A stretch of DNA of 64,000 nucleotides, taken from the NCBI GenBank assembly GCA_036338695.1, contig JAYZBQ010000009.1, positions 52,529 through 116,528 on the forward strand, read 5' to 3'. Both the position numbers and the translations under genes were made by a program. How positions within the stretch are numbered: position 1 is the first letter of the stretch; every line of letters starts with the position of its first letter. Under the pieces are notes generated by a model. It was not told the origin of the DNA and did no database searches. It saw nothing but the letters and a program-made list of their open reading frames with translations. Shown here piece after piece: positions 1 to 64,000 of this stretch. The DNA is from Myxococcota bacterium (GTDB lineage Bacteria; Myxococcota; UBA4151).

Positions 1-1
1 G

Positions 2-969
2 ACGCTCCACAGCTGCCCCCCCACCGAGCCGGTGGCGATCACGGCGACCTCAGCGACCGAACTGCGACTTGAGATGCGTCGCAACCTTCGCCCAGAGACG
101 GTCAGCGCCGACGATTTCATGATCTCGATCGATCGCGTTGCGCCGCAGCTCGCCGTTCAGGCTGCTGCGGTCACCAACGGTCGCTTCATCACGTTGACGA
201 CCGCCCCGCAGGTGTTGGGTCAACGTTACGAGATCCGGCGCGTCGGCGACGTGCTCGATTTGGCGGGTCAAAATATCGCGCTCAGCACGCAGCCCATCGA
301 GAGCTTCATCGGCTATCGCCCCCCTGCGCGCATGCTCATCAACGAGCTCAACGCAAACGCAAGCAGCGGCTGTGACTTGATCGAGTTTCGCGTCACCCAA
401 GGCGGGTTGCTGCGGCACGTCGTCAAAGAGCGCACGGCCGTGGTGTACGCCTTTCCTGAGGTCGTGGTCGCAACCGATGACATCGTCGTGCTCCACTTCA
501 ACCGCGGCAACGCCAACTGCGTCCAGAGCAACCCGGCCGGTCAGACACCGGGCTATGAGGCGGAGTCCACCTCGCAGTTTGCGCAGGCACAGATCGCAGC
601 GAACTATGACACCGCATGGGATCATTGGACCACCGACTCGGGGCTTACGGCGACCGACAACGTCATCTCGCTCCTGCTCGATGACACGATCGTCGATGCG
701 GTCCTCGTAAGCGATGCGCCTACAGGGAACGCCGCAGCGGCTTCCGAGAGCGCCGCACGGACGGTGGCGGCGGCGAGCCAGTGGACGACCGAGGCGGGTC
801 AAGTACCCGAAGGTGGATTTGTCGACGGCGACTTCAACGCTCACGCCGCGCAAGACCTCAACGGCGCCGGCACACGCAACGGCACCAACAGCATCCGGCG
901 CACAGGTCAAACTGACCGCAACCACAAAGGCGACTGGAGCTTTGGCGCCAGCTCGTTCGGGCGCGCCAA

Positions 970-973
<4 letters not shown>
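2..973 (+). CDS. 5'-partial secreted protein with Ig-like and lamin-tail-like (LTD) domain
   Basis: Frame is open from the window edge. 'MLINELNA...CDLIEFRV...DDIVVLHF' resembles lamin-tail domains and follows a beta-rich Ig-like stretch. Confidence 0.55.
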
Positions 974-3030
<2,057 letters not shown>

Positions 3031-3094
3031 CATTACTCCAAACGTGACGATGGTTGGGATGCCCAATTCGTCGCAATTCGGCTAGAGGCTAAGC

Positions 3095-6000
3095 ATGCGC
3101 TGGACAACGGTCTTCCTCATCAGCTTATTTCTGCCGACTCAGGCGATGGCGCTGACCATGGACAGCGCGCCCGGCTTTGTCCTGAGCCGAGTCAACGCGC
3201 TGATCAAGGGCACGGTACGCAGCGGCTCGATCTCGTATTCGGGTGCTGATGGCTTAGTGCTCCGGCAAGCCGAACTCCTCGACCCGCGCGGTCGGCTGGT
3301 GCTCTCTGCGCAGCGAATTCAAGTCCGCGTCGGGCTGCTCGACCTGCTCAAGTCAACGGTCGTCATCCAAGAAGTGAGCGTCAAGGGCCTGCACGCCAAA
3401 GCCAGCGAAGGCGCAACCGGTCAGCTCAACCTGCTCGAGGCCGTCGCGCTCAACCAACCGAGCACGAGCGATGCGTCGAGCGGCGGCGGCCTTCGCATCA
3501 AGAAGTTGAGGCTGAGCAGCAGCTCCGTGGGGCTCGACCTGCAGGCGATGAACCTGCGCATCGAGGACATCAACCTGAGCGGCAGCTTAGAGGCTTCCAA
3601 CTCATTCAACGCGGACCTGCAGCTCTCGACGGGGCGCACGCGCATCAAACAGCCCGGGCGCGGCGCCGCCACGGTGGATCTGTCCTTACCGGGTCTGCGC
3701 ATCAAGCAGCTCGGCGTCGGCACGCACACACTGCGGATCAGCGGCGCAAAAATCCGAATCGACCGTCAACACGTGCTCAGCTTGGGCGGCTTACTGCGCC
3801 CTTCAGCGGGGCGTATCGACCTGAAACTCGGCGGCAAAATTCCCGACGGCTGGCTCCAGAGCATCTTGCCCGTCCACGGCAAAAGCGTCCCCGAGATGAC
3901 GCAGGTCGCCTTGGACGTGCACCTCGGAGGTAAACTCAGCAGCCCACAGATCGGGGTGTCGATCAACGCGCAGCGCTTGGTTTTACCGGGCGCAGCGCCC
4001 ACCGTTCGTAACGTTCAGTTCGCCGGACTGCTCAGGGGCAGCGACCTGTCGGTGAGGTCCTTGAACGGCGACGCCTACGGCGGCAAGCTGCGCCTTCAAG
4101 GCGACCTGAAACTGAGCAGCCCGAGCTCGCTTAACGGCGAGCTGCGCTTGATCGACTGCAACCTCAGCGACGTGCACCCGTCGCTGGAGAGCTATGGTGG
4201 TCGCTTCACTGGGCGTGCGCTGATCTCAGGTACGCTCGCGCTCAACGATGCGCAGCCCCTCTCGATCCGTCTGCGGGGGCGGCTCAAGGGCACGCAGGTC
4301 CCGTCAATCGGCCGCCGAACCGCCGATCTCGACCTCCTGATCTTGCAAGGCGAATCGACCCGCATCATGCCCAGCCAAGTGCTGATCGACGACAACACGC
4401 TGAGCTTTCAAGGGCTCGTTTCTCCTAAGGTTGACCTGAGCTTTCGTGCTCAGCTGACACGCGCTCGTCGGCTCCTAAAATCCTTTGGCGCAGACCGCAT
4501 CCCACGGAGCCTGACGGCGAGCGGCCGGTTGCGGCTGGAGCCGCGCCTACGGCTCGACTTCCGGCTCAAAGCCCTCCCCTACACCTTCGCCGGTCAGGCG
4601 ATCGGAGCGATCCAAGCGTCGGGTCACCTCGGCCCCACAGCGCTGCACCTCAAGTCGCTCAACACCGAGCTCAACAGCGCGCCGCTTTCCGCTAAGATAC
4701 GGCTCCCGTTTAGCAACCCAAAGAAGCCGATCGGCCGGCTGACCCTCGATGAGTACGAGCTACCGGGACAAGCCGGTACGGCGAGCCTTGAGCTCGCGTC
4801 AGACCCCGAGGGCAACTGGCAAGGCAACCTGATGATCGGCGCGCTCAAAGCGGGGCAGCTTGCGCTCGGTGACCTCGAGGTTTTGCTCGCGTACGACGGT
4901 CAGCGGGCCGAGCTGCGCGCGCTGGATTGGGACGAGGGCCCTGGCATCCTCTCGGGTGCTATCGGAGTCCATCTTGAGACCCTCAAAACCGACGGTCACT
5001 TCGACCTGTTTATCGATCAAACCGGCCTTGAGCTCCTCGCCGGGTCGCAGTTCAAGGGGCGTGCGCAGGTGCGGATCGAGCCGAAGGGCAAGCTCAGCGA
5101 GCCGGCGGCGCGGATCGTCACCTCCTTTAGCGGGCTCAGCATCCAGGGGATTCCGATTCGAGACGGTCAGCTCACGCTGGCCGGAACGCCCGACTCGCTC
5201 GGCGGCGTCCTCACGACGCAGGGCAACGGGACAGGGCGAGGCTCCGTGCGGCTCACCGAGCGCTTTGAGCGCCTCGACGTCAACTTCAAGCTCACCGCGT
5301 TTCGCCTCGAGTCGCTGCCGATCGACCTACCGGGGCTTGAAGCGCTCGCTGACATCGACCTGCGCCTGAGCGGACCGCTCGGTCAACCCGAGGGCGAGAT
5401 CCAGATTGGGATACGCGACGTCGCAGTCGATGATCGGCTCGTGGGCAGCGGGCGAGGGCGTATCACGACGCAGATTGAGCGCGGCGCCGTGACCACAGAC
5501 CTCGACCTGCTCGGCTGGATCACGGGGACCGTCTCCACGGGGTACCCTGCGCTCGATCCGATCGAAGCCAAGCTCGCCATCGAAGCGGACGGTCTGCAAT
5601 GGGTGATCCCGGGGCTCGCCGGCGGCGGGACCGAGATCGACCTGAGCGCTCGCGCCCTGCTCGGCTTGCGACAAGGTGAGCCCGAAGCGAGCGTGGTGAT
5701 CCAGCGAGTACGTATCGGCAATCCCGGGCTCTGGGAGGAAGAGCTCGAGAACGACGGTGACCTGGTGATGGGGTTTTCGGGCGGTCGCGCGCGGTGCGAG
5801 CGCCTGCTCCTAAAGATGGGTAAGGGCACCGCGGAGCTGCGCGGGTGGATCGAGACGGACTCGCCGCGCGCACGCGCCAACCTTCACTTTAACAGCAGCC
5901 TCCCGATCGAGCTGCTGCAGCTGCTCGACCCCCGCTTCTCGCTGACACGCGGACGCGTCCGAGCGACGGGCAGTATGCGAGGCTACTGGCGCGACAACCC

Positions 6001-7303
6001 GCGGCTCATCGCCGAGATCGAGCCCGACCCCGGCACGACCTTTGTCCACTCGCTCTACCCGCGTCAGGTCACCCTCGCTGGCGGGCTGATCCGTCTTGAG
6101 GATCAGCTGGTCCTGGTCGAAGACCTCCGCATTGAGAGCGGAAGCGGCGAGATCCAACTCGGGGGCTCGGTCGGGCTCGAAGCCTTCCAGCCCGCCGCGC
6201 TCGATCTGCGGCTCGGGGTCACCAACCTGCTCCTGCGCCAGGAGGATCAATACGTCGAATTCTCCTCGGATCTCGAAGCGACGGGCCCCATCGACAGTGC
6301 CCGGATCCAAGGTCAACTCTCGATCCTCGGAGGGAAGATCGAGCAAGAGCTGAACATCACTAACTTTGTGTTCTCGACCCACCAAGAGGGCGCCGGTCCG
6401 TCGCTCGCAGAGCGCTTAGGGCGCTTCGCCTCGACCGAGCTCGACATCGAAGTCACGAGCGCCGCGGGGCTACAAATCAACGCAGGGCTCCCGCTCTTTC
6501 AGATCCAGGTCCGCCCGACCCTCGACCTACGCCTCGTCGGTCAACTGGCTGAGATCGGCGTCCAGGGCGTCGTCGAGGTCGAAGAAGGCAACGGCGAGAT
6601 CATCTTCCCCGAGGCGGCGTTCGTGATCGACAACGCCACGGTGGACCTCAGCCAAGATCCGTACTTCGTGAGCCTCAATTCGATCTGGGAGTACGTGCCT
6701 CGCCGGCAACAAAATAACGAACAAGATGATGTCATCACGCTCCAGCTCGGGATCAACGGGCCGATTGATCGAATGGAGCTCCAGCTCGAGGCGCCCGACT
6801 ACCCCGACCTCACGCGCCCTCAGCTCCTTGGTATGCTGGCGCGCGGGCAAACGCCCGATCTCCTGATCGGTCAAAACCTTGCGGATGATGGCGGCGACGG
6901 CAGCTACAGCGACGTCGCCTTGCGCCTGCTGACCGGGCAGATGTTTAAGCGCTTTGAGCGCGAGCTCGAGCGCGTCTTTAAAGAGACCTTCTCCCTGCCC
7001 CTAGACGCCGCCATCGACCTGGGCGTGGACACCTTACGAATGCAGGGCATCGTCAACCTCACCGACCGTTTTGAGGTCGCTGGCGAGACCGAGATCTTTC
7101 TCGGGAGCGAGGACAGCGACGCGGTCGATGACAGCCAGAGCGCGACCTCGACCAGCAACGACCGGCAGAGCTTACGCGGCACCTTTGTGCTCTCGGACGC
7201 TTGGCGCGCCGAGGCGGACCTGCGCAGTGGTTACCGCAGTGATGAGAGCGGGTCGATGCTCGAGCTCTTGCTCAATCTCCACTGGAGGTTGTGGGCGCGA
7301 TGA
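3095..7303 (+). CDS. tamB: TamB/AsmA-like translocation and assembly module protein
   Basis: 1402 aa with N-terminal signal/anchor and long alternating beta-strand pattern. TamB-like C-terminus. ATGA overlap with an Omp85 gene. Confidence 0.75.
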   Translation: MRWTTVFLISLFLPTQAMALTMDSAPGFVLSRVNALIKGTVRSGSISYSGADGLVLRQAELLDPRGRLVLSAQRIQVRVGLLDLLKSTVVIQEVSVKGLHAKASEGATGQLNLLEAVALNQPSTSDASSGGGLRIKKLRLSSSSVGLDLQAMNLRIEDINLSGSLEASNSFNADLQLSTGRTRIKQPGRGAATVDLSLPGLRIKQLGVGTHTLRISGAKIRIDRQHVLSLGGLLRPSAGRIDLKLGGKIPDGWLQSILPVHGKSVPEMTQVALDVHLGGKLSSPQIGVSINAQRLVLPGAAPTVRNVQFAGLLRGSDLSVRSLNGDAYGGKLRLQGDLKLSSPSSLNGELRLIDCNLSDVHPSLESYGGRFTGRALISGTLALNDAQPLSIRLRGRLKGTQVPSIGRRTADLDLLILQGESTRIMPSQVLIDDNTLSFQGLVSPKVDLSFRAQLTRARRLLKSFGADRIPRSLTASGRLRLEPRLRLDFRLKALPYTFAGQAIGAIQASGHLGPTALHLKSLNTELNSAPLSAKIRLPFSNPKKPIGRLTLDEYELPGQAGTASLELASDPEGNWQGNLMIGALKAGQLALGDLEVLLAYDGQRAELRALDWDEGPGILSGAIGVHLETLKTDGHFDLFIDQTGLELLAGSQFKGRAQVRIEPKGKLSEPAARIVTSFSGLSIQGIPIRDGQLTLAGTPDSLGGVLTTQGNGTGRGSVRLTERFERLDVNFKLTAFRLESLPIDLPGLEALADIDLRLSGPLGQPEGEIQIGIRDVAVDDRLVGSGRGRITTQIERGAVTTDLDLLGWITGTVSTGYPALDPIEAKLAIEADGLQWVIPGLAGGGTEIDLSARALLGLRQGEPEASVVIQRVRIGNPGLWEEELENDGDLVMGFSGGRARCERLLLKMGKGTAELRGWIETDSPRARANLHFNSSLPIELLQLLDPRFSLTRGRVRATGSMRGYWRDNPRLIAEIEPDPGTTFVHSLYPRQVTLAGGLIRLEDQLVLVEDLRIESGSGEIQLGGSVGLEAFQPAALDLRLGVTNLLLRQEDQYVEFSSDLEATGPIDSARIQGQLSILGGKIEQELNITNFVFSTHQEGAGPSLAERLGRFASTELDIEVTSAAGLQINAGLPLFQIQVRPTLDLRLVGQLAEIGVQGVVEVEEGNGEIIFPEAAFVIDNATVDLSQDPYFVSLNSIWEYVPRRQQNNEQDDVITLQLGINGPIDRMELQLEAPDYPDLTRPQLLGMLARGQTPDLLIGQNLADDGGDGSYSDVALRLLTGQMFKRFERELERVFKETFSLPLDAAIDLGVDTLRMQGIVNLTDRFEVAGETEIFLGSEDSDAVDDSQSATSTSNDRQSLRGTFVLSDAWRAEADLRSGYRSDESGSMLELLLNLHWRLWAR

Positions 7304-10300
7304 TCGCTTGGTCTATCCTCTGGCTCGCTGCGCCGACGCTCGAGCTCATCTTTGAGCCCGAGCTGCCAGCCCCTCAAGCGGCGGCGGTGCGACGATACGT
7401 CCAGAGCGCCGGGCTGGATGGGCAAGCGACTCAAGTGATCGCGCGCCTCAAGGACTACATCGAAAAACTCGACCGCTTCACAGCGCCTCAATGCACGGTG
7501 AACAAAGGGGTCTACCGCTGCCTCATGAGCGAGAGCCCTCGCATTGCGGACTTGTTGATCACGGGCGACATCCCCTTTGGAATTCTCCGCAGCGACCTTG
7601 AGCGCCGCTCGAGCCTGCGCTCGGGTCGTCGGCTTCCCGCCGACGAGTTTGGACGCGCCGAGCAGCCTTATGCGGAGCTGTTCCAAAAAATTAGTCGGCG
7701 CTTGGCGCGCTTTATCGACGAGCGCGGCTACCACGGCACTGCGGTGAGCGTCTCAAAGGAGCCACACCCGCGTGGCGCCGGCTGGTGTCAGATCCGCCTG
7801 CACGTCAAGCTCGGCACCCGGCTACGCTGGGGAGTACTCGAGATCGCTGGCGTCCCGCGCGACGAGGCTATGGCGATGCAACAGCGCCTCCGAGGCATCG
7901 GCGGTGATTTTCGCGCCGACATCCTGCGCGAGCGGATCGCCAAGGAGGAGGAGAACCTCCGTCAAAGCGGCTACGTCGAGGCGAGCGTTGACCTGCAGAT
8001 CGAACGAGACGGTGGCGTCGTCAACGGGCGCCTCCATGTCAGCCGCGGTCTTCGCCTCCAGGTCCAGTTTCAAGGGGAGCTCAAGCTCGACATCAAGCGG
8101 CTGCGCGAAGCGCTCACCTTTGCGTCCTCACGAGCGGTCAACGATGATCAAATCGCTCAGAGCATCCAGGCGCTCAAAAACTTGTATCAAGCGCGCGGGT
8201 ACTTCCGACCCACGATCCGCGCCGAGGACCCTCAACTCGCCGCGATCGACGCCCAAGAGAAAGCGCTCAAACGTAAGATCGTGCGGGTCCGCAGGACCTA
8301 CCGAGGCAAAGTCAAAGAGCGGCGGCGAGAGCTCGCGAAAATTGCCAGTAAGCGCCAAGAATTGCGGCTGATCCGGCGACAGATTGCGGCGCAATCGCGC
8401 GAGTTTCGGCGCCTCGTCTTTCACATCAAGGCCGGTCAGATCGGGCGCTGCGAATCCGTCCACGTGGCCGGGATCCCCAAGCCCCTTGAGCGTGCGCTTT
8501 TGAGCGAGGCGATCTTGGGCACCAAACCCCCCGAACTCGGCCGTCACGACGGTCGGCTCGTCGACAGCGTGCTCCAAGAGGACGAGGCGCGCATCGCCGG
8601 GTTCCTCGAGAACAGGGGCTGGCTGGTCAGCCACGTCGAGGCGCAGCTACTGGTTCAGCCCTCATCGCAGGTGCGGGTGCACTTCGTGGTCCGCGCCAGC
8701 CCGCCGACCTACATCCGCTCCATCTCGCTTGTCGGCGTCTCGGATGGGGAACAAGACGACTGGGATGACGAAGACGATGAGGCGGACGACGCCGCGCCGG
8801 GCGAAGACCTCTACAGCCCGCTGCTCGAGGCTTTGCAGATCCAAGCGGGCTCACCGCTCCTCGAGAACACCGCCGAACTCCTTCGTGATCGGACGCTCAA
8901 ATTTTACCGCCGGCGCGGCTACCCAGGGACCGAAGTGGACGTCCAGATGGGGCTTACGGGCGACGGAGCTCAATTTCGCCTCATCGTCCAAGAAGGCAAG
9001 CGAGTGGTCTACGGCGGCTTGATCCTGAGCGGCTGCCACCGCACGCAGCGCGCGCTCGTCCTCGCAGCTTTTCGTGAGGCTAAGGTCGGCGAGCCCTTTA
9101 ACCCACAAGTCTTCGCCAAAGCGGCTGCGATCGTGCGAAGCTGGCGCGTGTTTCGGCGGGTCCGCTTACGCTACCTAGGGCTCGCAGAGCAACGCAACGA
9201 GGTCTTTGTCGACGTGAGCGTCGATGAAGGGGTCAGCCAGACCCTCGATCTGACCTTCGGTTACTCGATCGAGGACCATTTTCAGACGACCTTATCGTGG
9301 CGTGACCGCAACCTGCTCGGGCGGGCATGGCACCTCGAGACCCGTGGTATTTTCGGGCTCTTTATCGGACGCCGCTCGGAGCTACGCGGCGCGCTCAAAC
9401 TGCCCCGGCTCCTCGGACCGAACACCGATTTAAGCCTTGAACCGAAGGTGTACTACCGTGAACCCAACCGCCCCTTCCCACGCCTAGGGCGGGTCTCGTT
9501 CACGCTGGATGAAGATCAAGATCTTATCCTCAAGGGTGTGGTCAAAGTCGCCCATCGCTTTAGCCGATTCTCGACGCTCATCGCCAACTACACCTACGCG
9601 CTCGATCGCGACATCAACCAAGGCATCTTGTCGGCGGTACGCACCGGCGCCACCTCGCTCGAGGGCAACTGGCTGCGGGTCGATAACCCCTTTAATCCCA
9701 AGCGCGGCGTCCACCTCAAAGGGACGCTCAAGTACGCCTCGCCATGGCTGGCAGGTGACGCCAATTTTGTCTCGGCGGTGGGCCACGGCACACTGTACCT
9801 CCCCGTGGGGCGAAACACGCTCGCGGCGAACCTGCGCGGCGGCTCGCTGCTCGAGCTCGAGGGCTCGCGCGCCATCGCCGGCTCGGACCTCTTTCGGCTC
9901 GGGGGCGAGCGCACCATACGCGGGTTTGCGCTGGATTCGATCCGACTCTTTCGGGACGAAGACATCGACCTCTCGTCCGGTCGCGACGGGCACGGGACGC
10001 GCTTTGTCTCATCCTCCGTCGAGCTGCGCATTCCCTTGGGCGCGCAGCGCGCCGACAGCGGCTTTGGTATGACCGTCTTCTCGGACCTCGGCCTCATCGC
10101 CGCGGACGACTTCGGCGAACCCTTCAGCGCCAGCATGGGCTGGAGTAACGGCGTCGCCGCCAATTACGTCCTCCCGATCGGTCCCGTTGGCCTCGTGATC
10201 GCTCACCAAACGATCCGGCCAAGACAACCCAGCGGTGTGGGTCGCCCGAATCGCTCCGAATACCAGATGGTGCCCGTCCTACCGGGACGAATCGGCTACC

Positions 10301-10326
10301 ACATCTCCATGGGCTATATCTTCTGA
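7300..10326 (+). CDS. Omp85-family (BamA/TamA-like) outer membrane protein with multiple POTRA domains
   Basis: Repeated POTRA-type 'Y..RGY' motifs, 'DRNLLG', 'DNPFNPKRG', 'LGGERTIRGF' lid loop, C-terminal beta-signal ending in Phe. Confidence 0.9.
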   Translation: MIAWSILWLAAPTLELIFEPELPAPQAAAVRRYVQSAGLDGQATQVIARLKDYIEKLDRFTAPQCTVNKGVYRCLMSESPRIADLLITGDIPFGILRSDLERRSSLRSGRRLPADEFGRAEQPYAELFQKISRRLARFIDERGYHGTAVSVSKEPHPRGAGWCQIRLHVKLGTRLRWGVLEIAGVPRDEAMAMQQRLRGIGGDFRADILRERIAKEEENLRQSGYVEASVDLQIERDGGVVNGRLHVSRGLRLQVQFQGELKLDIKRLREALTFASSRAVNDDQIAQSIQALKNLYQARGYFRPTIRAEDPQLAAIDAQEKALKRKIVRVRRTYRGKVKERRRELAKIASKRQELRLIRRQIAAQSREFRRLVFHIKAGQIGRCESVHVAGIPKPLERALLSEAILGTKPPELGRHDGRLVDSVLQEDEARIAGFLENRGWLVSHVEAQLLVQPSSQVRVHFVVRASPPTYIRSISLVGVSDGEQDDWDDEDDEADDAAPGEDLYSPLLEALQIQAGSPLLENTAELLRDRTLKFYRRRGYPGTEVDVQMGLTGDGAQFRLIVQEGKRVVYGGLILSGCHRTQRALVLAAFREAKVGEPFNPQVFAKAAAIVRSWRVFRRVRLRYLGLAEQRNEVFVDVSVDEGVSQTLDLTFGYSIEDHFQTTLSWRDRNLLGRAWHLETRGIFGLFIGRRSELRGALKLPRLLGPNTDLSLEPKVYYREPNRPFPRLGRVSFTLDEDQDLILKGVVKVAHRFSRFSTLIANYTYALDRDINQGILSAVRTGATSLEGNWLRVDNPFNPKRGVHLKGTLKYASPWLAGDANFVSAVGHGTLYLPVGRNTLAANLRGGSLLELEGSRAIAGSDLFRLGGERTIRGFALDSIRLFRDEDIDLSSGRDGHGTRFVSSSVELRIPLGAQRADSGFGMTVFSDLGLIAADDFGEPFSASMGWSNGVAANYVLPIGPVGLVIAHQTIRPRQPSGVGRPNRSEYQMVPVLPGRIGYHISMGYIF

Positions 10327-11168
10327 TGACCTCATCGCACGACCCAGGCTCTCAACGGCTCGGGCTCAGTTTTGATCAGATCGGGGTCTTGGATCTACCG
10401 GGCGTCCGACGCTACACACCGGCGGCGCTCGACCTACCCCCGTGTGACCACCTCGAGCCCGAGGTGCTCGCCGTCGCTCGACGAGGGTGGGAGGATCGGC
10501 TCCGCTCCGAGTACGTTGGCGTGATGGTGATGCGCAAGTTTCACGGCTTGCTCGTCGACCTCAACGCGCCCATGGACCTTCAAGAAGTCGCGCTCATCCT
10601 CACCCTCCAAGAACAGTCGCACACGCGCCTGTGCGCCGACATCGCAGACCACCTGGGCAGCGACAACCACCTAGGCTTTGAGCTCGAGGAGCTGCAACAA
10701 GCGCGCAGCGGTGAGCCGCTCGATGAACAGCTGTGGTCCATGCTGCTCGGGACCTTCATTTGCGGCGAAGGGATCGCCTTTGAGCTGCTCAAATTTTGCC
10801 TCAAAAGGCTCCCCAAAACGCCCTACACCGAGGCGTTACGAGCGATCGCACGCGACGAGGTGCTGCACGCAACGCTCGGTCTCAAGCTGCTCGATAAGCT
10901 GCGCCGTCACCCCTCGGCGTGGATCGATTATCCCGGCGATGCCTGGGTGACGAAGCGGCTGCGCGCTCAGCTTACAGCGATGCGAGGTCGCGACGTCGTC
11001 GAACACGACGAAGCCCGCTTCTTTGAGGTCCCGAACGCAGCGACTGAACTCGAAGCCCTCGGGATCCCTGACAGTCGAGCGTTTGTTCGGTGCTACCACG
11101 AGGCGATCGATGACGCGATCCCAAGCCAGCTTGCGACGTTGGGCATCGACCTCAACCGAGGATCATGA
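10326..11168 (+). CDS. Ferritin-like diiron-carboxylate domain protein
   Basis: Ligand pattern E(SEY)...EQSH...E(GEG)...DEVLH. TGATG overlap with the Omp85 stop. Confidence 0.75.
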   Translation: MTSSHDPGSQRLGLSFDQIGVLDLPGVRRYTPAALDLPPCDHLEPEVLAVARRGWEDRLRSEYVGVMVMRKFHGLLVDLNAPMDLQEVALILTLQEQSHTRLCADIADHLGSDNHLGFELEELQQARSGEPLDEQLWSMLLGTFICGEGIAFELLKFCLKRLPKTPYTEALRAIARDEVLHATLGLKLLDKLRRHPSAWIDYPGDAWVTKRLRAQLTAMRGRDVVEHDEARFFEVPNAATELEALGIPDSRAFVRCYHEAIDDAIPSQLATLGIDLNRGS

Positions 11169-11869
11169 TAGGGTTCGACGCCCTCGCTACCTGGAGTGCC
11201 CCCGTGAAGAAACAACGCACGCTGATCATCGGAGGCGGTCTACTCTTTGGCAGCGGCTGCAGCGGCGAAGCACCCGAGCCGCCGGTCGTCACGCCGGACG
11301 CAGGCACAACCGCCGATTCAGGCGTGAGCGCCGATGCAGGGTTATCGCCCGCGGATACGGGCTCTATCGCAGACTCGGGTCCTTTACTGGACTCGGGCGT
11401 CGTGACGGCGGACAGCGGCACCCCGGATGCAGGGTCTGCACCACCCGACGCAGGCGCACCAGCAGCTCCGCCCAACAACGGCGACGCCTGCACCGACCGC
11501 GGCGACGCCTACTGCGCTGCAGGGCAAGTGAGCTTCTTTTGCACCGGCACGCACTGGCAAGCGACCGACAACTTCTCATGCGACGCCTGCGGTGAGGGCG
11601 TTGACTTTAATGGCTACACGACGGCGACCTGCGGCTTCGAACCCCAGGCGCGCTGCACGCGCATGGGTCAAGGGTTCTGCGACGAGAACCTACGCCCCGA
11701 GGCCGTCTGCCAAGGGAGCTGGGTCTCGCTGGAGAACGACGGGATGTGCAGCGACTGCGAGCTCGACGATCAAGGGTACCTGCGCACTGCCTGCGCTGTG
11801 CCCGGATTCATCGGGATCCATCGAGCGGGGCAACCGCGCCACCCTGGCCACAGCCTCAGACCGCGCTAG
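11165..11869 (+). CDS. Cys-rich lipoprotein with DAG/DSG low-complexity linker and two 6-Cys repeats
   Basis: Lipobox-like LLFGSGC, D-[AS]-G repeats, 12 Cys in two similar units. Alternative GTG start at 11204 has GGAG upstream. Confidence 0.7.
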   Translation: MIGFDALATWSAPVKKQRTLIIGGGLLFGSGCSGEAPEPPVVTPDAGTTADSGVSADAGLSPADTGSIADSGPLLDSGVVTADSGTPDAGSAPPDAGAPAAPPNNGDACTDRGDAYCAAGQVSFFCTGTHWQATDNFSCDACGEGVDFNGYTTATCGFEPQARCTRMGQGFCDENLRPEAVCQGSWVSLENDGMCSDCELDDQGYLRTACAVPGFIGIHRAGQPRHPGHSLRPR

Positions 11870-11957
11870 AGGCGGACTTCGATCAGTTTGAGCTTGCGCC
11901 GGCGAGGCGAGGAACGTAGCGGGACACGCCCGCTGCTTGGCGGGACTTTAATCTCCA

Positions 11958-12026
11958 CGCTCGAGGCTGGAGATCCTCCCTGGGTGATCCCGCCTTCGTG
12001 CGCGGATTGGGCGGGTCGCTCGAGCG
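11958..12026 (+). promoter_or_regulatory. Structured rpsB 5' leader (probable S2 autoregulatory element)
   Basis: CGCTCGAG (11958-65) pairs with CTCGAGCG (12019-26). Inner CCCGCC/GGCGGG stem and a GGGT at 11982-85, directly upstream of rpsB. Confidence 0.5.
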
Positions 12027-12052
12027 GTCGTTTGAACCCGAAAGGAAGCTCG

Positions 12053-12871
12053 ATGAGCAAAAGCCAATTGTCCATGAAGAAGATGCTCGAAGTCGGTGCC
12101 CACTTTGGCCACCGCGTCTCGCGCTGGAACCCCAAGATGAAGCCCTTCATCTTTGGTGCGCGCAACGGGATCTACATTCTCAACCTTCAAGAGACACACT
12201 ACCGCTTCGCCAAAGCTTATGAGTTCGTCGCCAAGATGGCGTCACGCGGCGATCAACTCCTCTTCGTCGGCACCAAAACCGCCGCCGCTGAGACCCTGCG
12301 CGAGCAAGCCGAGCGAGCCAACCAACCGTACGTGACAGAGCGCTGGCTCGGCGGTACGCTCACCAACTGGGCGACGATTCGTCAGAGCGTGGAGCGGATG
12401 CGCAAGCTCGAGAAGCTCCTGGGTGACCAGGTGGCGGTGAGCAGCTACACCAAGAAAGAGCAGCTTGACATGGAACGCTCCATGGCAAAGCTCGAGCGCA
12501 ACCTCTCAGGTATCCGTGACATGAAGCGCCGCCCGGGCGCCGTGTTTGTGGTCGACATCAACCGTGAAGCGATCGCCGTTCGAGAAGCGCGCCGGCTGAA
12601 CATCCCCGTGATCGCCCTGGTCGACACCAACTGCGACCCGGACGTCGTCGATTATCCGATCCCGGCGAACGATGACGCCATCCGCTGCATCGAACTCTTC
12701 GCTTCGACGCTAGCCGACGCCTGCGTCGAAGGCGCCGCTCGCTACAAAGAAGAGCAGGCGCGGCGTCCCAAGAAAGAAGCCGCAGCTAAGGACAAAGCGC
12801 GCGAAGAGGGCGGTCCAGAGGTCGCCGTGATTCACAGCGCCAAGAAGGACACCAAAGAGAAAGAAGCTTAG
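12053..12871 (+). CDS. rpsB: 30S ribosomal protein S2
   Basis: GAHFGH, WNPKM, RWLGGTLTN, DTNCDP, NDDA. ATG 12053 follows AAGGA. Confidence 0.98.
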   Translation: MSKSQLSMKKMLEVGAHFGHRVSRWNPKMKPFIFGARNGIYILNLQETHYRFAKAYEFVAKMASRGDQLLFVGTKTAAAETLREQAERANQPYVTERWLGGTLTNWATIRQSVERMRKLEKLLGDQVAVSSYTKKEQLDMERSMAKLERNLSGIRDMKRRPGAVFVVDINREAIAVREARRLNIPVIALVDTNCDPDVVDYPIPANDDAIRCIELFASTLADACVEGAARYKEEQARRPKKEAAAKDKAREEGGPEVAVIHSAKKDTKEKEA

Positions 12872-12902
12872 TCGCTAAGCTGATAGATAAAGGATAGAAT
12901 CG

Positions 12903-13787
12903 ATGAAGATTACCGCTTCACAGGTCAAAGAGCTGCGCGACCGCACCGGCGCCGGCATGATGGATTGCCGCAAGGCGCTCGTCGAATCCGAGGGCAACCT
13001 CGACGAGGCGGTCGAGGTGCTGCGCAAAGCAGGGGCTGCCAAAGCGGCTAAGAAAGCCGGGCGTGTCGCTGCGGAAGGACTCGTTGACGCCGAGATCATG
13101 GACGACGGAACCGCTGTCCTCGTTGAGGTGAACTGCGAGACCGACTTCGTGGCGCGTAATGAGAGCTTCCGCTCGTTCGTCGGCACTATTAAAAGCACGG
13201 TCGCTGCAGACGGCGCGGACGATGTCGCCTCCAAGGTCGACACCGAGCGCACCGAGCTGGTGGCGACGATCGGTGAGAACATCCAAGTCCGGCGCGCCGA
13301 GCGCTTCGACTCGAGCAGCTCGAACTTTGCGTACGTTCACCCCGGCAACCGAATCGCCGTGATCCTCAAGATCGATGGCGGCGACGGCTCCGATGCGCTC
13401 AAGACCTTCGGCAAGGACCTGTGCTTCCACATTGCGGCAATGAACCCGCTGTGCACCAGCCCAGACGATGTCCCCGCTGACGTGATCGCCCAAGAGACGC
13501 GCATCGCGCGCGAGCAGCTGATGGCAGAGGGCAAGCCAGAGGCGATGATCGATAAGATCATCCCGGGCAAGCTCAAGCGCTTCTACAAGGATCGCTGCCT
13601 GCTCAACCAGGAGGCTGCGATGGGCGACGACGGCGTCACCAATCAGGCGCTGCTCGACCAGCTGAACAAGGCGAGCGCTACCCCCGTTCAGGTCGGTGGC
13701 TTCGTCCGCTACGAGCTCGGCGAAGGTATCGAGAAGAAGGAAGACAACCTGGCGGCTGAGGTCGCCGCCATGACCGGCGGTGCGTGA
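12903..13787 (+). CDS. tsf: Elongation factor Ts
   Basis: LRDRTGAGMMDCRKAL, EVNCETDFVA, GENI. Follows rpsB. Confidence 0.98.
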   Translation: MKITASQVKELRDRTGAGMMDCRKALVESEGNLDEAVEVLRKAGAAKAAKKAGRVAAEGLVDAEIMDDGTAVLVEVNCETDFVARNESFRSFVGTIKSTVAADGADDVASKVDTERTELVATIGENIQVRRAERFDSSSSNFAYVHPGNRIAVILKIDGGDGSDALKTFGKDLCFHIAAMNPLCTSPDDVPADVIAQETRIAREQLMAEGKPEAMIDKIIPGKLKRFYKDRCLLNQEAAMGDDGVTNQALLDQLNKASATPVQVGGFVRYELGEGIEKKEDNLAAEVAAMTGGA

Positions 13788-14501
13788 GTGAGTTACCAAC
13801 GCGTCCTGCTCAAGCTCAGCGGCGAAGCGCTGCAAGGTCAGCAGGGCTACGGGATTGACCCCAAGGTCCTCGCTGATCTCTCGGCGGAGCTCGCTGAAGT
13901 GCACGCAACAGGCACACAGCTCGGCTTGGTCTTGGGCGGCGGGAATATTTTTCGTGGGATCGCCGGTGCAAGCGCTGGGATGGACCGCGCCCATGCTGAT
14001 TACATGGGTATGCTCGCCACCGTGATCAACGCCCTTGCGATGCAGGATGCGCTCGAGAAGGCAGGCGTGCCGACGCGCGTGATGACCGCCATCAACATGC
14101 CGGAGGTGGCGGAGCCGTACATCCGGCGCCGTGCGATCTCACACCTCAACAAGGGGCTCGCTGTGATCTTTGCGGCGGGTACGGGGAACCCCTTCTTTAC
14201 CACGGACACTGCGGCTGCGCTGCGTGCGATGGAGGTCGGCGCAGACGTCATCCTCAAAGGGACCAAGGTCGACGGGATCTATGAAGAGGACCCGTTCAAA
14301 AACCCTGGCTCACGTCGCTTCGAGGAGATCAGCTACACGGAAGTGCTGCGGCGGCGACTTGAGGTGATGGACGCAACGGCGATCAGCCTCTGCCGTGAAA
14401 ACGGGATGCCGATTGCGGTGTTCAACATGAACGGGCGAGGGAACATTCAGCGTATGATCGCCGGTGACACGGCGATCGGTACGGTGGTCGTTCCGGACTG
14501 A
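13788..14501 (+). CDS. pyrH: UMP kinase
   Basis: [28 protein letters not shown] start. Confidence 0.98.
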
Positions 14502-14512
14502 AAGGCAGATAG

Positions 14513-15070
14513 ATGATCAACGAGGTCTTGGAAGAGGTTCAATCTGGGATGGATGAAACCATCGAGGCGATCCGTCGCGACCTAGCAAGACTCCGGACCG
14601 GTCGCGCCAACGCCAACATGCTTGAGCCGGTTCGTGTGGACTATTACGGCTCGGCGACGCCGCTCAACCAAATGGCGAGCGTCACGGTCCCCGAGGCGCG
14701 TATCCTTCAGATCAAACCTTGGGATAAAACAGCGATTAATGACATCGAGCGGGCGCTCCACGAGGCGAACCTCGGAGTCTCTCCGCAAAACGACGGTGAG
14801 GTGATCCGCCTGATCTTTCCGCCGACCACGGAAGAGCGCCGGCGCGAGTTCGTCAAGGAAGCCTGGGGGCAGATCGAGAACGGTAAGGTCTCCATCCGCA
14901 ACAAGCGCCGTGACGGAAACGACATGCTCAAAGAGCTCGAGAAAGAGGGCGAGATCAGCGAGGATGAGCTCAAGCGAGGGCTCGCTCGGGTTCAGGAGTT
15001 GACCGACTCCAACACCAAGGCTTTGGACGAACTCGGGAAATCTAAAGAAGAAGAGATCCTGACCGTTTAG
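14513..15070 (+). CDS. frr: Ribosome recycling factor
   Basis: LRTGRAN, VDYYG, PPTTEERR, IRNKRRD. Confidence 0.98.
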   Translation: MINEVLEEVQSGMDETIEAIRRDLARLRTGRANANMLEPVRVDYYGSATPLNQMASVTVPEARILQIKPWDKTAINDIERALHEANLGVSPQNDGEVIRLIFPPTTEERRREFVKEAWGQIENGKVSIRNKRRDGNDMLKELEKEGEISEDELKRGLARVQELTDSNTKALDELGKSKEEEILTV

Positions 15071-15088
15071 CGGTCAAAGACCGCCGTG

Positions 15089-15799
15089 ATGTCGGAGCTC
15101 CCTCGCCATGTCGCAATCATCATGGACGGCAACGGCCGCTGGGCACAGGCTCGACACCTCAGTCGGATCGATGGCCACCAAGCCGGGGCGAACACGGTAC
15201 GCCGCGTCACGACTCGGGCGCGCGAGCTCGGCATCGAATCGCTGACCCTGTACGCGTTCTCCACTGAAAACTGGCGGCGGCCGAAGGATGAGGTGCGCGG
15301 GCTGTGGAAGCTGCTCGTCGACTACCTTCGCTCCGAGCTGCCGACGCTCCTAAAGAACCAGATCCGGCTCAAGCTCATCGGCGATCCAGGCGCCATCCCG
15401 AAGCTCGCCCAAAATCGTCTCAACTCGGTGATTGAGCGCACCGCAGGCTCAAGCGCCATGACGCTCAATCTGGCGCTCAACTACGGCGCACAAAGCGAGC
15501 TCGTTCACGCCTTCAAGCAGATCCAGCGCCAGGGTGAAACGATCGACGCTGAGCAGATCGAGAGGCACCTGTATACCGCGGGTCAGCCGGCGGTCGACCT
15601 CTTGATCCGCACCGGCGGCGAGCGTCGGCTCAGCAATTTCTTGCTCTGGCAGGCAGCGTACGCCGAGCTCTACTTCTGTGACACGCTGTGGCCGGATTTT
15701 AGCGACGAGCACTTCGACCAAGCGCTCAACGATTTTCGACAGCGAGAGCGGCGCTTCGGTCAAACCAGCGCCCAGCTTAGCCAGCGAGCCGCACCATGA
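15089..15799 (+). CDS. uppS: Undecaprenyl/polyprenyl diphosphate synthase
   Basis: IIMDGNGRWA, FSTENW, RTGGERRLSNFLLWQ. Confidence 0.97.
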   Translation: MSELPRHVAIIMDGNGRWAQARHLSRIDGHQAGANTVRRVTTRARELGIESLTLYAFSTENWRRPKDEVRGLWKLLVDYLRSELPTLLKNQIRLKLIGDPGAIPKLAQNRLNSVIERTAGSSAMTLNLALNYGAQSELVHAFKQIQRQGETIDAEQIERHLYTAGQPAVDLLIRTGGERRLSNFLLWQAAYAELYFCDTLWPDFSDEHFDQALNDFRQRERRFGQTSAQLSQRAAP

Positions 15800-16620
15800 A
15801 CCTGCTCCTACGCATCCTCTCCGTTGCGGTCCTGCTCCCCATTGTGCTCGCCGCGATCCACTACGGGGGGCTCGCTTTCTACGGACTGCTGACGGTCGCC
15901 GTGGCGATTGCGCTGTATGAAGGGCTCGCCCTCGTGCTTCCAGACCTTGAAGAGCGACGCATTCAGACGCTCATCTTGGGCGGCACGCTCGGCGGCTTGG
16001 GCGCACTAATCCACATGGACTCGATGCCGGTTGCGTCGGGTCTTGCGCTGCTTCTATGCGGCTCGGCGCTCAGCGCTGCTGAGGTGGTCGCTCGCCCGGG
16101 CGAACTCGAGTCGGCGGCGCGCCGCTGGCAAGGCGCCGTCTTCGTTGCGCTCTACGCGGGCGTCCCGCTGCTGATGATGTTGGCGCTGCGCAAGCTGGGG
16201 ACTGCAGACCAGGGCACCCGCTTTCTCTACCTCTGCCTTGCGGCGACGTGGAGCAACGACACCATGGCGTACTTCGCCGGTCGAACCTTCGGTAAGCGCA
16301 AGATGCACCCGACGATCTCACCCAAAAAGACCTGGGAAGGGTTTGCGGGGGGCGTCCTTGGCAGTCTCGCCGCCGCCTTCGTGTGCAAGTCCCTCTTTCT
16401 ACCCGAGCTCAGCTGGGCGGTCGCGGCGGTCTACGGCTTGGTGATGGCGCCGCTGGTCCCGCTCGGCGATCTCGCCGAGAGCGTGCTCAAGCGCGTCTCG
16501 GGCGTGAAAGACAGCGGTCAGCTCATCCCGGGACACGGCGGTCTCTTGGATCGCGTCGATGCGCTCTTGTTTGCGCTGCCGTGGACCTATCTCGTGGCCT
16601 TGTTCACGATCCGCCCATGA
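15796..16620 (+). CDS. cdsA: Phosphatidate cytidylyltransferase
   Basis: Polytopic membrane protein. SPKKTWEG, GDLAESVLKR, KDSG..IPGHGG.LDRVD. Confidence 0.96.
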   Translation: MNLLLRILSVAVLLPIVLAAIHYGGLAFYGLLTVAVAIALYEGLALVLPDLEERRIQTLILGGTLGGLGALIHMDSMPVASGLALLLCGSALSAAEVVARPGELESAARRWQGAVFVALYAGVPLLMMLALRKLGTADQGTRFLYLCLAATWSNDTMAYFAGRTFGKRKMHPTISPKKTWEGFAGGVLGSLAAAFVCKSLFLPELSWAVAAVYGLVMAPLVPLGDLAESVLKRVSGVKDSGQLIPGHGGLLDRVDALLFALPWTYLVALFTIRP

Positions 16621-17768
16621 TCCGCATCGCCCTACTCGGCTCCACCGGCTCGATCGGGACCCAATGTCTCGACCTCGTCGAGCGGTTCCCAGAGCAGCTC
16701 GCCGTCGTTGGCTTGGGCGGCGGACGGCAGCTCGAGCTGCTCGCGCAACAAGCCAAACGCTTTCGACCGCGTCTGGTCACCTGTCAGGACGAGGGAGACG
16801 TGGCGAGGCTAACCGCTTTGATCGATGATCCGACCATCGCCATCGAGGCCGGCGCCGCAGGGCAAAGAGCGCTCGCAACGCTCGACGAGGCGGACACCGT
16901 GGTGGCGGCGGTCGTCGGCTACGCCGGGCTGGTCGGGACCCTCGCAGCCGCAGAGGCGGGCAAGCGCATCGCCCTGGCCAACAAGGAGAGCCTCGTCGCA
17001 GGCGGCGAGCTCGTCATGAAGACCCTTGCGCAAAACGGCGGTGAGATCATCCCGATCGACTCCGAGCACGTCGCCATCCATCAGTGCCTGAGTGGCGAGC
17101 AGCACGCCTCCATCCACCAGCTCTGGCTCACCGCAAGCGGAGGCCCTTTTCGAGGCGCCGATCGCAACGCGCTGGCTCACATCAGCGTCGATGAAGCGCT
17201 CGACCACCCGAACTGGTCGATGGGTCCCAAAATCACCATCGACTCGGCGACGCTCATGAACAAGGGGCTCGAGCTGGTCGAGGCGACGTGGTTGTTTGAC
17301 TGCCCACCGGATCAGGTGCAGATCGCCGTCCATCCCCCCAGCCTCGTTCACTCGATGGTCGAGTTTGTTGACGGCACCTTCAAGGCGCAGCTCGGCGCGC
17401 CCGATATGCGCTCGGCGATCGCCTACGCGCTCTCGCCATCGCCTCGTCTGCCGCTGCGCGCAGTCGACGGCGTCCGGCTCTGGAACCCGCTCGATCAGGC
17501 GCTTGAATTCGAACGTTATGATCGATCGGTCTTTCGAGCGCCCGACCTATGCCGAGCGGCGCTTCGCCAGGGCGGGGGGACGCCGGCGGCGCTCAACGCG
17601 CTCAACGAGGTGCTCGTGGCTCAGTTCCTGGGCGGTCGGCGAAGCTTTTTGAGCATCGTCGATGACTTGGAGCGCGGTTTGGAGGCGTTGTCGCAGCAGG
17701 CTCTGGCGGGCGACTCGCTCGAGGCGATCGTCGCCGCGGACGCAGCAGGGCGCGCGTGGGCGGGCTAG
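16617..17768 (+). CDS. dxr: 1-deoxy-D-xylulose-5-phosphate reductoisomerase
   Basis: LGSTGSIG, LANKESLV, PIDSEH, TASGGPF, HPNWSMG.KITIDSAT. Start at the ATGA overlap with cdsA. Confidence 0.97.
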   Translation: MIRIALLGSTGSIGTQCLDLVERFPEQLAVVGLGGGRQLELLAQQAKRFRPRLVTCQDEGDVARLTALIDDPTIAIEAGAAGQRALATLDEADTVVAAVVGYAGLVGTLAAAEAGKRIALANKESLVAGGELVMKTLAQNGGEIIPIDSEHVAIHQCLSGEQHASIHQLWLTASGGPFRGADRNALAHISVDEALDHPNWSMGPKITIDSATLMNKGLELVEATWLFDCPPDQVQIAVHPPSLVHSMVEFVDGTFKAQLGAPDMRSAIAYALSPSPRLPLRAVDGVRLWNPLDQALEFERYDRSVFRAPDLCRAALRQGGGTPAALNALNEVLVAQFLGGRRSFLSIVDDLERGLEALSQQALAGDSLEAIVAADAAGRAWAG

Positions 17769-19300
17769 AACGCTCGGCGTGGTGGAGGGCGGCGGCGCTC
17801 TTTGGGCTCTTCTTGGTCCCGCGCATAGCGCTGCTCGGAGACGCTCGCTGGACCGGTGAAGAGAGCTGGTTCTTCTGGGAGATCTATCAAACAGCGCAGG
17901 GCGAGCGTTGGTCTGCCTTGGGCACCCCCGTCTCCGGCACACGGGGCGCGCATCCCGGCCCCTACTTCTATTTTCTCCTCGCGCCCTTTGCCTGGAGTGG
18001 CTCGCCTTGGCTGACGAGCCTTGGCGTCGCGCTGCTCGATAGCCTGGGGCATCTGCTGGCGCTCATGGGGCTCGCTACGCTGCTGATCGGTCGACCGCAT
18101 CGGCGGGTGGCGCTGACCGTGGCGGCGCTGATCTTGGCACTGAGCCCGTGGGCGCTTCTGTACGCAGACCGCCCCTGGAACTCGAACCTCGTGAGCCTTC
18201 CCGTCGGGCTGGCGTTGCTCGGCTTTGCTCGGTGGCTCGAGGCGCCGCAGCGCTGGCGCGCCTTTGCTCTGCTCACCATCGGGTTGGCGACCTTACCGAG
18301 TTTCCATATGTCGGCGCCGATCATCGGACTGCCCATGCTGATGATGGTGGCTTGGCGCTGGCGAACGCTCAGACCAGCCAGCGTGATCACTGGAGCGGCG
18401 CTCTCCGTTATCATCTGGAGCCCTTATGCGCTCCACGAACTCAAGCACTCAGGGGCCAACACGCGTGGGCTAATGACCCGTAGCCTCCCGGCGGTCAGTG
18501 ACACCGAGAACACCGTTCTGGCGCTGAGCTGGCCGTGGCGCTTGGTCGCGCCGGAGATCGGTTACCACGCGCAGAAAGGGTACTGGTCACCGTATCAGCC
18601 GAGCGGATGGCGGCAGCCTGGTTCCTCGGCGCAGCGGTCGTGGCGAGCGATTCATGGTGACCTCGTGGCGCCAGGTGTCGCGCTCGGCGGCTTACTCATG
18701 CTGACGCTGTGGGTTGCTTATCTGGTCAGCCTGAAGAAGCGAGATCAGCGCGACCAACTCAGCGCGCTGTGGTTGAGCGGCACGCTGATCGGCTGGGGGC
18801 TGCTGCTGATCGCGGGGCGGCGCGCCTACCCGCATTACCTGCAGCCGCTCCTTCCCTACTACGCAGCCGTCGTCGGGCTCGGTTTTGCTCAGCTCTGGGA
18901 CCGCCCCAAACTGCGCAGCGCCCTCGGGCTGGCGCTCGCGATCAGTTTAGGCACCGGACTCGTCGTCACCGAGCGCTTTCAGCGACTCAACGATCGGCCC
19001 TTTGGTTTAAACGCCAATCTCTACACGGCTGATCTGATGCAGCGCTTCGGATCGATCAAACCCGTCTTTTGCGGCGCCCTTGGGTACCGAAATGAACGAC
19101 AACTCAGTCAGCTGATGCGCGTCACCCATCCAGACGCTGAAGGCGGCTCATCGCGCGGCTACCTCGTCCATCTACTCGAGGGCGAGGCTTCCGCAGAGGC
19201 GAAGCGATTGGCCCAGTGGTCGAGCACACGATACGGAATTCAGCACTTTTTAGTGCTCGGCGCTTTACCACAGCCGCTGCGGAGACTAGGGTGCCGGTAG
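17756..19300 (+). CDS. Polytopic membrane protein, probable GT-C fold (ArnT/PMT-like) glycosyltransferase
   Basis: Many TM helices. 'WTGEE' acidic pair after TM1, 'HPGPYFYFL', 'RPWNSN', 'YPHYLQP' resemble GT39/ArnT-like proteins. Start uncertain. Confidence 0.6.
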   Translation: MGGLERSAWWRAAALFGLFLVPRIALLGDARWTGEESWFFWEIYQTAQGERWSALGTPVSGTRGAHPGPYFYFLLAPFAWSGSPWLTSLGVALLDSLGHLLALMGLATLLIGRPHRRVALTVAALILALSPWALLYADRPWNSNLVSLPVGLALLGFARWLEAPQRWRAFALLTIGLATLPSFHMSAPIIGLPMLMMVAWRWRTLRPASVITGAALSVIIWSPYALHELKHSGANTRGLMTRSLPAVSDTENTVLALSWPWRLVAPEIGYHAQKGYWSPYQPSGWRQPGSSAQRSWRAIHGDLVAPGVALGGLLMLTLWVAYLVSLKKRDQRDQLSALWLSGTLIGWGLLLIAGRRAYPHYLQPLLPYYAAVVGLGFAQLWDRPKLRSALGLALAISLGTGLVVTERFQRLNDRPFGLNANLYTADLMQRFGSIKPVFCGALGYRNERQLSQLMRVTHPDAEGGSSRGYLVHLLEGEASAEAKRLAQWSSTRYGIQHFLVLGALPQPLRRLGCR

Positions 19301-19302
19301 TC

Positions 19303-19320
19303 TGAATGAGGATTCATTCA
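19303..19320. promoter_or_regulatory. FadR-type operator TGAATGA-N4-TCATTCA
   Basis: Perfect 7-4-7 inverted repeat 3 nt before the TetR start. Same half-sites and spacing as the B. subtilis FadR(YsiA) box. Confidence 0.8.
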
Positions 19321-19323
19321 ATT

Positions 19324-19992
19324 ATGAGCCGCAGCCCCGACAAGCGTCATCTGATCATCACCGCCGCGCAAAAAGTCTTCTCACAAGTGGGCTTTGACCG
19401 AGCTCGAATCTCGGACATTGCTCGCCGGGCGGGCGTCGCTGACGGAACCATCTACCTTTATTTTAAAAGCAAAGATGAGCTGCTCATCAGCCTGTTTGAA
19501 GAGCGCGTCGCTCCGGCGATGCAGGCGATCGAGGCGAAAGTCCAAGAGGGTCATCAAGATCCGCGAGAGCGCTTTGCGCAGCTGATCAGAGCCTACCTCG
19601 GGGCGATGCAGAGCGACCCCTCGCTGGGCTCCATCATCACCATGCAGGTTCGCCAGAGCCGGCGCTTTGTCACCGACTACGACAACCGCCCATTGGCCAA
19701 GTTCTTCTCGGTGCTGCGCGCCATCCTCGACGACGGAATAAAGCAAGGGCTGTTTCGTCGTGACGTATCGATCGATGCGCTTCGCTGGATGGTCTTTGGC
19801 AGCCTCGACGCGTTCACGTTGGCGTGGGGGCTTGGGCGCAACAGCGCCACCGACCTCAACGACCTCGGGGACCACCTCGTCCGGCTCACCCTCCGAGGGC
19901 TCAGCTCGGGCGACAACCCAACCTTGATGCCGCAGCCGGCGCCGACGATTCAGCAAGACACCACCGACACCTTTGACCCAGCATTGGACTAA
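19324..19992 (+). CDS. fadR: TetR-family regulator, B. subtilis FadR(YsiA)-like
   Basis: HTH 'IARRAGVADGTIYLYFKSKDELLISLF'. Heads a beta-oxidation operon and is preceded by a FadR-type box. Confidence 0.8.
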   Translation: MSRSPDKRHLIITAAQKVFSQVGFDRARISDIARRAGVADGTIYLYFKSKDELLISLFEERVAPAMQAIEAKVQEGHQDPRERFAQLIRAYLGAMQSDPSLGSIITMQVRQSRRFVTDYDNRPLAKFFSVLRAILDDGIKQGLFRRDVSIDALRWMVFGSLDAFTLAWGLGRNSATDLNDLGDHLVRLTLRGLSSGDNPTLMPQPAPTIQQDTTDTFDPALD

Positions 19993-19994
19993 GC

Positions 19995-21134
19995 ATGATC
20001 TCATTTGGATTGACCGAAGACCAACTCGAATACCAGCGCATGGCGCGCCAATTCATCGCGCAGACGGTGATCCCCCATGCAGGGCACTGGGATGAGACCG
20101 GACATTTCCCGAAAGACGCCATCCGCAGCGCCTGGGAGAACGGTCTGCTCAACCTGTGCATCCCAAGCTCGGTCGGGGGCGCAGGCATGCCGCTGGTGGA
20201 CACGCTGATCATCAGCGAGGAGATCTCCTACGGCTGCGTCGGGTACTCGACCTCGTGCATGGCGAATGAGCTGGCGCTCACCCCGATCGTTCTCGGCGCC
20301 GACGAAGATCAGAAGCGTAAGTTCCTCAAGCCATTCGTCGACGAGTTCAAGCTTGCGGCGTTTTGCCTGAGTGAGCCGGGCGCAGGATCGGACGCAGCGT
20401 CCTTGCGGACCACGGCTCGTCGTGAGGGCGATGAGTGGGTCATCAACGGTCAAAAACAGTGGATCACGAACGCAACCCACGCGGACTTTTACACGGTCTT
20501 TGCGACCGTGGATCGAGAGGCGGGCCACCGCGGCATTACCCTCTTTGCCGTACCTCGTGACACGCCTGGCATCACGGTCGCTCCCCATGAAAATAAGATG
20601 GGGCAACGCTGCTCGGACACGGCGCCGATCAGCTTTGAGGACGTGCGGGTGCCGGCGGATCACTGCATCGGCGGTCCGGGGAATGGCTGGAAGATCGCCA
20701 TGCACACGCTCGACTTTAGCCGCCCGCTCGTCGCCATGTCGGCGGTGGGTGTCGCCCGGCGCGCGCTTGAGGAGTCGATCAACTACGCCAAAGAGCGCAA
20801 GACATTCGGCAAACCCATCGGGCAGCATCAGGCGATCGGTTTCATGCTCTCGGACATGGCAGCCAAGACGCAGGCTGCTCGGCTGCTGGCGCTCGAGGCA
20901 GCTTGGCGGACCGACCAAGGCTTGCCCGCCAACAAAGAGGCGAGCTTCGCCAAGGCGATGTGCGCCGACTGGTGCATGGAGATCTGCACCGACGCCGTGC
21001 AGATCTTCGGCGGCTACGGCTACACCAAAGAGTACCCAGTCGAGAAGCTGATGCGAGACGCTAAGCTCATCCAGATCTACGAAGGAACCAGCCAAATTCA
21101 GCGTATTGTGATCTCGCGAGAGCTCATGCGCTAA
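19995..21134 (+). CDS. Acyl-CoA dehydrogenase
   Basis: FCLSEPGAGSD, NGQKQWITN, KMGQR, QIFGGYGY, IYEGTSQIQR. Confidence 0.96.
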   Translation: MISFGLTEDQLEYQRMARQFIAQTVIPHAGHWDETGHFPKDAIRSAWENGLLNLCIPSSVGGAGMPLVDTLIISEEISYGCVGYSTSCMANELALTPIVLGADEDQKRKFLKPFVDEFKLAAFCLSEPGAGSDAASLRTTARREGDEWVINGQKQWITNATHADFYTVFATVDREAGHRGITLFAVPRDTPGITVAPHENKMGQRCSDTAPISFEDVRVPADHCIGGPGNGWKIAMHTLDFSRPLVAMSAVGVARRALEESINYAKERKTFGKPIGQHQAIGFMLSDMAAKTQAARLLALEAAWRTDQGLPANKEASFAKAMCADWCMEICTDAVQIFGGYGYTKEYPVEKLMRDAKLIQIYEGTSQIQRIVISRELMR

Positions 21135-21197
21135 GGCGTTACTTGACCCGGCGACTCGCCGGCACAATAACAGCCCAACCGAACAGGAAGAAGAACG

Positions 21198-21947
21198 ATG
21201 AAGATACTCGTACCGATCGCACGCACCGAAGATTACAACGCGCGCATCGTCGTCAATAAAGCAGGCGATGACATCGAACGCGGCGGCGTGGCGATGGTGA
21301 TCAACCCCTTTGATGAGATCGCCGTCGAGGAGGCGCTGCGGCTCTTGGATGGTGGCGAAGGTGAGATCATCGTCGTCGCCATCGGTGGCGACGAGGCTGC
21401 GCCTGAGCTGCGTCGAGCGCTTGCGATGGGCGCGCATCGGGCGATCCAGATCAACACCGAGGTCAAGCTGATGCCCGAGGTCGTGACGCCGCTGCTCGCA
21501 GCGGTCGCTGAACGCGAGCAGCCCGACCTGGTCTTGATGGGCAAGCAGAGCATCGACGGCGACTCCGGACAGGTCGCGCAACGGCTGGCGCATCGCCTCG
21601 ACTGGCCGCAGGCGACCTTCGCCTATGAAGTGAGCGTTGAGGGCGGCACCGTAACCGTCGGCTGCGAGGTCGACGGGGGCACCGAAACCGTCGCCTTCGA
21701 CCTACCCGGCGTGATCAGCACGGACCTGCGCCTAAACGAGCCCAGGCTGCCGAAGCTCCCCGATATCATGAAGGCGAAAAAGAAACCCTACGAGGTCTTG
21801 ACCGACGCGGAGCTTGGCGGCGTCGAGGAGAGCCCAATTAAAGTGCTCTCGCTGTCCCCGCCGCCCGAGCGTCAAGCCGGCCAAATCGTCGCCGATGTCG
21901 ATACGTTGATCGCAAAGCTGCGCGACGAAGCCAAGGTGCTCGCTTAA
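21198..21947 (+). CDS. etfB: Electron transfer flavoprotein beta subunit
   Basis: NPFDEIAVEEA, ALAMGA, GKQSIDGD, LNEPR. Confidence 0.96.
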   Translation: MKILVPIARTEDYNARIVVNKAGDDIERGGVAMVINPFDEIAVEEALRLLDGGEGEIIVVAIGGDEAAPELRRALAMGAHRAIQINTEVKLMPEVVTPLLAAVAEREQPDLVLMGKQSIDGDSGQVAQRLAHRLDWPQATFAYEVSVEGGTVTVGCEVDGGTETVAFDLPGVISTDLRLNEPRLPKLPDIMKAKKKPYEVLTDAELGGVEESPIKVLSLSPPPERQAGQIVADVDTLIAKLRDEAKVLA

Positions 21948-21987
21948 ATCAAACGATAGACACCGCGATGCGGTGGAATGGTGAATC

Positions 21988-23385
21988 ATGAAGACTGGAT
22001 TATTGATTGCCTTGGGTGTTGCCGTCGCCGTGGCGCTCGGATGGATGGGGACTCGAAAAAAGGAAGAACCTCAGCCGGCGCCTGAGCCAAAGCCCGAGCC
22101 CAAGCCGGAGCCCGTCGCTGAGCCCGCGCCGCAAGCCGCAGCGCCCAGCGAGAAACCAACCCTGGTGATGTCGCCCGAAGAGGCGCAACAGGCGGCCACT
22201 GAGTCGATGGCGTCCACCGAGCCGACGGTGACCCCAGAAGAGCCCACGCAAGAACCTGCGGCGGCAGAAGAGGCACCAGCGGAGCTAGAAGCGGCGACCG
22301 AGGGCGCGCTCGCCGATGACTCAGGCGATGAGGTCGAGCTTGAGAGCACCGCGGACGAAGATCCGAGCGAAGCTGAGACCGTGCTGGCTCCTGTCGAGGT
22401 ACCGGCGGCGACTGAGAACCCCGCAGGCGGCAACGCGGTCGTGTGCCTCCTCGACGTCGCCGGCGGCGACCTCTCGGTGCCTAACCGAGCGACCCTAAGC
22501 GCCGCACAGCAAGTCGCCAGCGCACGTGGCGCCGACTTGCACGTCGTCTGCATGGGGGCGGACACCTCCAGCGCAGCGAACGCTTCGGCAGAGGGGGTCA
22601 CCGCCGTCCACGCCATTACCCACGATCAACTCGGAGACGGCGTCGCTGAGACGTACTACGCTGCGGCGATGCAAGCGCTCGCTCAGGTGGCAGCGGACGT
22701 GGTGATCGCCCCATCGAGCAGCGTCGGCAAAGGGTACCTGCCCCGCCTCGCCGAACAGCTCGGCTGCGGCATGGTGACCGAGATTTTATCGGTCGAGTCC
22801 GGCGATACCTTCACGCGCGCCCTGTGGGCAGGAAGCGTCATCGCCACGGTCCAAGGCACCGGCCGACTGGTCGTCTCCGTGCGCGCCACCGGGTTTGAGC
22901 CCGCCGCCACGCAGGCTGCTGATGTTCAAGCGATCGCCTTTGAGCCCCCGCAGACCAAGACACGCTTTGTCGGCCGAGAGAAGACGGAGAGCGCCCGCCC
23001 GGATCTGAGCGAGGCGTCGGTTGTGGTCTCAGGCGGACGTGGCACCAAAGGCGACTTCGCCCCGATCGAGCAGCTTGCAGACGCCCTAGGGGCTGCGATG
23101 GGCGCCTCGCGCGCAGCGTGCGACGCAGGCTGGGTACCGAATGATCTCCAGGTCGGTCAGACCGGTAAGGTCGTGGCGCCGAGCCTCTACATCGCTGCGG
23201 GTCTATCCGGCGCGATCCAGCACATCGCAGGGATGAAGGGCTCGAAAACCATCGTTGCGATCAACAAGGACGAGGAGGCGCCGATCTTTGGCGTCGCCGA
23301 CTATGGGCTCGTCGCCGACCTGTTTGAGGTTTGTCCAGAACTTGCCGATAAGGTCAGTGAACAAGGACTAAAACCCACCGCCTAA
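21988..23385 (+). CDS. etfA: Electron transfer flavoprotein alpha subunit with N-terminal TM helix and acidic Pro/Glu/Ala linker
   Basis: [37 protein letters not shown]. About 145 extra N-terminal residues in the same open frame. Confidence 0.92.
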
Positions 23386-23415
23386 TGGTCTAAAGAGGGA
23401 AAGCGAGGGAGCAGC

Positions 23416-25458
23416 ATGCACGGGATCGCCGTCGTCTCGGTTTTAGGGGTCTCGCTGGCGCTTTTCGCCCGGAATTGCCTGCGCCTCGTGCGGATGATCC
23501 GGCTCGGCGTCGACGACTTCACGCTCTCGCACCTCGGAGGTCGCCTCAAGGATGTCGCCTACTACGTCATCGGTCAGGCGAAGCTGCTGCGTGACCCGGG
23601 CGCGGGCATCCTGCATATGGCGTTCTTTTATGGGTTCCTGCTGATCCAGATCGGGCTGGTGGAGTTCGTCCTCTCGGGCGTCCTCTTTGACGAACAAGGC
23701 AACGGCTTTAGCTACGCGTGGCTCTTTGGGACCCCTGCTGAATCCCTCATCATGAAGGGCTATTGGATCAGCCAAGAGCTGGCGATCTACGGCGTCGGCT
23801 TGGCCTGCTTCATCGCCATCTTCCGGCGCTGGTTCTTGCGCGCCTTCTTGCCGAGGCTCAAGAAACGCTCGGCCGACGCTGAGCTGATCATTTTGTTTAT
23901 TGCGATCCTCATGGTGACGCTTGCGGGCGTGCAAGCCGCAGATGTGGTCATGGGACACGGTGTCTTCGCCGACGCGCAAGGTGATTGGCTCTACGGACGG
24001 CCAGGGACTCGGCTGTTCGCTGCGGCCCTGACCACCGAGTCGGCCAAGGGGCTCTACCCCTTCTTCTGGTGGGGTCACTTCCTGACCATCATGATCTTCA
24101 TGAATTACCTGCCGTTCTCGAAGCACATGCACCTGCTCGGAGCGGTCCCAAACTTCTTCCTGCGCCCGCGCGGCGAAGGGCTTATCCTGAACCCGGTCGA
24201 CTTTGAGTCGAGCGAGGAGTTCGGTGTGGGCCGGGTCAACCTCTTTGGCGCCTCCGACCTGCTCGACACCTTCGCCTGCGCAGAGTGCAACCGCTGCACC
24301 GTGGTCTGCCCGGCGAACACGACCGGCAAGCCGCTCGATCCAGCCAAAATCGTGCACGACATGAAGGACAACCTCTACGCCAATGAGGTGAACCTACTCG
24401 ATTGGGTCAACAAAGGGAGCGAGGGCGAGCCCAACTGCGAGGTGAACCTCATCGGTGGGGCCGACAGCGAGGGCTCGATCCATTTTGACGAGCTCTGGAG
24501 CTGCACGACCTGTGGCGCCTGCGTCCAAGAGTGCCCAGTCGGGATCCGCCATGTGCCCAAGATCGTCGACATGCGCCGTCATATGGTGATGATGGAGGGC
24601 AACAATCCACCGGAGCTCGACTCGGTCTTTCGTGGGATGGAGACCAACGCCAACCCGTGGGGTCTGGGCGCGAACACCCGGTTTGACTGGGCTGACGGCT
24701 TGGAGATCCCGACCGTCGAGACCAACCCGGACTTCGAGTACCTGTATTACGTGGGCTGTGCTGGGAGCTTTGACGATCGAGCCAAGAAGATCACGGCGGC
24801 GATGGTCAAGCTGCTGCGGCTTGCGAACGTCAACTTCGCCGTGCTCGGCAAAGGCGAGAGTTGCAACGGCGAAACGGCCCGGCGACTCGGCAACGAATAC
24901 CTCTTCGTCGAGATGGCGGGTACGCTGATCGACACCTTCAAGCGCTACGACGTGCAGAAGGTCATCACGACCTGTCCCCACTGCCTCAATACGTTCAACA
25001 AGGACTATCCGACCGTCGACGCCGAGTTTCAGCTTGAGGTTCACCACCACACGGACTTCCTCAACGGCTTGGTCCGCTCCGGAGCGATTGCGCTCGATGC
25101 GAGCGACGCCGGGAAGGTCACCTATCACGACTCGTGCTATCTGGCGCGCTACAACGGGATCGAAGACAGCCCGCGCGACCTGCTCGAGGCCGCTGGGGCC
25201 GATCTGGTCGAGATGACGCGCAACCGCGACCGGGGTTTCTGCTGCGGCGCTGGGGGCGGTCGCATGTGGATGGAGGAGCACCTCGGGACGCGGGTCAACC
25301 ACAATCGAACCCAAGAGGCGGTTGAGACCGGCGCCACGACGGTGGCGGTCGCCTGCCCATTTTGCATGACCATGATCGGTGACGGCACCCGAGAGATCGG
25401 GGTCGATGACCAAGTCGTGGTCAAGGATATCGCCGAGGTTCTCGCCGAACGCGTCTAA
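23416..25458 (+). CDS. Membrane-bound Fe-S oxidoreductase (FadF-like; probable ETF:quinone oxidoreductase)
   Basis: N-terminal TM domain with His residues, two CxxCxxCxxxCP motifs, C-terminal CCG-type domains (CPHC, HDSC, CCGAGG, CPFC). Next to etfBA. Confidence 0.88.
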
Positions 25459-25539
25459 GCGACACCCCGAGCGTAGCGGCGGCTTTCTTGCCAACTTGGT
25501 GAGGACCAACTATCAGATGCACCCGAAGGTGGCGGTGTC

Positions 25540-25944
25540 ATGGCGAATCTACAAGATAAGCGGAACAAGATGCGAAAACGCTTTGCGCGTGTCCGCGTTG
25601 ATTTGCGTCTTGAGGTCGAGACCGAGACCGGAAGCCTGCACACCCGAGCGCGCAACCTGAGCGCCAAAGGGGTCATGTTCAACTCCGAGGGTGAGCTGGT
25701 CCCAGGGCAGCAGATTCACGTGCTGATCTACATCCCGCGCGGTCGAGAGGTGGACCTTCTCAAGATCAAAGGTGAGGTCATCTGGGTCCGCCGAGAAGAG
25801 GATCGCAGCTTCATCGTCGGGAGCACGTTCACGCGCTTTGCTCCAGGTGATGAGCGGCGCCTGCGGCAGTATCTCCTGCAGCACCTGCGCGGTGAAGACC
25901 CGCACCGAGCGCCTTATTTCGGGCGCGAAGGCAAGTTCGACTAA
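25540..25944 (+). CDS. PilZ domain protein
   Basis: RxxxR-type basic segment (RKRFAR) followed by NLSAKG ([D/N]xSxxG) and 'GEVIW'. Confidence 0.85.
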   Translation: MANLQDKRNKMRKRFARVRVDLRLEVETETGSLHTRARNLSAKGVMFNSEGELVPGQQIHVLIYIPRGREVDLLKIKGEVIWVRREEDRSFIVGSTFTRFAPGDERRLRQYLLQHLRGEDPHRAPYFGREGKFD

Positions 25945-25971
25945 GACCCTCCCTTTGGGTTCGAGGCGCTC

Positions 25972-26733
25972 ATGGCAGCTGCAGCCGTCATCCCCCACAC
26001 CCTCACGAGCCGCATCCGTGGCACGCTTGCGCTGATCTACCTCGTCTTTGGGGGGGTGACGGCTAGCCTCTTGGTCGTCCCGCTGGTGGTGTTTGGCGGT
26101 CGCCGCAATCGGGCACAACACATCGTCGAGCGCGTCTGGGCGGGGGGTGTTTTGTGGATCGCAGGCATCCGAGTCGAGGTGCGTGGGCGTGAACACCTCC
26201 CGGCGAGCGGCGCGGTGATCGTAGCGAACCACCGCTCCAACGCCGACGTCTTCTCGATCATGGGCGCCGCCGCCACACCAGCGCGGTTCATCGCCAAGGC
26301 GGAGCTGCGCTGGGTCTTCTTTATCAGCCTCGGGATGTGGATGACCGGCCACATCTTCGTCAAGCGAGGTCAGCGCAAGTCTGGTGGCAGGGCGCTCAAT
26401 GCGGCGGCAGAGGACCTCGGTCAGGGCGCCTGGGTCCTTCTGTTTCCCGAGGGCACGCGCGTCCAAACCGACAAAAGCCTGCCCTGGAAAAGCGGCGCCT
26501 TTCGACTCGCCATCCATGCGCAAGCGCCGGTCGTACCGACGGTAATCCATCATGCCCGTCGCCTGTGGCCGAGCAAAGCGCTGCTGCCGCGACCGGGCAC
26601 CATGATCGTCGAGTTCTTACCTAGTGTCTCGACGCAAGGGATGGTGCCCAAGGATCATACCTCACTGAGAAACCGCGTCCGTGACCAGGTGATCGAGCGC
26701 CACGAGCAAGGCCTCGCGTCAACAGCGAGCTGA
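25972..26733 (+). CDS. plsC: 1-acyl-sn-glycerol-3-phosphate acyltransferase family protein
   Basis: NHRSNAD (NHx4D), FIAKAEL, FPEGTR. Confidence 0.88.
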   Translation: MAAAAVIPHTLTSRIRGTLALIYLVFGGVTASLLVVPLVVFGGRRNRAQHIVERVWAGGVLWIAGIRVEVRGREHLPASGAVIVANHRSNADVFSIMGAAATPARFIAKAELRWVFFISLGMWMTGHIFVKRGQRKSGGRALNAAAEDLGQGAWVLLFPEGTRVQTDKSLPWKSGAFRLAIHAQAPVVPTVIHHARRLWPSKALLPRPGTMIVEFLPSVSTQGMVPKDHTSLRNRVRDQVIERHEQGLASTAS

Positions 26734-26832
26734 CCACCTCGGTAAGCGCTTTGGTGCCTTTGTGCTTTGCCAAGATGGGCTCGCAAGGGTACACCTTAGC
26801 TCGGCGCCTCCGAGCGGCCGATAGGAGTTTTT

Positions 26833-29800
26833 ATGATGCGGTGGATCACCGTTTTTTGCTGCCTGATCAGCGCGACCGTTTGGGCACAAGAACAAGAGCC
26901 GAACAACGACCGAGCGTCGGCGAACGCAATCGCTCACGGCGACGTCATCCGAGGCTCGATCACGCGCGGCGACGAAGACTACTTTACCATCACGCTGGGC
27001 GGTACGGCGACCATCGATGTCTGGACCGCAGCGGCGCAGGGTGGTCAGAACATGGACACCTACATCGAGATGTACCAAGAGGGGCAAGAAGCTCGAGTAG
27101 CGTTCAACGATGACCGGGGGGGGCGCGCTCAAGGGCTCTACAGCGGTCTGAACCGCCCTGACACACCGGCTGGAACCTACTACTTTAAAGTGCGCGGCTT
27201 CAGCGCCTTCTCGACCGGTGACTATCAGATTCATCTCGAGTTAAGCGGCGGCCCTGACCTGAGCGTCTCAAACTTTGCGCTCAACCCCCAGCCTGCTCCA
27301 AACCAGCCGTGGGCAGCCTCAGTACAGGTCAACAACGGCGTCGATGCAGCGATCGCCACGGTGGCGCGCCTTTACAACGGCGACGCCGTCATCGGCGAGC
27401 AGCCCGTCGCGGCGCTCGCCGCCAACGCCAACGCCCAGGTCGCCTTTGCGAACCTCGCAGCCCTGCCGATCGGTTATCACGACCTGCGCGTCTGCGCAGA
27501 CGCCACGGGCTTGATCCAAGAACTCGACGAAGAGAACAACTGCGCCACGCTGCGCGCCACCGTCGGCTTGGACGTCGTGGTTCAGAACCTAAGCCTCACC
27601 CCGAACAACCCGGACGTGGGTCAAGGGTGGGCAGCGCAAGCGACGATACGCAACGCGCTCGCCGGCGCGCTGCCTGCGGCGCAAGCCCAGCTGCTGCTCA
27701 ACGATGTACCCGCAGGTACCTGCGAAGTCCCGGAGATCGCCAACGGTGGTGAACACGTGTGTCAGTTCAACGAGCTCGCCGGCCTCCCCTCGGGCATCAC
27801 GGTGGTCAAGATCTGCGGCGACACCGGCGCAGCGATCGAGGAGGCGTCCGAAGAGAACAACTGCGCCGAGCGACGTATTGCGATCGGTTCTGATCTGATC
27901 ACAGAGAACCTGAACATCAACCCCGTCAACCCGGGGCTCAACGAGACCTTCAGCGCCAGCGTCCGTATTCGGAACCGCTTTGCGCCGGAGACGCCCGCCA
28001 CGGTCGCTCGTCTCTTCGTCGGTGATCAAAGCTGGGGCGAGTGCGAGGTCCCTGCGCTAGCTGCAGAGGCACACCACGACTGCTCGCTCGAGAACCTAAA
28101 TCCGCCGCCCGCTGGGCGACTCACGGTGCGTTTTTGCGCCGACGCCGAGGAGCAATGGGGCGAGCGAAACGAGGACAACAACTGCGCGGAGTCGAACTTC
28201 TTCAACGGGCCGGACCTGCAGATTCAGCAGGTTGTGCTCAACCCCAACCCCCCGGTTGAGGGGCGAGATGCCCAGGCGCTCATCGTGGTCCGCAACGCGG
28301 TCGCTGACCCCACCGACAACGCCACGACGGTGCGGATCACGGAGAACGGTCAGCCGGTCGGTCAGCCCTGCGCGATCGCCCCGGTCGGCGGCAACGGGAT
28401 CGGCGCCTGTCAGATCAACGAGCTGCGCTTTGAGGGTGGGGACCACACCCTGCGCATCTGCGCCGACGCCGACAACGAGCAGGTCGAGATCAACGAGGAG
28501 AACAACTGCACCGAGCTTCAGTTCAGCGTCGAGGATGTCGATGATTACGAGCCCGACAACACGCGCCTTGAGGCGACGTTGATCCGTGACAACGCCCCGC
28601 AAGACCATACCCTGCACAACGCCGAGGACATCGACTACCTGTTCTTCGTGGTCAACCGCCCGAGCGAGGCGCAGATCACGACCGGCCCCAGCCAAGAGGG
28701 CGACGCCTTCAACACGCGCGTTGCCCTGCTCGACGCCGAGGGGCGTGAGCTGACGAGCAACAACAACGGCGGCGAGGGCAACTGGTCTCGCCTCATCCGC
28801 GAGCTTCAACCGGCGACCTATTACATCCGGGTCAACCGCGGAGGAAATGACGCCGTCGATCGCTACCGGATCAACCTCCGGCTCATCGACCTCGCGGCGC
28901 GCCCACCCGACCTGAGCCTTGGCGTCGTGAGCGTGGCGCCGAACAACCTCTTCGCCGAGCAACCCTTTACGGTCTCAACCACCGTCAGCAATGCGGGGAA
29001 CGCCGGCGTGAGCCAGGCGACAATCGCACGCCTGACGATTAACGGCGACAACGCCGGTGAGTGCCAGCTCGCAGAGATTGCGACCGGGGGCAGCGCGCCG
29101 TGCTCGATCAACGTGGCTCAGGGCGTCGCCGCAGGTGACGTCGTCCTGCGCGTCTGCGTCGACCCTGCGAACGCCATGGAAGAGCGGGACGAGACCAACA
29201 ATTGCGGTCAGCTCAGCCTGCACCTCTTCGCCATCGACGAATTTGAGCCGGACAATGCGCGTGACGACGCCAGCGACCTACCCCTCGATGAGGCGCAGAG
29301 CCACACACTGCACGTCGCCGACGACACCGACTGGGTGCGTGTGACCATGAGCGAGCCGGGCACGCTCACCGTATCCGGCGTGCTGATCGAGGGCTCGGGT
29401 GGCGACATCGACGGCCGACTGACCGCGCCGGGCGGCGAGACGCTGGCGCGGGCGACCGGACAAGGTCCCGTCGAGTTGAGCTACGGACCCGCTGATCGCG
29501 GCGTCTTCTTTGTCGAGATCACGGGACGTGGCGGCGCGGCGGTCGATGGCTACACGCTCACCGCAACGCACCAGGGGATGAACGGGGACGTCGTCCGCGA
29601 CATCCGGCTCAGGAACGTGACGGTCGATCCAGAGGCGCCCGCACCAAACACCGCGTTTGCGGTGGACATTGACAGCGTCAATGACGGCAACCTGATCTCA
29701 TCTCCCACTCCTGTCGCCTTGTCCGTCGGCGGCGAGGAGATCACGCGCTGCGTGCTGCCTCCGGCGGATCCAGGTGACCGCACCCGGTGCCGCGACGTCG

Positions 29801-31011
29801 AGATGCCGGGCCTCGAAGAGGGCACTTATGAGCTCGAAGCCTGCATCGATCCGGACCAAGAACTCGGCGAATCCGAAGAGGCGCAAGCGAACAATTGCGC
29901 AACCATCGAGCTCGTTGTCGGCGAGCCAACGCCGCCGCAGAACGATCTTCGCCTCCAGAACCCATCGCTCAACCCCGCCGCGCCCATCGCCGGCGAGATG
30001 ATCACGCTGCGGATGGAGGTATTTTACCAAGGAGACGACTCGACGCCGCCCACGACAGTGGACATTAAAGTCAACGATGAGAGCGTCTTTACCTGTCAGA
30101 TCCCGGCGCTCGACGGCCGCATGACGCGCACGGCGCGCTGCCGCACCTTGCCCGGGGTCCTGCAGATGGGTGACGAGCCCCAGGTGATGCAGGCTTGCGT
30201 CGATCCGACCAACCAGATCGAAGAGACGGACGAGACCAACAACTGCATCCGGCTGCTGATGGCGCCCGGTGGGCTGATCGGCGACGACCCAGACCCCTAC
30301 GAGGAAGACAACACCTGGCAGACGGCAGGGTCGCTGCGAGACACCTCGGACGCAAACCGAGCACAAGAGCACAACCTGCACACCAGCGATGACGTCGACG
30401 TGATGAAGTTTACGCTGCAGCAGGACGATGCGATCAACGTTCGGCTCCAAGACGTCCTCGGCTCGGTCACGGTTCACCTGATCGACGGACCGGCCGCTGT
30501 CGGGGACGCAGGTGCCCGCATGGAGCTTGAGCTCGATTTCGACGACGAAGGGCTCGCGAGCACCGGTGAACTCTCGGCGGGGACCTATGGCTTGATAGTG
30601 CGCAGCGCCGATGGCTTCGCCGTCGGGCGCTACCGGATCAACGCATGGAGCGAACTCGGTCCACCCATCCCGGATGCCGGCCCTTTACCGCCGGACGCGG
30701 GACCTCCCGGCGAATGTGTTAGCAACGACGACTGCACCGGCGGTCAACGCTGTGTGACGGACGATCCCGAGCCATACTGCACCGACCCTTGCGAGACGGT
30801 TGTCGATTGTCCAGTTGGATTCCAGCTGACCTGTCGAGAGATCAGCGCAGGCACCAAGGCTTGCATCCGCGGCGAGGCGCCGCCGACCGTGGGTCCTGAG
30901 CCACCGGCGCAAAGCTGCGCCTGCAGCGGCGACATCGGGAGCGCTGGAACGCTCGGTTTCCTTGGGTTGCTGGCGCTGGCTTACAAGCGCCGGAGGCGAC
31001 ACGCCAGCTAA
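26833..31011 (+). CDS. Large surface protein with 7 CARDB-like and 4 PPC-like domains and MYXO-CTERM-like sorting tail
   Basis: Signal peptide, seven [PD]L...E..E.NNC units, four E[PE][ND]N-initiated PPC-like units. C-terminus is CAC + TM + KRRRR. Confidence 0.85.
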   Translation: MMRWITVFCCLISATVWAQEQEPNNDRASANAIAHGDVIRGSITRGDEDYFTITLGGTATIDVWTAAAQGGQNMDTYIEMYQEGQEARVAFNDDRGGRAQGLYSGLNRPDTPAGTYYFKVRGFSAFSTGDYQIHLELSGGPDLSVSNFALNPQPAPNQPWAASVQVNNGVDAAIATVARLYNGDAVIGEQPVAALAANANAQVAFANLAALPIGYHDLRVCADATGLIQELDEENNCATLRATVGLDVVVQNLSLTPNNPDVGQGWAAQATIRNALAGALPAAQAQLLLNDVPAGTCEVPEIANGGEHVCQFNELAGLPSGITVVKICGDTGAAIEEASEENNCAERRIAIGSDLITENLNINPVNPGLNETFSASVRIRNRFAPETPATVARLFVGDQSWGECEVPALAAEAHHDCSLENLNPPPAGRLTVRFCADAEEQWGERNEDNNCAESNFFNGPDLQIQQVVLNPNPPVEGRDAQALIVVRNAVADPTDNATTVRITENGQPVGQPCAIAPVGGNGIGACQINELRFEGGDHTLRICADADNEQVEINEENNCTELQFSVEDVDDYEPDNTRLEATLIRDNAPQDHTLHNAEDIDYLFFVVNRPSEAQITTGPSQEGDAFNTRVALLDAEGRELTSNNNGGEGNWSRLIRELQPATYYIRVNRGGNDAVDRYRINLRLIDLAARPPDLSLGVVSVAPNNLFAEQPFTVSTTVSNAGNAGVSQATIARLTINGDNAGECQLAEIATGGSAPCSINVAQGVAAGDVVLRVCVDPANAMEERDETNNCGQLSLHLFAIDEFEPDNARDDASDLPLDEAQSHTLHVADDTDWVRVTMSEPGTLTVSGVLIEGSGGDIDGRLTAPGGETLARATGQGPVELSYGPADRGVFFVEITGRGGAAVDGYTLTATHQGMNGDVVRDIRLRNVTVDPEAPAPNTAFAVDIDSVNDGNLISSPTPVALSVGGEEITRCVLPPADPGDRTRCRDVEMPGLEEGTYELEACIDPDQELGESEEAQANNCATIELVVGEPTPPQNDLRLQNPSLNPAAPIAGEMITLRMEVFYQGDDSTPPTTVDIKVNDESVFTCQIPALDGRMTRTARCRTLPGVLQMGDEPQVMQACVDPTNQIEETDETNNCIRLLMAPGGLIGDDPDPYEEDNTWQTAGSLRDTSDANRAQEHNLHTSDDVDVMKFTLQQDDAINVRLQDVLGSVTVHLIDGPAAVGDAGARMELELDFDDEGLASTGELSAGTYGLIVRSADGFAVGRYRINAWSELGPPIPDAGPLPPDAGPPGECVSNDDCTGGQRCVTDDPEPYCTDPCETVVDCPVGFQLTCREISAGTKACIRGEAPPTVGPEPPAQSCACSGDIGSAGTLGFLGLLALAYKRRRRHAS

Positions 31012-31823
31012 CGCTGACAGCTTCCGCAAAAGACGGTGCTGCGCCCGCCGAGCCGGATTAGCCGAAGCGGGCGTTCGCACTTGCGGCAGGGCTCACCTTG
31101 CCGGCCGTAAACAGCGAGCTGCTGGGCGAAGTAGCCGGGCGCGCCGTCCGACGACAAAAACGTCCGGACCGTGCTGCCGCCCGAATCGAGCGCTCGCTCA
31201 AGCACAGCGATGATCTCTCGCCGCAGCCGCCTCAGACGCGCTGGAGCCACCCGGTCTGCCGATCGACGCGGGTCAATCCCAGCCGCAAAAAGTGCCTCTG
31301 CGGCGTAGATGTTCCCAACACCGACGACGGTTTTCGCGTCCATAATCACCGGCTTGATCGCACGACTCGAGCGCTTACACGCGGCGATGAACGCTTCATC
31401 TGTCCAGCGCTCAGTGAGCGGCTCCGGGCCGAGGCCGACGAGGCGCGGGTGCGTTGCGAGCGCCGCCTCCGAGCAACGAAGCAGCATCCCAAAGCGGCGC
31501 GGGTCGCGATACCTCAACCAGCCGTCCGAGAGTTCGAGCCGCCAATGCTCATGACGCGCCCACGGTGGCTCGCCCTGGCTCACGAACAGCTGACCTGTCA
31601 TGCCGAGATGAACGAGCACCGCCTGACCGCTTGCGGTGATGATCAGGTACTTTGAGCGGCGCGCCACCTGCTCGATGGTCCGGCCACCCAATTCCGCCAT
31701 ATCGCCTACGCTCGCCTGCGCCCGCAAGGTGAGACCGCTCGAACGATAGCTGCCGATCTGCCGGCCGACCAGAAGCGGCTCGAGCGCTCGGCGGCAGGTC
31801 TCAACCTCAGGGAGTTCCGGCAC
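31008..31823 (-). CDS. mutM: Formamidopyrimidine-DNA glycosylase
   Basis: PELPEVET N-terminus (GTG start 31823, GAGGA upstream), HLGMTG, GVGNIYA, C-terminal Zn finger. Confidence 0.97.
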   Translation of the reverse strand: MPELPEVETCRRALEPLLVGRQIGSYRSSGLTLRAQASVGDMAELGGRTIEQVARRSKYLIITASGQAVLVHLGMTGQLFVSQGEPPWARHEHWRLELSDGWLRYRDPRRFGMLLRCSEAALATHPRLVGLGPEPLTERWTDEAFIAACKRSSRAIKPVIMDAKTVVGVGNIYAAEALFAAGIDPRRSADRVAPARLRRLRREIIAVLERALDSGGSTVRTFLSSDGAPGYFAQQLAVYGRQGEPCRKCERPLRLIRLGGRSTVFCGSCQR

Positions 31824-31894
31824 GGCTTCATCCTCGCGTTGATCGCCCCACTCCGAGGTGTCACAGCGTCTTCGTGCGATCAAGCTGGCCATAC

Positions 31895-31915
31895 TGACTG
31901 AGTGATCATTCAGTC
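31895..31915. promoter_or_regulatory. Palindromic TF-binding site between mutM and GS-III
   Basis: GACTGAGTGATCATTCAGTC near-perfect palindrome. Also reads TGACTGA-GTGA-TCATTCA, one mismatch to the box at 19303. Confidence 0.6.
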
Positions 31916-32036
31916 TAAACCGACCAAACCTAAAGCGCGACTTGAAGCATAGGTCATCTGTCGCATTAACGGGGCTTGCGTCGTCGAAGGCTCCGACGCA
32001 TGGAGGCGGTGTCATTTTGCGAATGAGAGCGCCACC

Positions 32037-34226
32037 ATGACCCGTAGCCACCGTCAAACCTCGATCCGCCTGATCTCCGATCGCCCGATGAACTCGGCGC
32101 CTGTGAGCAACGGCTGGGACTTAACCAAGGAATTCGGGAGCGACGTCTTCACCGATGATGTGATGAAGCGTCTGCTCCCCGCCGAAGCCTACGCCGATCT
32201 ACGCCAAACGATCGATCAGGGTGTTGCCCTGAACGAGACCACCGCCGAGGCGGTGGCCAACGCCATGCGCTCGTGGGCGCAAGAGCGTGGGGCGACCCAC
32301 TACACACACTGGTTTCAGCCGATGACCGGCTTGACCGCCGAGAAGCACGACTCCTTCTTGGACTTGAGCAACGGCAAGGCGATCATCAAGTTTGATGGCA
32401 GCCAGCTGGTTCAAGGTGAGCCGGACGCCTCGAGCTTCCCATCCGGCGGCATCCGGCAGACCTTCGAGGCTCGTGGTTACACCGCTTGGGACCCCTCGAG
32501 CCCGGCCTTCATCCGGCGCGACCCGACCGGTTGCACGCTGTGCATCCCGACGGCCTTCTGCTCCTATACCGGCGAGGCGCTCGACGAGAAGACCCCGTTG
32601 ATGCGCGCCGGCGAGACGCTGCAGCGGCAAGCGGTCAAGGTCGCGCATTTGCTCGGTCACGAATCCGTCAAGCGGGTGTTCACGACCGTCGGCTGTGAGC
32701 AAGAGTACTTCCTCATCGACAAACAGTTCTTCGTCCAACGCCCGGACCTCGTCAACGCTGGCAGGACCCTGTTCGGTGCGCCTCCGCTCAAGGGGCAAGA
32801 GCTGGACGATCACTACTTCGGGGCGATTCGCAAGCGCGTCATGGCGTTCATGGAAGACGTCGATCGAGAGCTCTGGCGTCTCGGCGTCCCGGCCAAGACC
32901 CGCCACAACGAAGTGGCGCCAACCCAGTTCGAGCTCGCCCCCATCTTCGAGGCGAGCAACGTCTCGGTCGACCACAACATGCTGACGATGGAGGTGCTGC
33001 GCAACGTCGCAGACCGCCACAACTTTACCTGCCTGCTTCACGAGAAGCCCTACGCCGGCGTCAACGGCAGCGGTAAGCACGTGAACTGGTCGCTGAGCTG
33101 CGACGAGCGGGGGAACCTGCTCAACCCTGGCTCGACGCCTCAAGACAACATCAGCTTCTTGTTCCACCTTGCGGCGATCATCTCGGGCGTGAACCAGTAC
33201 GCTCCGCTGCTGCGCGCCTCCATTGCGCACTCGGGTAACGACCATCGACTCGGCGCCAACGAGGCGCCTCCGGCGATCATCTCAGCCTATCTCGGCGATC
33301 AGCTTACGGCGATCGTCGACGCGATCGTCAGCGGTGAGCAGTTGGCTGAAGGAGACGGTGGCATCATGCGGCTCGGCGTCGAGGCGCTGCCGCCGCTGAC
33401 CAAGGACCCGACCGATCGCAACCGCACCTCGCCCTTCGCCTTTACCGGCAACAAATTTGAGTTTCGAGCAGCCGGCTCGAGCCAGAGCGTTGCGGTGGTC
33501 AACACGGTCTTGTGTACGGTCGCAGCCGAGAGCTTATCGCAAATGGGCGCGCTGCTCGAGAGCAAGCTCAGCAGCGGCGTCGCGCGGGCAGACGCCGTCT
33601 TTGAGACCATCAAAGAGACGCTGACGGCGCATCATCGCGTGATCTTCAAGGGTGACGGCTACTCGGACGACTGGGTCACGGACGCCGAAGCGCGCGGCCT
33701 GCCGAACCTACGCTCAACTCCCGACGCGCTCCCCGCCTGGGTCAGCGACTCGGCGATTGCGCTGTTCTCGTCCCACGCAGTGCTCAGCGAGCGTGAGCTG
33801 CGGGCGCGCCACGAGGTCGCCTGCGAGAAGTACAACACGCACATCACCATCGAAGGGCGCTGCAGCTCCCACATGGTCCGCACGATGATCCTGCCGGCGC
33901 TGCTGGCTTTCCAGCGACGCGTGGGAGACGCCATCGTCTCCTCAAAGGCGGCTGGACTCGACGACCGAGCGCTGACAGCGCAGACGACGCTCCTTCAAGA
34001 GCTCTCAAGCTACTACAACGAGATCGACAAGCGCTGCCAAGCGGTCGAGGCAGGGCTCGCCAAGGCTGAAGCCATCGAGCATGCGCCCGAGGCGCTTCAG
34101 ACGTTCAAGGCTGAGGTGCTGGATCGGCACGCTGTGCTGCGTGAGGTCGTCGACACGGTCGAGGGCATCGTCGAAGATCGCCTCTGGCCTCTGCCGAAGT
34201 ACCACGAGATGCTGACGGTCTACTAG
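32037..34226 (+). CDS. glnN: Glutamine synthetase type III
   Basis: 729 aa. HYTHWFQP, AEKHDSF, EPDASSFPSGG, HNEVAP, HRLGANEAPP, DRNRTSPFAFTGNKFEFR. Confidence 0.96.
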   Translation: MTRSHRQTSIRLISDRPMNSAPVSNGWDLTKEFGSDVFTDDVMKRLLPAEAYADLRQTIDQGVALNETTAEAVANAMRSWAQERGATHYTHWFQPMTGLTAEKHDSFLDLSNGKAIIKFDGSQLVQGEPDASSFPSGGIRQTFEARGYTAWDPSSPAFIRRDPTGCTLCIPTAFCSYTGEALDEKTPLMRAGETLQRQAVKVAHLLGHESVKRVFTTVGCEQEYFLIDKQFFVQRPDLVNAGRTLFGAPPLKGQELDDHYFGAIRKRVMAFMEDVDRELWRLGVPAKTRHNEVAPTQFELAPIFEASNVSVDHNMLTMEVLRNVADRHNFTCLLHEKPYAGVNGSGKHVNWSLSCDERGNLLNPGSTPQDNISFLFHLAAIISGVNQYAPLLRASIAHSGNDHRLGANEAPPAIISAYLGDQLTAIVDAIVSGEQLAEGDGGIMRLGVEALPPLTKDPTDRNRTSPFAFTGNKFEFRAAGSSQSVAVVNTVLCTVAAESLSQMGALLESKLSSGVARADAVFETIKETLTAHHRVIFKGDGYSDDWVTDAEARGLPNLRSTPDALPAWVSDSAIALFSSHAVLSERELRARHEVACEKYNTHITIEGRCSSHMVRTMILPALLAFQRRVGDAIVSSKAAGLDDRALTAQTTLLQELSSYYNEIDKRCQAVEAGLAKAEAIEHAPEALQTFKAEVLDRHAVLREVVDTVEGIVEDRLWPLPKYHEMLTVY

Positions 34227-34227
34227 C

Positions 34228-36435
34228 TCAGACGAGCTCCCAGCGCCGACGCAATAACACGGCGAGCAGCGCAGGGAGGATGACGAGCGTCATCCACCAC
34301 GGGGTGTTCCACAGCGGCTCTTGCCGCATGGCCTCCACGCGCTCGCCTTGGCGCGAGGCGTCGAGCGGCACGTCGCCTAAGCGCTTGGTGTTCCAATCAA
34401 ATAGCGCACCTCGAGACGCCTTTGCGAGGGTCTCTAAGGTCTGCCGATCCGGGCCCACCAGACGTCGCTCCAAGCTGGGCTGCCCGGCGATCACGACCGC
34501 CTCCGCTCGAGCGCGCTCGCGCCCCTTGACGCGAGCGATCGCCTGGAGCGTCCAGTCCCCGGGGGCGAGATCCGGCACCGTCAGCTGGACCTGCCCCTGA
34601 GGGTCCGTGCGAGCCTGCAAACGGCGAACATCGTGCCCCGGCTGCGTGAGCGACAGCTCAACCTCAGCGCCCGCTTGCGGGAGCCAGTCGTCCCCTTTGA
34701 GGGTGAGTCGAACCGGCAACGCTTCGCCGCGCGCCAGCGTGGACGGCAGGTCGTCCCAGGTCAGCCGACTAAAAGCTGGGTCGCTGCTCAACCAACGCAG
34801 CATGTTGTGCCAGATGCGGTAAAATGGGCGGCTGGATTGCGGCCGAGCGGCTGCGGGGAGCTGCCATCGCCAGAGGCTGTCGACGGCGAGCGCGAGCGCC
34901 CGGCCTCGGCCAGCGGGCGCCGCCACCAGGATCGGCTCTTGGCGCTCGGCTCGATGTTCGGGGTGGGCGAGAACGACCGCTGCGCCTGGCTTAGCATCAC
35001 CCAGCCGGTTCCGACCCATGAGCAGCGGCAACGACGCCAGCTCGTCTTGGACGTCACCTTTTTGACCTAAGCTTAAGATCGGATGATTTGGCGCCACGGC
35101 GATGGGAACAAAGGGGCGGTGATCGGCTTGTTGAGGGGTGATCTCTACGGGCAGCAAGCGGGCGATCTCGGTGTTTTGATACTGTCCCTCAAAAAAGCTC
35201 CGCTCACCACCGATCATCGCAAAGCCACCACCGTCCTCTTCAACAAACTGACGAATGCGCCCTAGATAGCGTCCGACGCTGTAGGGCGCGTAGTTAAAGT
35301 CGACGAAAAGGACGACGTCGAAGGTGTGCAGCTGCTCTTCAAACAGCTCTCGCTCGGGAAACGGGATCAAACTCATCTCGTCTTCAGGGACGCGGCTGCT
35401 GTCTTCTGGGGTACGCAGGATGAAAAAACTCACCAGGTCAACGCCCGGATCTTCCTTGAGCAGGCGCCTGATGTAGCGAACATCCCACGTTGGAGCGCCG
35501 GCCACGAGTAAGACTCTCAAACGGTCTCGAACGACGTCCATCGGGACCAAAAGGACATTGTTCGAGAGGTCCTCTTCATTGCTTAGAGGCGGTGTCGAGA
35601 TCCGGATCACCTGCCGCCCGACGCGCATCGGCTTGAACGAAAGGTCGATCTCGACCTGAGCAGGGTCGCCCTGAAGCGTCACCTTGCGCAGCTGATCAGG
35701 AGTACCCGGGATTTGCACCTTGATCATCGCCTCGAAGCCATCGAGCCCACGCCCTGAGACCGCCAGCCGGAGGGTGCGGGTGTTGCGGACAAAGGCGAGC
35801 GGAGCTTCTCCGGCTAGGCTCAGCGCAATATCCCGGCCGCTGCCTTTACCGGGCGCTAGGAAAAAGACCGGAACGTCGAGCGCTGCGATGCGCTGCTCAA
35901 GGTCGAGGGGGCGTTCTTGCGTGACGCCGTCGGTGAGCACGATCACGCCAGCGATGGGTGAGCCGTCGACCGATGCGACCGCCTCTTCAATGCTCGCAAC
36001 CAGGTAGCTGCGCATACCGTCTGGTGGCTGATCCAAAGCGGCCAGCTCCAGCGGCTCGACCCCCTCGGAAAATGCGTACTTAAGCAACGAGAATTCTCGC
36101 TGTAACTGATCCAATTGATCCTGAGATAACAGCCGCTGAACAGCCTCTCGACGCGCCTCAATATCCATCGAGGCGCTGCGGTCGAGCAGCACCAACACCG
36201 TCCCGGGCACCGGCACCACGCGCTCATAGCGCATGCCGGGCCCGAGCAAGGTGATCAGGACCCCGACGCCCGACAGCAGCCTGAGCGCTTGAAGCACCCC
36301 TCTTCGCCGCCGCGCGAGCGTACCGCTTGCGCGCCACAGCAGCGCCAGCATGACACAGGTCAGAGCGAGCGCGAACCACCACGCCGAGGACGACACCATC
36401 GGTTCCCATGCGAGGCTCTGGCGCCAGTCGTTCAT
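34228..36435 (-). CDS. Membrane protein with vWA and glutamine-amidotransferase-like (GATase1-like) domains
   Basis: N- and C-terminal TMs, MIDAS DRSASM...TDG, 'SLIPFPERELF', 'GGGFAMIGG'. Confidence 0.75.
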   Translation of the reverse strand: MNDWRQSLAWEPMVSSSAWWFALALTCVMLALLWRASGTLARRRRGVLQALRLLSGVGVLITLLGPGMRYERVVPVPGTVLVLLDRSASMDIEARREAVQRLLSQDQLDQLQREFSLLKYAFSEGVEPLELAALDQPPDGMRSYLVASIEEAVASVDGSPIAGVIVLTDGVTQERPLDLEQRIAALDVPVFFLAPGKGSGRDIALSLAGEAPLAFVRNTRTLRLAVSGRGLDGFEAMIKVQIPGTPDQLRKVTLQGDPAQVEIDLSFKPMRVGRQVIRISTPPLSNEEDLSNNVLLVPMDVVRDRLRVLLVAGAPTWDVRYIRRLLKEDPGVDLVSFFILRTPEDSSRVPEDEMSLIPFPERELFEEQLHTFDVVLFVDFNYAPYSVGRYLGRIRQFVEEDGGGFAMIGGERSFFEGQYQNTEIARLLPVEITPQQADHRPFVPIAVAPNHPILSLGQKGDVQDELASLPLLMGRNRLGDAKPGAAVVLAHPEHRAERQEPILVAAPAGRGRALALAVDSLWRWQLPAAARPQSSRPFYRIWHNMLRWLSSDPAFSRLTWDDLPSTLARGEALPVRLTLKGDDWLPQAGAEVELSLTQPGHDVRRLQARTDPQGQVQLTVPDLAPGDWTLQAIARVKGRERARAEAVVIAGQPSLERRLVGPDRQTLETLAKASRGALFDWNTKRLGDVPLDASRQGERVEAMRQEPLWNTPWWMTLVILPALLAVLLRRRWELV

Positions 36436-36436
36436 C

Positions 36437-37171
36437 TTATTGACGCCGCTTCAGCAGGAACGGGATGTGCACCTGATCGGCTTTGTAGTCGGTGCACAGT
36501 GCATACATCAGCAGGTTAATCCCAAAACGGACCGCTCGCTCACGCTGGGCTTCGCCGCCTGGCTCACAGGTGAACGCCCAAGCACCGAACTCATCGCGTA
36601 GCAGCGCGCCCGAAAGGTCAACATCTGCTGCCAGCGCCACCATCCGGCCGTCGAGCTGCGCGCAGCGTGGTTGCCCCTCGGCTAGGCCGCGCCCGATCGG
36701 TTGATCGAGTAGATAGAACGATCGATAGACGACGTGCTCCTTCGTCAAGGTGGCGCCGGCGTCCGCCGGGAGCTGGCGCAGCACGCGTTCAAGACAGCGC
36801 TCGCCGAACCCGTCGCCCGGCCGAAGCGAGTCAAAGTAGATCATCCCGCCGCTGCGGATGTAATGCGCCAAGCGGCGCCAGCGCGCTTGCGGCCACTCGG
36901 GCGCAGCGCCTTGGCCGACGCAGATCACCAGCGGGTAATCAAACAGCTCGGGCGCCTCGACATCGACGATCACGGGAGCGCTTGCGACCGAGATCGAGGT
37001 GCGTGACTCCACCTCAAGGCCCAAGCGAGTCCAGCCTTTGAGCCGCGCGCTCGCCTCGCCGGCATCGATCAGCGCAAACGCCACCTGGCTGGCGCGCCCG
37101 AACGCAGCGGCCACAGACGGCCAGCCGACCCCCGCTAAGGACAGGAGTTTTACGAAGCGCTTACGATCCAT
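36437..37171 (-). CDS. DUF4159-like protein
   Basis: 'LFDYP', 'YIRSGGMIYFD', 'HVVYRSFYLL', 'RFGINLLMYALCTDYKADQVH'. Tat-like N-terminus MDRKRF. Confidence 0.75.
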   Translation of the reverse strand: MDRKRFVKLLSLAGVGWPSVAAAFGRASQVAFALIDAGEASARLKGWTRLGLEVESRTSISVASAPVIVDVEAPELFDYPLVICVGQGAAPEWPQARWRRLAHYIRSGGMIYFDSLRPGDGFGERCLERVLRQLPADAGATLTKEHVVYRSFYLLDQPIGRGLAEGQPRCAQLDGRMVALAADVDLSGALLRDEFGAWAFTCEPGGEAQRERAVRFGINLLMYALCTDYKADQVHIPFLLKRRQ

Positions 37172-37240
37172 CAACGTCTTCCTGAGCGCAAAGCCTTCTT
37201 TGCCCAAACCCGACCTTCATGGCAGGTTGGGAGGGGAACC

Positions 37241-38689
37241 ATGAGCGAGACGAGACGCATGCGCAAGCACACCCTCCCTTGGGCGGTTATCTTATTGGTC
37301 AACGTTCTGGCTACCGGTTGCTTCGATATTGAAGAACAGATCACCGTGTCGTTGATTTCCGTCGATGAAGGGCGGGCAGAGCTGCAGGCGAGCATGATCT
37401 TTCGTGACGCCCCGGTCGACGACGGTGAGATGGTCACCTTTCGCACCGACAAAGGAAGTTTTGACGAGCAACGAGAGCAGACGGTGATCGAGGTCGCCGC
37501 CAGCGCAGGCGTCGCGACCGTCACGCTCTACCGAGCCTGTGACCTCAGCGATGCGACCGTCTCGGCGAGTTTTCGAACCCTCAACCGCACCACGCCTTCC
37601 GCCACGCTCTCGGTCGACTTCGTCGAGCCCAAGAGGGTGACCAACCGTGACCTGGGGTTCACCTGCGCAGCGACCAATATTGCCGCGCTCGACGAGGGCT
37701 TGGTGGGCGAGACCTTCTCGATCGACTGTACGCTCAACGCGCCCAACCGCGCGGCGCTGGATCCAGGCTTTGCTGCAGAGGCGGGTCGGTTTGTACTCGG
37801 CGATGCACCCGGCAACCAACGCTGCGCCGTGCGACCGATCACCTACCAGGTCGTCGTCGGAGAAGATCAGCCGCGCAACGTCGCCCCCTTGCCGCATCGC
37901 TGCATCGATGAGCTGAGCTACCCATCGGCGGGGGACGGACGCGAGGGTCCGGATACCTACCGCAACCCGCGCGACGGCCTGGTGACCTTGATCGCCTTTG
38001 CGCGCGGCGCCGAGGGCTTTGACGACAGCAACCAAAACGGTGTCTGGGACCTGGGCGAACCCTTTGATGATCTCCCCGAGCCCTTCGTGGATGCCGACGA
38101 TAACAACCAGTGGACGCCGGGGGAGTGGTATCAGGACGTCAACGGGAACGGGAGCTGGGACGCGGGCAACGGTCGCTACGACGCCGAGACGGTGATCTGG
38201 AAAGAGAGCTACATGATCTGGTCCGGGCAGCCCTGGACTGCGGACCAAGACAAAGCGAGCAGGCTCTCGACCTCCCCCGGATTTGAGTCGATGATGCCGG
38301 CCGCAGGTGAGGGGCGCACGGTGTTGATTCGCGTCGTGGATCGCAACCTGAACCCGATCGCTGCCCACGGAACCAACGATCAACTGCGCGTCGAGGCGAG
38401 CCGAGACCTTGAGCTCGTCTATGGCGCCGAGAGCCGCATCAACCAGTCGATGGGGTTAATCGTGGGCGCAGACGGCAGCATCAACCACATGCTCGAGGGC
38501 AACGCCTGCGACCAACCGGCGGGTCGCTCGTTCACCGCGCGTGTGCGCGACACACGCACGGATGAGGACTGCGAGGCGGCGCTGGTGAGCGTGACCGCCG
38601 AGGTCCGCTACACGCCGGCGCCCGGGGTGCGGCAGCAGACGGTGCAGCTGCTTCCGCTGGAAGGAAGGCTGCGTGCGTGTAACCCATGA
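37241..38689 (+). CDS. Lipoprotein with Ig-like domain and Dx[DN]xNG calcium-binding-like repeats
   Basis: LATGC lipobox. DSNQNG / DADDNN / DVNGNG repeats with GEPF/GEW. Confidence 0.7.
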   Translation: MSETRRMRKHTLPWAVILLVNVLATGCFDIEEQITVSLISVDEGRAELQASMIFRDAPVDDGEMVTFRTDKGSFDEQREQTVIEVAASAGVATVTLYRACDLSDATVSASFRTLNRTTPSATLSVDFVEPKRVTNRDLGFTCAATNIAALDEGLVGETFSIDCTLNAPNRAALDPGFAAEAGRFVLGDAPGNQRCAVRPITYQVVVGEDQPRNVAPLPHRCIDELSYPSAGDGREGPDTYRNPRDGLVTLIAFARGAEGFDDSNQNGVWDLGEPFDDLPEPFVDADDNNQWTPGEWYQDVNGNGSWDAGNGRYDAETVIWKESYMIWSGQPWTADQDKASRLSTSPGFESMMPAAGEGRTVLIRVVDRNLNPIAAHGTNDQLRVEASRDLELVYGAESRINQSMGLIVGADGSINHMLEGNACDQPAGRSFTARVRDTRTDEDCEAALVSVTAEVRYTPAPGVRQQTVQLLPLEGRLRACNP

Positions 38690-39396
38690 AACGGCGCGTC
38701 GATCTGCTCAGCTGCCTGCGCTGCGGTCACCAGCCCCTCGAGCGTCAAGGACCGATCGCACGCTGTAACGAGTGTGGTCGGGCCTACCCGTTGAGGCGCC
38801 CCGGCTTGATCGACTGCCTCCCGGCGGCAGCGGATGACGAGCGGCGGCTCGAGCGCCTGCTCAGCCCACGCCAGTGGTTACGCCTTGGCAAAGAGGCGTA
38901 CACGCGACGCCTCACCCCGCCCGACCCCGACCTGCACGAGACCATGCGCAGCCACGCCGGCGGTCTTCTCTTACAGATCGGCTGCGGCTCCGGGCGCATG
39001 CTCGATGAGCTCGCAGTGCATCCATGGCGGCTGCGCATCGGTGTGGACCGGCGTCTTGCGCCGCTGCTGCGCGCCCATCGCTCGCCGCTTAGCGGCGCGC
39101 AGTGCCTGCTGGTGCGCGCCAGCCCGTATCGCATCCCCTTACGCGACAAGCTGATCGATGCGATCGTCATCAACCACCTATTTTCAGTCTTTAAGGACCC
39201 GAGCGCAGTGGTGTTCGAAGCGGTCAGGCTGCTTGCGCCCGCCGGCGTGCTGGTCTGCCGCGTCGAGCGCCGGCATCACGAACCCTTGCGGCGCCTCTTA
39301 GCCAGCGCCGGGTTCGCCTACTACCGTCTAGGTGATTGGTGGGTCAGTAAGCGTCTCGTTGCTCAGTCCGAGGCGCTCGCTGAGCGGGCGCGATAA
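38686..39396 (+). CDS. Class I SAM methyltransferase with N-terminal Zn-ribbon
   Basis: CxxC...CxxC N-terminus, IGCGSG, 'VRLLAPAG'. ATGA overlap with the upstream gene. Confidence 0.7.
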   Translation: MKRRVDLLSCLRCGHQPLERQGPIARCNECGRAYPLRRPGLIDCLPAAADDERRLERLLSPRQWLRLGKEAYTRRLTPPDPDLHETMRSHAGGLLLQIGCGSGRMLDELAVHPWRLRIGVDRRLAPLLRAHRSPLSGAQCLLVRASPYRIPLRDKLIDAIVINHLFSVFKDPSAVVFEAVRLLAPAGVLVCRVERRHHEPLRRLLASAGFAYYRLGDWWVSKRLVAQSEALAERAR

Positions 39397-39968
39397 ACGA
39401 CCGCAGGCGGCGTATTTTTCCAAACCACGTCGCTGACCGCGACGGTCTCGAAGTGCTCCTCGAGCAGGCGCCTAAAGCGCCGGCCAGCTGGCAGCTTGAG
39501 GCCCTGAAGATAGGCAAACGTCGTAAAATGACCGCCCGGCGCGATCGACGCCTGAATGGCGCCGAGGATCGCTCGCTGCAGCGGCTCGTCAAAGATACTA
39601 AACGGCAGACCACAGATCACGGCATCGAAGGGCTCAAGCCCGCGCTTATCTGCGTAGCGGTGCAGCTCCGAGGCGTCACCGTGGACCAAGTCCAAGTCCG
39701 GATAGCGCTGGCTAAGCAGCCTGACCCAGTGCTCATCCTTCTCGACGCTTAGAAAGGTCGCTTCCTCTGGCAGCAGCGAGCGTATCCGTTCGGTGACGAC
39801 CCCTGTCCCGGGACCGAGCTCGGCGATGGAGCGACCGGTCTCGATACCCACCTCGCGGGTCAACTCGGCCACAAGGTAACGCGACGAGGGCGCAACGGCA
39901 CCTGTCGTGCCCGGCTTGACGACAAACCGCCCCAAAAATCGCAAATAATCTATGAGCCGTGTTGCCAA
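39363..39968 (-). CDS. SAM methyltransferase, phospholipid N-methyltransferase (PmtA-like) family
   Basis: GAVAPSS..L, ELGPGTG, GDA, CGLPF, W.NTPPA.VY. Start uncertain (TTG). Confidence 0.75.
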   Translation of the reverse strand: MATRLIDYLRFLGRFVVKPGTTGAVAPSSRYLVAELTREVGIETGRSIAELGPGTGVVTERIRSLLPEEATFLSVEKDEHWVRLLSQRYPDLDLVHGDASELHRYADKRGLEPFDAVICGLPFSIFDEPLQRAILGAIQASIAPGGHFTTFAYLQGLKLPAGRRFRRLLEEHFETVAVSDVVWKNTPPAVVYRARSASASD

Positions 39969-40561
39969 AGATCCACCGTGCGGAGGCGCTCGCGTCTTAG
40001 GATAAGCCGCTTCACCCCGCGCGGGGCGCCCTCGTGGGGCACAATATCGACGAAATTCTCGTCCAAGTCACTCGCTAAATAACCGGTGATTTCGCGACCG
40101 TCTTCGGTCACGAGCCGCCGCCCCGAACCCGGGAGCACGCCCCCGTCGGTCGCCAACATCACCGCCTGAACGCGCCGCCGCGAAAACCCCTTTCCGTCAA
40201 CGCTCGGTGACGGCGCCCAGAGCACGTGCCCTTTGAGCCGCTGCCCATCGTTGAGGATCACCTGACCCGGACCGTGCACGGCGCCGGGTAGCACCGGCAC
40301 TTGAGCAGGAGCCGGAAGCGGCTGCTCATTCGCGACCACGCCGCGCCGGTAGAGCTCGGGGAAGTCATCAAAGAAGTCACAGCCCGGCAACGGGTCTGCG
40401 CGAAGCGCTGCGGTTCCCCGGGTCGAGCGTTTGCGCTGCTTCTGCGCCAACCGCCGCCCGAGCTGTCGGTACTCCTCCTCCTCTTCGGGTGTCAGCAACC
40501 CCCCTTTACGCTTGGCGGCGAGCAGCTTGAACCGGTCGATCTGGGCCTGGGTACCGCTCAT
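39950..40561 (-). CDS. Hypothetical protein
   Basis: Start overlaps the upstream stop (ATGA) in a coupled operon. No recognised motif. Confidence 0.6.
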   Translation of the reverse strand: MSGTQAQIDRFKLLAAKRKGGLLTPEEEEEYRQLGRRLAQKQRKRSTRGTAALRADPLPGCDFFDDFPELYRRGVVANEQPLPAPAQVPVLPGAVHGPGQVILNDGQRLKGHVLWAPSPSVDGKGFSRRRVQAVMLATDGGVLPGSGRRLVTEDGREITGYLASDLDENFVDIVPHEGAPRGVKRLILRRERLRTVDLWQHGS

Positions 40562-40743
40562 GGTCGGCGACGCCAGAAGACCAGCACCGTGAGGCAGTGA
40601 TGGCTCGAGTCAGAGCTCTGACGGACCTCGGTGTTCACGACCATCAGGTCAGGGTGCTCGATCAGAAACCGGGTCACCCGCTCGCCGATTTTTTCTCGCT
40701 CAGAAGCGAGCGTCGCCGAGAAGACCTCGAGGCCGTCATACAT
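40558..40743 (-). CDS. Small (61 aa) hypothetical protein MYDGLEVFSAT...QSSDSSHHCLTVLVFW
   Basis: Fills the gap between two genes with overlaps at both ends. Beta-alpha-beta-beta pattern. Confidence 0.7.
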   Translation of the reverse strand: MYDGLEVFSATLASEREKIGERVTRFLIEHPDLMVVNTEVRQSSDSSHHCLTVLVFWRRRP

Positions 40744-41965
40744 GCGCTTCACCGCGCTCCAAAACCGCCCGCAGCTCTGTCTCGGTGAGGATCCGATCAC
40801 TCGCCTTGGCGGCGTCGAACAGCGCACGCTCGGACCGCTCGCTTGGGGCGAACCCGCGCGCCTTCATCCAGTATCGGACGTTGCTCATCCCCGACATCGG
40901 GCCGATCTCGATCACCTGCTCCATCCCAAACTGTCCTGCAGGCACACCCGAATACACTAAGTCCGCCAGGTCGGAGTCACCCCGATCCAAGGCCTTAATG
41001 ATGGCTGCGGCATGGACGCCGGTCGCCGTCCGAAATGCATCCTCGCCAAAGACAGGATAGTTGTAAGGAAGCGGCACCTTACACGCCTCTGCGGCCAGCC
41101 GGACAAAGTCACCCAGACAGCTCAGATCGTGCGGCCATAACCCAAGGAGCTTGAGGTTGACCAAGAGCTGATCGATGCTCGTGTTCCCGACGCGCTCACC
41201 GACGCCGAGCGCCGTTCCGTGAATACGGGTGGCGCCCGCCTCCGCCGCAGCCAGGGTGTTCGCCAGCGCCAAACCGCGGTCGTTGTGACCGTGCCAGTCG
41301 AGCCCGACGTCGACCCCCGAACACTCGATAAAGTCCGCTGCAAACCCGACCAACTGCCGAACCCCATGAGGGGTCGAATGACCGCAGGTATCACACAACA
41401 CAAGGCGCGCAGCGCCTGCGGCGATAGCTCGATCGAATATTACGCGCAACTGATCCGGTCGGCTCCGGGTTGTGTCTTCGGTGACGTACGCCACCGTCAG
41501 CCCCTCGCCGACACCAAAGCGGATCGCCTTCTCGCTGATGTCAGCGATGCTCTCGACGGTCCAATTCTCGGTATACTGACGCACCGGGGACGAACCGATA
41601 AAGGCGTAGACCTCGACCGGATGCCCGGTCTGCTGCTGCACCTCGGCGACCGGGGCGATGTCCGCCTCCAGCGTTCGCGCTGCGCAGTAAGGGATGATGC
41701 TCAGCTGCTCGTCACGGATCATCTTGACCAGCTCAAGGACATGCTCTCGAGCTCGAGCCCCGGCCCCCGGGAGACCGACGTCCACCACGCCGATCCCCAT
41801 CTGATCCATGAGACGCACCAGCGCCATCTTCTGGTCGAGCTCAGGGTCGTTCACCGTCGGGCTCTGGACCCCGTCACGCAAGGTCTCGTCGACCAAGATG
41901 ATCGGCGTTTGACCCAGCAATGAGCTGCGCCGACGCGTGTTCCAATCGTAGATCAGCTCGCTCAT
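40736..41965 (-). CDS. LeuA-family (DRE-TIM) acyl-CoA condensing synthase without regulatory domain
   Basis: DETLRDG, HGHNDRG, GERVGN. About 409 aa. ATGA overlap with the thiolase stop. Confidence 0.88.
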   Translation of the reverse strand: MSELIYDWNTRRRSSLLGQTPIILVDETLRDGVQSPTVNDPELDQKMALVRLMDQMGIGVVDVGLPGAGARAREHVLELVKMIRDEQLSIIPYCAARTLEADIAPVAEVQQQTGHPVEVYAFIGSSPVRQYTENWTVESIADISEKAIRFGVGEGLTVAYVTEDTTRSRPDQLRVIFDRAIAAGAARLVLCDTCGHSTPHGVRQLVGFAADFIECSGVDVGLDWHGHNDRGLALANTLAAAEAGATRIHGTALGVGERVGNTSIDQLLVNLKLLGLWPHDLSCLGDFVRLAAEACKVPLPYNYPVFGEDAFRTATGVHAAAIIKALDRGDSDLADLVYSGVPAGQFGMEQVIEIGPMSGMSNVRYWMKARGFAPSERSERALFDAAKASDRILTETELRAVLERGEAHV

Positions 41966-43155
41966 GCGCCCACCTTGACGATCACCGCGATCCCCTGACC
42001 GCCGCCGATGCAAGCGCTGCCCAAGCCCAAGCCACCGCCTTGTGCCCGCAGCGCATGGATCAGGTGAGCGGTGATCCGCGCGCCGCTCGCAGCCAAGGGG
42101 TGACCGAGCGCAATCGCTCCGCCGCAGGCGTTCACCCGCTCTGGGTCCAGCTCAAGCGCTTTGGCGCAGCCGAGCACCTGAGGCGCAAAGGCTTCGTTGA
42201 TCTCGATCAGGTCCATGTCGTCGAGCGTCAACCCGGCTCGCTTGAGCGCCAGCTTCGAACTCTCCACGGGGCCGAGCCCCATCACCGTCGGGTCGCAGCC
42301 GGTGACCCCCCAGCTCACGAGCGAGGCGATCGGGTCCAACCCTTTCGCCTCGGCATAGGAGGCGCTACTCAAAACGAGCGCGCCCGCTCCATCACAGATC
42401 CCAGAGGCTGCCCCTGCGTGAATCACGCCGTCTTTCTTGAACACCTTCGGGAGCTTTGCGAGCCCCTCGAGCGTGGTCTGCGGTCGGGGGTGCTCGTCGA
42501 CATCGATCACCTTCTCCCCTTTGCGGCTTTTGACGGTCACGGGCGCCAGCTCAGCTGCAAAGGCTCCTGCTTCATGCGCTGCAGCCCAGCGCTGCTGACT
42601 CGCAAGCGAGAAGGCGTCGACCTCTTCTTGGGTCACGCCGTAGCGCTCAGCGATGTTCTCGGCGGTCACCGCCATCGGCGTGTTGCAGTAGGTGTCGGTG
42701 AGGCTCTCCCAGAGCATATCCTCCATCTTCGGGCTCCGCCCGAGCGGCGTCCCCCAGCGCGTCCCGCGCTGCACATAGGGCGCCTGGCTCATGCTCTCGG
42801 AGCCGCCGGTCAGCACCAGCTGCGCTTGCCCGGTCAGGATCTGCTCGGCGCCCGTCACCACCCCTTGAAAGCCCGACCCACACAGGCGGTTCAGGGTGAT
42901 CGCTGGCGTGCTTTGCGGGAGCCCGGCTCGAAGCCCGACGTGACGCGCCAGATACAGCGCGTCAGCGCTGGTTTGAAGCACGTTCCCGAAGGCGACATGG
43001 CCGTAATCATCAACCGGCGCACCCGCGTCGCTGATCGCTGCTTTCGCTGCGATGACGCCTAGGTCCGTTGCGCTCAGGCCCTTCATCGAGCCGCCAAAGG
43101 CGCCGAAAGGAGTCCGCTTCGCCGAGAGAAAAACTACCGAGTCATTTTGGCTCAT
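41962..43155 (-). CDS. Acetyl-CoA C-acyltransferase (thiolase)
   Basis: RTPFG, NRLCGSG, EINEAF, GHPLAASG, ACIGGGQG. Confidence 0.96.
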   Translation of the reverse strand: MSQNDSVVFLSAKRTPFGAFGGSMKGLSATDLGVIAAKAAISDAGAPVDDYGHVAFGNVLQTSADALYLARHVGLRAGLPQSTPAITLNRLCGSGFQGVVTGAEQILTGQAQLVLTGGSESMSQAPYVQRGTRWGTPLGRSPKMEDMLWESLTDTYCNTPMAVTAENIAERYGVTQEEVDAFSLASQQRWAAAHEAGAFAAELAPVTVKSRKGEKVIDVDEHPRPQTTLEGLAKLPKVFKKDGVIHAGAASGICDGAGALVLSSASYAEAKGLDPIASLVSWGVTGCDPTVMGLGPVESSKLALKRAGLTLDDMDLIEINEAFAPQVLGCAKALELDPERVNACGGAIALGHPLAASGARITAHLIHALRAQGGGLGLGSACIGGGQGIAVIVKVGA

Positions 43156-43244
43156 TCAACCATCCCTAAATTTCTAAACAACAGAGGCTCGACAAGTGAG
43201 GTAACCGCCCATAGCCGTCATTATGCCCGGCCGTCGATAGCTGC

Positions 43245-44684
43245 CTAGGGTGTGGTCAGATCAGCCTCGGATCGCGGCGCAACGCTGTGGTGCCCGAAGG
43301 CCTCCTCGGCGATGCCGACGATCGCCGAGAATCGAGTCCCTGCGGCGCGTTCAAAAGCGACGCCATCGCTCATCGATGGCCACAACCGGTCGGTGATGCG
43401 CAAGCCACCATCGACCGCTATGGTCCCGTAATCACGGCAGTTGTCGTCCCCGTCTGCGCAGGGTTCGCCTTCGTCGCTGTCCGGGTTTGCCTGGGTAATC
43501 GCGACCTCCTCGACGCGCACCAAGACCCCCTCCCAGGGCTCAGCGGTGGCGTGATTCGGGCCATCACTTTCGCCGGCCAGCTCCGCGGCGAGAACGGTCG
43601 ACGGCTCCGGCACGTCACCCTGGCCGGTGACCTCGACCTGAGCACGTACGACCTGCGACTGCCCGCGAAACTCTGAGTACGTCCCGGCTAGATTGACGAT
43701 CGAGCCCGGGGTGACCTCTGGCAGGCTGCTGCTGCCGAAGAAGACATAGATCCCCGAGTGGGGTCCGCGCCCTTGCTGAACCCACATCCCGCGGTAACGC
43801 TCCTCGGAGGCGTGGGTCATGCCGGTCACGACCGCGCCCTCGATCTCCACGGGGCTGTCCTCATCGACCTCGCCGCGCTGGATCGCTTGGATCGTGGTCG
43901 TGAAATCGGGCGCGCCGCCGACCACGACGAGGTCATCGCTGCGGCGGGGCAGCAGCTTGCGCTTCTCAAAGCTGTAGTGTGCGACCCCAGTCACGGAGGC
44001 GAACTCAGTCCCTGCTTGGCGCAAAAAGTAGCGCCCGCTGCGGAACGCGGGGAAGAGCTCGTCGTCGATGTACAGCCCATCGTTGACCTCGACTTGACCG
44101 TAATCGGTGCACCCGTCCTCGCCGCGTGCGCAAGGCAGCCCGTCCTGCGCATCCGGGTTGGCGCTCACGATCGTCACATCATTCACGCGGACCAACATCC
44201 CTTCGTACGACGGCGACGTCGCCACATCCTGCGCCGACACGGCGAAGGGCTCGGGCAAGACGCCGTCGCGCAGCGCCGTGATGGTCGGATACTGCAACTG
44301 CTTGAGCTCATTGTAGATCGTAAAAGTCGCGGTCAGGTCGATCTCTTTGCCCTCAGCTAAACCGTCGGTCTCGCTCGCCTCAGCGCCAAAGATGAACATG
44401 CCGGAGTCGGGTCCCGTGCCCTGCTGAACCCAGAGCCCTCGCCCGCTCACGATTCCGATCACGACGGCACCCTCAATCTGGACCTGGGTGTCGACCGGGA
44501 CGGTTCCGCTGCGCAGCTCGTTGATCGTTGTGGTCGTCTCAACCGCTCCTGCGTCCGGGCGCGCCGCACCGCCGGCATCCACCACCGCCGCTGCGCCCGC
44601 ATCGGCCCCGACGTCACCACCTGGGTTTTGCATCGGACAGCCGACAACCACCACACTCAAGACACACCAAACACCCAACCGCAT
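43245..44684 (-). CDS. Lipoprotein made of two tandem OB-fold-like units
   Basis: VVVGC lipobox. Duplicated 'WVQQG.GP.SG..[IV]F...EG.LVRV..V.I..ANPD...DYG...PR...DL'. Confidence 0.72.
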   Translation of the reverse strand: MRLGVWCVLSVVVVGCPMQNPGGDVGADAGAAAVVDAGGAARPDAGAVETTTTINELRSGTVPVDTQVQIEGAVVIGIVSGRGLWVQQGTGPDSGMFIFGAEASETDGLAEGKEIDLTATFTIYNELKQLQYPTITALRDGVLPEPFAVSAQDVATSPSYEGMLVRVNDVTIVSANPDAQDGLPCARGEDGCTDYGQVEVNDGLYIDDELFPAFRSGRYFLRQAGTEFASVTGVAHYSFEKRKLLPRRSDDLVVVGGAPDFTTTIQAIQRGEVDEDSPVEIEGAVVTGMTHASEERYRGMWVQQGRGPHSGIYVFFGSSSLPEVTPGSIVNLAGTYSEFRGQSQVVRAQVEVTGQGDVPEPSTVLAAELAGESDGPNHATAEPWEGVLVRVEEVAITQANPDSDEGEPCADGDDNCRDYGTIAVDGGLRITDRLWPSMSDGVAFERAAGTRFSAIVGIAEEAFGHHSVAPRSEADLTTP

Positions 44685-44776
44685 ACGACCTCCAAGACCA
44701 AAGAATGCCGGCTTAGAAGCCTGATTCAAGGCGCTGGCGCAAGTCGTTTAGAGGCTCATACGAAGATCAACGGACG

Positions 44777-45418
44777 CTACAGTCGCCATCCACCGCTGAG
44801 GGTGATCGTGGTTCCAGTGACCTGCGCAGCCTCATCGCTGAGGAGGTAGCGAACGCAGCCTACGAGCTCTCCTTCGGTCGCGGTCCTGCGAGCCGGGATT
44901 CGAAATCGGCTGACCGCTTCAGCCGAGGCATCGTGCAACAAACCCGGCGCGATCACGTTGCAGGTGACCCCGAAAGGCGCCTCGACCCTGGCGATCGATG
45001 ACACGAGACTCATCAGACCCGATTTGGCGGCTGCATAGGCGGACAGGTTCGGCTCCGCTCGGTGGGTGCTGACACCAGCGAGCCCAAAGAAGATCAAGCG
45101 ACCACGGTGGCGTCTGAGCGCTTCTCGGCAGAAGTGGTAGGCGTAAAATGCTGAGTCGAGGTTGCTGCTCATCATCGATCGCCACGTGCCCGGATCGCAC
45201 GCATCGATCGGCTGGTACGAGAACGCGCCGACCGTATGCAGGACGGCGTCCACCTCTTGGGTCTCAAGCAGACGACTCCACGACTCAGGGTCCGTGACGT
45301 CCAGTCGGAAAGGGCCGATATCTCGGCGTGTGCCGAGCACCTCAAAGTCGTCGCCGAGCCCCTCGATGAGTGCACGCCCAGCGCTGCCGCCGGCGCCCGT
45401 CACGAGCAGACGTTTCAC
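44777..45418 (-). CDS. Short-chain dehydrogenase/reductase
   Basis: TGAGGSAG, YAAAK, NVIAPG, 'VTGTTITLSGG'. Confidence 0.9.
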   Translation of the reverse strand: MKRLLVTGAGGSAGRALIEGLGDDFEVLGTRRDIGPFRLDVTDPESWSRLLETQEVDAVLHTVGAFSYQPIDACDPGTWRSMMSSNLDSAFYAYHFCREALRRHRGRLIFFGLAGVSTHRAEPNLSAYAAAKSGLMSLVSSIARVEAPFGVTCNVIAPGLLHDASAEAVSRFRIPARRTATEGELVGCVRYLLSDEAAQVTGTTITLSGGWRL

Positions 45419-46128
45419 TCTCCGACCACGTCATCGACGACATCAGCCACCACCAAGCTGATGTAATCCCCAAGACCCGCTCCCGTCAGGCCATAGTCAC
45501 CGAGATCACCGCCGCACATCTGCTGCGGGTCGCCGTTGCCATCCCAATCGATCGGCGTCGTGCACTGAATGCAGTTGAGGACGTGCTCGGCGTGCGCCCG
45601 CACCCCCGCTGCGGCGGAGTCACCCGCCGAAAAATTGGCATGAGACTCGATCGTGGTCAGCAGCTTAGAAAGGCGCACCGTATGGTCCTCACCGCGCACA
45701 CACACCTTCGCCAAGGTCGTCGAGTCACGCCGCTGCGGGCGCTCACCGGTGGCGTCGGTCGGGCACGCGACATTGCCCGCTAAGACGTTGTTATCGAGTA
45801 ACCCCTCGAGGTGATCTCGTACCTGCGCCGCCTTGAGCGTCATCTGCCCCGCTTTGGCTTTCAGCGCCGTGACGTCGGCTTCCGCGTCCACAGCGATCTC
45901 GCTCGCCTGTTGCCGGAGCAAATAGACGCGACAGCGTGCGTCACGCTCCCAGCGTTCAAGCGCCGCCCGCGCTGGCTCACCCGAGGCGTCCCAGAGCCCC
46001 TGATAATCGGCGTCGGTCCACAAGGCGGGTTCCTCGGCGCAGACTGGCGTGCGGTTCACAGCGCTCAAATCGCCGGTACAACCGGCGCTGACGATGATCA
46101 CCACGGCGACAAGACAAGGCCTCACCAT
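45415..46128 (-). CDS. Hypothetical lipoprotein
   Basis: VSAGC lipobox. Overlaps with both neighbours. Confidence 0.6.
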   Translation of the reverse strand: MVRPCLVAVVIIVSAGCTGDLSAVNRTPVCAEEPALWTDADYQGLWDASGEPARAALERWERDARCRVYLLRQQASEIAVDAEADVTALKAKAGQMTLKAAQVRDHLEGLLDNNVLAGNVACPTDATGERPQRRDSTTLAKVCVRGEDHTVRLSKLLTTIESHANFSAGDSAAAGVRAHAEHVLNCIQCTTPIDWDGNGDPQQMCGGDLGDYGLTGAGLGDYISLVVADVVDDVVGE

Positions 46129-46877
46129 CCCATGCTCCAGCTCCAGTACGCAAGGGCGAAGGCGACGGCAGAGCCTGCGGCCATCCCCTGCGCTGTCTTC
46201 GCCGAGGCCAGCGCGCGGTCGGCGTGGTAGGGGCCGATGATCGGGTCGGTCGGGGCATCCAGCGCGCGCGCCGCTCGATCACTCGCTTCGAGCTGAAACC
46301 ACGACGCACCGATCAACCCGCCTAGCCCAGCGAGCCCGATACTCAAGCCGATCAGCGGCACATTCTCGGCGCGCAGCACGGCGCGCTCCTCGTCGCTGGG
46401 AGGAGAGCCGCCGAGCTTTTGGCGCACCTTCGCCGCCGAGATCCGGGCGAGCGCCGTGAGCACCTCCGGTTTCGCCTCCACCGTCTCACGCAGCAAAACC
46501 TTGAGGTTGTCGTTGTCCGAGTCGATCAGCTTGAGGTTCAAGATGATCTGCTTCTTAAACTCAGCGATCGATCCGGTCAGGATGTAGCGCGCCTGCCAAG
46601 CCTTGGCCAAGTCGAGCAGGCAGTCACCTTGAACGCAGCCCAAAGCGCTCTGGCTCGCCTTGACCTCGACGGTCTTGCGCAGATCCGCGGCCGACAACAC
46701 CTCGACGGGCGCTCCGGACAAGGCGGTGACGATGGCATCACCGAGCGCCTCGATCTGCGCATCGGCGAGCTCGGCGCCGTTGACCAGATCAAGCACGATG
46801 ATCTTGGGTCGTTGCGCGCCCTGCGGATCCAGCTGAACCGGCGCCATCAGCAACACCGCAAGCAGTCCAAAACTCAT
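46122..46877 (-). CDS. Secreted/membrane protein with CsgG/TolB-N-like alpha/beta domain
   Basis: Signal peptide, 'IIVLDL...LGC...CL.......YILTGSI...LNLKLID', C-terminal hydrophobic segments. Confidence 0.6.
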   Translation of the reverse strand: MSFGLLAVLLMAPVQLDPQGAQRPKIIVLDLVNGAELADAQIEALGDAIVTALSGAPVEVLSAADLRKTVEVKASQSALGCVQGDCLLDLAKAWQARYILTGSIAEFKKQIILNLKLIDSDNDNLKVLLRETVEAKPEVLTALARISAAKVRQKLGGSPPSDEERAVLRAENVPLIGLSIGLAGLGGLIGASWFQLEASDRAARALDAPTDPIIGPYHADRALASAKTAQGMAAGSAVAFALAYWSWSMGW

Positions 46878-46971
46878 CTTCTACGCCACACCATTTCCTG
46901 GCAAACCGCTGCCAGCGCCCCATTTCATAAGCGTTTCCTACGCGATCGCCTAGGGGGGAAAGGAGCCCAAA

Positions 46972-47634
46972 ATGGCGCCAAACTATGTCGTTGACTCGAC
47001 GCCGGTCAGCCCATTTCAGATGAACGCCTATGTCTGCGGCGATCCGGACACCAAGGACGGTGTCCTCATCGACGCAGGCGCCGACCCCGACAAGTTGATG
47101 GCGATGATCGAGCGCAGCGGGCTGACGATCCACGCGATCTTGCAAACGCACGCCCACCTAGACCACGCCGGCGCCATCAAACCGCTCAAAGACGGCCTCC
47201 TGGATCGTCCCGTCTACGTCCACCGAGAAGAGATGCCCATCTACAACACGGTGGCGATGTCGGCGCAGATGTATGGTTTCGGTGACGTCCCACAGCCGCC
47301 GCCGCCGGATCATTTCGTCGACGACGGTCAGGTCCTGACCTTTGGCAGCCTCTCGGCGCGCGTCCTGTTTCTACCGGGTCACACGCCCGGGGGCGTCGCC
47401 TACATTATCGGCGAGCACATCTTCGTCGGCGACACGCTGTTCATGGGGTCGGTGGGGCGGACGGATCTGCCGTTGGGCGACACACCAACGCTGATCGCTA
47501 GCCTCAAGAAGCTCATGCAAGAAGACGACGCGTTGATCGTCCACTCAGGTCACGGGCCCGACACCACCATTGGCGCGGAGCGACGGAGCAACCCCTTTGT
47601 ACGGGCAGCCCTCAGCGGTCGCACCTGGATGTAG
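46972..47634 (+). CDS. MBL-fold metallo-hydrolase (glyoxalase II-like)
   Basis: THAHLDH, PGHTPG, GDTLF, GRTDL, GHG. Confidence 0.92.
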   Translation: MAPNYVVDSTPVSPFQMNAYVCGDPDTKDGVLIDAGADPDKLMAMIERSGLTIHAILQTHAHLDHAGAIKPLKDGLLDRPVYVHREEMPIYNTVAMSAQMYGFGDVPQPPPPDHFVDDGQVLTFGSLSARVLFLPGHTPGGVAYIIGEHIFVGDTLFMGSVGRTDLPLGDTPTLIASLKKLMQEDDALIVHSGHGPDTTIGAERRSNPFVRAALSGRTWM

Positions 47635-47635
47635 C

Positions 47636-49546
47636 CTAGAACCGATTGACCAGCGTCGCGCTCAGCCGGTTCACGGTGTCACCGAGGCCGAGCTGCTGTC
47701 CGCCATTGGCACCCCAGCAGTAAAGCTGAGCGTTGGCGGTGCGTGCGCAGGCGTGGCGCGAGCCCGCTGCGACCTCGATGACGTCCTCGACGCCACCGAC
47801 CGGAACCGGCGCACGCAACGACGCGCTGACGACCCCTTGACCACACTGACCGAGCGAGTTGGCGCCCCAACACCGAACCTGACCGTCGCTCGTCGCAACG
47901 ACCGTAAAATGCTCACCGGCCGACAGGTGCGTGACCTCACCCGCCGAGGGCACCGCCACCGGCCGCGCCGCGTTTTGAGCCGAGCCATTCCCAAGCTGAC
48001 CGAAGAAGCCATAACCCCAGCACGCGATCTGGCCTTGCGTGTTCGCAACGCAGGTGTGCTCGCGACCCGACGCAGCTTGCGCCACGCCTGCTAACCCGAC
48101 GACCAGCCCCGCTGAGGAGCGGAGCCCCTGCTGAGGCACCCCATCACCGAGCTGACCGGCGGTGGCGCGCCCCCAGCAGGCGACTTGACCCGTGCCTCCA
48201 ACGCCGCAGGTGTGATGTCCTCCGGGCGCGAGGTTGATCGAGGCTGCCAGATTGTTCACCGCGCCCGGCGCAATCTGATCGACGAGGTTTTGGTTCCCGA
48301 GTTGTCCAAACTGGTTGCGCCCCCAACAACGCGCCGTACCGTCTTGCTGCAGCGCACAGGTGTGCCAGAAGCCGGCTGCGACCAAGGCAGCATCTTGGAG
48401 ATTCTGTACCCGCTGAGGGCTGCGTGAGGCTTCTCGTGATCCGTCGCCAAGCTGACCGTAGCCGTTCGCCCCCCAACACCAGACGCGCCCTTGCTCGGTC
48501 ACCGCGCAGCTGTGCTTGAGACCCGCTGAGATGTGGCGAACGTCCGTGAGCCCGGTGACCTGCCTAGGCGTCGATACGACCTCCCCTTCACCGCTCGATT
48601 GCCCTTGGTCGTTGAGCCCCCAGCACCAGACGCTCCCGTCAAACTTGCGGGCGCAGCTGTGCGCTTGCCCTAAGCTGAGCTTGACGACCTCGGCGCGGCA
48701 CTGCGAGCAGCCGTCGCCGACGTCGAGGTTGCCGTCATCACACTCCTCGCCGCGGCTGACCTCACCATCACCACAGGCCGGCATCTGACACGCCTCGGTG
48801 CACCCGTCGCCAGGCGGGTCGCAGGCTTCGTAGCCCTCATCGCCCGGGTTGAGGTCGGCGCGCAGGTGACCATCACCGCAGCGCGCAAGCTCACAAGCGT
48901 TCGTGCACGCATCCACGTCCGATAGGTTGCCGTCATCGCATGGCTCCTGCCCCTCATAGACGATCCCATCGCCGCAGCGAGCGAGGGTGCACGCGTTGGT
49001 GCACGCGTCCGTGTCCGTCTCGTTACCATCGTCGCAGGCTTCCTCTTCGTCCACGACCCCGTTGCCGCAGCCTTCGCGAGCGCACGTGCTCGAGCAGCCG
49101 TCTTCATCGGCGGTGTTGCCGTCGTCACAGTCTTCTCCAAGGTCCACGACGCCGTTGCCGCAGCGCTCGATTGCGCACTGCTCGTTGCAGCCGTCGCCCG
49201 GCACGAGGTTCCCATCATCGCAGCCCTCAAAACCGCTCTGGTGCGCCTGCAGGTCGACGCGTACGATCCCGTCGCCACAGCGCGCCGCGACGCAACGCTG
49301 GGTGCAGGCGTCGTCGTTGGCGTCGTTCCCGTCGTCACAGTCCTCGCCGTCGTCAATGCGTGCGTTGCCACAGCCTTGAAGGATGCACGAGTTGTCACAG
49401 GCATCGGTCGGATCCGAGTTACCGTCATCACATTCCTCGTTAGCGTCGACCGTCCCATCACCGCAAAAGGAAGCCGGTACGACCGGGTCACTGCCGCAGC
49501 CCGTTACCATCACAGCCAACGCAACCCACACCACACGACGCTTCAT
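47636..49546 (-). CDS. Lipoprotein with 8 Myxococcus-type Cys-rich repeats and a 7-repeat RCC1-like propeller
   Basis: VTGC lipobox. CG[DN]G...E.CDDGN repeats, then seven G..H[ST]C...CWG.N..GQ units. Confidence 0.88.
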   Translation of the reverse strand: MKRRVVWVALAVMVTGCGSDPVVPASFCGDGTVDANEECDDGNSDPTDACDNSCILQGCGNARIDDGEDCDDGNDANDDACTQRCVAARCGDGIVRVDLQAHQSGFEGCDDGNLVPGDGCNEQCAIERCGNGVVDLGEDCDDGNTADEDGCSSTCAREGCGNGVVDEEEACDDGNETDTDACTNACTLARCGDGIVYEGQEPCDDGNLSDVDACTNACELARCGDGHLRADLNPGDEGYEACDPPGDGCTEACQMPACGDGEVSRGEECDDGNLDVGDGCSQCRAEVVKLSLGQAHSCARKFDGSVWCWGLNDQGQSSGEGEVVSTPRQVTGLTDVRHISAGLKHSCAVTEQGRVWCWGANGYGQLGDGSREASRSPQRVQNLQDAALVAAGFWHTCALQQDGTARCWGRNQFGQLGNQNLVDQIAPGAVNNLAASINLAPGGHHTCGVGGTGQVACWGRATAGQLGDGVPQQGLRSSAGLVVGLAGVAQAASGREHTCVANTQGQIACWGYGFFGQLGNGSAQNAARPVAVPSAGEVTHLSAGEHFTVVATSDGQVRCWGANSLGQCGQGVVSASLRAPVPVGGVEDVIEVAAGSRHACARTANAQLYCWGANGGQQLGLGDTVNRLSATLVNRF

Positions 49547-49666
49547 GATCTTCCCCCGGAAACAGCGCGTTCACCGCGCCCCTTTGCGCGTGACCCTCGT
49601 CTTTACTTTGCGCCCGAAGCAGGATTTGCGGCAAGGGACTCACGGTCAAGATAAGGGACAACCATC

Positions 49667-50524
49667 ATGAGTATCGACCAAATTACCGTACTCGGTGCGG
49701 GGACGATGGGCCACGGTATCGCCATCAACGCCGCCACCGCAGGCTATCACGTCACCCTCCACGATGTCTCACTTGAGGCGGTCGAAGCCGGCATGAGCCG
49801 GATCAAAGCCTTCTTAGACAAAGGTGTTACGCGCGGTAAAACAACAGAAAAACAAAGAGATGATGCCATCGCTCGCGTCACTGGCGCCGCCGACTTTGCG
49901 GAGGCGGTCAGTCAGGCGGATTTGGTGATCGAGGCCGCGCCAGAACAACTCGAGCTCAAGAAGAAAATATTTTCGGACCTTGGCCAAGCGTGCCCAGCCC
50001 ACACGCTGCTCGCGTCGAACACCAGCTCATGCTCCGTCACCGAGATGGCGCTGGCGAGCGGTCGCCCGGCTCAGGTCATCGGCGCGCACTTCTTTAACCC
50101 TGTGCCCATCATGAAGCTGCTCGAGGTCATCGTCACCGACTTCACGGCGCCTGAGACCAAGCAGGCGCTGCTCACCTTCGCAGAGCGCCTTGGCAAAACC
50201 ACGGCGGTAATCAAAGACTCTCCTGGGTTTGCCACCTCACGACTTGGCATTGCGATCGCCCTCGAGGCGATCCGAATGGTCGAACAAGAGGTCGCCGAGC
50301 CGCACGATATCGACACCTGCATGGAGCTGGGTTACCGCTTCCCGATGGGCCCGTTGCGGCTGACCGACCTGGTCGGGCTCGACGTCCGACTTGGGATCGC
50401 TGACACCATCTACGCGGCGACTCAGTCGCCGGTATTTCAAGCCCCCGACCTACTGCGCCAGATGGTGAACGATGGAAAACTCGGACGAAAGTCGGGGCAA
50501 GGTTTTTATCGATATGACGTATAG
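49667..50524 (+). CDS. 3-hydroxyacyl/3-hydroxybutyryl-CoA dehydrogenase
   Basis: GAGTMG, EAAPE, SNTSS, HFFNP, PMGP...D.VGLD, GRKSGQGFY. Confidence 0.95.
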   Translation: MSIDQITVLGAGTMGHGIAINAATAGYHVTLHDVSLEAVEAGMSRIKAFLDKGVTRGKTTEKQRDDAIARVTGAADFAEAVSQADLVIEAAPEQLELKKKIFSDLGQACPAHTLLASNTSSCSVTEMALASGRPAQVIGAHFFNPVPIMKLLEVIVTDFTAPETKQALLTFAERLGKTTAVIKDSPGFATSRLGIAIALEAIRMVEQEVAEPHDIDTCMELGYRFPMGPLRLTDLVGLDVRLGIADTIYAATQSPVFQAPDLLRQMVNDGKLGRKSGQGFYRYDV

Positions 50525-50584
50525 CGACGTTGCGCCGCGGGCGCGAGCGTGCGAGCACCGCCCGCACCCAGAGGAGATCCTGTC

Positions 50585-52042
50585 ATGAGCTTTCCTGAGC
50601 ACCTGATTATTGGTGGTGAGAAGGTCAAGCCCGCAAGCGGCGCCACCTTCTCGAGCATCAACCCGGCCGATGAGTCGATGATCTGCGAGGTCCCGGAGGC
50701 TGGCGAAGCCGAGGTGAACCAAGCGATCGACAGCGCACGCCAAGCGTTTGATGACGGGCGATGGAGCGACCTGCCGCCGGCTAAACGCGCGCGCGTGCTG
50801 CGCAAGCTGGCGGGTCTCGTGCGTCAACACAACGCTGAGCTGGCGCGCCTTGAGACGCTCGAGGTCGGCAAGACCGACTTTGACGCCGCTAAGATTGAGA
50901 TCCCAACGGTCGCCAACATCCTCGATTATTACGCAGGCTTCACCGACAAGCTAACGGGTGACACCCTGCCGAGCGAGGCGGGCGTTCTGCGGATGACGCT
51001 GAGGCAACCCGTCGGTGTCGTCGGCGCCATTACGCCTTGGAACTTCCCCTTGCTGCTGGCGACCTGGAAGTTCGCTCCAGCCCTCGCCATGGGCAACACG
51101 GTGGTCCATAAGCCGGCGCAGGTCTCGAGCCTCTCGGCGCTACGGTTCGGCGAGCTGGCTCTCGAAGCTGGCGTCCCTGCGGGCGTGCTCAACATCGTCC
51201 CGGGCGCAGGCTCGGTGGTGGGCGAGCGGTTGGTCACCCACCCGTCCATCGATAAAGTCAGCTTCACGGGCTCGACCTCAGTCGGGATCGGGATCCAGCA
51301 AAAGGCGGCGCAAACGCTCAAGCGCGTCACGCTTGAGCTCGGCGGCAAGTCACCCAACATCATCTTTGAAGACGCCGACCTTAAAGCCGCCATACGCGGC
51401 GCCATGACCGGCATTTTCTACAACAAGGGTGAAGTCTGCGCCGCCGGGAGCCGGCTGTTGGTGCAGCGCTCGATCTATGAGCAGGTCTGCGCCGCCGTCG
51501 CTGAGCAGGCGGCTAAGTTTACCCCGTCGGCGCCGATCCCAGGCGATGCCCGCTCGGCGCGCATGGGACCGGTCGCCTCCAAAGCGCAGTTCGACTCGGT
51601 GCTCGAGCTGATCGCTACGGGCAAAAATGAGGGCGCCAGGTGCCTGACCGGCGGTCAGGCGCACGATAACGGCACCGGCAAAGGGTATTACATCGAGCCG
51701 ACGGTCTTTAGCGATGTCGACAACCGCATGCGGATCGCTCAAGAGGAGATCTTTGGACCGGTCCTGTGCGTGATCCCCTTCGACGATGAGGCAGAGGCGG
51801 TCGCCATCGCCAATGACTGCAGCTACGGGCTCGCAGCGGCGGTGTGGACTCGAGACGTCGGCCGCGCCTTGCGCGTGGTGCGCAAGGTCGACGCCGGCAC
51901 GGTCTGGGTGAACGCCTACAACCTCTACGACCCGTCGCTGCCCTTTGGCGGCTTCAAGGCGAGCGGTTACGGTCGTGACCTCGGGGAAGCGGCGCTCGCT
52001 GGATACACCGAGTCCAAATCGGTCTGGATCAACCTCGGCTGA
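50585..52042 (+). CDS. NAD-dependent aldehyde dehydrogenase
   Basis: PWNFP, FTGST, ELGGKSP, catalytic Cys (GEVC), EEIFGP, PFGGFKASG. ATG 50585 follows AGGAG. Confidence 0.95.
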   Translation: MSFPEHLIIGGEKVKPASGATFSSINPADESMICEVPEAGEAEVNQAIDSARQAFDDGRWSDLPPAKRARVLRKLAGLVRQHNAELARLETLEVGKTDFDAAKIEIPTVANILDYYAGFTDKLTGDTLPSEAGVLRMTLRQPVGVVGAITPWNFPLLLATWKFAPALAMGNTVVHKPAQVSSLSALRFGELALEAGVPAGVLNIVPGAGSVVGERLVTHPSIDKVSFTGSTSVGIGIQQKAAQTLKRVTLELGGKSPNIIFEDADLKAAIRGAMTGIFYNKGEVCAAGSRLLVQRSIYEQVCAAVAEQAAKFTPSAPIPGDARSARMGPVASKAQFDSVLELIATGKNEGARCLTGGQAHDNGTGKGYYIEPTVFSDVDNRMRIAQEEIFGPVLCVIPFDDEAEAVAIANDCSYGLAAAVWTRDVGRALRVVRKVDAGTVWVNAYNLYDPSLPFGGFKASGYGRDLGEAALAGYTESKSVWINLG

Positions 52043-52046
52043 GCGC

Positions 52047-52676
52047 ATGAACGAACTTCAAGAGGGCCTCGAGGCGCTCAAACGCGGTGATCTGGAGCAA
52101 GCGCGCTCAGCGCTCGCCGCCGCCATTGCGCGCGCCCCGCTCAACGCAGACGCTTATGAGGCGCTCGCCACCGTGCTCGAGCAGCAAGGTCGAATCGAGC
52201 TGGCTCGCAACCTGTGTGAGACCGCAATCGGACAGCTGCCCAAGGCGCGCTTCCTGCACCGCAAAGCGGTTGAGCTCAACGTCGCCCTTGAAGACTACGA
52301 GAGCGCCGAGCGGGCGGCCGAGCGCTTTGTCCTCGCATTTGAGGACAGCAGCGACGCCTGGCTTGCGCTGGGCGATGTGCGCGCCAAATCCGGCAAAACA
52401 GATCGAGCGCTGCGCGCCTATCAGCACGCGCAAGAGCGCACGGACGAGGACTGGCGCCCCTGGCATCGCATGGGGCTGATCCATGAAAAGAAGGACGACC
52501 TTCGAAGCGCCTGCGTCGCCTTTCGCAACGCTGCGCGCCATGCCCCCGAGAACCACCGACCGCTGCGCGCCCTGGCTCGGATCTTGAAAAAACAAGGCAA
52601 AGCCGACGAGGCGCGCCAAAACTTTGATCAATCACAAGCCTTGGCTTTAGCCGAAGAGGAACAAAAGACACATTAA
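52047..52676 (+). CDS. Tetratricopeptide repeat protein
   Basis: Repeated A[YW]..L[AG]......G....A...[YF] TPR pattern. Confidence 0.8.
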   Translation: MNELQEGLEALKRGDLEQARSALAAAIARAPLNADAYEALATVLEQQGRIELARNLCETAIGQLPKARFLHRKAVELNVALEDYESAERAAERFVLAFEDSSDAWLALGDVRAKSGKTDRALRAYQHAQERTDEDWRPWHRMGLIHEKKDDLRSACVAFRNAARHAPENHRPLRALARILKKQGKADEARQNFDQSQALALAEEEQKTH

Positions 52677-52713
52677 GCGCTTTGCCTAAGCGCTGACGTT
52701 GTATGAGATCATC

Positions 52714-53661
52714 ATGAAAGTTATCGAACACCTCGCGCAATCTAAAGAACCCCCGATCAGCTTTGAGATCATCCCGCCACGTCGCGGCGGGAGCCTCGAG
52801 TCGCTGATGAAGCTGGTGTCCGAGCTGGCGGTTCACAAGCCTCCGTTCATCGACATCACCAGCCACCCTGCCGTGATCAGCTACGAAGACGGCCCCGAGG
52901 GCTTGCGACGGGTGGTGAAGCGCAAACGCCCGGGAACGCTCGGTGTGTGTGCGCTGGTTCAACACAAATTCGGTATCGACGCCGTGCCGCACGTGATCTG
53001 TCGCGGGTTCTCCAAGGAAGAGACCGAGGATTTCCTGATCGAGCTTCACTATCTCGGGATCGACAACGTGCTGGCGATCCGCGGTGACGACAACGGCTAC
53101 GACAAGCCGATGCGCGACGGGCGCTCGAACAACCCCTTCGCTCGAGACCTCGTCGAGCAGCTCAGCGAGATGAACAACGGGCGCTACCTCGACCGAAACC
53201 AGAGCTCGGACCCCACCTCGTTCTGTATCGGCGTCTCGGGCTACCCCGAGAAACACTTCGAAGCCCCCAACATGACCGAGGACCTCAAGCACCTCAAAGC
53301 AAAGGTGGACGCCGGCGCGGAGTACATCGTGACTCAGATGTTCTTCAACAATGAGCACTACTTTCGATTTGTCGACAACTGCCGAGCGATGGGCATCACC
53401 GTCCCGATCATCCCGGGTCTCAAAATCCTCTCAAGCCAGCGACAGCTCTCGGTGTTGCCGAAAACCTTTTGGTGCGAGCTGCCCGAAGAGCTGGTCGCCA
53501 AAGCTCGCTCAGTCGACCCCAAAGACATCGTTAAGGTCGGTATTGAGTGGACGGTCAAGCAGAGCAAAGAGCTCCTCAAAGAAGGGGCGCCCTCGCTCCA
53601 CTACTACGTCATGCAGAACACGCGATCGGTCGGTGAGGTGCTCAAGCAGCTCAAGCGCTAG
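52714..53661 (+). CDS. metF: 5,10-methylenetetrahydrofolate reductase
   Basis: SFEIIPP, PHVIC, LAIRGD, GYPEKH, KVDAGA, TQMFF, PIIPG. Confidence 0.94.
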   Translation: MKVIEHLAQSKEPPISFEIIPPRRGGSLESLMKLVSELAVHKPPFIDITSHPAVISYEDGPEGLRRVVKRKRPGTLGVCALVQHKFGIDAVPHVICRGFSKEETEDFLIELHYLGIDNVLAIRGDDNGYDKPMRDGRSNNPFARDLVEQLSEMNNGRYLDRNQSSDPTSFCIGVSGYPEKHFEAPNMTEDLKHLKAKVDAGAEYIVTQMFFNNEHYFRFVDNCRAMGITVPIIPGLKILSSQRQLSVLPKTFWCELPEELVAKARSVDPKDIVKVGIEWTVKQSKELLKEGAPSLHYYVMQNTRSVGEVLKQLKR

Positions 53662-53969
53662 CGGTGCCCCCCGCCGCAGGGCGGGGCTTTCAGCGTCACG
53701 TCGCCATCGGCGGCGTCGTACTCGGCGGGCGTGAGGCAGCGCATTTGCAGCGCGTGCACGGGCCCTGCGAGCTCCTCGGCGAGGCAAGCGTAGACCTGGC
53801 GTTGTCGGCTGACCAAGCTCTGCCCCTCAAAGGCACGCGCCACGATGACCACCCGAAAGTGGCTCTCGGTCGCAGGCCCGGCATGCCGGGCGGAGTCGTT
53901 GTCGAGCCGCAGCCGCTCAGGCGAGAACGCGCTGATCAGCTTGTCTTCGATGATGGCGTGTAGACTCAT
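53658..53969 (-). CDS. bolA: BolA family protein
   Basis: NDSARH, ESHF, FEG..LV.R.R.VY, HAL, PPC.GG tail. Confidence 0.93.
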   Translation of the reverse strand: MSLHAIIEDKLISAFSPERLRLDNDSARHAGPATESHFRVVIVARAFEGQSLVSRQRQVYACLAEELAGPVHALQMRCLTPAEYDAADGDVTLKAPPCGGGHR

Positions 53970-56095
53970 CCGAACTCCATGGTGTCATCAGGCTGTAAGA
54001 ACGAGGCGATGATGGTTCGGACGCTGCCGTCTGTAAACCGCACCTCCACCTTCGTGCTCGCGCCTGACCCCCGCAGCGACTGGATGACCCCAGACCCGAA
54101 GCGCTCGTGGGTCACGGCGTCACCGGGCGCGTAGACGCCCCCTTCGCGGTCGCCGTAGTCAAACTGAGCGAGCTCATCATAGCTTGAGGTCGGTCGCTGC
54201 GCGGTCTGGCTCGGCGTCGTCAGTCCATAGAGCTTGCGCCCATCGAGCGGATGGTGCGCGTAGCCCTGTACGCCCTCGCCAGCGATCTCTGCGATAAATC
54301 GACTCGGGCGACCAGGGAGCGTCCGCCCGTGGTGCATACGCGACTGCGCCCACGTGATCACCGCCCGGTCTCGAGCGCGCGTCAGCGCTACATACGCAAG
54401 GCGCCGCTCCTCCTCGAGCTGGTCAAAACGTTCGCCTTCTGGGTCGGGCATCGGGAACAAGCCCTCATCCCACCCCGGCAGGCAGACAGCCTTAAATTCC
54501 AAGCCCTTAGACGCGTGGATGGTCATCAGGCGAACCCCCTCGCCGCGCCCTAAATCGCCACCGCCTGCCAGGCTCCAAGCTTCAAGAAATTCGATTAGGT
54601 CTAGGCTTGGACCAGCCAATGTAGAAGCGCTATCAATTAAGCTAATCAGATTAGCTTCACGGTCATCTGCTCGCTCGGGCTCGCGTGCACAAGCCCACTC
54701 TAAGTAGCCGCCGTCATAGATCACCCGCTCGAGCGCCTCGCGTACATCGGCTGGCGGCGGGTCCATCAACTCGAGCAGGGCCTCAAGACCGCGCCGCGTG
54801 CGCTTATCAAGCTTCTGATGATGGGCTCGAATGAAGGGTAGCAACGGTTGACCCTCAGCGGCTGTTCGCACCTTCTCCACGGCGACCCGTCCCAACCCGC
54901 GCGTCGGTCGATTGATGACCCGGAGCAGGTCAAGGTCCGAATCGGGCTGCGCCCAGAGGCGCAGATAGGCCATCACGTCACGCACCTCGCGGGTCTCGAA
55001 CAGCGCCCTTCCGCCGACCAATCGATACGGGATCCGAGCTCCAGCCAGGCCGACCTCGATCCCGCGCAATTGGGCGTTCGTTCGGGCGAGCACCGCCAAC
55101 TGGCTCGCCGGCTCACCGAGCTCAACCCAGCTCGAGAGCTGGCGCACCACCTGCCGCTGTTCAGCGCGTTCATCACGAACCGCAGTCACCTCGACGGGGT
55201 CACCTGCGCCGCGGTGACCGAGCAGATCCTTCCCCAAACGCTGCTTGTTCTTTCCGATCAGACGATTGGCGGCGTCGAGCACGGTCTGGACCGAGCGATA
55301 ATTTCGATCGAGCGTGACTCGGTGGGCGCCCTGGTAACGCTGCTCGAACTTGAGCATCCCGCTGACATCGGCGCCGCGCCAGCCATAGATGCTCTGGTCG
55401 TCATCACCCACCGCCACCACGCGTGCGCCGCGCGCAGCGAAGCCCTCGAGCAGGCGATGCTGCAGCCGGTCCGTGTCCTGAAATTCGTCAACCATGACCT
55501 CTCGAAACCCCGGCGCATGTCCCCCCTCAACGAGCGCCACAAAGCCCTCGATTAACCCTTGAAAGTCGACCGCCCCGGCTCGCTCAAGCGCCGCTCGGTA
55601 TTCGGGCAAACGCGCCTTGGCGAGTTGACCGGCTCGGTCCCAGGTGGGGACCGCAATCTCAGGGTTGAGGCGGCGCTGTTCCATCGCCTTGAGCAGGCCG
55701 CCAGGCGTCACCTGATCGGCGCTCGAGAGCAGGCCCGACACGAGGCTGCGCTGGTCAGCGTCGTCATAGATGATGAAGTCACTCGACCAACCGATCGCAG
55801 GCGCAAGGCGGCGCAGCAACCGCGCCGCGACGCCGTGAAACGTACCACTGATGACGGCGTCCGCTTTGTGACCGACCAAGGTTTTGAGCCGCTCTTTGAG
55901 CTCAGCGGCTGCTTTGTTGGTGAAGGTGATCACGAGCAGTTGATGAGCCGGCTGGCCCTGCTCAAGCAGCCAGCCAAGGCGATGCACCAACGTACGCGTC
56001 TTGCCCGTCCCGGCGCCGGCTAGGATCAACAGGTGACCGCCGTCGTGCTCGGCCGCCAAGCGCTGCTCAGGGTTTAACCCATCAAGGAAACTCAT
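53966..56095 (-). CDS. UvrD/PcrA-family SF1 DNA helicase
   Basis: AGAGTGKT, TFTNKAA, DEFQDT, VGDDDQSIY, NYRS, MTIHASKGLEF, EERRLAYVA, C-terminal Tudor-like domain. Real start ATG 56095. Confidence 0.94.
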   Translation of the reverse strand: MSFLDGLNPEQRLAAEHDGGHLLILAGAGTGKTRTLVHRLGWLLEQGQPAHQLLVITFTNKAAAELKERLKTLVGHKADAVISGTFHGVAARLLRRLAPAIGWSSDFIIYDDADQRSLVSGLLSSADQVTPGGLLKAMEQRRLNPEIAVPTWDRAGQLAKARLPEYRAALERAGAVDFQGLIEGFVALVEGGHAPGFREVMVDEFQDTDRLQHRLLEGFAARGARVVAVGDDDQSIYGWRGADVSGMLKFEQRYQGAHRVTLDRNYRSVQTVLDAANRLIGKNKQRLGKDLLGHRGAGDPVEVTAVRDERAEQRQVVRQLSSWVELGEPASQLAVLARTNAQLRGIEVGLAGARIPYRLVGGRALFETREVRDVMAYLRLWAQPDSDLDLLRVINRPTRGLGRVAVEKVRTAAEGQPLLPFIRAHHQKLDKRTRRGLEALLELMDPPPADVREALERVIYDGGYLEWACAREPERADDREANLISLIDSASTLAGPSLDLIEFLEAWSLAGGGDLGRGEGVRLMTIHASKGLEFKAVCLPGWDEGLFPMPDPEGERFDQLEEERRLAYVALTRARDRAVITWAQSRMHHGRTLPGRPSRFIAEIAGEGVQGYAHHPLDGRKLYGLTTPSQTAQRPTSSYDELAQFDYGDREGGVYAPGDAVTHERFGSGVIQSLRGSGASTKVEVRFTDGSVRTIIASFLQPDDTMEFG

Positions 56096-56150
56096 GCCCG
56101 GCTCTTCTCGGTTTTTGCTGGCAGACTCAAGCCTTCGTGAAGAAGAAAGC

Positions 56151-58079
56151 CTAACGCCAGTAAACCAGCCAGCTGACCATGCGAATACGCCCACCCGTCC
56201 CGGGCTGCCCGCGCACGTCGGACTCGTAACGCAGGGTCTGGGTGCTGCCTGGCCTAAGCTCATCGGTGAGGTCGACGCGCCAAGGCCGCACCTCTTGCCC
56301 TGGGCACCAGCCGGCGCGCCCAAAGGGCCAGGTGCCAAACTGATTAGGGACCACGCCCTCATCGACGGCTTGCTCGCACCCTCTGCGCACATCAGCGACG
56401 CTGTGGTCCTTCTCATGCACCGGGCCATCACCGACCTGGATCCGATGATTGTGCGCGCAGAACTCGGCGCAATTCATAGCGCCGGACATCCCATGACCTG
56501 TGATGTGCGCGACGAACTCGACCCGTTTCACGTCATCCGGGATCGTCACCTCTTTGAGCTCTTGAGCTTCATTGTAGCCGGCGCCATACCCGCCCCCTGT
56601 CCACATCGGAACGACCGCATCCGGGCGACCGAGCTCAGGGGTCGTGCGGCTCAAGCGCAGCTTGATCGTGAGCAGATACTGTTTGCCGTTGGTGCCCACC
56701 TGAAACCGCATCCGGCGCTTTCCGCCTTGCTTGAAGTGCGCGAGCATCGGGGTGATGTCGTGCACCCAGCGGCCCGGGCGTTTGTACGTCGTGATCCAGT
56801 AGGCGAACTCGACACGATCCGGGCAGTAGCTCAGCCTCCCCGACTCCAGCTCGCAGTACTCGCTGCAGCCGTCACCCGGGAGCGTGTTGCCGTCGTCGCA
56901 AGCCTCACCACCCGCCTCGTCGACCTGCCCATCGCCGCAGCCCTCACGTGGCGTTTGCCCGCACAAAAACAGCGGCGCTGAGTAGTCCCACGGGTTGCAG
57001 TTTTCATGTGTGTGGTCCGGGCAATCCATCAACATATCGATCGCCAGGGTGTCGTACCCACGCAGAGCCTCGGTCGAGGGCAGCTCCACCTCAAAAGTCG
57101 TCCCTCCGCCGCCGTGAACCAACCCTTCGGTCAGCAACACCTCGGTGATATCGGGCTCTGCGCGCAGCCGCTCATGGCGCTCAAACTCGAAGTTGAACCC
57201 CTTCGCCTCCTCAGCGACCCATCGGATATCCACGTCCGAGTTTTGCAGGGTCGGGTCGCGCAGCAAGCCGTGCTCACGGAGCCGCTGAAAGCGATCGATC
57301 GAGAAGGTGAAATTGAGGAACGAGCGCGGCTCACGGCGCGCCACATCACCGATCGGACCAACCAAGCCCTGAACCGGCTCCATAATGTAGTGGATCCGCC
57401 CCTCCCAGGCGCTGCGCTGCGCCGGGCTCAGACGCCCGAGCGCTTGGTCGACGAGCCCTTGGGTGTTGCGCACTGAATCCAGCGCCTGCTGATCGCTCGC
57501 GGCGTAACTACCAAAGAAGACGTGGGCGTTCGTCGGGAGCTCGACCAAGAAGCTGCGCAGGTCGCTGTTGATCAAGCCGTTGGTGTACGCCACCGCGCCG
57601 TCGCGCAGGATAAAGTGGTAGCTGTCGCAGCCATTAAACGCTTGGCTGAACTGCCAGCTGCGACCGCCGTTCAAGGGCAAGGTGAAGTCACCCACGACGT
57701 CGGTCACCAACGCCGGGGCTTGCGCGGTGTCTTGGAAGACGAGCGCTCCGCAGCGCACCGGGTCGCAGTCGTCGCAGGCGTCGTTAGGTTCGTAGTTCCC
57801 GTCATCACAGCCCTCATCGCCGGCGACGATCCCGTCGCCGCAGCGCGGCTCGCATTGGTAGCAGCCCTCCTCGGGCGTTCCCTCACACAGCTCACCGTCT
57901 TGAACGACACCGTCGCCGCAACGCGCCGCGACGCAGGCGGTGCTGCAGGCATCGGTCTCAACCGCGTTGCCGTCATCGCAAGCCTCACCCAACTCGACCA
58001 CGCCGTTGCCGCACTTGGGCTCTGGCGCCGGCGACGTGCAGGCGATCACAAGCAGGCTTAGGGTCCAGAGACTTCTCAT
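56151..58079 (-). CDS. Lipoprotein with Myxococcus Cys-rich repeats and peptide-N-glycosidase F-like domain
   Basis: VIAC lipobox, CGDG repeats. 'CNPWDY', 'E...WITTY', 'TGHG...CAEFC..H', 'Q.GTW...RAGWCPG' are PNGase F-type motifs. Confidence 0.78.
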   Translation of the reverse strand: MRSLWTLSLLVIACTSPAPEPKCGNGVVELGEACDDGNAVETDACSTACVAARCGDGVVQDGELCEGTPEEGCYQCEPRCGDGIVAGDEGCDDGNYEPNDACDDCDPVRCGALVFQDTAQAPALVTDVVGDFTLPLNGGRSWQFSQAFNGCDSYHFILRDGAVAYTNGLINSDLRSFLVELPTNAHVFFGSYAASDQQALDSVRNTQGLVDQALGRLSPAQRSAWEGRIHYIMEPVQGLVGPIGDVARREPRSFLNFTFSIDRFQRLREHGLLRDPTLQNSDVDIRWVAEEAKGFNFEFERHERLRAEPDITEVLLTEGLVHGGGGTTFEVELPSTEALRGYDTLAIDMLMDCPDHTHENCNPWDYSAPLFLCGQTPREGCGDGQVDEAGGEACDDGNTLPGDGCSEYCELESGRLSYCPDRVEFAYWITTYKRPGRWVHDITPMLAHFKQGGKRRMRFQVGTNGKQYLLTIKLRLSRTTPELGRPDAVVPMWTGGGYGAGYNEAQELKEVTIPDDVKRVEFVAHITGHGMSGAMNCAEFCAHNHRIQVGDGPVHEKDHSVADVRRGCEQAVDEGVVPNQFGTWPFGRAGWCPGQEVRPWRVDLTDELRPGSTQTLRYESDVRGQPGTGGRIRMVSWLVYWR

Positions 58080-58130
58080 GCCGCCACCTTGCCGTGACCC
58101 CATCGCCTGGTCAAAGGCCGGGGTGATACG

Positions 58131-59042
58131 TCAGTCTTTAAAGCGTGGCGTGTAGCTGTGGCAGTAGGGCGCCTTGCCCGTCTTCTTGTAATAATCTTGG
58201 TGATAATCCTCGGCGGGCCAAAACACCTCGGCGGGCTCAACCTGAGTCGCCACCTGAAAGCCGAGGCGCTTGAGCTCGCCGATTAGGCGTAAGGTCGTCT
58301 GTTCTTGCTCCGAGTCGGTGACAAACACGGCGGAGCGATAATGGGTCCCGATGTCGGGACCTTGCCGGTTCACCTGGGTGGGGTCGTGGATCTCGAAGAA
58401 CTGCCGCGCCAAGCGCTCATAGCTGATGACCTTCGGGTCGTAGACGACGCGCACGGTCTCGGCGTGACCGGTCCGGCCGCGCACCACCTGTTTGTAGGTT
58501 GGGTTCGACGCGTTACCGCCCATGTAACCCGACTGAACGCTCAGCACCCCAGGCATCGCCTCGAGCAGATGCTCGACGCCCCAAAAACAGCCGCCGGCGA
58601 AGAACGCCTCCTGGGTCGCCGTCTCGCTGAACCCAAGGGCCACCGAGTTCACGCAGTGGCGCGTGTTCTTCTGGGTCATCCCTTCGCCGCGAAAGACATG
58701 CCCAAGGTGCCCGTCGCAGCGCGCGCAGCGGATCTCAACGCGCAAGCCATCAGGCACCTCCTTGACGGCGCCCGGCAGCGCCTGGTCAAAGCTCGGCCAA
58801 CCGGTCCCGGACTTGAACTTGGCGCCTGACGGGAACAAGGGCGCGCTGCAGCGCGCGCAGGTGTAGGTTCCCGCCTCCTTGTGGTTGAGAAACTTCCCCG
58901 TAAAGGCGCGCTCGGTGCCGCCCTTCTCGATGACCTGCCGCGCCTGCGGCGTGAGCTCGTTCCACCCTTGGCGCGGCTGCGGCGTCGCCTCCAAGCGGCC
59001 TGAGCAGCCCGCCACCAGCAAGAGCATCATCCCACGTAGCAT
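58131..59042 (-). CDS. msrAB: Bifunctional methionine sulfoxide reductase MsrB-MsrA, lipoprotein
   Basis: LVAGC lipobox. MsrB (GTE.AF, GWPSF, HLGHVF, RHCVNS) then MsrA (GGCFWG, GHAE, HDPT, AEDYHQDY). Confidence 0.93.
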   Translation of the reverse strand: MLRGMMLLLVAGCSGRLEATPQPRQGWNELTPQARQVIEKGGTERAFTGKFLNHKEAGTYTCARCSAPLFPSGAKFKSGTGWPSFDQALPGAVKEVPDGLRVEIRCARCDGHLGHVFRGEGMTQKNTRHCVNSVALGFSETATQEAFFAGGCFWGVEHLLEAMPGVLSVQSGYMGGNASNPTYKQVVRGRTGHAETVRVVYDPKVISYERLARQFFEIHDPTQVNRQGPDIGTHYRSAVFVTDSEQEQTTLRLIGELKRLGFQVATQVEPAEVFWPAEDYHQDYYKKTGKAPYCHSYTPRFKD

Positions 59043-59145
59043 GACGTATCTCCCTCTCGCTAACCGCAGGTCACGGCGCGCTATTCCTTGACAAGATGGC
59101 CGACCCGAGCGGTTTGTCGAGCCTTCGTGTCCTCGAGAGGTGCCT

Positions 59146-60234
59146 ATGAACCCGGTCAACCCAAGCGCCCCCTTGCAGTTCCCCTGCGGTCGATCGATGC
59201 CCAACCGGCTGATGCTGGCGCCGATGACCAACTGCCAAAGCCACGACGACGGTCACCTGAGCGAGGACGAGTACCGCTGGCTGACGATGCGTGCACAAGG
59301 CGGCTTTGGTCTGACCATGACCTGCGCCAGTCACGTCCAAAAGATCGGTCAGGGCTTCCCCGGTCAGCTCGGATTTTTTGAAGCGGCGCATGGCGTCGGT
59401 CACCGCCGGCTGGCGGAAGGGATCCAAGCGCATGGCAGCTTAGCGGTGGTCCAGCTCCATCACGCCGGGATGCGCGCTCCCTTCGCGCTGATCGGCGAGG
59501 CGCCGGTGTGCCCATCAGCGGATGAAGAGACCGGCGCTCGTGCGCTCACCACGCACGAGGTGCATCAGCTGCGCGACGACTTCATCACCGCCGCGCAGCG
59601 CGCCGCCGAGGCGGGCTACGACGGCGTCGAGATTCACGGCGCCCACGGCTATATTTTGTGTCAGTTTTTGAGCCCACAATACAACCGCCGCACCGACGCC
59701 TACGGCGGCTCGCTCGCCAACCGCTGGCGGCTCGTGCTCGAGATCCTCGAGGGCGTACGGTCCGCTTGCGGCTCGTCCTTTCTCATCGGGCTGAGGCTCT
59801 CGCCGGAGCGCTTCGGGATGCAGCCGAGCGAATGCCTCGGCTTGTGTCGACGCGTGATTGACGAGCGCCTCGTCGACTTCCTCGACATCTCGCTGTGGGA
59901 TGTGTTCAAGCCAGCCGAAGGCGCCACCGGCGGTGACGAAAAACGCCTACTCGACGCCTTTACCAGCATGGCGCGCGGCGACGTTCGGCTCACGGTCGCC
60001 GGCAAGATCATGACCGCAGCCGACGTGCGCTGGGTCTTGGCGCAAGGGGTCGACTTTGCCGCCATCGGGCGTGCTGGGATCCTGCACCACGACTTCGCAC
60101 GCCAGATCATCGACGATCCCGAGTTCACCCCGCGCAGCACGCCGGTCTCGCGTGCGACGCTGGCAGCCGAAGGGCTCGGCGAGGACTTCATCGAGTACAT
60201 GACCCGCTGGAAGGGCTTCGTCGACGAGACTTAA
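59146..60234 (+). CDS. NADH:flavin oxidoreductase (Old Yellow Enzyme family)
   Basis: NR.MLAPMT, QLHHAG, GYDGVEIHGAHGY...QFLSP..N.RTD.YGGS..NR. Confidence 0.93.
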   Translation: MNPVNPSAPLQFPCGRSMPNRLMLAPMTNCQSHDDGHLSEDEYRWLTMRAQGGFGLTMTCASHVQKIGQGFPGQLGFFEAAHGVGHRRLAEGIQAHGSLAVVQLHHAGMRAPFALIGEAPVCPSADEETGARALTTHEVHQLRDDFITAAQRAAEAGYDGVEIHGAHGYILCQFLSPQYNRRTDAYGGSLANRWRLVLEILEGVRSACGSSFLIGLRLSPERFGMQPSECLGLCRRVIDERLVDFLDISLWDVFKPAEGATGGDEKRLLDAFTSMARGDVRLTVAGKIMTAADVRWVLAQGVDFAAIGRAGILHHDFARQIIDDPEFTPRSTPVSRATLAAEGLGEDFIEYMTRWKGFVDET

Positions 60235-63200
60235 GGCAGCTCACAGTCTGCGCTGCAGCCGTCTCCGTCGTCGCGGTTCCCATCATCGCAGGCCTCGAGC
60301 TCCGTGCGGTCCCCATCGCCGCAGACGCTGCGGCAGTCGATGGGGCAGTCGTCGTCGTGTCTGAGGTTGCCGTCATCGCAGCGCTCACCGTCATCGAGCA
60401 CCCCATCCCCGCAACGGGGCGCGGCGCGCTGCGGGGTCCAGATGATCCAGCCGTCGATGGTGTTGAGCAGCAACGACTCGTGATGGTCGCCATCAAAGGC
60501 TATCTTTTGACGGTAAACGCCTGGCATGGCGTGACGCGTCAGCTCATCGGCTTGGCGCCCGCTCAGGTCCAGCCGGTAGCTGTTGCGGTAGCCGTTCCAC
60601 ACCCAGTCTCCCTCCACCGCTAAGGCGCCGTAAGACTGCGGCGCGTAGAAGCCGCTGTAGAGCGGGGGCTGCCACGCCGTGCGCGCTTGATTTTGCCCCC
60701 CATTCCCCGTGTGGTTCGCCAGCGCGTGGCTCTCCGAGAGGAGCTGACCGGTGGCGGGGTCGAGCAAGAGCGTGGTCCGGTATTGCGGTCCGCGGTCGAT
60801 ATTTCGGTGCAAGCTCACCAACAACGCGCCGCTCGCTAAAAACTGCACGCCCGAGATCGTGCCCTCGCCGGCGAGGACGCGTCGAGGCAGCGCCGTGTCC
60901 ACCACCCGGTCGAGCTGTCGATCCCAGATCTGTAAGGTCGGTCCATTGTAGGCATGACAAGCGATGAAGCGCCCTTGAGGGTCTAGCCCGCAACGGTTGC
61001 GGCCGTTGTCATCACGGATCGCCTCGGGGAGCGCCTCGACCTGGAGACGCTGATCTCGCTCGGCATCAAGGTGGATCCGCACCAACGCAAGCCGCCCACC
61101 TTGTCGAATGACCGCCTCGCGCTGCTGCGTGCTCCAGACGATGCCGTAGCCTCCCAGGCTGTTCGCGGCGACCGAGTTGGAATAGGCCTGCAAGGGGTCG
61201 TCTTTGTGGTAGAGTCGCAAGGTGCTGGGCCGCTGACCGCCGAGATGGACGGCGAACACGTCATCACTGAGCCAGAAGGTCGAGGAGAGCTCATACGCTG
61301 GACAGCCTGCGCGCGTCTCGTCGTTGCAGTCAGCCCATGGGTAGGCGGTCTCGACAGCACCAAAGCGCTCCAGCCGCAGCTTAGAGGACCTCCGGCCGTT
61401 GTCGATGTACTGGCGCAGATACCAGGTCCCGTCGAGGTTCATCGAGGTGCCGCGCTGCTCTCCAATAGCGTCCCACGAGAGCCCTCTTCCAGTAATCAGA
61501 TCCAAGGTGTGCAAAGACCCCTGGCTCGTGACCGCCACGCGTCCGTTCCCCGCGTACAGATGTGCGCGCCCGTAGCCGCCACCCGAACTGATCTCGGCGC
61601 CGCCTTGGGCGATCAAGCTGCAACGCGCTGCGGCGTTGAAGATGCCGCAGTTGTTGCGCGTAGTGTTGTCAAAATCGATCACCTCGTCCCAGGCGAGCCC
61701 GTCGAGGTCGTGCCGCCCCCAAGCCAGGACGCCGTGGCGCAGACGCGCCGAGCCGGAGCCTGCGTTCACCACAAAACGCCCGCCCTGACCGAGCCGCCCG
61801 AGACGCCTGAGCGACCACACGTTTCCGTAGCGGTTGTTGCCATGCGCCTCACGAAAACTTAGGCTGGAGAAATTAAGCGCCAAATAGCGGCTGAGATCGC
61901 TTGATGCCCCGTCGGCGACGAGTGAGTAGGCGCGTCGGCGAACCGGGAAGTCCGGGTCACACCAGTCGATCACGGCGATCGCGCCCTCCCCTTCACCGGC
62001 TTGACGCACCGTGCACTCCGGCATGGTCCCGCAATAACCTGCGAGGTCTTGAGCCTGGCGCACAAAGCCCGTCTGCTCGTCGCCGACGACCATGTGCAGG
62101 CAATTCCGGCCGTGCAGGTTCCCGGCGGGCCGCCCCAAGAGGATGAGGTCCTGTACCCCATCGCCGTTGACGTCGTCAGGGACACACAGCCGCGCCGAGA
62201 CCACGCTCGATTCTGGGTATCCGCCCACATCGATCGAGAAGGCCTGCGCTCGCTCTGGTGATGCGGTCATGCGCTGCTCGCTGGGCGCCTCGCTGGTGGC
62301 GCTGGCGACCCAGGCGGTACGCTCACGCTCACCCGCAGACGCCATGCCGCATGCGTCGACGCGCACGCGCCCTGAGTCAAAGCGCTGAGCATGAACCGAC
62401 TGAGCCGAGCTGTTTGAATAACGGTTCGAGATGTCCCAGCGAAACGGTTCGGGCAAGGTCACGCGCACACGCCGCTGCCGGCCAAGAGGAATCAACCGTG
62501 TCCAAAAGGGTAAGACCGCGCTGACCACCTCCGGCTGCCCCGGCGTGACCAGACGGAGTCCGAAGCGGCCGGCTCGACGCAGCTGCTCACGCGGCACCTG
62601 AACGCTCACGCTGCTGCCCACCTTGGTCAGCAAGAGGCGAGGGCAATCTTGCCCGGCGCCGCAAAGAACGCGCGGTGAGGGCAAGAGCCCCGCATAAGTC
62701 CCTAGGTACAGCAGCTCAGCTTGGGTGCACACCGCACGGTTGGTACACTGCCCTTCCGGGGTGCTCTCGCTCAAGGGCAGCGAGATCCCTTGGTCAAGCC
62801 CGCCTCGAAAGAACCCGGTCTCAAACCCGTTCCAGTCCCCGGTCGCGGGAAATGCGACCACGCGCGTCTGACTGTTCGCCGAGGCGTCCCAGGTGAAGTC
62901 GCGCACGTCGATCACGCCGCCTCCGCTGTCAAATTGGGCACGCGGTGGGTCGCCCTCCCAGCCCCGCAGGGAGATCAACGAGAGCACACAGGGCTGATTA
63001 GCGAGCGCGCCCGCCGTGACCCAAAAATCTGCGGCGCCGTCACCGCCGAGTCGAAGCTCGGGCGTGTCAACGTGGCAATTGGCAGGGTCGGCTAGGAGGC
63101 GCTCACCAGCGAGCGGGTTACCAAAACGATCCACAAGGACCAGACGCAGCCGGTGCGCATTGTCTGCGTCAAAGGCTAGCGGTCGCCGAAAGTGGAGCGG

Positions 63201-63998
63201 ACGCACCGCAAGCGCAAGGTCGGCGCTTGGAACACCCTGCAGCGCCCCGTCGCGGTCGTAGAGTTGAAAGGTACCTTGGCTCGGCAGCCCGGGCTGTTGC
63301 CTGACGATCAGGCGCTGACTGACGCCACCGCTGACCACCTCCCAAACACAGTCACGCGCTCGATCGCCGAGGCGCCAGGTTGCGCCGAGGTCACCCCCGA
63401 TCATCAGATCACCTTGCTCATCCGTTGCGCCCAAATCGGCGCCATCGTCCGGGCGCGAGCCACACCCTTGTGGCTGATCGTCCACCAAATTGAATGCGAC
63501 CGGCTGCTGCGCAAGCGCTCCGCCGTTGGCGTTGACCACACGGACGGTCAGCGGCTCGCCCAAGAGCTGACCCACTGAGGCTTGCAGACACGGTAGCCCC
63601 TCACACAAGCCGAGCGGCTCGCCCCGGTGCTCAAAAGCGACGCCTTGCGCCGAGCCGACCCCGAGCCGCAATCGCACCTCGGCGGCGCCCGTCCACTCGA
63701 CCCCTTCGCTGTCCACCCAGCGCGCCGAGACCGGCAAGGTCACGACCTGATCGTCCTCGAAGCCGCGCACCTCAAGGATCCCGGCGCTGAACTCACCGCG
63801 GGTGTTCGTAAACCCTTGGCTCGGCGCCAACAGCACGGCAGCCGGTGACTCGATACCCACCTGGACGTTGCCGATCGGGTTGTCCTGACCGTCGTCCACG
63901 CGCACGGTCACCAGCGCCCCGCCTTGCCCGGTCAAGAGCTGCATATCCTGACCCCGGACCACCTGCACCCGCTGCGGCGTGCCACCGAGCACGTGGAT
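60231..63998 (-). CDS. 5'-partial very large secreted protein: Ig-like repeats, propeller-like region, two C-terminal Myxococcus Cys-rich repeats
   Basis: Frame is open to the window edge. Repeated 'V.V.D...NP' Big_1-like starts, FG-GAP-like DVNGDGVQDL, terminal CGDG...CDDGN. Confidence 0.7.
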   Translation of the reverse strand: MHVLGGTPQRVQVVRGQDMQLLTGQGGALVTVRVDDGQDNPIGNVQVGIESPAAVLLAPSQGFTNTRGEFSAGILEVRGFEDDQVVTLPVSARWVDSEGVEWTGAAEVRLRLGVGSAQGVAFEHRGEPLGLCEGLPCLQASVGQLLGEPLTVRVVNANGGALAQQPVAFNLVDDQPQGCGSRPDDGADLGATDEQGDLMIGGDLGATWRLGDRARDCVWEVVSGGVSQRLIVRQQPGLPSQGTFQLYDRDGALQGVPSADLALAVRPLHFRRPLAFDADNAHRLRLVLVDRFGNPLAGERLLADPANCHVDTPELRLGGDGAADFWVTAGALANQPCVLSLISLRGWEGDPPRAQFDSGGGVIDVRDFTWDASANSQTRVVAFPATGDWNGFETGFFRGGLDQGISLPLSESTPEGQCTNRAVCTQAELLYLGTYAGLLPSPRVLCGAGQDCPRLLLTKVGSSVSVQVPREQLRRAGRFGLRLVTPGQPEVVSAVLPFWTRLIPLGRQRRVRVTLPEPFRWDISNRYSNSSAQSVHAQRFDSGRVRVDACGMASAGERERTAWVASATSEAPSEQRMTASPERAQAFSIDVGGYPESSVVSARLCVPDDVNGDGVQDLILLGRPAGNLHGRNCLHMVVGDEQTGFVRQAQDLAGYCGTMPECTVRQAGEGEGAIAVIDWCDPDFPVRRRAYSLVADGASSDLSRYLALNFSSLSFREAHGNNRYGNVWSLRRLGRLGQGGRFVVNAGSGSARLRHGVLAWGRHDLDGLAWDEVIDFDNTTRNNCGIFNAAARCSLIAQGGAEISSGGGYGRAHLYAGNGRVAVTSQGSLHTLDLITGRGLSWDAIGEQRGTSMNLDGTWYLRQYIDNGRRSSKLRLERFGAVETAYPWADCNDETRAGCPAYELSSTFWLSDDVFAVHLGGQRPSTLRLYHKDDPLQAYSNSVAANSLGGYGIVWSTQQREAVIRQGGRLALVRIHLDAERDQRLQVEALPEAIRDDNGRNRCGLDPQGRFIACHAYNGPTLQIWDRQLDRVVDTALPRRVLAGEGTISGVQFLASGALLVSLHRNIDRGPQYRTTLLLDPATGQLLSESHALANHTGNGGQNQARTAWQPPLYSGFYAPQSYGALAVEGDWVWNGYRNSYRLDLSGRQADELTRHAMPGVYRQKIAFDGDHHESLLLNTIDGWIIWTPQRAAPRCGDGVLDDGERCDDGNLRHDDDCPIDCRSVCGDGDRTELEACDDGNRDDGDGCSADCELP

Positions 63999-64000
63999 CG

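What the first reader, a model, noticed from the sequence alone, without database searches (positions are those of the whole stretch)
21988..22430. Membrane-tethered EtfA: TM anchor plus long acidic linker fused to the ETF alpha subunit
Seen: etfA begins [25 protein letters not shown], followed by about 120 residues of Pro/Glu/Ala-rich sequence ([11 protein letters not shown]...[16 protein letters not shown]), all in frame with a normal EtfA core. The extension fills the space after etfB. Known: ETFs are typically soluble heterodimers that shuttle electrons from acyl-CoA dehydrogenase to a membrane oxidoreductase. Inference: the RKK after the helix suggests N-out/C-in topology (positive-inside rule). 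That would leash ETF to the cytoplasmic face of the membrane next to the co-encoded FadF-like oxidoreductase, giving a tethered swinging electron shuttle for beta-oxidation.
Basis: partly seen in the sequence, partly recalled or inferred. Interest (0 to 1): 0.72.

Follow-up and report, generated by a model that had tools for sequence, protein, structure and literature searches.

The report
Membrane-leashed electron transfer flavoprotein
In a small class of marine myxobacterial relatives, the normally soluble electron carrier of fatty-acid breakdown (EtfA) begins with a hydrophobic helix and a long acidic linker, which likely leash it to the inner face of the membrane beside its predicted acceptor enzyme, a design I did not find in the papers searched.

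Summary
Confirmed. ORF 21988-23385 encodes a hydrophobic helix (aa 3-21), RKK, a 125-aa acidic linker and an intact EtfA. It is the genome's only EtfA, in the order tetR-fadE-etfB-etfA-etfD; no ETF-QO was found. All 6 genomes of the class carry the linker (helix seen in 5; the sixth contig is cut). None of 120 assessable EtfA loci outside the family has a coding extension. Contigs from two studies bridge the region, so misassembly is unlikely. No internal start is conserved. AxA, lipoprotein Cys and twin-Arg are absent in 11 of 11 N-termini. A 30-aa linker motif is under strong selection in part of one genus. New here: four EtfAs from another lineage have a similar acidic linker headed by a MinD-like M[GS][FW][FW]KK[IL]FGGG instead of a transmembrane helix; a shared origin is not rejected. 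Best reading (0.68): an N-out anchor leashes EtfAB to the cytoplasmic membrane face, raising its local concentration at EtfD while soluble acyl-CoA dehydrogenases visit. Membrane insertion is inferred, not shown. Not found in the papers searched, nor in earlier scan notes. New variant of a known system.

The parts
19306..19992 (+). TetR-family regulator (TetR_N + YsiA-like C-terminus; FadR-like by recall), first gene of the cluster
   Evidence: same position in relatives and upstream of etfB in the amphipathic-anchor locus L153
19995..21134 (+). Acyl-CoA dehydrogenase (fadE), predicted soluble electron donor
   Evidence: Pfam Acyl-CoA_dh_N/M/1; max 19-residue hydropathy 1.34
21198..21947 (+). 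etfB, ordinary length (249 aa), no N-terminal signal
   Evidence: Pfam ETF E 1e-39; sequence
21961..21975 (+). Short GC stem-loop in the etfB-etfA gap, just upstream of the etfA start; role unknown
   Evidence: -9.5 to -12.7 kcal/mol in 4 genus-g1 genomes, -4.5 in G005; consensus fold weak, 3 pairs
21988..22053 (+). etfA start and N-terminal hydrophobic helix (aa 1-22), predicted uncleaved N-out membrane anchor
   Evidence: AlphaFold helix 3-21, pLDDT about 80; hydropathy and charge pattern; start analysis
22054..22428 (+). RKK followed by acidic Pro/Glu/Ala-rich linker (aa 23-147), predicted disordered
   Evidence: pLDDT below 50 over 32-59 and 83-125; composition; pN/pS below 1 against all three relatives compared
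22150..22239 (+). Conserved 30-aa motif inside the linker (aa 55-84, helix 63-75), genus g1 only; candidate binding element
   Evidence: 93/87/67% identity and pN/pS 0.05/0.13/0.57 against G003/G001/G002; absent in genus g2, repeated in P0012
22429..23385 (+). EtfA core (domains I and II), closest to human and Paracoccus canonical ETF alpha
23416..25458 (+). EtfD/EMO/FadF-type membrane heme b / Fe-S oxidoreductase, predicted electron acceptor; only CCG-domain gene in the genome; no long C-terminal tail
   Evidence: 9OJN E 1.6e-117

Best explanation
This organism's only EtfA begins with a hydrophobic helix and a 125-residue acidic linker that likely anchor the EtfAB carrier on the cytoplasmic face of the membrane, where it would ferry electrons from soluble acyl-CoA dehydrogenases to the neighbouring EtfD-type oxidoreductase. 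Shown: the fused architecture, its conservation across the class, a single EtfA, a single EtfD-type gene, no ETF-QO found, and dehydrogenases without an N-terminal transmembrane helix. Inferred: (1) the helix inserts N-out/C-in and is not cleaved; (2) EtfB assembles on the tethered core; (3) the linker (estimated 7-8 nm end-to-end, 45 nm contour) lets the ETF head reach both the distal Fe-S clusters of EtfD and incoming dehydrogenases; (4) confinement to the membrane offsets the weak, transient ETF-EtfD interaction described in other organisms; (5) electrons pass to quinone. The helix is probably a generic lipid anchor, since its sequence varies (32-80% identity) while hydrophobicity is kept.
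For: Linker in 6 of 6 genomes of the class, helix in 5 of 6 (G004 contig ends inside the linker; G001 is split over two contigs). 11 of 11 distinct full N-termini have the helix followed by K/R, and none has AxA, Cys or twin-Arg; net charge before the helix is -2 to +1. ATG 21988 has the best SD-like pairing upstream of the core in 4 of the 5 genomes with a readable N-terminus; G005 has AAGGAG directly before it. Extension codons show pN below pS. One EtfA, one CCG gene, no PF05187 match in a 93.6% complete genome. 16 acyl-CoA-dehydrogenase-family ORFs, none with an N-terminal transmembrane-like helix. etfA-etfD adjacency holds in all 6 class genomes but in only 2 of 123 outside loci with 1.5-4 kb flanks. 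A second EtfA lineage has the same kind of acidic linker headed by a near-copy of the MinD membrane-targeting sequence, with a GGAGG-supported start. The ETF-EtfD/EMO contact is described as weak or transient.
Against: No direct evidence of membrane residence, topology or translation start, and no dedicated TM or signal-peptide predictor was run. In G002 and G005 only one Arg follows the helix and the linker is strongly acidic, so the positive-inside signal is modest. In G002 an internal ATG (aa 72, -6.6) pairs better than the first ATG (-5.0), and G005 has internal GTGs of similar strength. The hydrophobic moment of the second lineage's N-terminal 9-mers (0.38-0.49) is below the background 95th percentile of 0.58. 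EtfD occurs in 40 of 41 genomes searched, mostly with untethered EtfA and often also without a C-terminal tail, so a leash is not needed for this pathway. RNA support is from contigs only, with no silent-region control.
Confidence: 0.68

Rival explanations
1. The anchor is real, but the extension is a specific docking device: the helix or the conserved 55-84 motif binds EtfD or beta-oxidation enzymes, forming a stable membrane metabolon rather than a freely diffusing leash.
For: Motif 55-84 is as conserved as the enzyme core in G003 and G001 (pN/pS 0.05 and 0.13), folds as a helix in the model and is repeated in P0012. The mycobacterial EtfD disordered tail is predicted to bind ETF. etfD is adjacent in all 6 genomes.
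Against: The motif is absent from genus g2 and from the amphipathic-anchor proteins, and its pN/pS is 0.57 against G002. The helix sequence is variable.
Confidence: 0.17
2. The extension is translated and membrane-bound but serves another end, such as polar or lipid-inclusion localisation, limiting oxygen reduction by free ETF semiquinone, or is a tolerated accretion in one lineage.
For: Most relatives run the same pathway without a leash. Outside the motif the linker diverges quickly, with pN/pS 0.26-0.61.
Against: It is retained across two genera whose EtfAs are about 50% identical, and a comparable linker with a different head occurs in a second lineage.
Confidence: 0.08
3. Translation starts internally, or the N-terminus is clipped, so the working EtfA is an ordinary soluble protein.
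For: In-frame ATG/GTG/TTG codons exist in the linker; ATG 61 and ATG 74 lie in the motif conserved in genus g1. Two database entries in the g2 and own clusters are short, though these may be fragments.
Against: No start within 20 codons upstream of the core is shared: none in G004 or G002, and different positions with weak pairing in the other four. The canonical EtfA Met is lost. The helix is retained in 11 of 11 full N-termini.
Confidence: 0.05
4. The helix is an export signal or an N-in anchor, placing EtfA in the periplasm.
For: An N-terminal hydrophobic stretch with one Lys before it in P0001 and P0008.
Against: This is the only EtfA; EtfB and the dehydrogenases lack signals; no AxA, Cys or twin-Arg; the basic residues follow the helix.
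Confidence: 0.02

Closest known systems
Canonical ETF alpha subunit (human 1EFV, Paracoccus 1EFP)
   Same: Two-domain core, E 1e-65 and 2e-61, top Foldseek hits, FAD-site motifs aligned, encoded after etfB.
   Different: Known ETFs are purified from the soluble fraction. None of the 14 solved EtfA sequences matches aa 1-155. Here there is a 147-aa helix-plus-linker extension.
Mycobacterial EtfAB-EtfD (PMC13083937; PDB 9OJN)
   Same: Homologous acceptor: heme ligands His78/His241 align with invariant H67/H239, and the Fe-S and CCG cysteines are kept. A long disordered segment is associated with the ETF-EtfD pair.
   Different: In mycobacteria the disordered segment is a 13-30 kDa C-terminal tail of EtfD, predicted to bind a soluble ETF. 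Here EtfD has no tail (35 aa after the last CPxC) and the disordered segment is on EtfA behind its own helix.
Syntrophus aciditrophicus EMO:EtfAB (bioRxiv 10.64898/2026.08.18.745454)
   Same: Same acceptor family and same donor class; ETF alternates between dehydrogenase and membrane oxidoreductase.
   Different: ETF is soluble and binds transiently through EtfB, and EMO has two hemes and runs in reverse. No anchor is mentioned: 0 occurrences of 'tether' or 'anchor'.
ZipA-type architecture (N-terminal helix, unstructured region, cytoplasmic globular domain; PMC6016244)
   Same: Same order of parts (passages seen).
   Different: Unrelated sequence and function (cell division); an analogy for the leash only.
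Covalent ETF fusions (EtfB-EtfA; acyl-CoA dehydrogenase-ETF, 912-914 aa)
   Same: Other ways of holding ETF near a partner, seen among the long hits.
   Different: They join folded partners; none of those listed has a single membrane helix plus an acidic linker.
MinD membrane-targeting sequence KGFLKRLFGG (PMC5471200)
   Same: Near-identical pattern to the N-termini of P0141, P0201, P0219 and P0279.
   Different: C-terminal in MinD, N-terminal on these EtfAs; membrane binding by them is untested; not present in the window's protein.

Membership tests
ETF alpha subunit (EtfA/FixB) | ETF domain plus ETF_alpha FAD-binding domain above Pfam cut-offs | tested here: met
ETF alpha subunit (EtfA/FixB) | FAD-site motifs (SRA, QVGQTG, GAIQH) aligned with human ETF | tested here: met
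ETF alpha subunit (EtfA/FixB) | Partner etfB encoded alongside | tested here: met
ETF alpha subunit (EtfA/FixB) | FAD binding and electron transfer activity | not testable with these tools
   needs protein
Canonical (non-bifurcating, AMP-containing) ETF | Closer to human/Paracoccus ETF than to bifurcating ETFs; AMP rather than a second FAD | tested here: inconclusive
   E 1e-65 and 2e-61 versus 4e-40 or weaker for the other solved ETFs; cofactor content not testable
Canonical soluble ETF | No membrane anchor | tested here: not met
   hydrophobic helix at aa 3-21; by sequence, not by fractionation
EtfD/EMO/FadF oxidoreductase (gene 23416-25458) | Membrane domain with heme-ligand His, two 4Fe-4S motifs, two CCG domains | tested here: met
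EtfD/EMO/FadF oxidoreductase (gene 23416-25458) | ETF:quinone oxidoreductase activity | not testable with these tools
   inferred from homology and operon
Mycobacterial-type EtfD | Long disordered C-terminal tail | tested here: not met
Cleaved Sec/SPase I, lipoprotein or Tat signal | Basic n-region with AxA, lipobox Cys, or twin-Arg | tested here: not met
   0 of 11 for each motif; motif scan only, no trained predictor
N-out (reverse) signal anchor | Hydrophobic helix at the extreme N-terminus with K/R on its C-terminal side | tested here: met
   11 of 11
N-out (reverse) signal anchor | Actual membrane insertion and orientation | not testable with these tools
   needs fractionation or topology reporter
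MinD-type amphipathic membrane-targeting helix (second lineage only) | Sequence pattern and high hydrophobic moment | tested here: inconclusive
   pattern matches; 9-mer moment not above background 95th percentile

The most novel reading that the evidence does not exclude
A deep branch of Myxococcota-related bacteria turned ETF into a membrane-leashed carrier once, then swapped the anchor: a transmembrane helix in this class, a MinD-like amphipathic helix in a sister lineage. This mirrors the disordered ETF-catching tail of mycobacterial EtfD, suggesting a general design in which a disordered leash on either partner solves the weak ETF-EtfD contact, with the conserved linker motif acting as a docking element.
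Probability: 0.3. Interest if true: 0.72.

Novelty: new variant of a known kind. Interest (0 to 1): 0.56.

Why it matters
ETF is the textbook soluble shuttle, and recent structural work notes that its contact with EtfD/EMO is weak enough to be lost on purification. A naturally leashed ETF would show one way cells offset that. It would give a ready construct for capturing an ETF-EtfD complex, a system whose mycobacterial version is pursued as a drug target. It would also make the cost and benefit of tethering a multi-donor carrier testable by simple truncation. Some database entries of these proteins are annotated only as hypothetical or FAD-binding proteins. The scope is narrow: six genomes in one class plus four clusters in a second lineage.

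Tried and rejected
Complex prediction of EtfD with EtfA aa 1-95 gave no verdict (score 0.00 in two runs, mark 0.32); it says nothing for or against binding. ESM Atlas search of aa 1-150: no usable hit. NCBIfam: only a weak, below-cut-off GspB match to aa 4-96 (18.4 bits versus 100), read as compositional. tblastn of the extension against its own genome: the 30 lines printed showed only low-complexity matches, and the motif query's lines were cut off, so a paralogous motif was not excluded. A 'tether swap' idea (EtfD tail lost where the EtfA leash was gained) is not supported: many outside EtfDs also end 34-39 aa after the last CPxC. Convergent origin of the two anchor types, my first guess, is not supported. 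Three quick trees disagreed (open polytomy; sisters at SH-aLRT 85; amphipathic group with short EtfAs at 93). The constrained tree holding them together had the higher likelihood, p-AU 0.96. The careful tree searches did not finish, and the TM clade has a long stem. A search of 301 phylum genomes with P0141 found no close relative of the amphipathic type (best 53% identity; stricter first look; 169 matches not listed), so that lineage is unnamed. The metagenome scan returned one amphipathic-type locus of 80. RNA contigs in X15 and X17 both stop at 22038 and resume near 22135; DNA contigs run through, and I read this as a graph break at the PEPK repeat. Linker figures for P0015, P0016 and G005 are invalid (core pattern not matched) and were dropped; P0012 lacks its N-terminus and was dropped from helix counts. 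Two ids of the 2021 EMO paper, recalled from memory, were not held, so I have not seen that paper. No earlier scan finding bore on this.

Full report
Observation. The window encodes a 465-aa protein at 21988-23385: Met-Lys, a 20-residue uncharged stretch, RKK, 125 residues of Glu/Pro/Ala-rich sequence without aromatic residues (net -26), then an EtfA core recognised by two Pfam domains. The core is closest to human and Paracoccus ETF among solved structures. AlphaFold with a 39-row alignment gives a helix at 3-21, low confidence over most of 23-145 except a helix at 63-75, and a folded core from about 150. DNA contigs from two studies cross the whole extension without gaps. RNA-library contigs from three studies cover parts of it (X15 21293-22038 and 22137-22455; X17 21827-22038 and 22132-22295, X19 22211-22377). 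These are contigs and no silent control was laid, so transcription is suggested, not shown.

Context. The order is tetR, fadE, etfB, etfA, etfD on one strand with gaps of 2-63 nt. The genome (93.6% complete) has one EtfA, one CCG-domain gene, no ETF-QO Fe-S domain match and 16 acyl-CoA-dehydrogenase-family ORFs. None of these has an N-terminal transmembrane-like helix (highest 19-residue hydropathy 1.74, internal). The downstream gene matches M. smegmatis EtfD (9OJN, E 1.6e-117), with the heme and cluster ligands invariant in a 26-row alignment. NCBI names on related cluster members read Myxococcales/Myxococcota bacterium, and the runs holding the DNA are mostly marine.

Distribution. The class holds 6 genomes in one family and two genera, each with one EtfA. 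Four have the complete helix-linker-core frame. G001 has helix and linker at one contig end and linker and core at the start of another, broken in a repeat. G004's contig ends within the linker. Among the best 120 of 7984 protein hits, 13 clusters are extended (P0002-P0012, P0015, P0016), two more belong to the clade but are truncated or frameshifted (P0013, P0014), and the rest are 269-321 aa. Outside the family, 118 of 123 distinct EtfA loci have etfB within 120 nt, 2 have a longer gap without a coding extension, and 3 could not be assessed. So the feature is class-wide and class-specific among the loci examined. It is not a genome-wide habit: 3 of 6642 ORFs passed my helix-plus-acidic-linker filter.

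Start and topology. ATG 21988 pairs best with a generic anti-SD (-7.2 kcal/mol); GTG 22381 gives -2.8. The first ATG is best upstream of the core in G000, G001, G003 and G005, but not in G002, where an internal ATG at aa 72 scores -6.6 against -5.0. No start near the core is shared. The organism's own 16S 3' end was not found in the assembly. All 11 distinct full N-termini have the helix followed by K/R, with no AxA, Cys or twin-Arg. This fits an uncleaved N-out anchor, and pathway logic requires the core in the cytoplasm. No trained predictor was available. Codon comparisons show pN below pS in every segment. The helix is variable in sequence, while aa 55-84 are as constrained as the core against G003 and G001 but not G002 (uncorrected proportions, synonymous sites near saturation). 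That motif is missing in genus g2.

A second anchor type. A search limited to EtfAs of 362 aa or more (1097 hits, best 120 listed) gave 108 new proteins. Three have an acidic Ala/Glu/Pro linker of about 80-90 aa headed by M[GS][FW][FW]KK[IL]FGGG. Four others have a hydrophobic stretch but no acidic linker and look like chimeras or unrelated fusions (my reading). A profile search of 50% representatives (best 150 listed) added P0279 of the same type. I read 12 of its other long hits: 11 look like eukaryotic presequences or fusions, and 5 long hits were not read. The motif nearly copies the E. coli MinD membrane-targeting sequence as printed in PMC5471200 (passage seen). Locus L153 shows tetR-etfB-etfA with GGAGG before that Met; no etfD follows it there. 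The hydrophobic-moment test was not above background. Whether the two types share an origin is unresolved, with the constrained test favouring one origin.

Mechanism. Fatty acyl-CoA is oxidised by soluble dehydrogenases; EtfAB, held at the membrane by EtfA's helix, would take the electrons and hand them to the distal Fe-S clusters of EtfD and on to quinone. In S. aciditrophicus the ETF docks on EMO through EtfB, transiently, with no ternary complex (section 9 read). In M. smegmatis ETF is lost on purification, and vesicles need added ETF (Discussion read). A leash of roughly 7-8 nm mean reach (polymer estimate from a recalled scaling law) would keep the carrier near its single acceptor without blocking donor exchange. 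These steps are inferred. The pathway evidently works without a leash in most relatives (EtfD homologues in 40 of 41 genomes), so the leash is an optimisation rather than a requirement.

Literature. Four full-text searches aimed at an anchored EtfA and one at EMO fusions listed no paper describing one, judged from listings and abstract starts. Seen in more depth: PMC13083937 (passages and Discussion), bioRxiv 10.64898/2026.08.18.745454 (passages and section 9), PMC3582634, PMC5471200 and PMC6016244 (passages). No supplements were read; phylogenomic supplements of the EMO and EtfD papers could mention such proteins. The library lacks most subscription journals.

Verdict. It is a new variant of the known ETF-EtfD system, of real interest to flavoprotein and bacterial bioenergetics specialists and easy to test, but narrow in distribution and without new chemistry. 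Interest 0.56.

Noticed in passing
P0141 (L153:3131-4381), P0201, P0219, P0279: EtfAs of an unnamed lineage with an N-terminal MinD-like motif and an acidic linker; probable second form of membrane-leashed ETF.
   Followed up: partly
window 21961-21975; L033:6573-6614; L032:6504-6544; L036:528-575: GC hairpin in the etfB-etfA gap of genus g1 that overlaps the SD-like GGTGG; could tune the EtfA:EtfB ratio. It also scores as a terminator-like site on the minus strand. Consensus fold is weak.
   Followed up: partly
EtfA core, trees: The anchored clade sits on a long stem (0.68-1.19 changes per column), suggesting faster change of the core after the extension was gained.
   Followed up: no
L032:6533-6912 and L037:3-170: In G001 the linker contains a tandem EPEAAA repeat that breaks the assembly; G004 and P0015 have EEPAA repeats. 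Linker length seems to vary by repeat expansion.
   Followed up: no
window 26833-31011: 1392-aa predicted secreted protein with repeated domains and a C-terminal hydrophobic segment ending in basic residues, resembling a myxobacterial sorting signal (recalled); similar genes sit at the same place in relatives.
   Followed up: no
window 11888-17768: Conserved rpsB-tsf-pyrH-frr-uppS-cdsA-dxr block (names by recall from translations) runs directly into a 514-aa membrane protein without a good Pfam match (17756-19300) and then the fad cluster.
   Followed up: no
P0137, P0217, P0220, P0225: 912-914-aa fusions of acyl-CoA dehydrogenase and ETF domains among the long hits.
   Followed up: no
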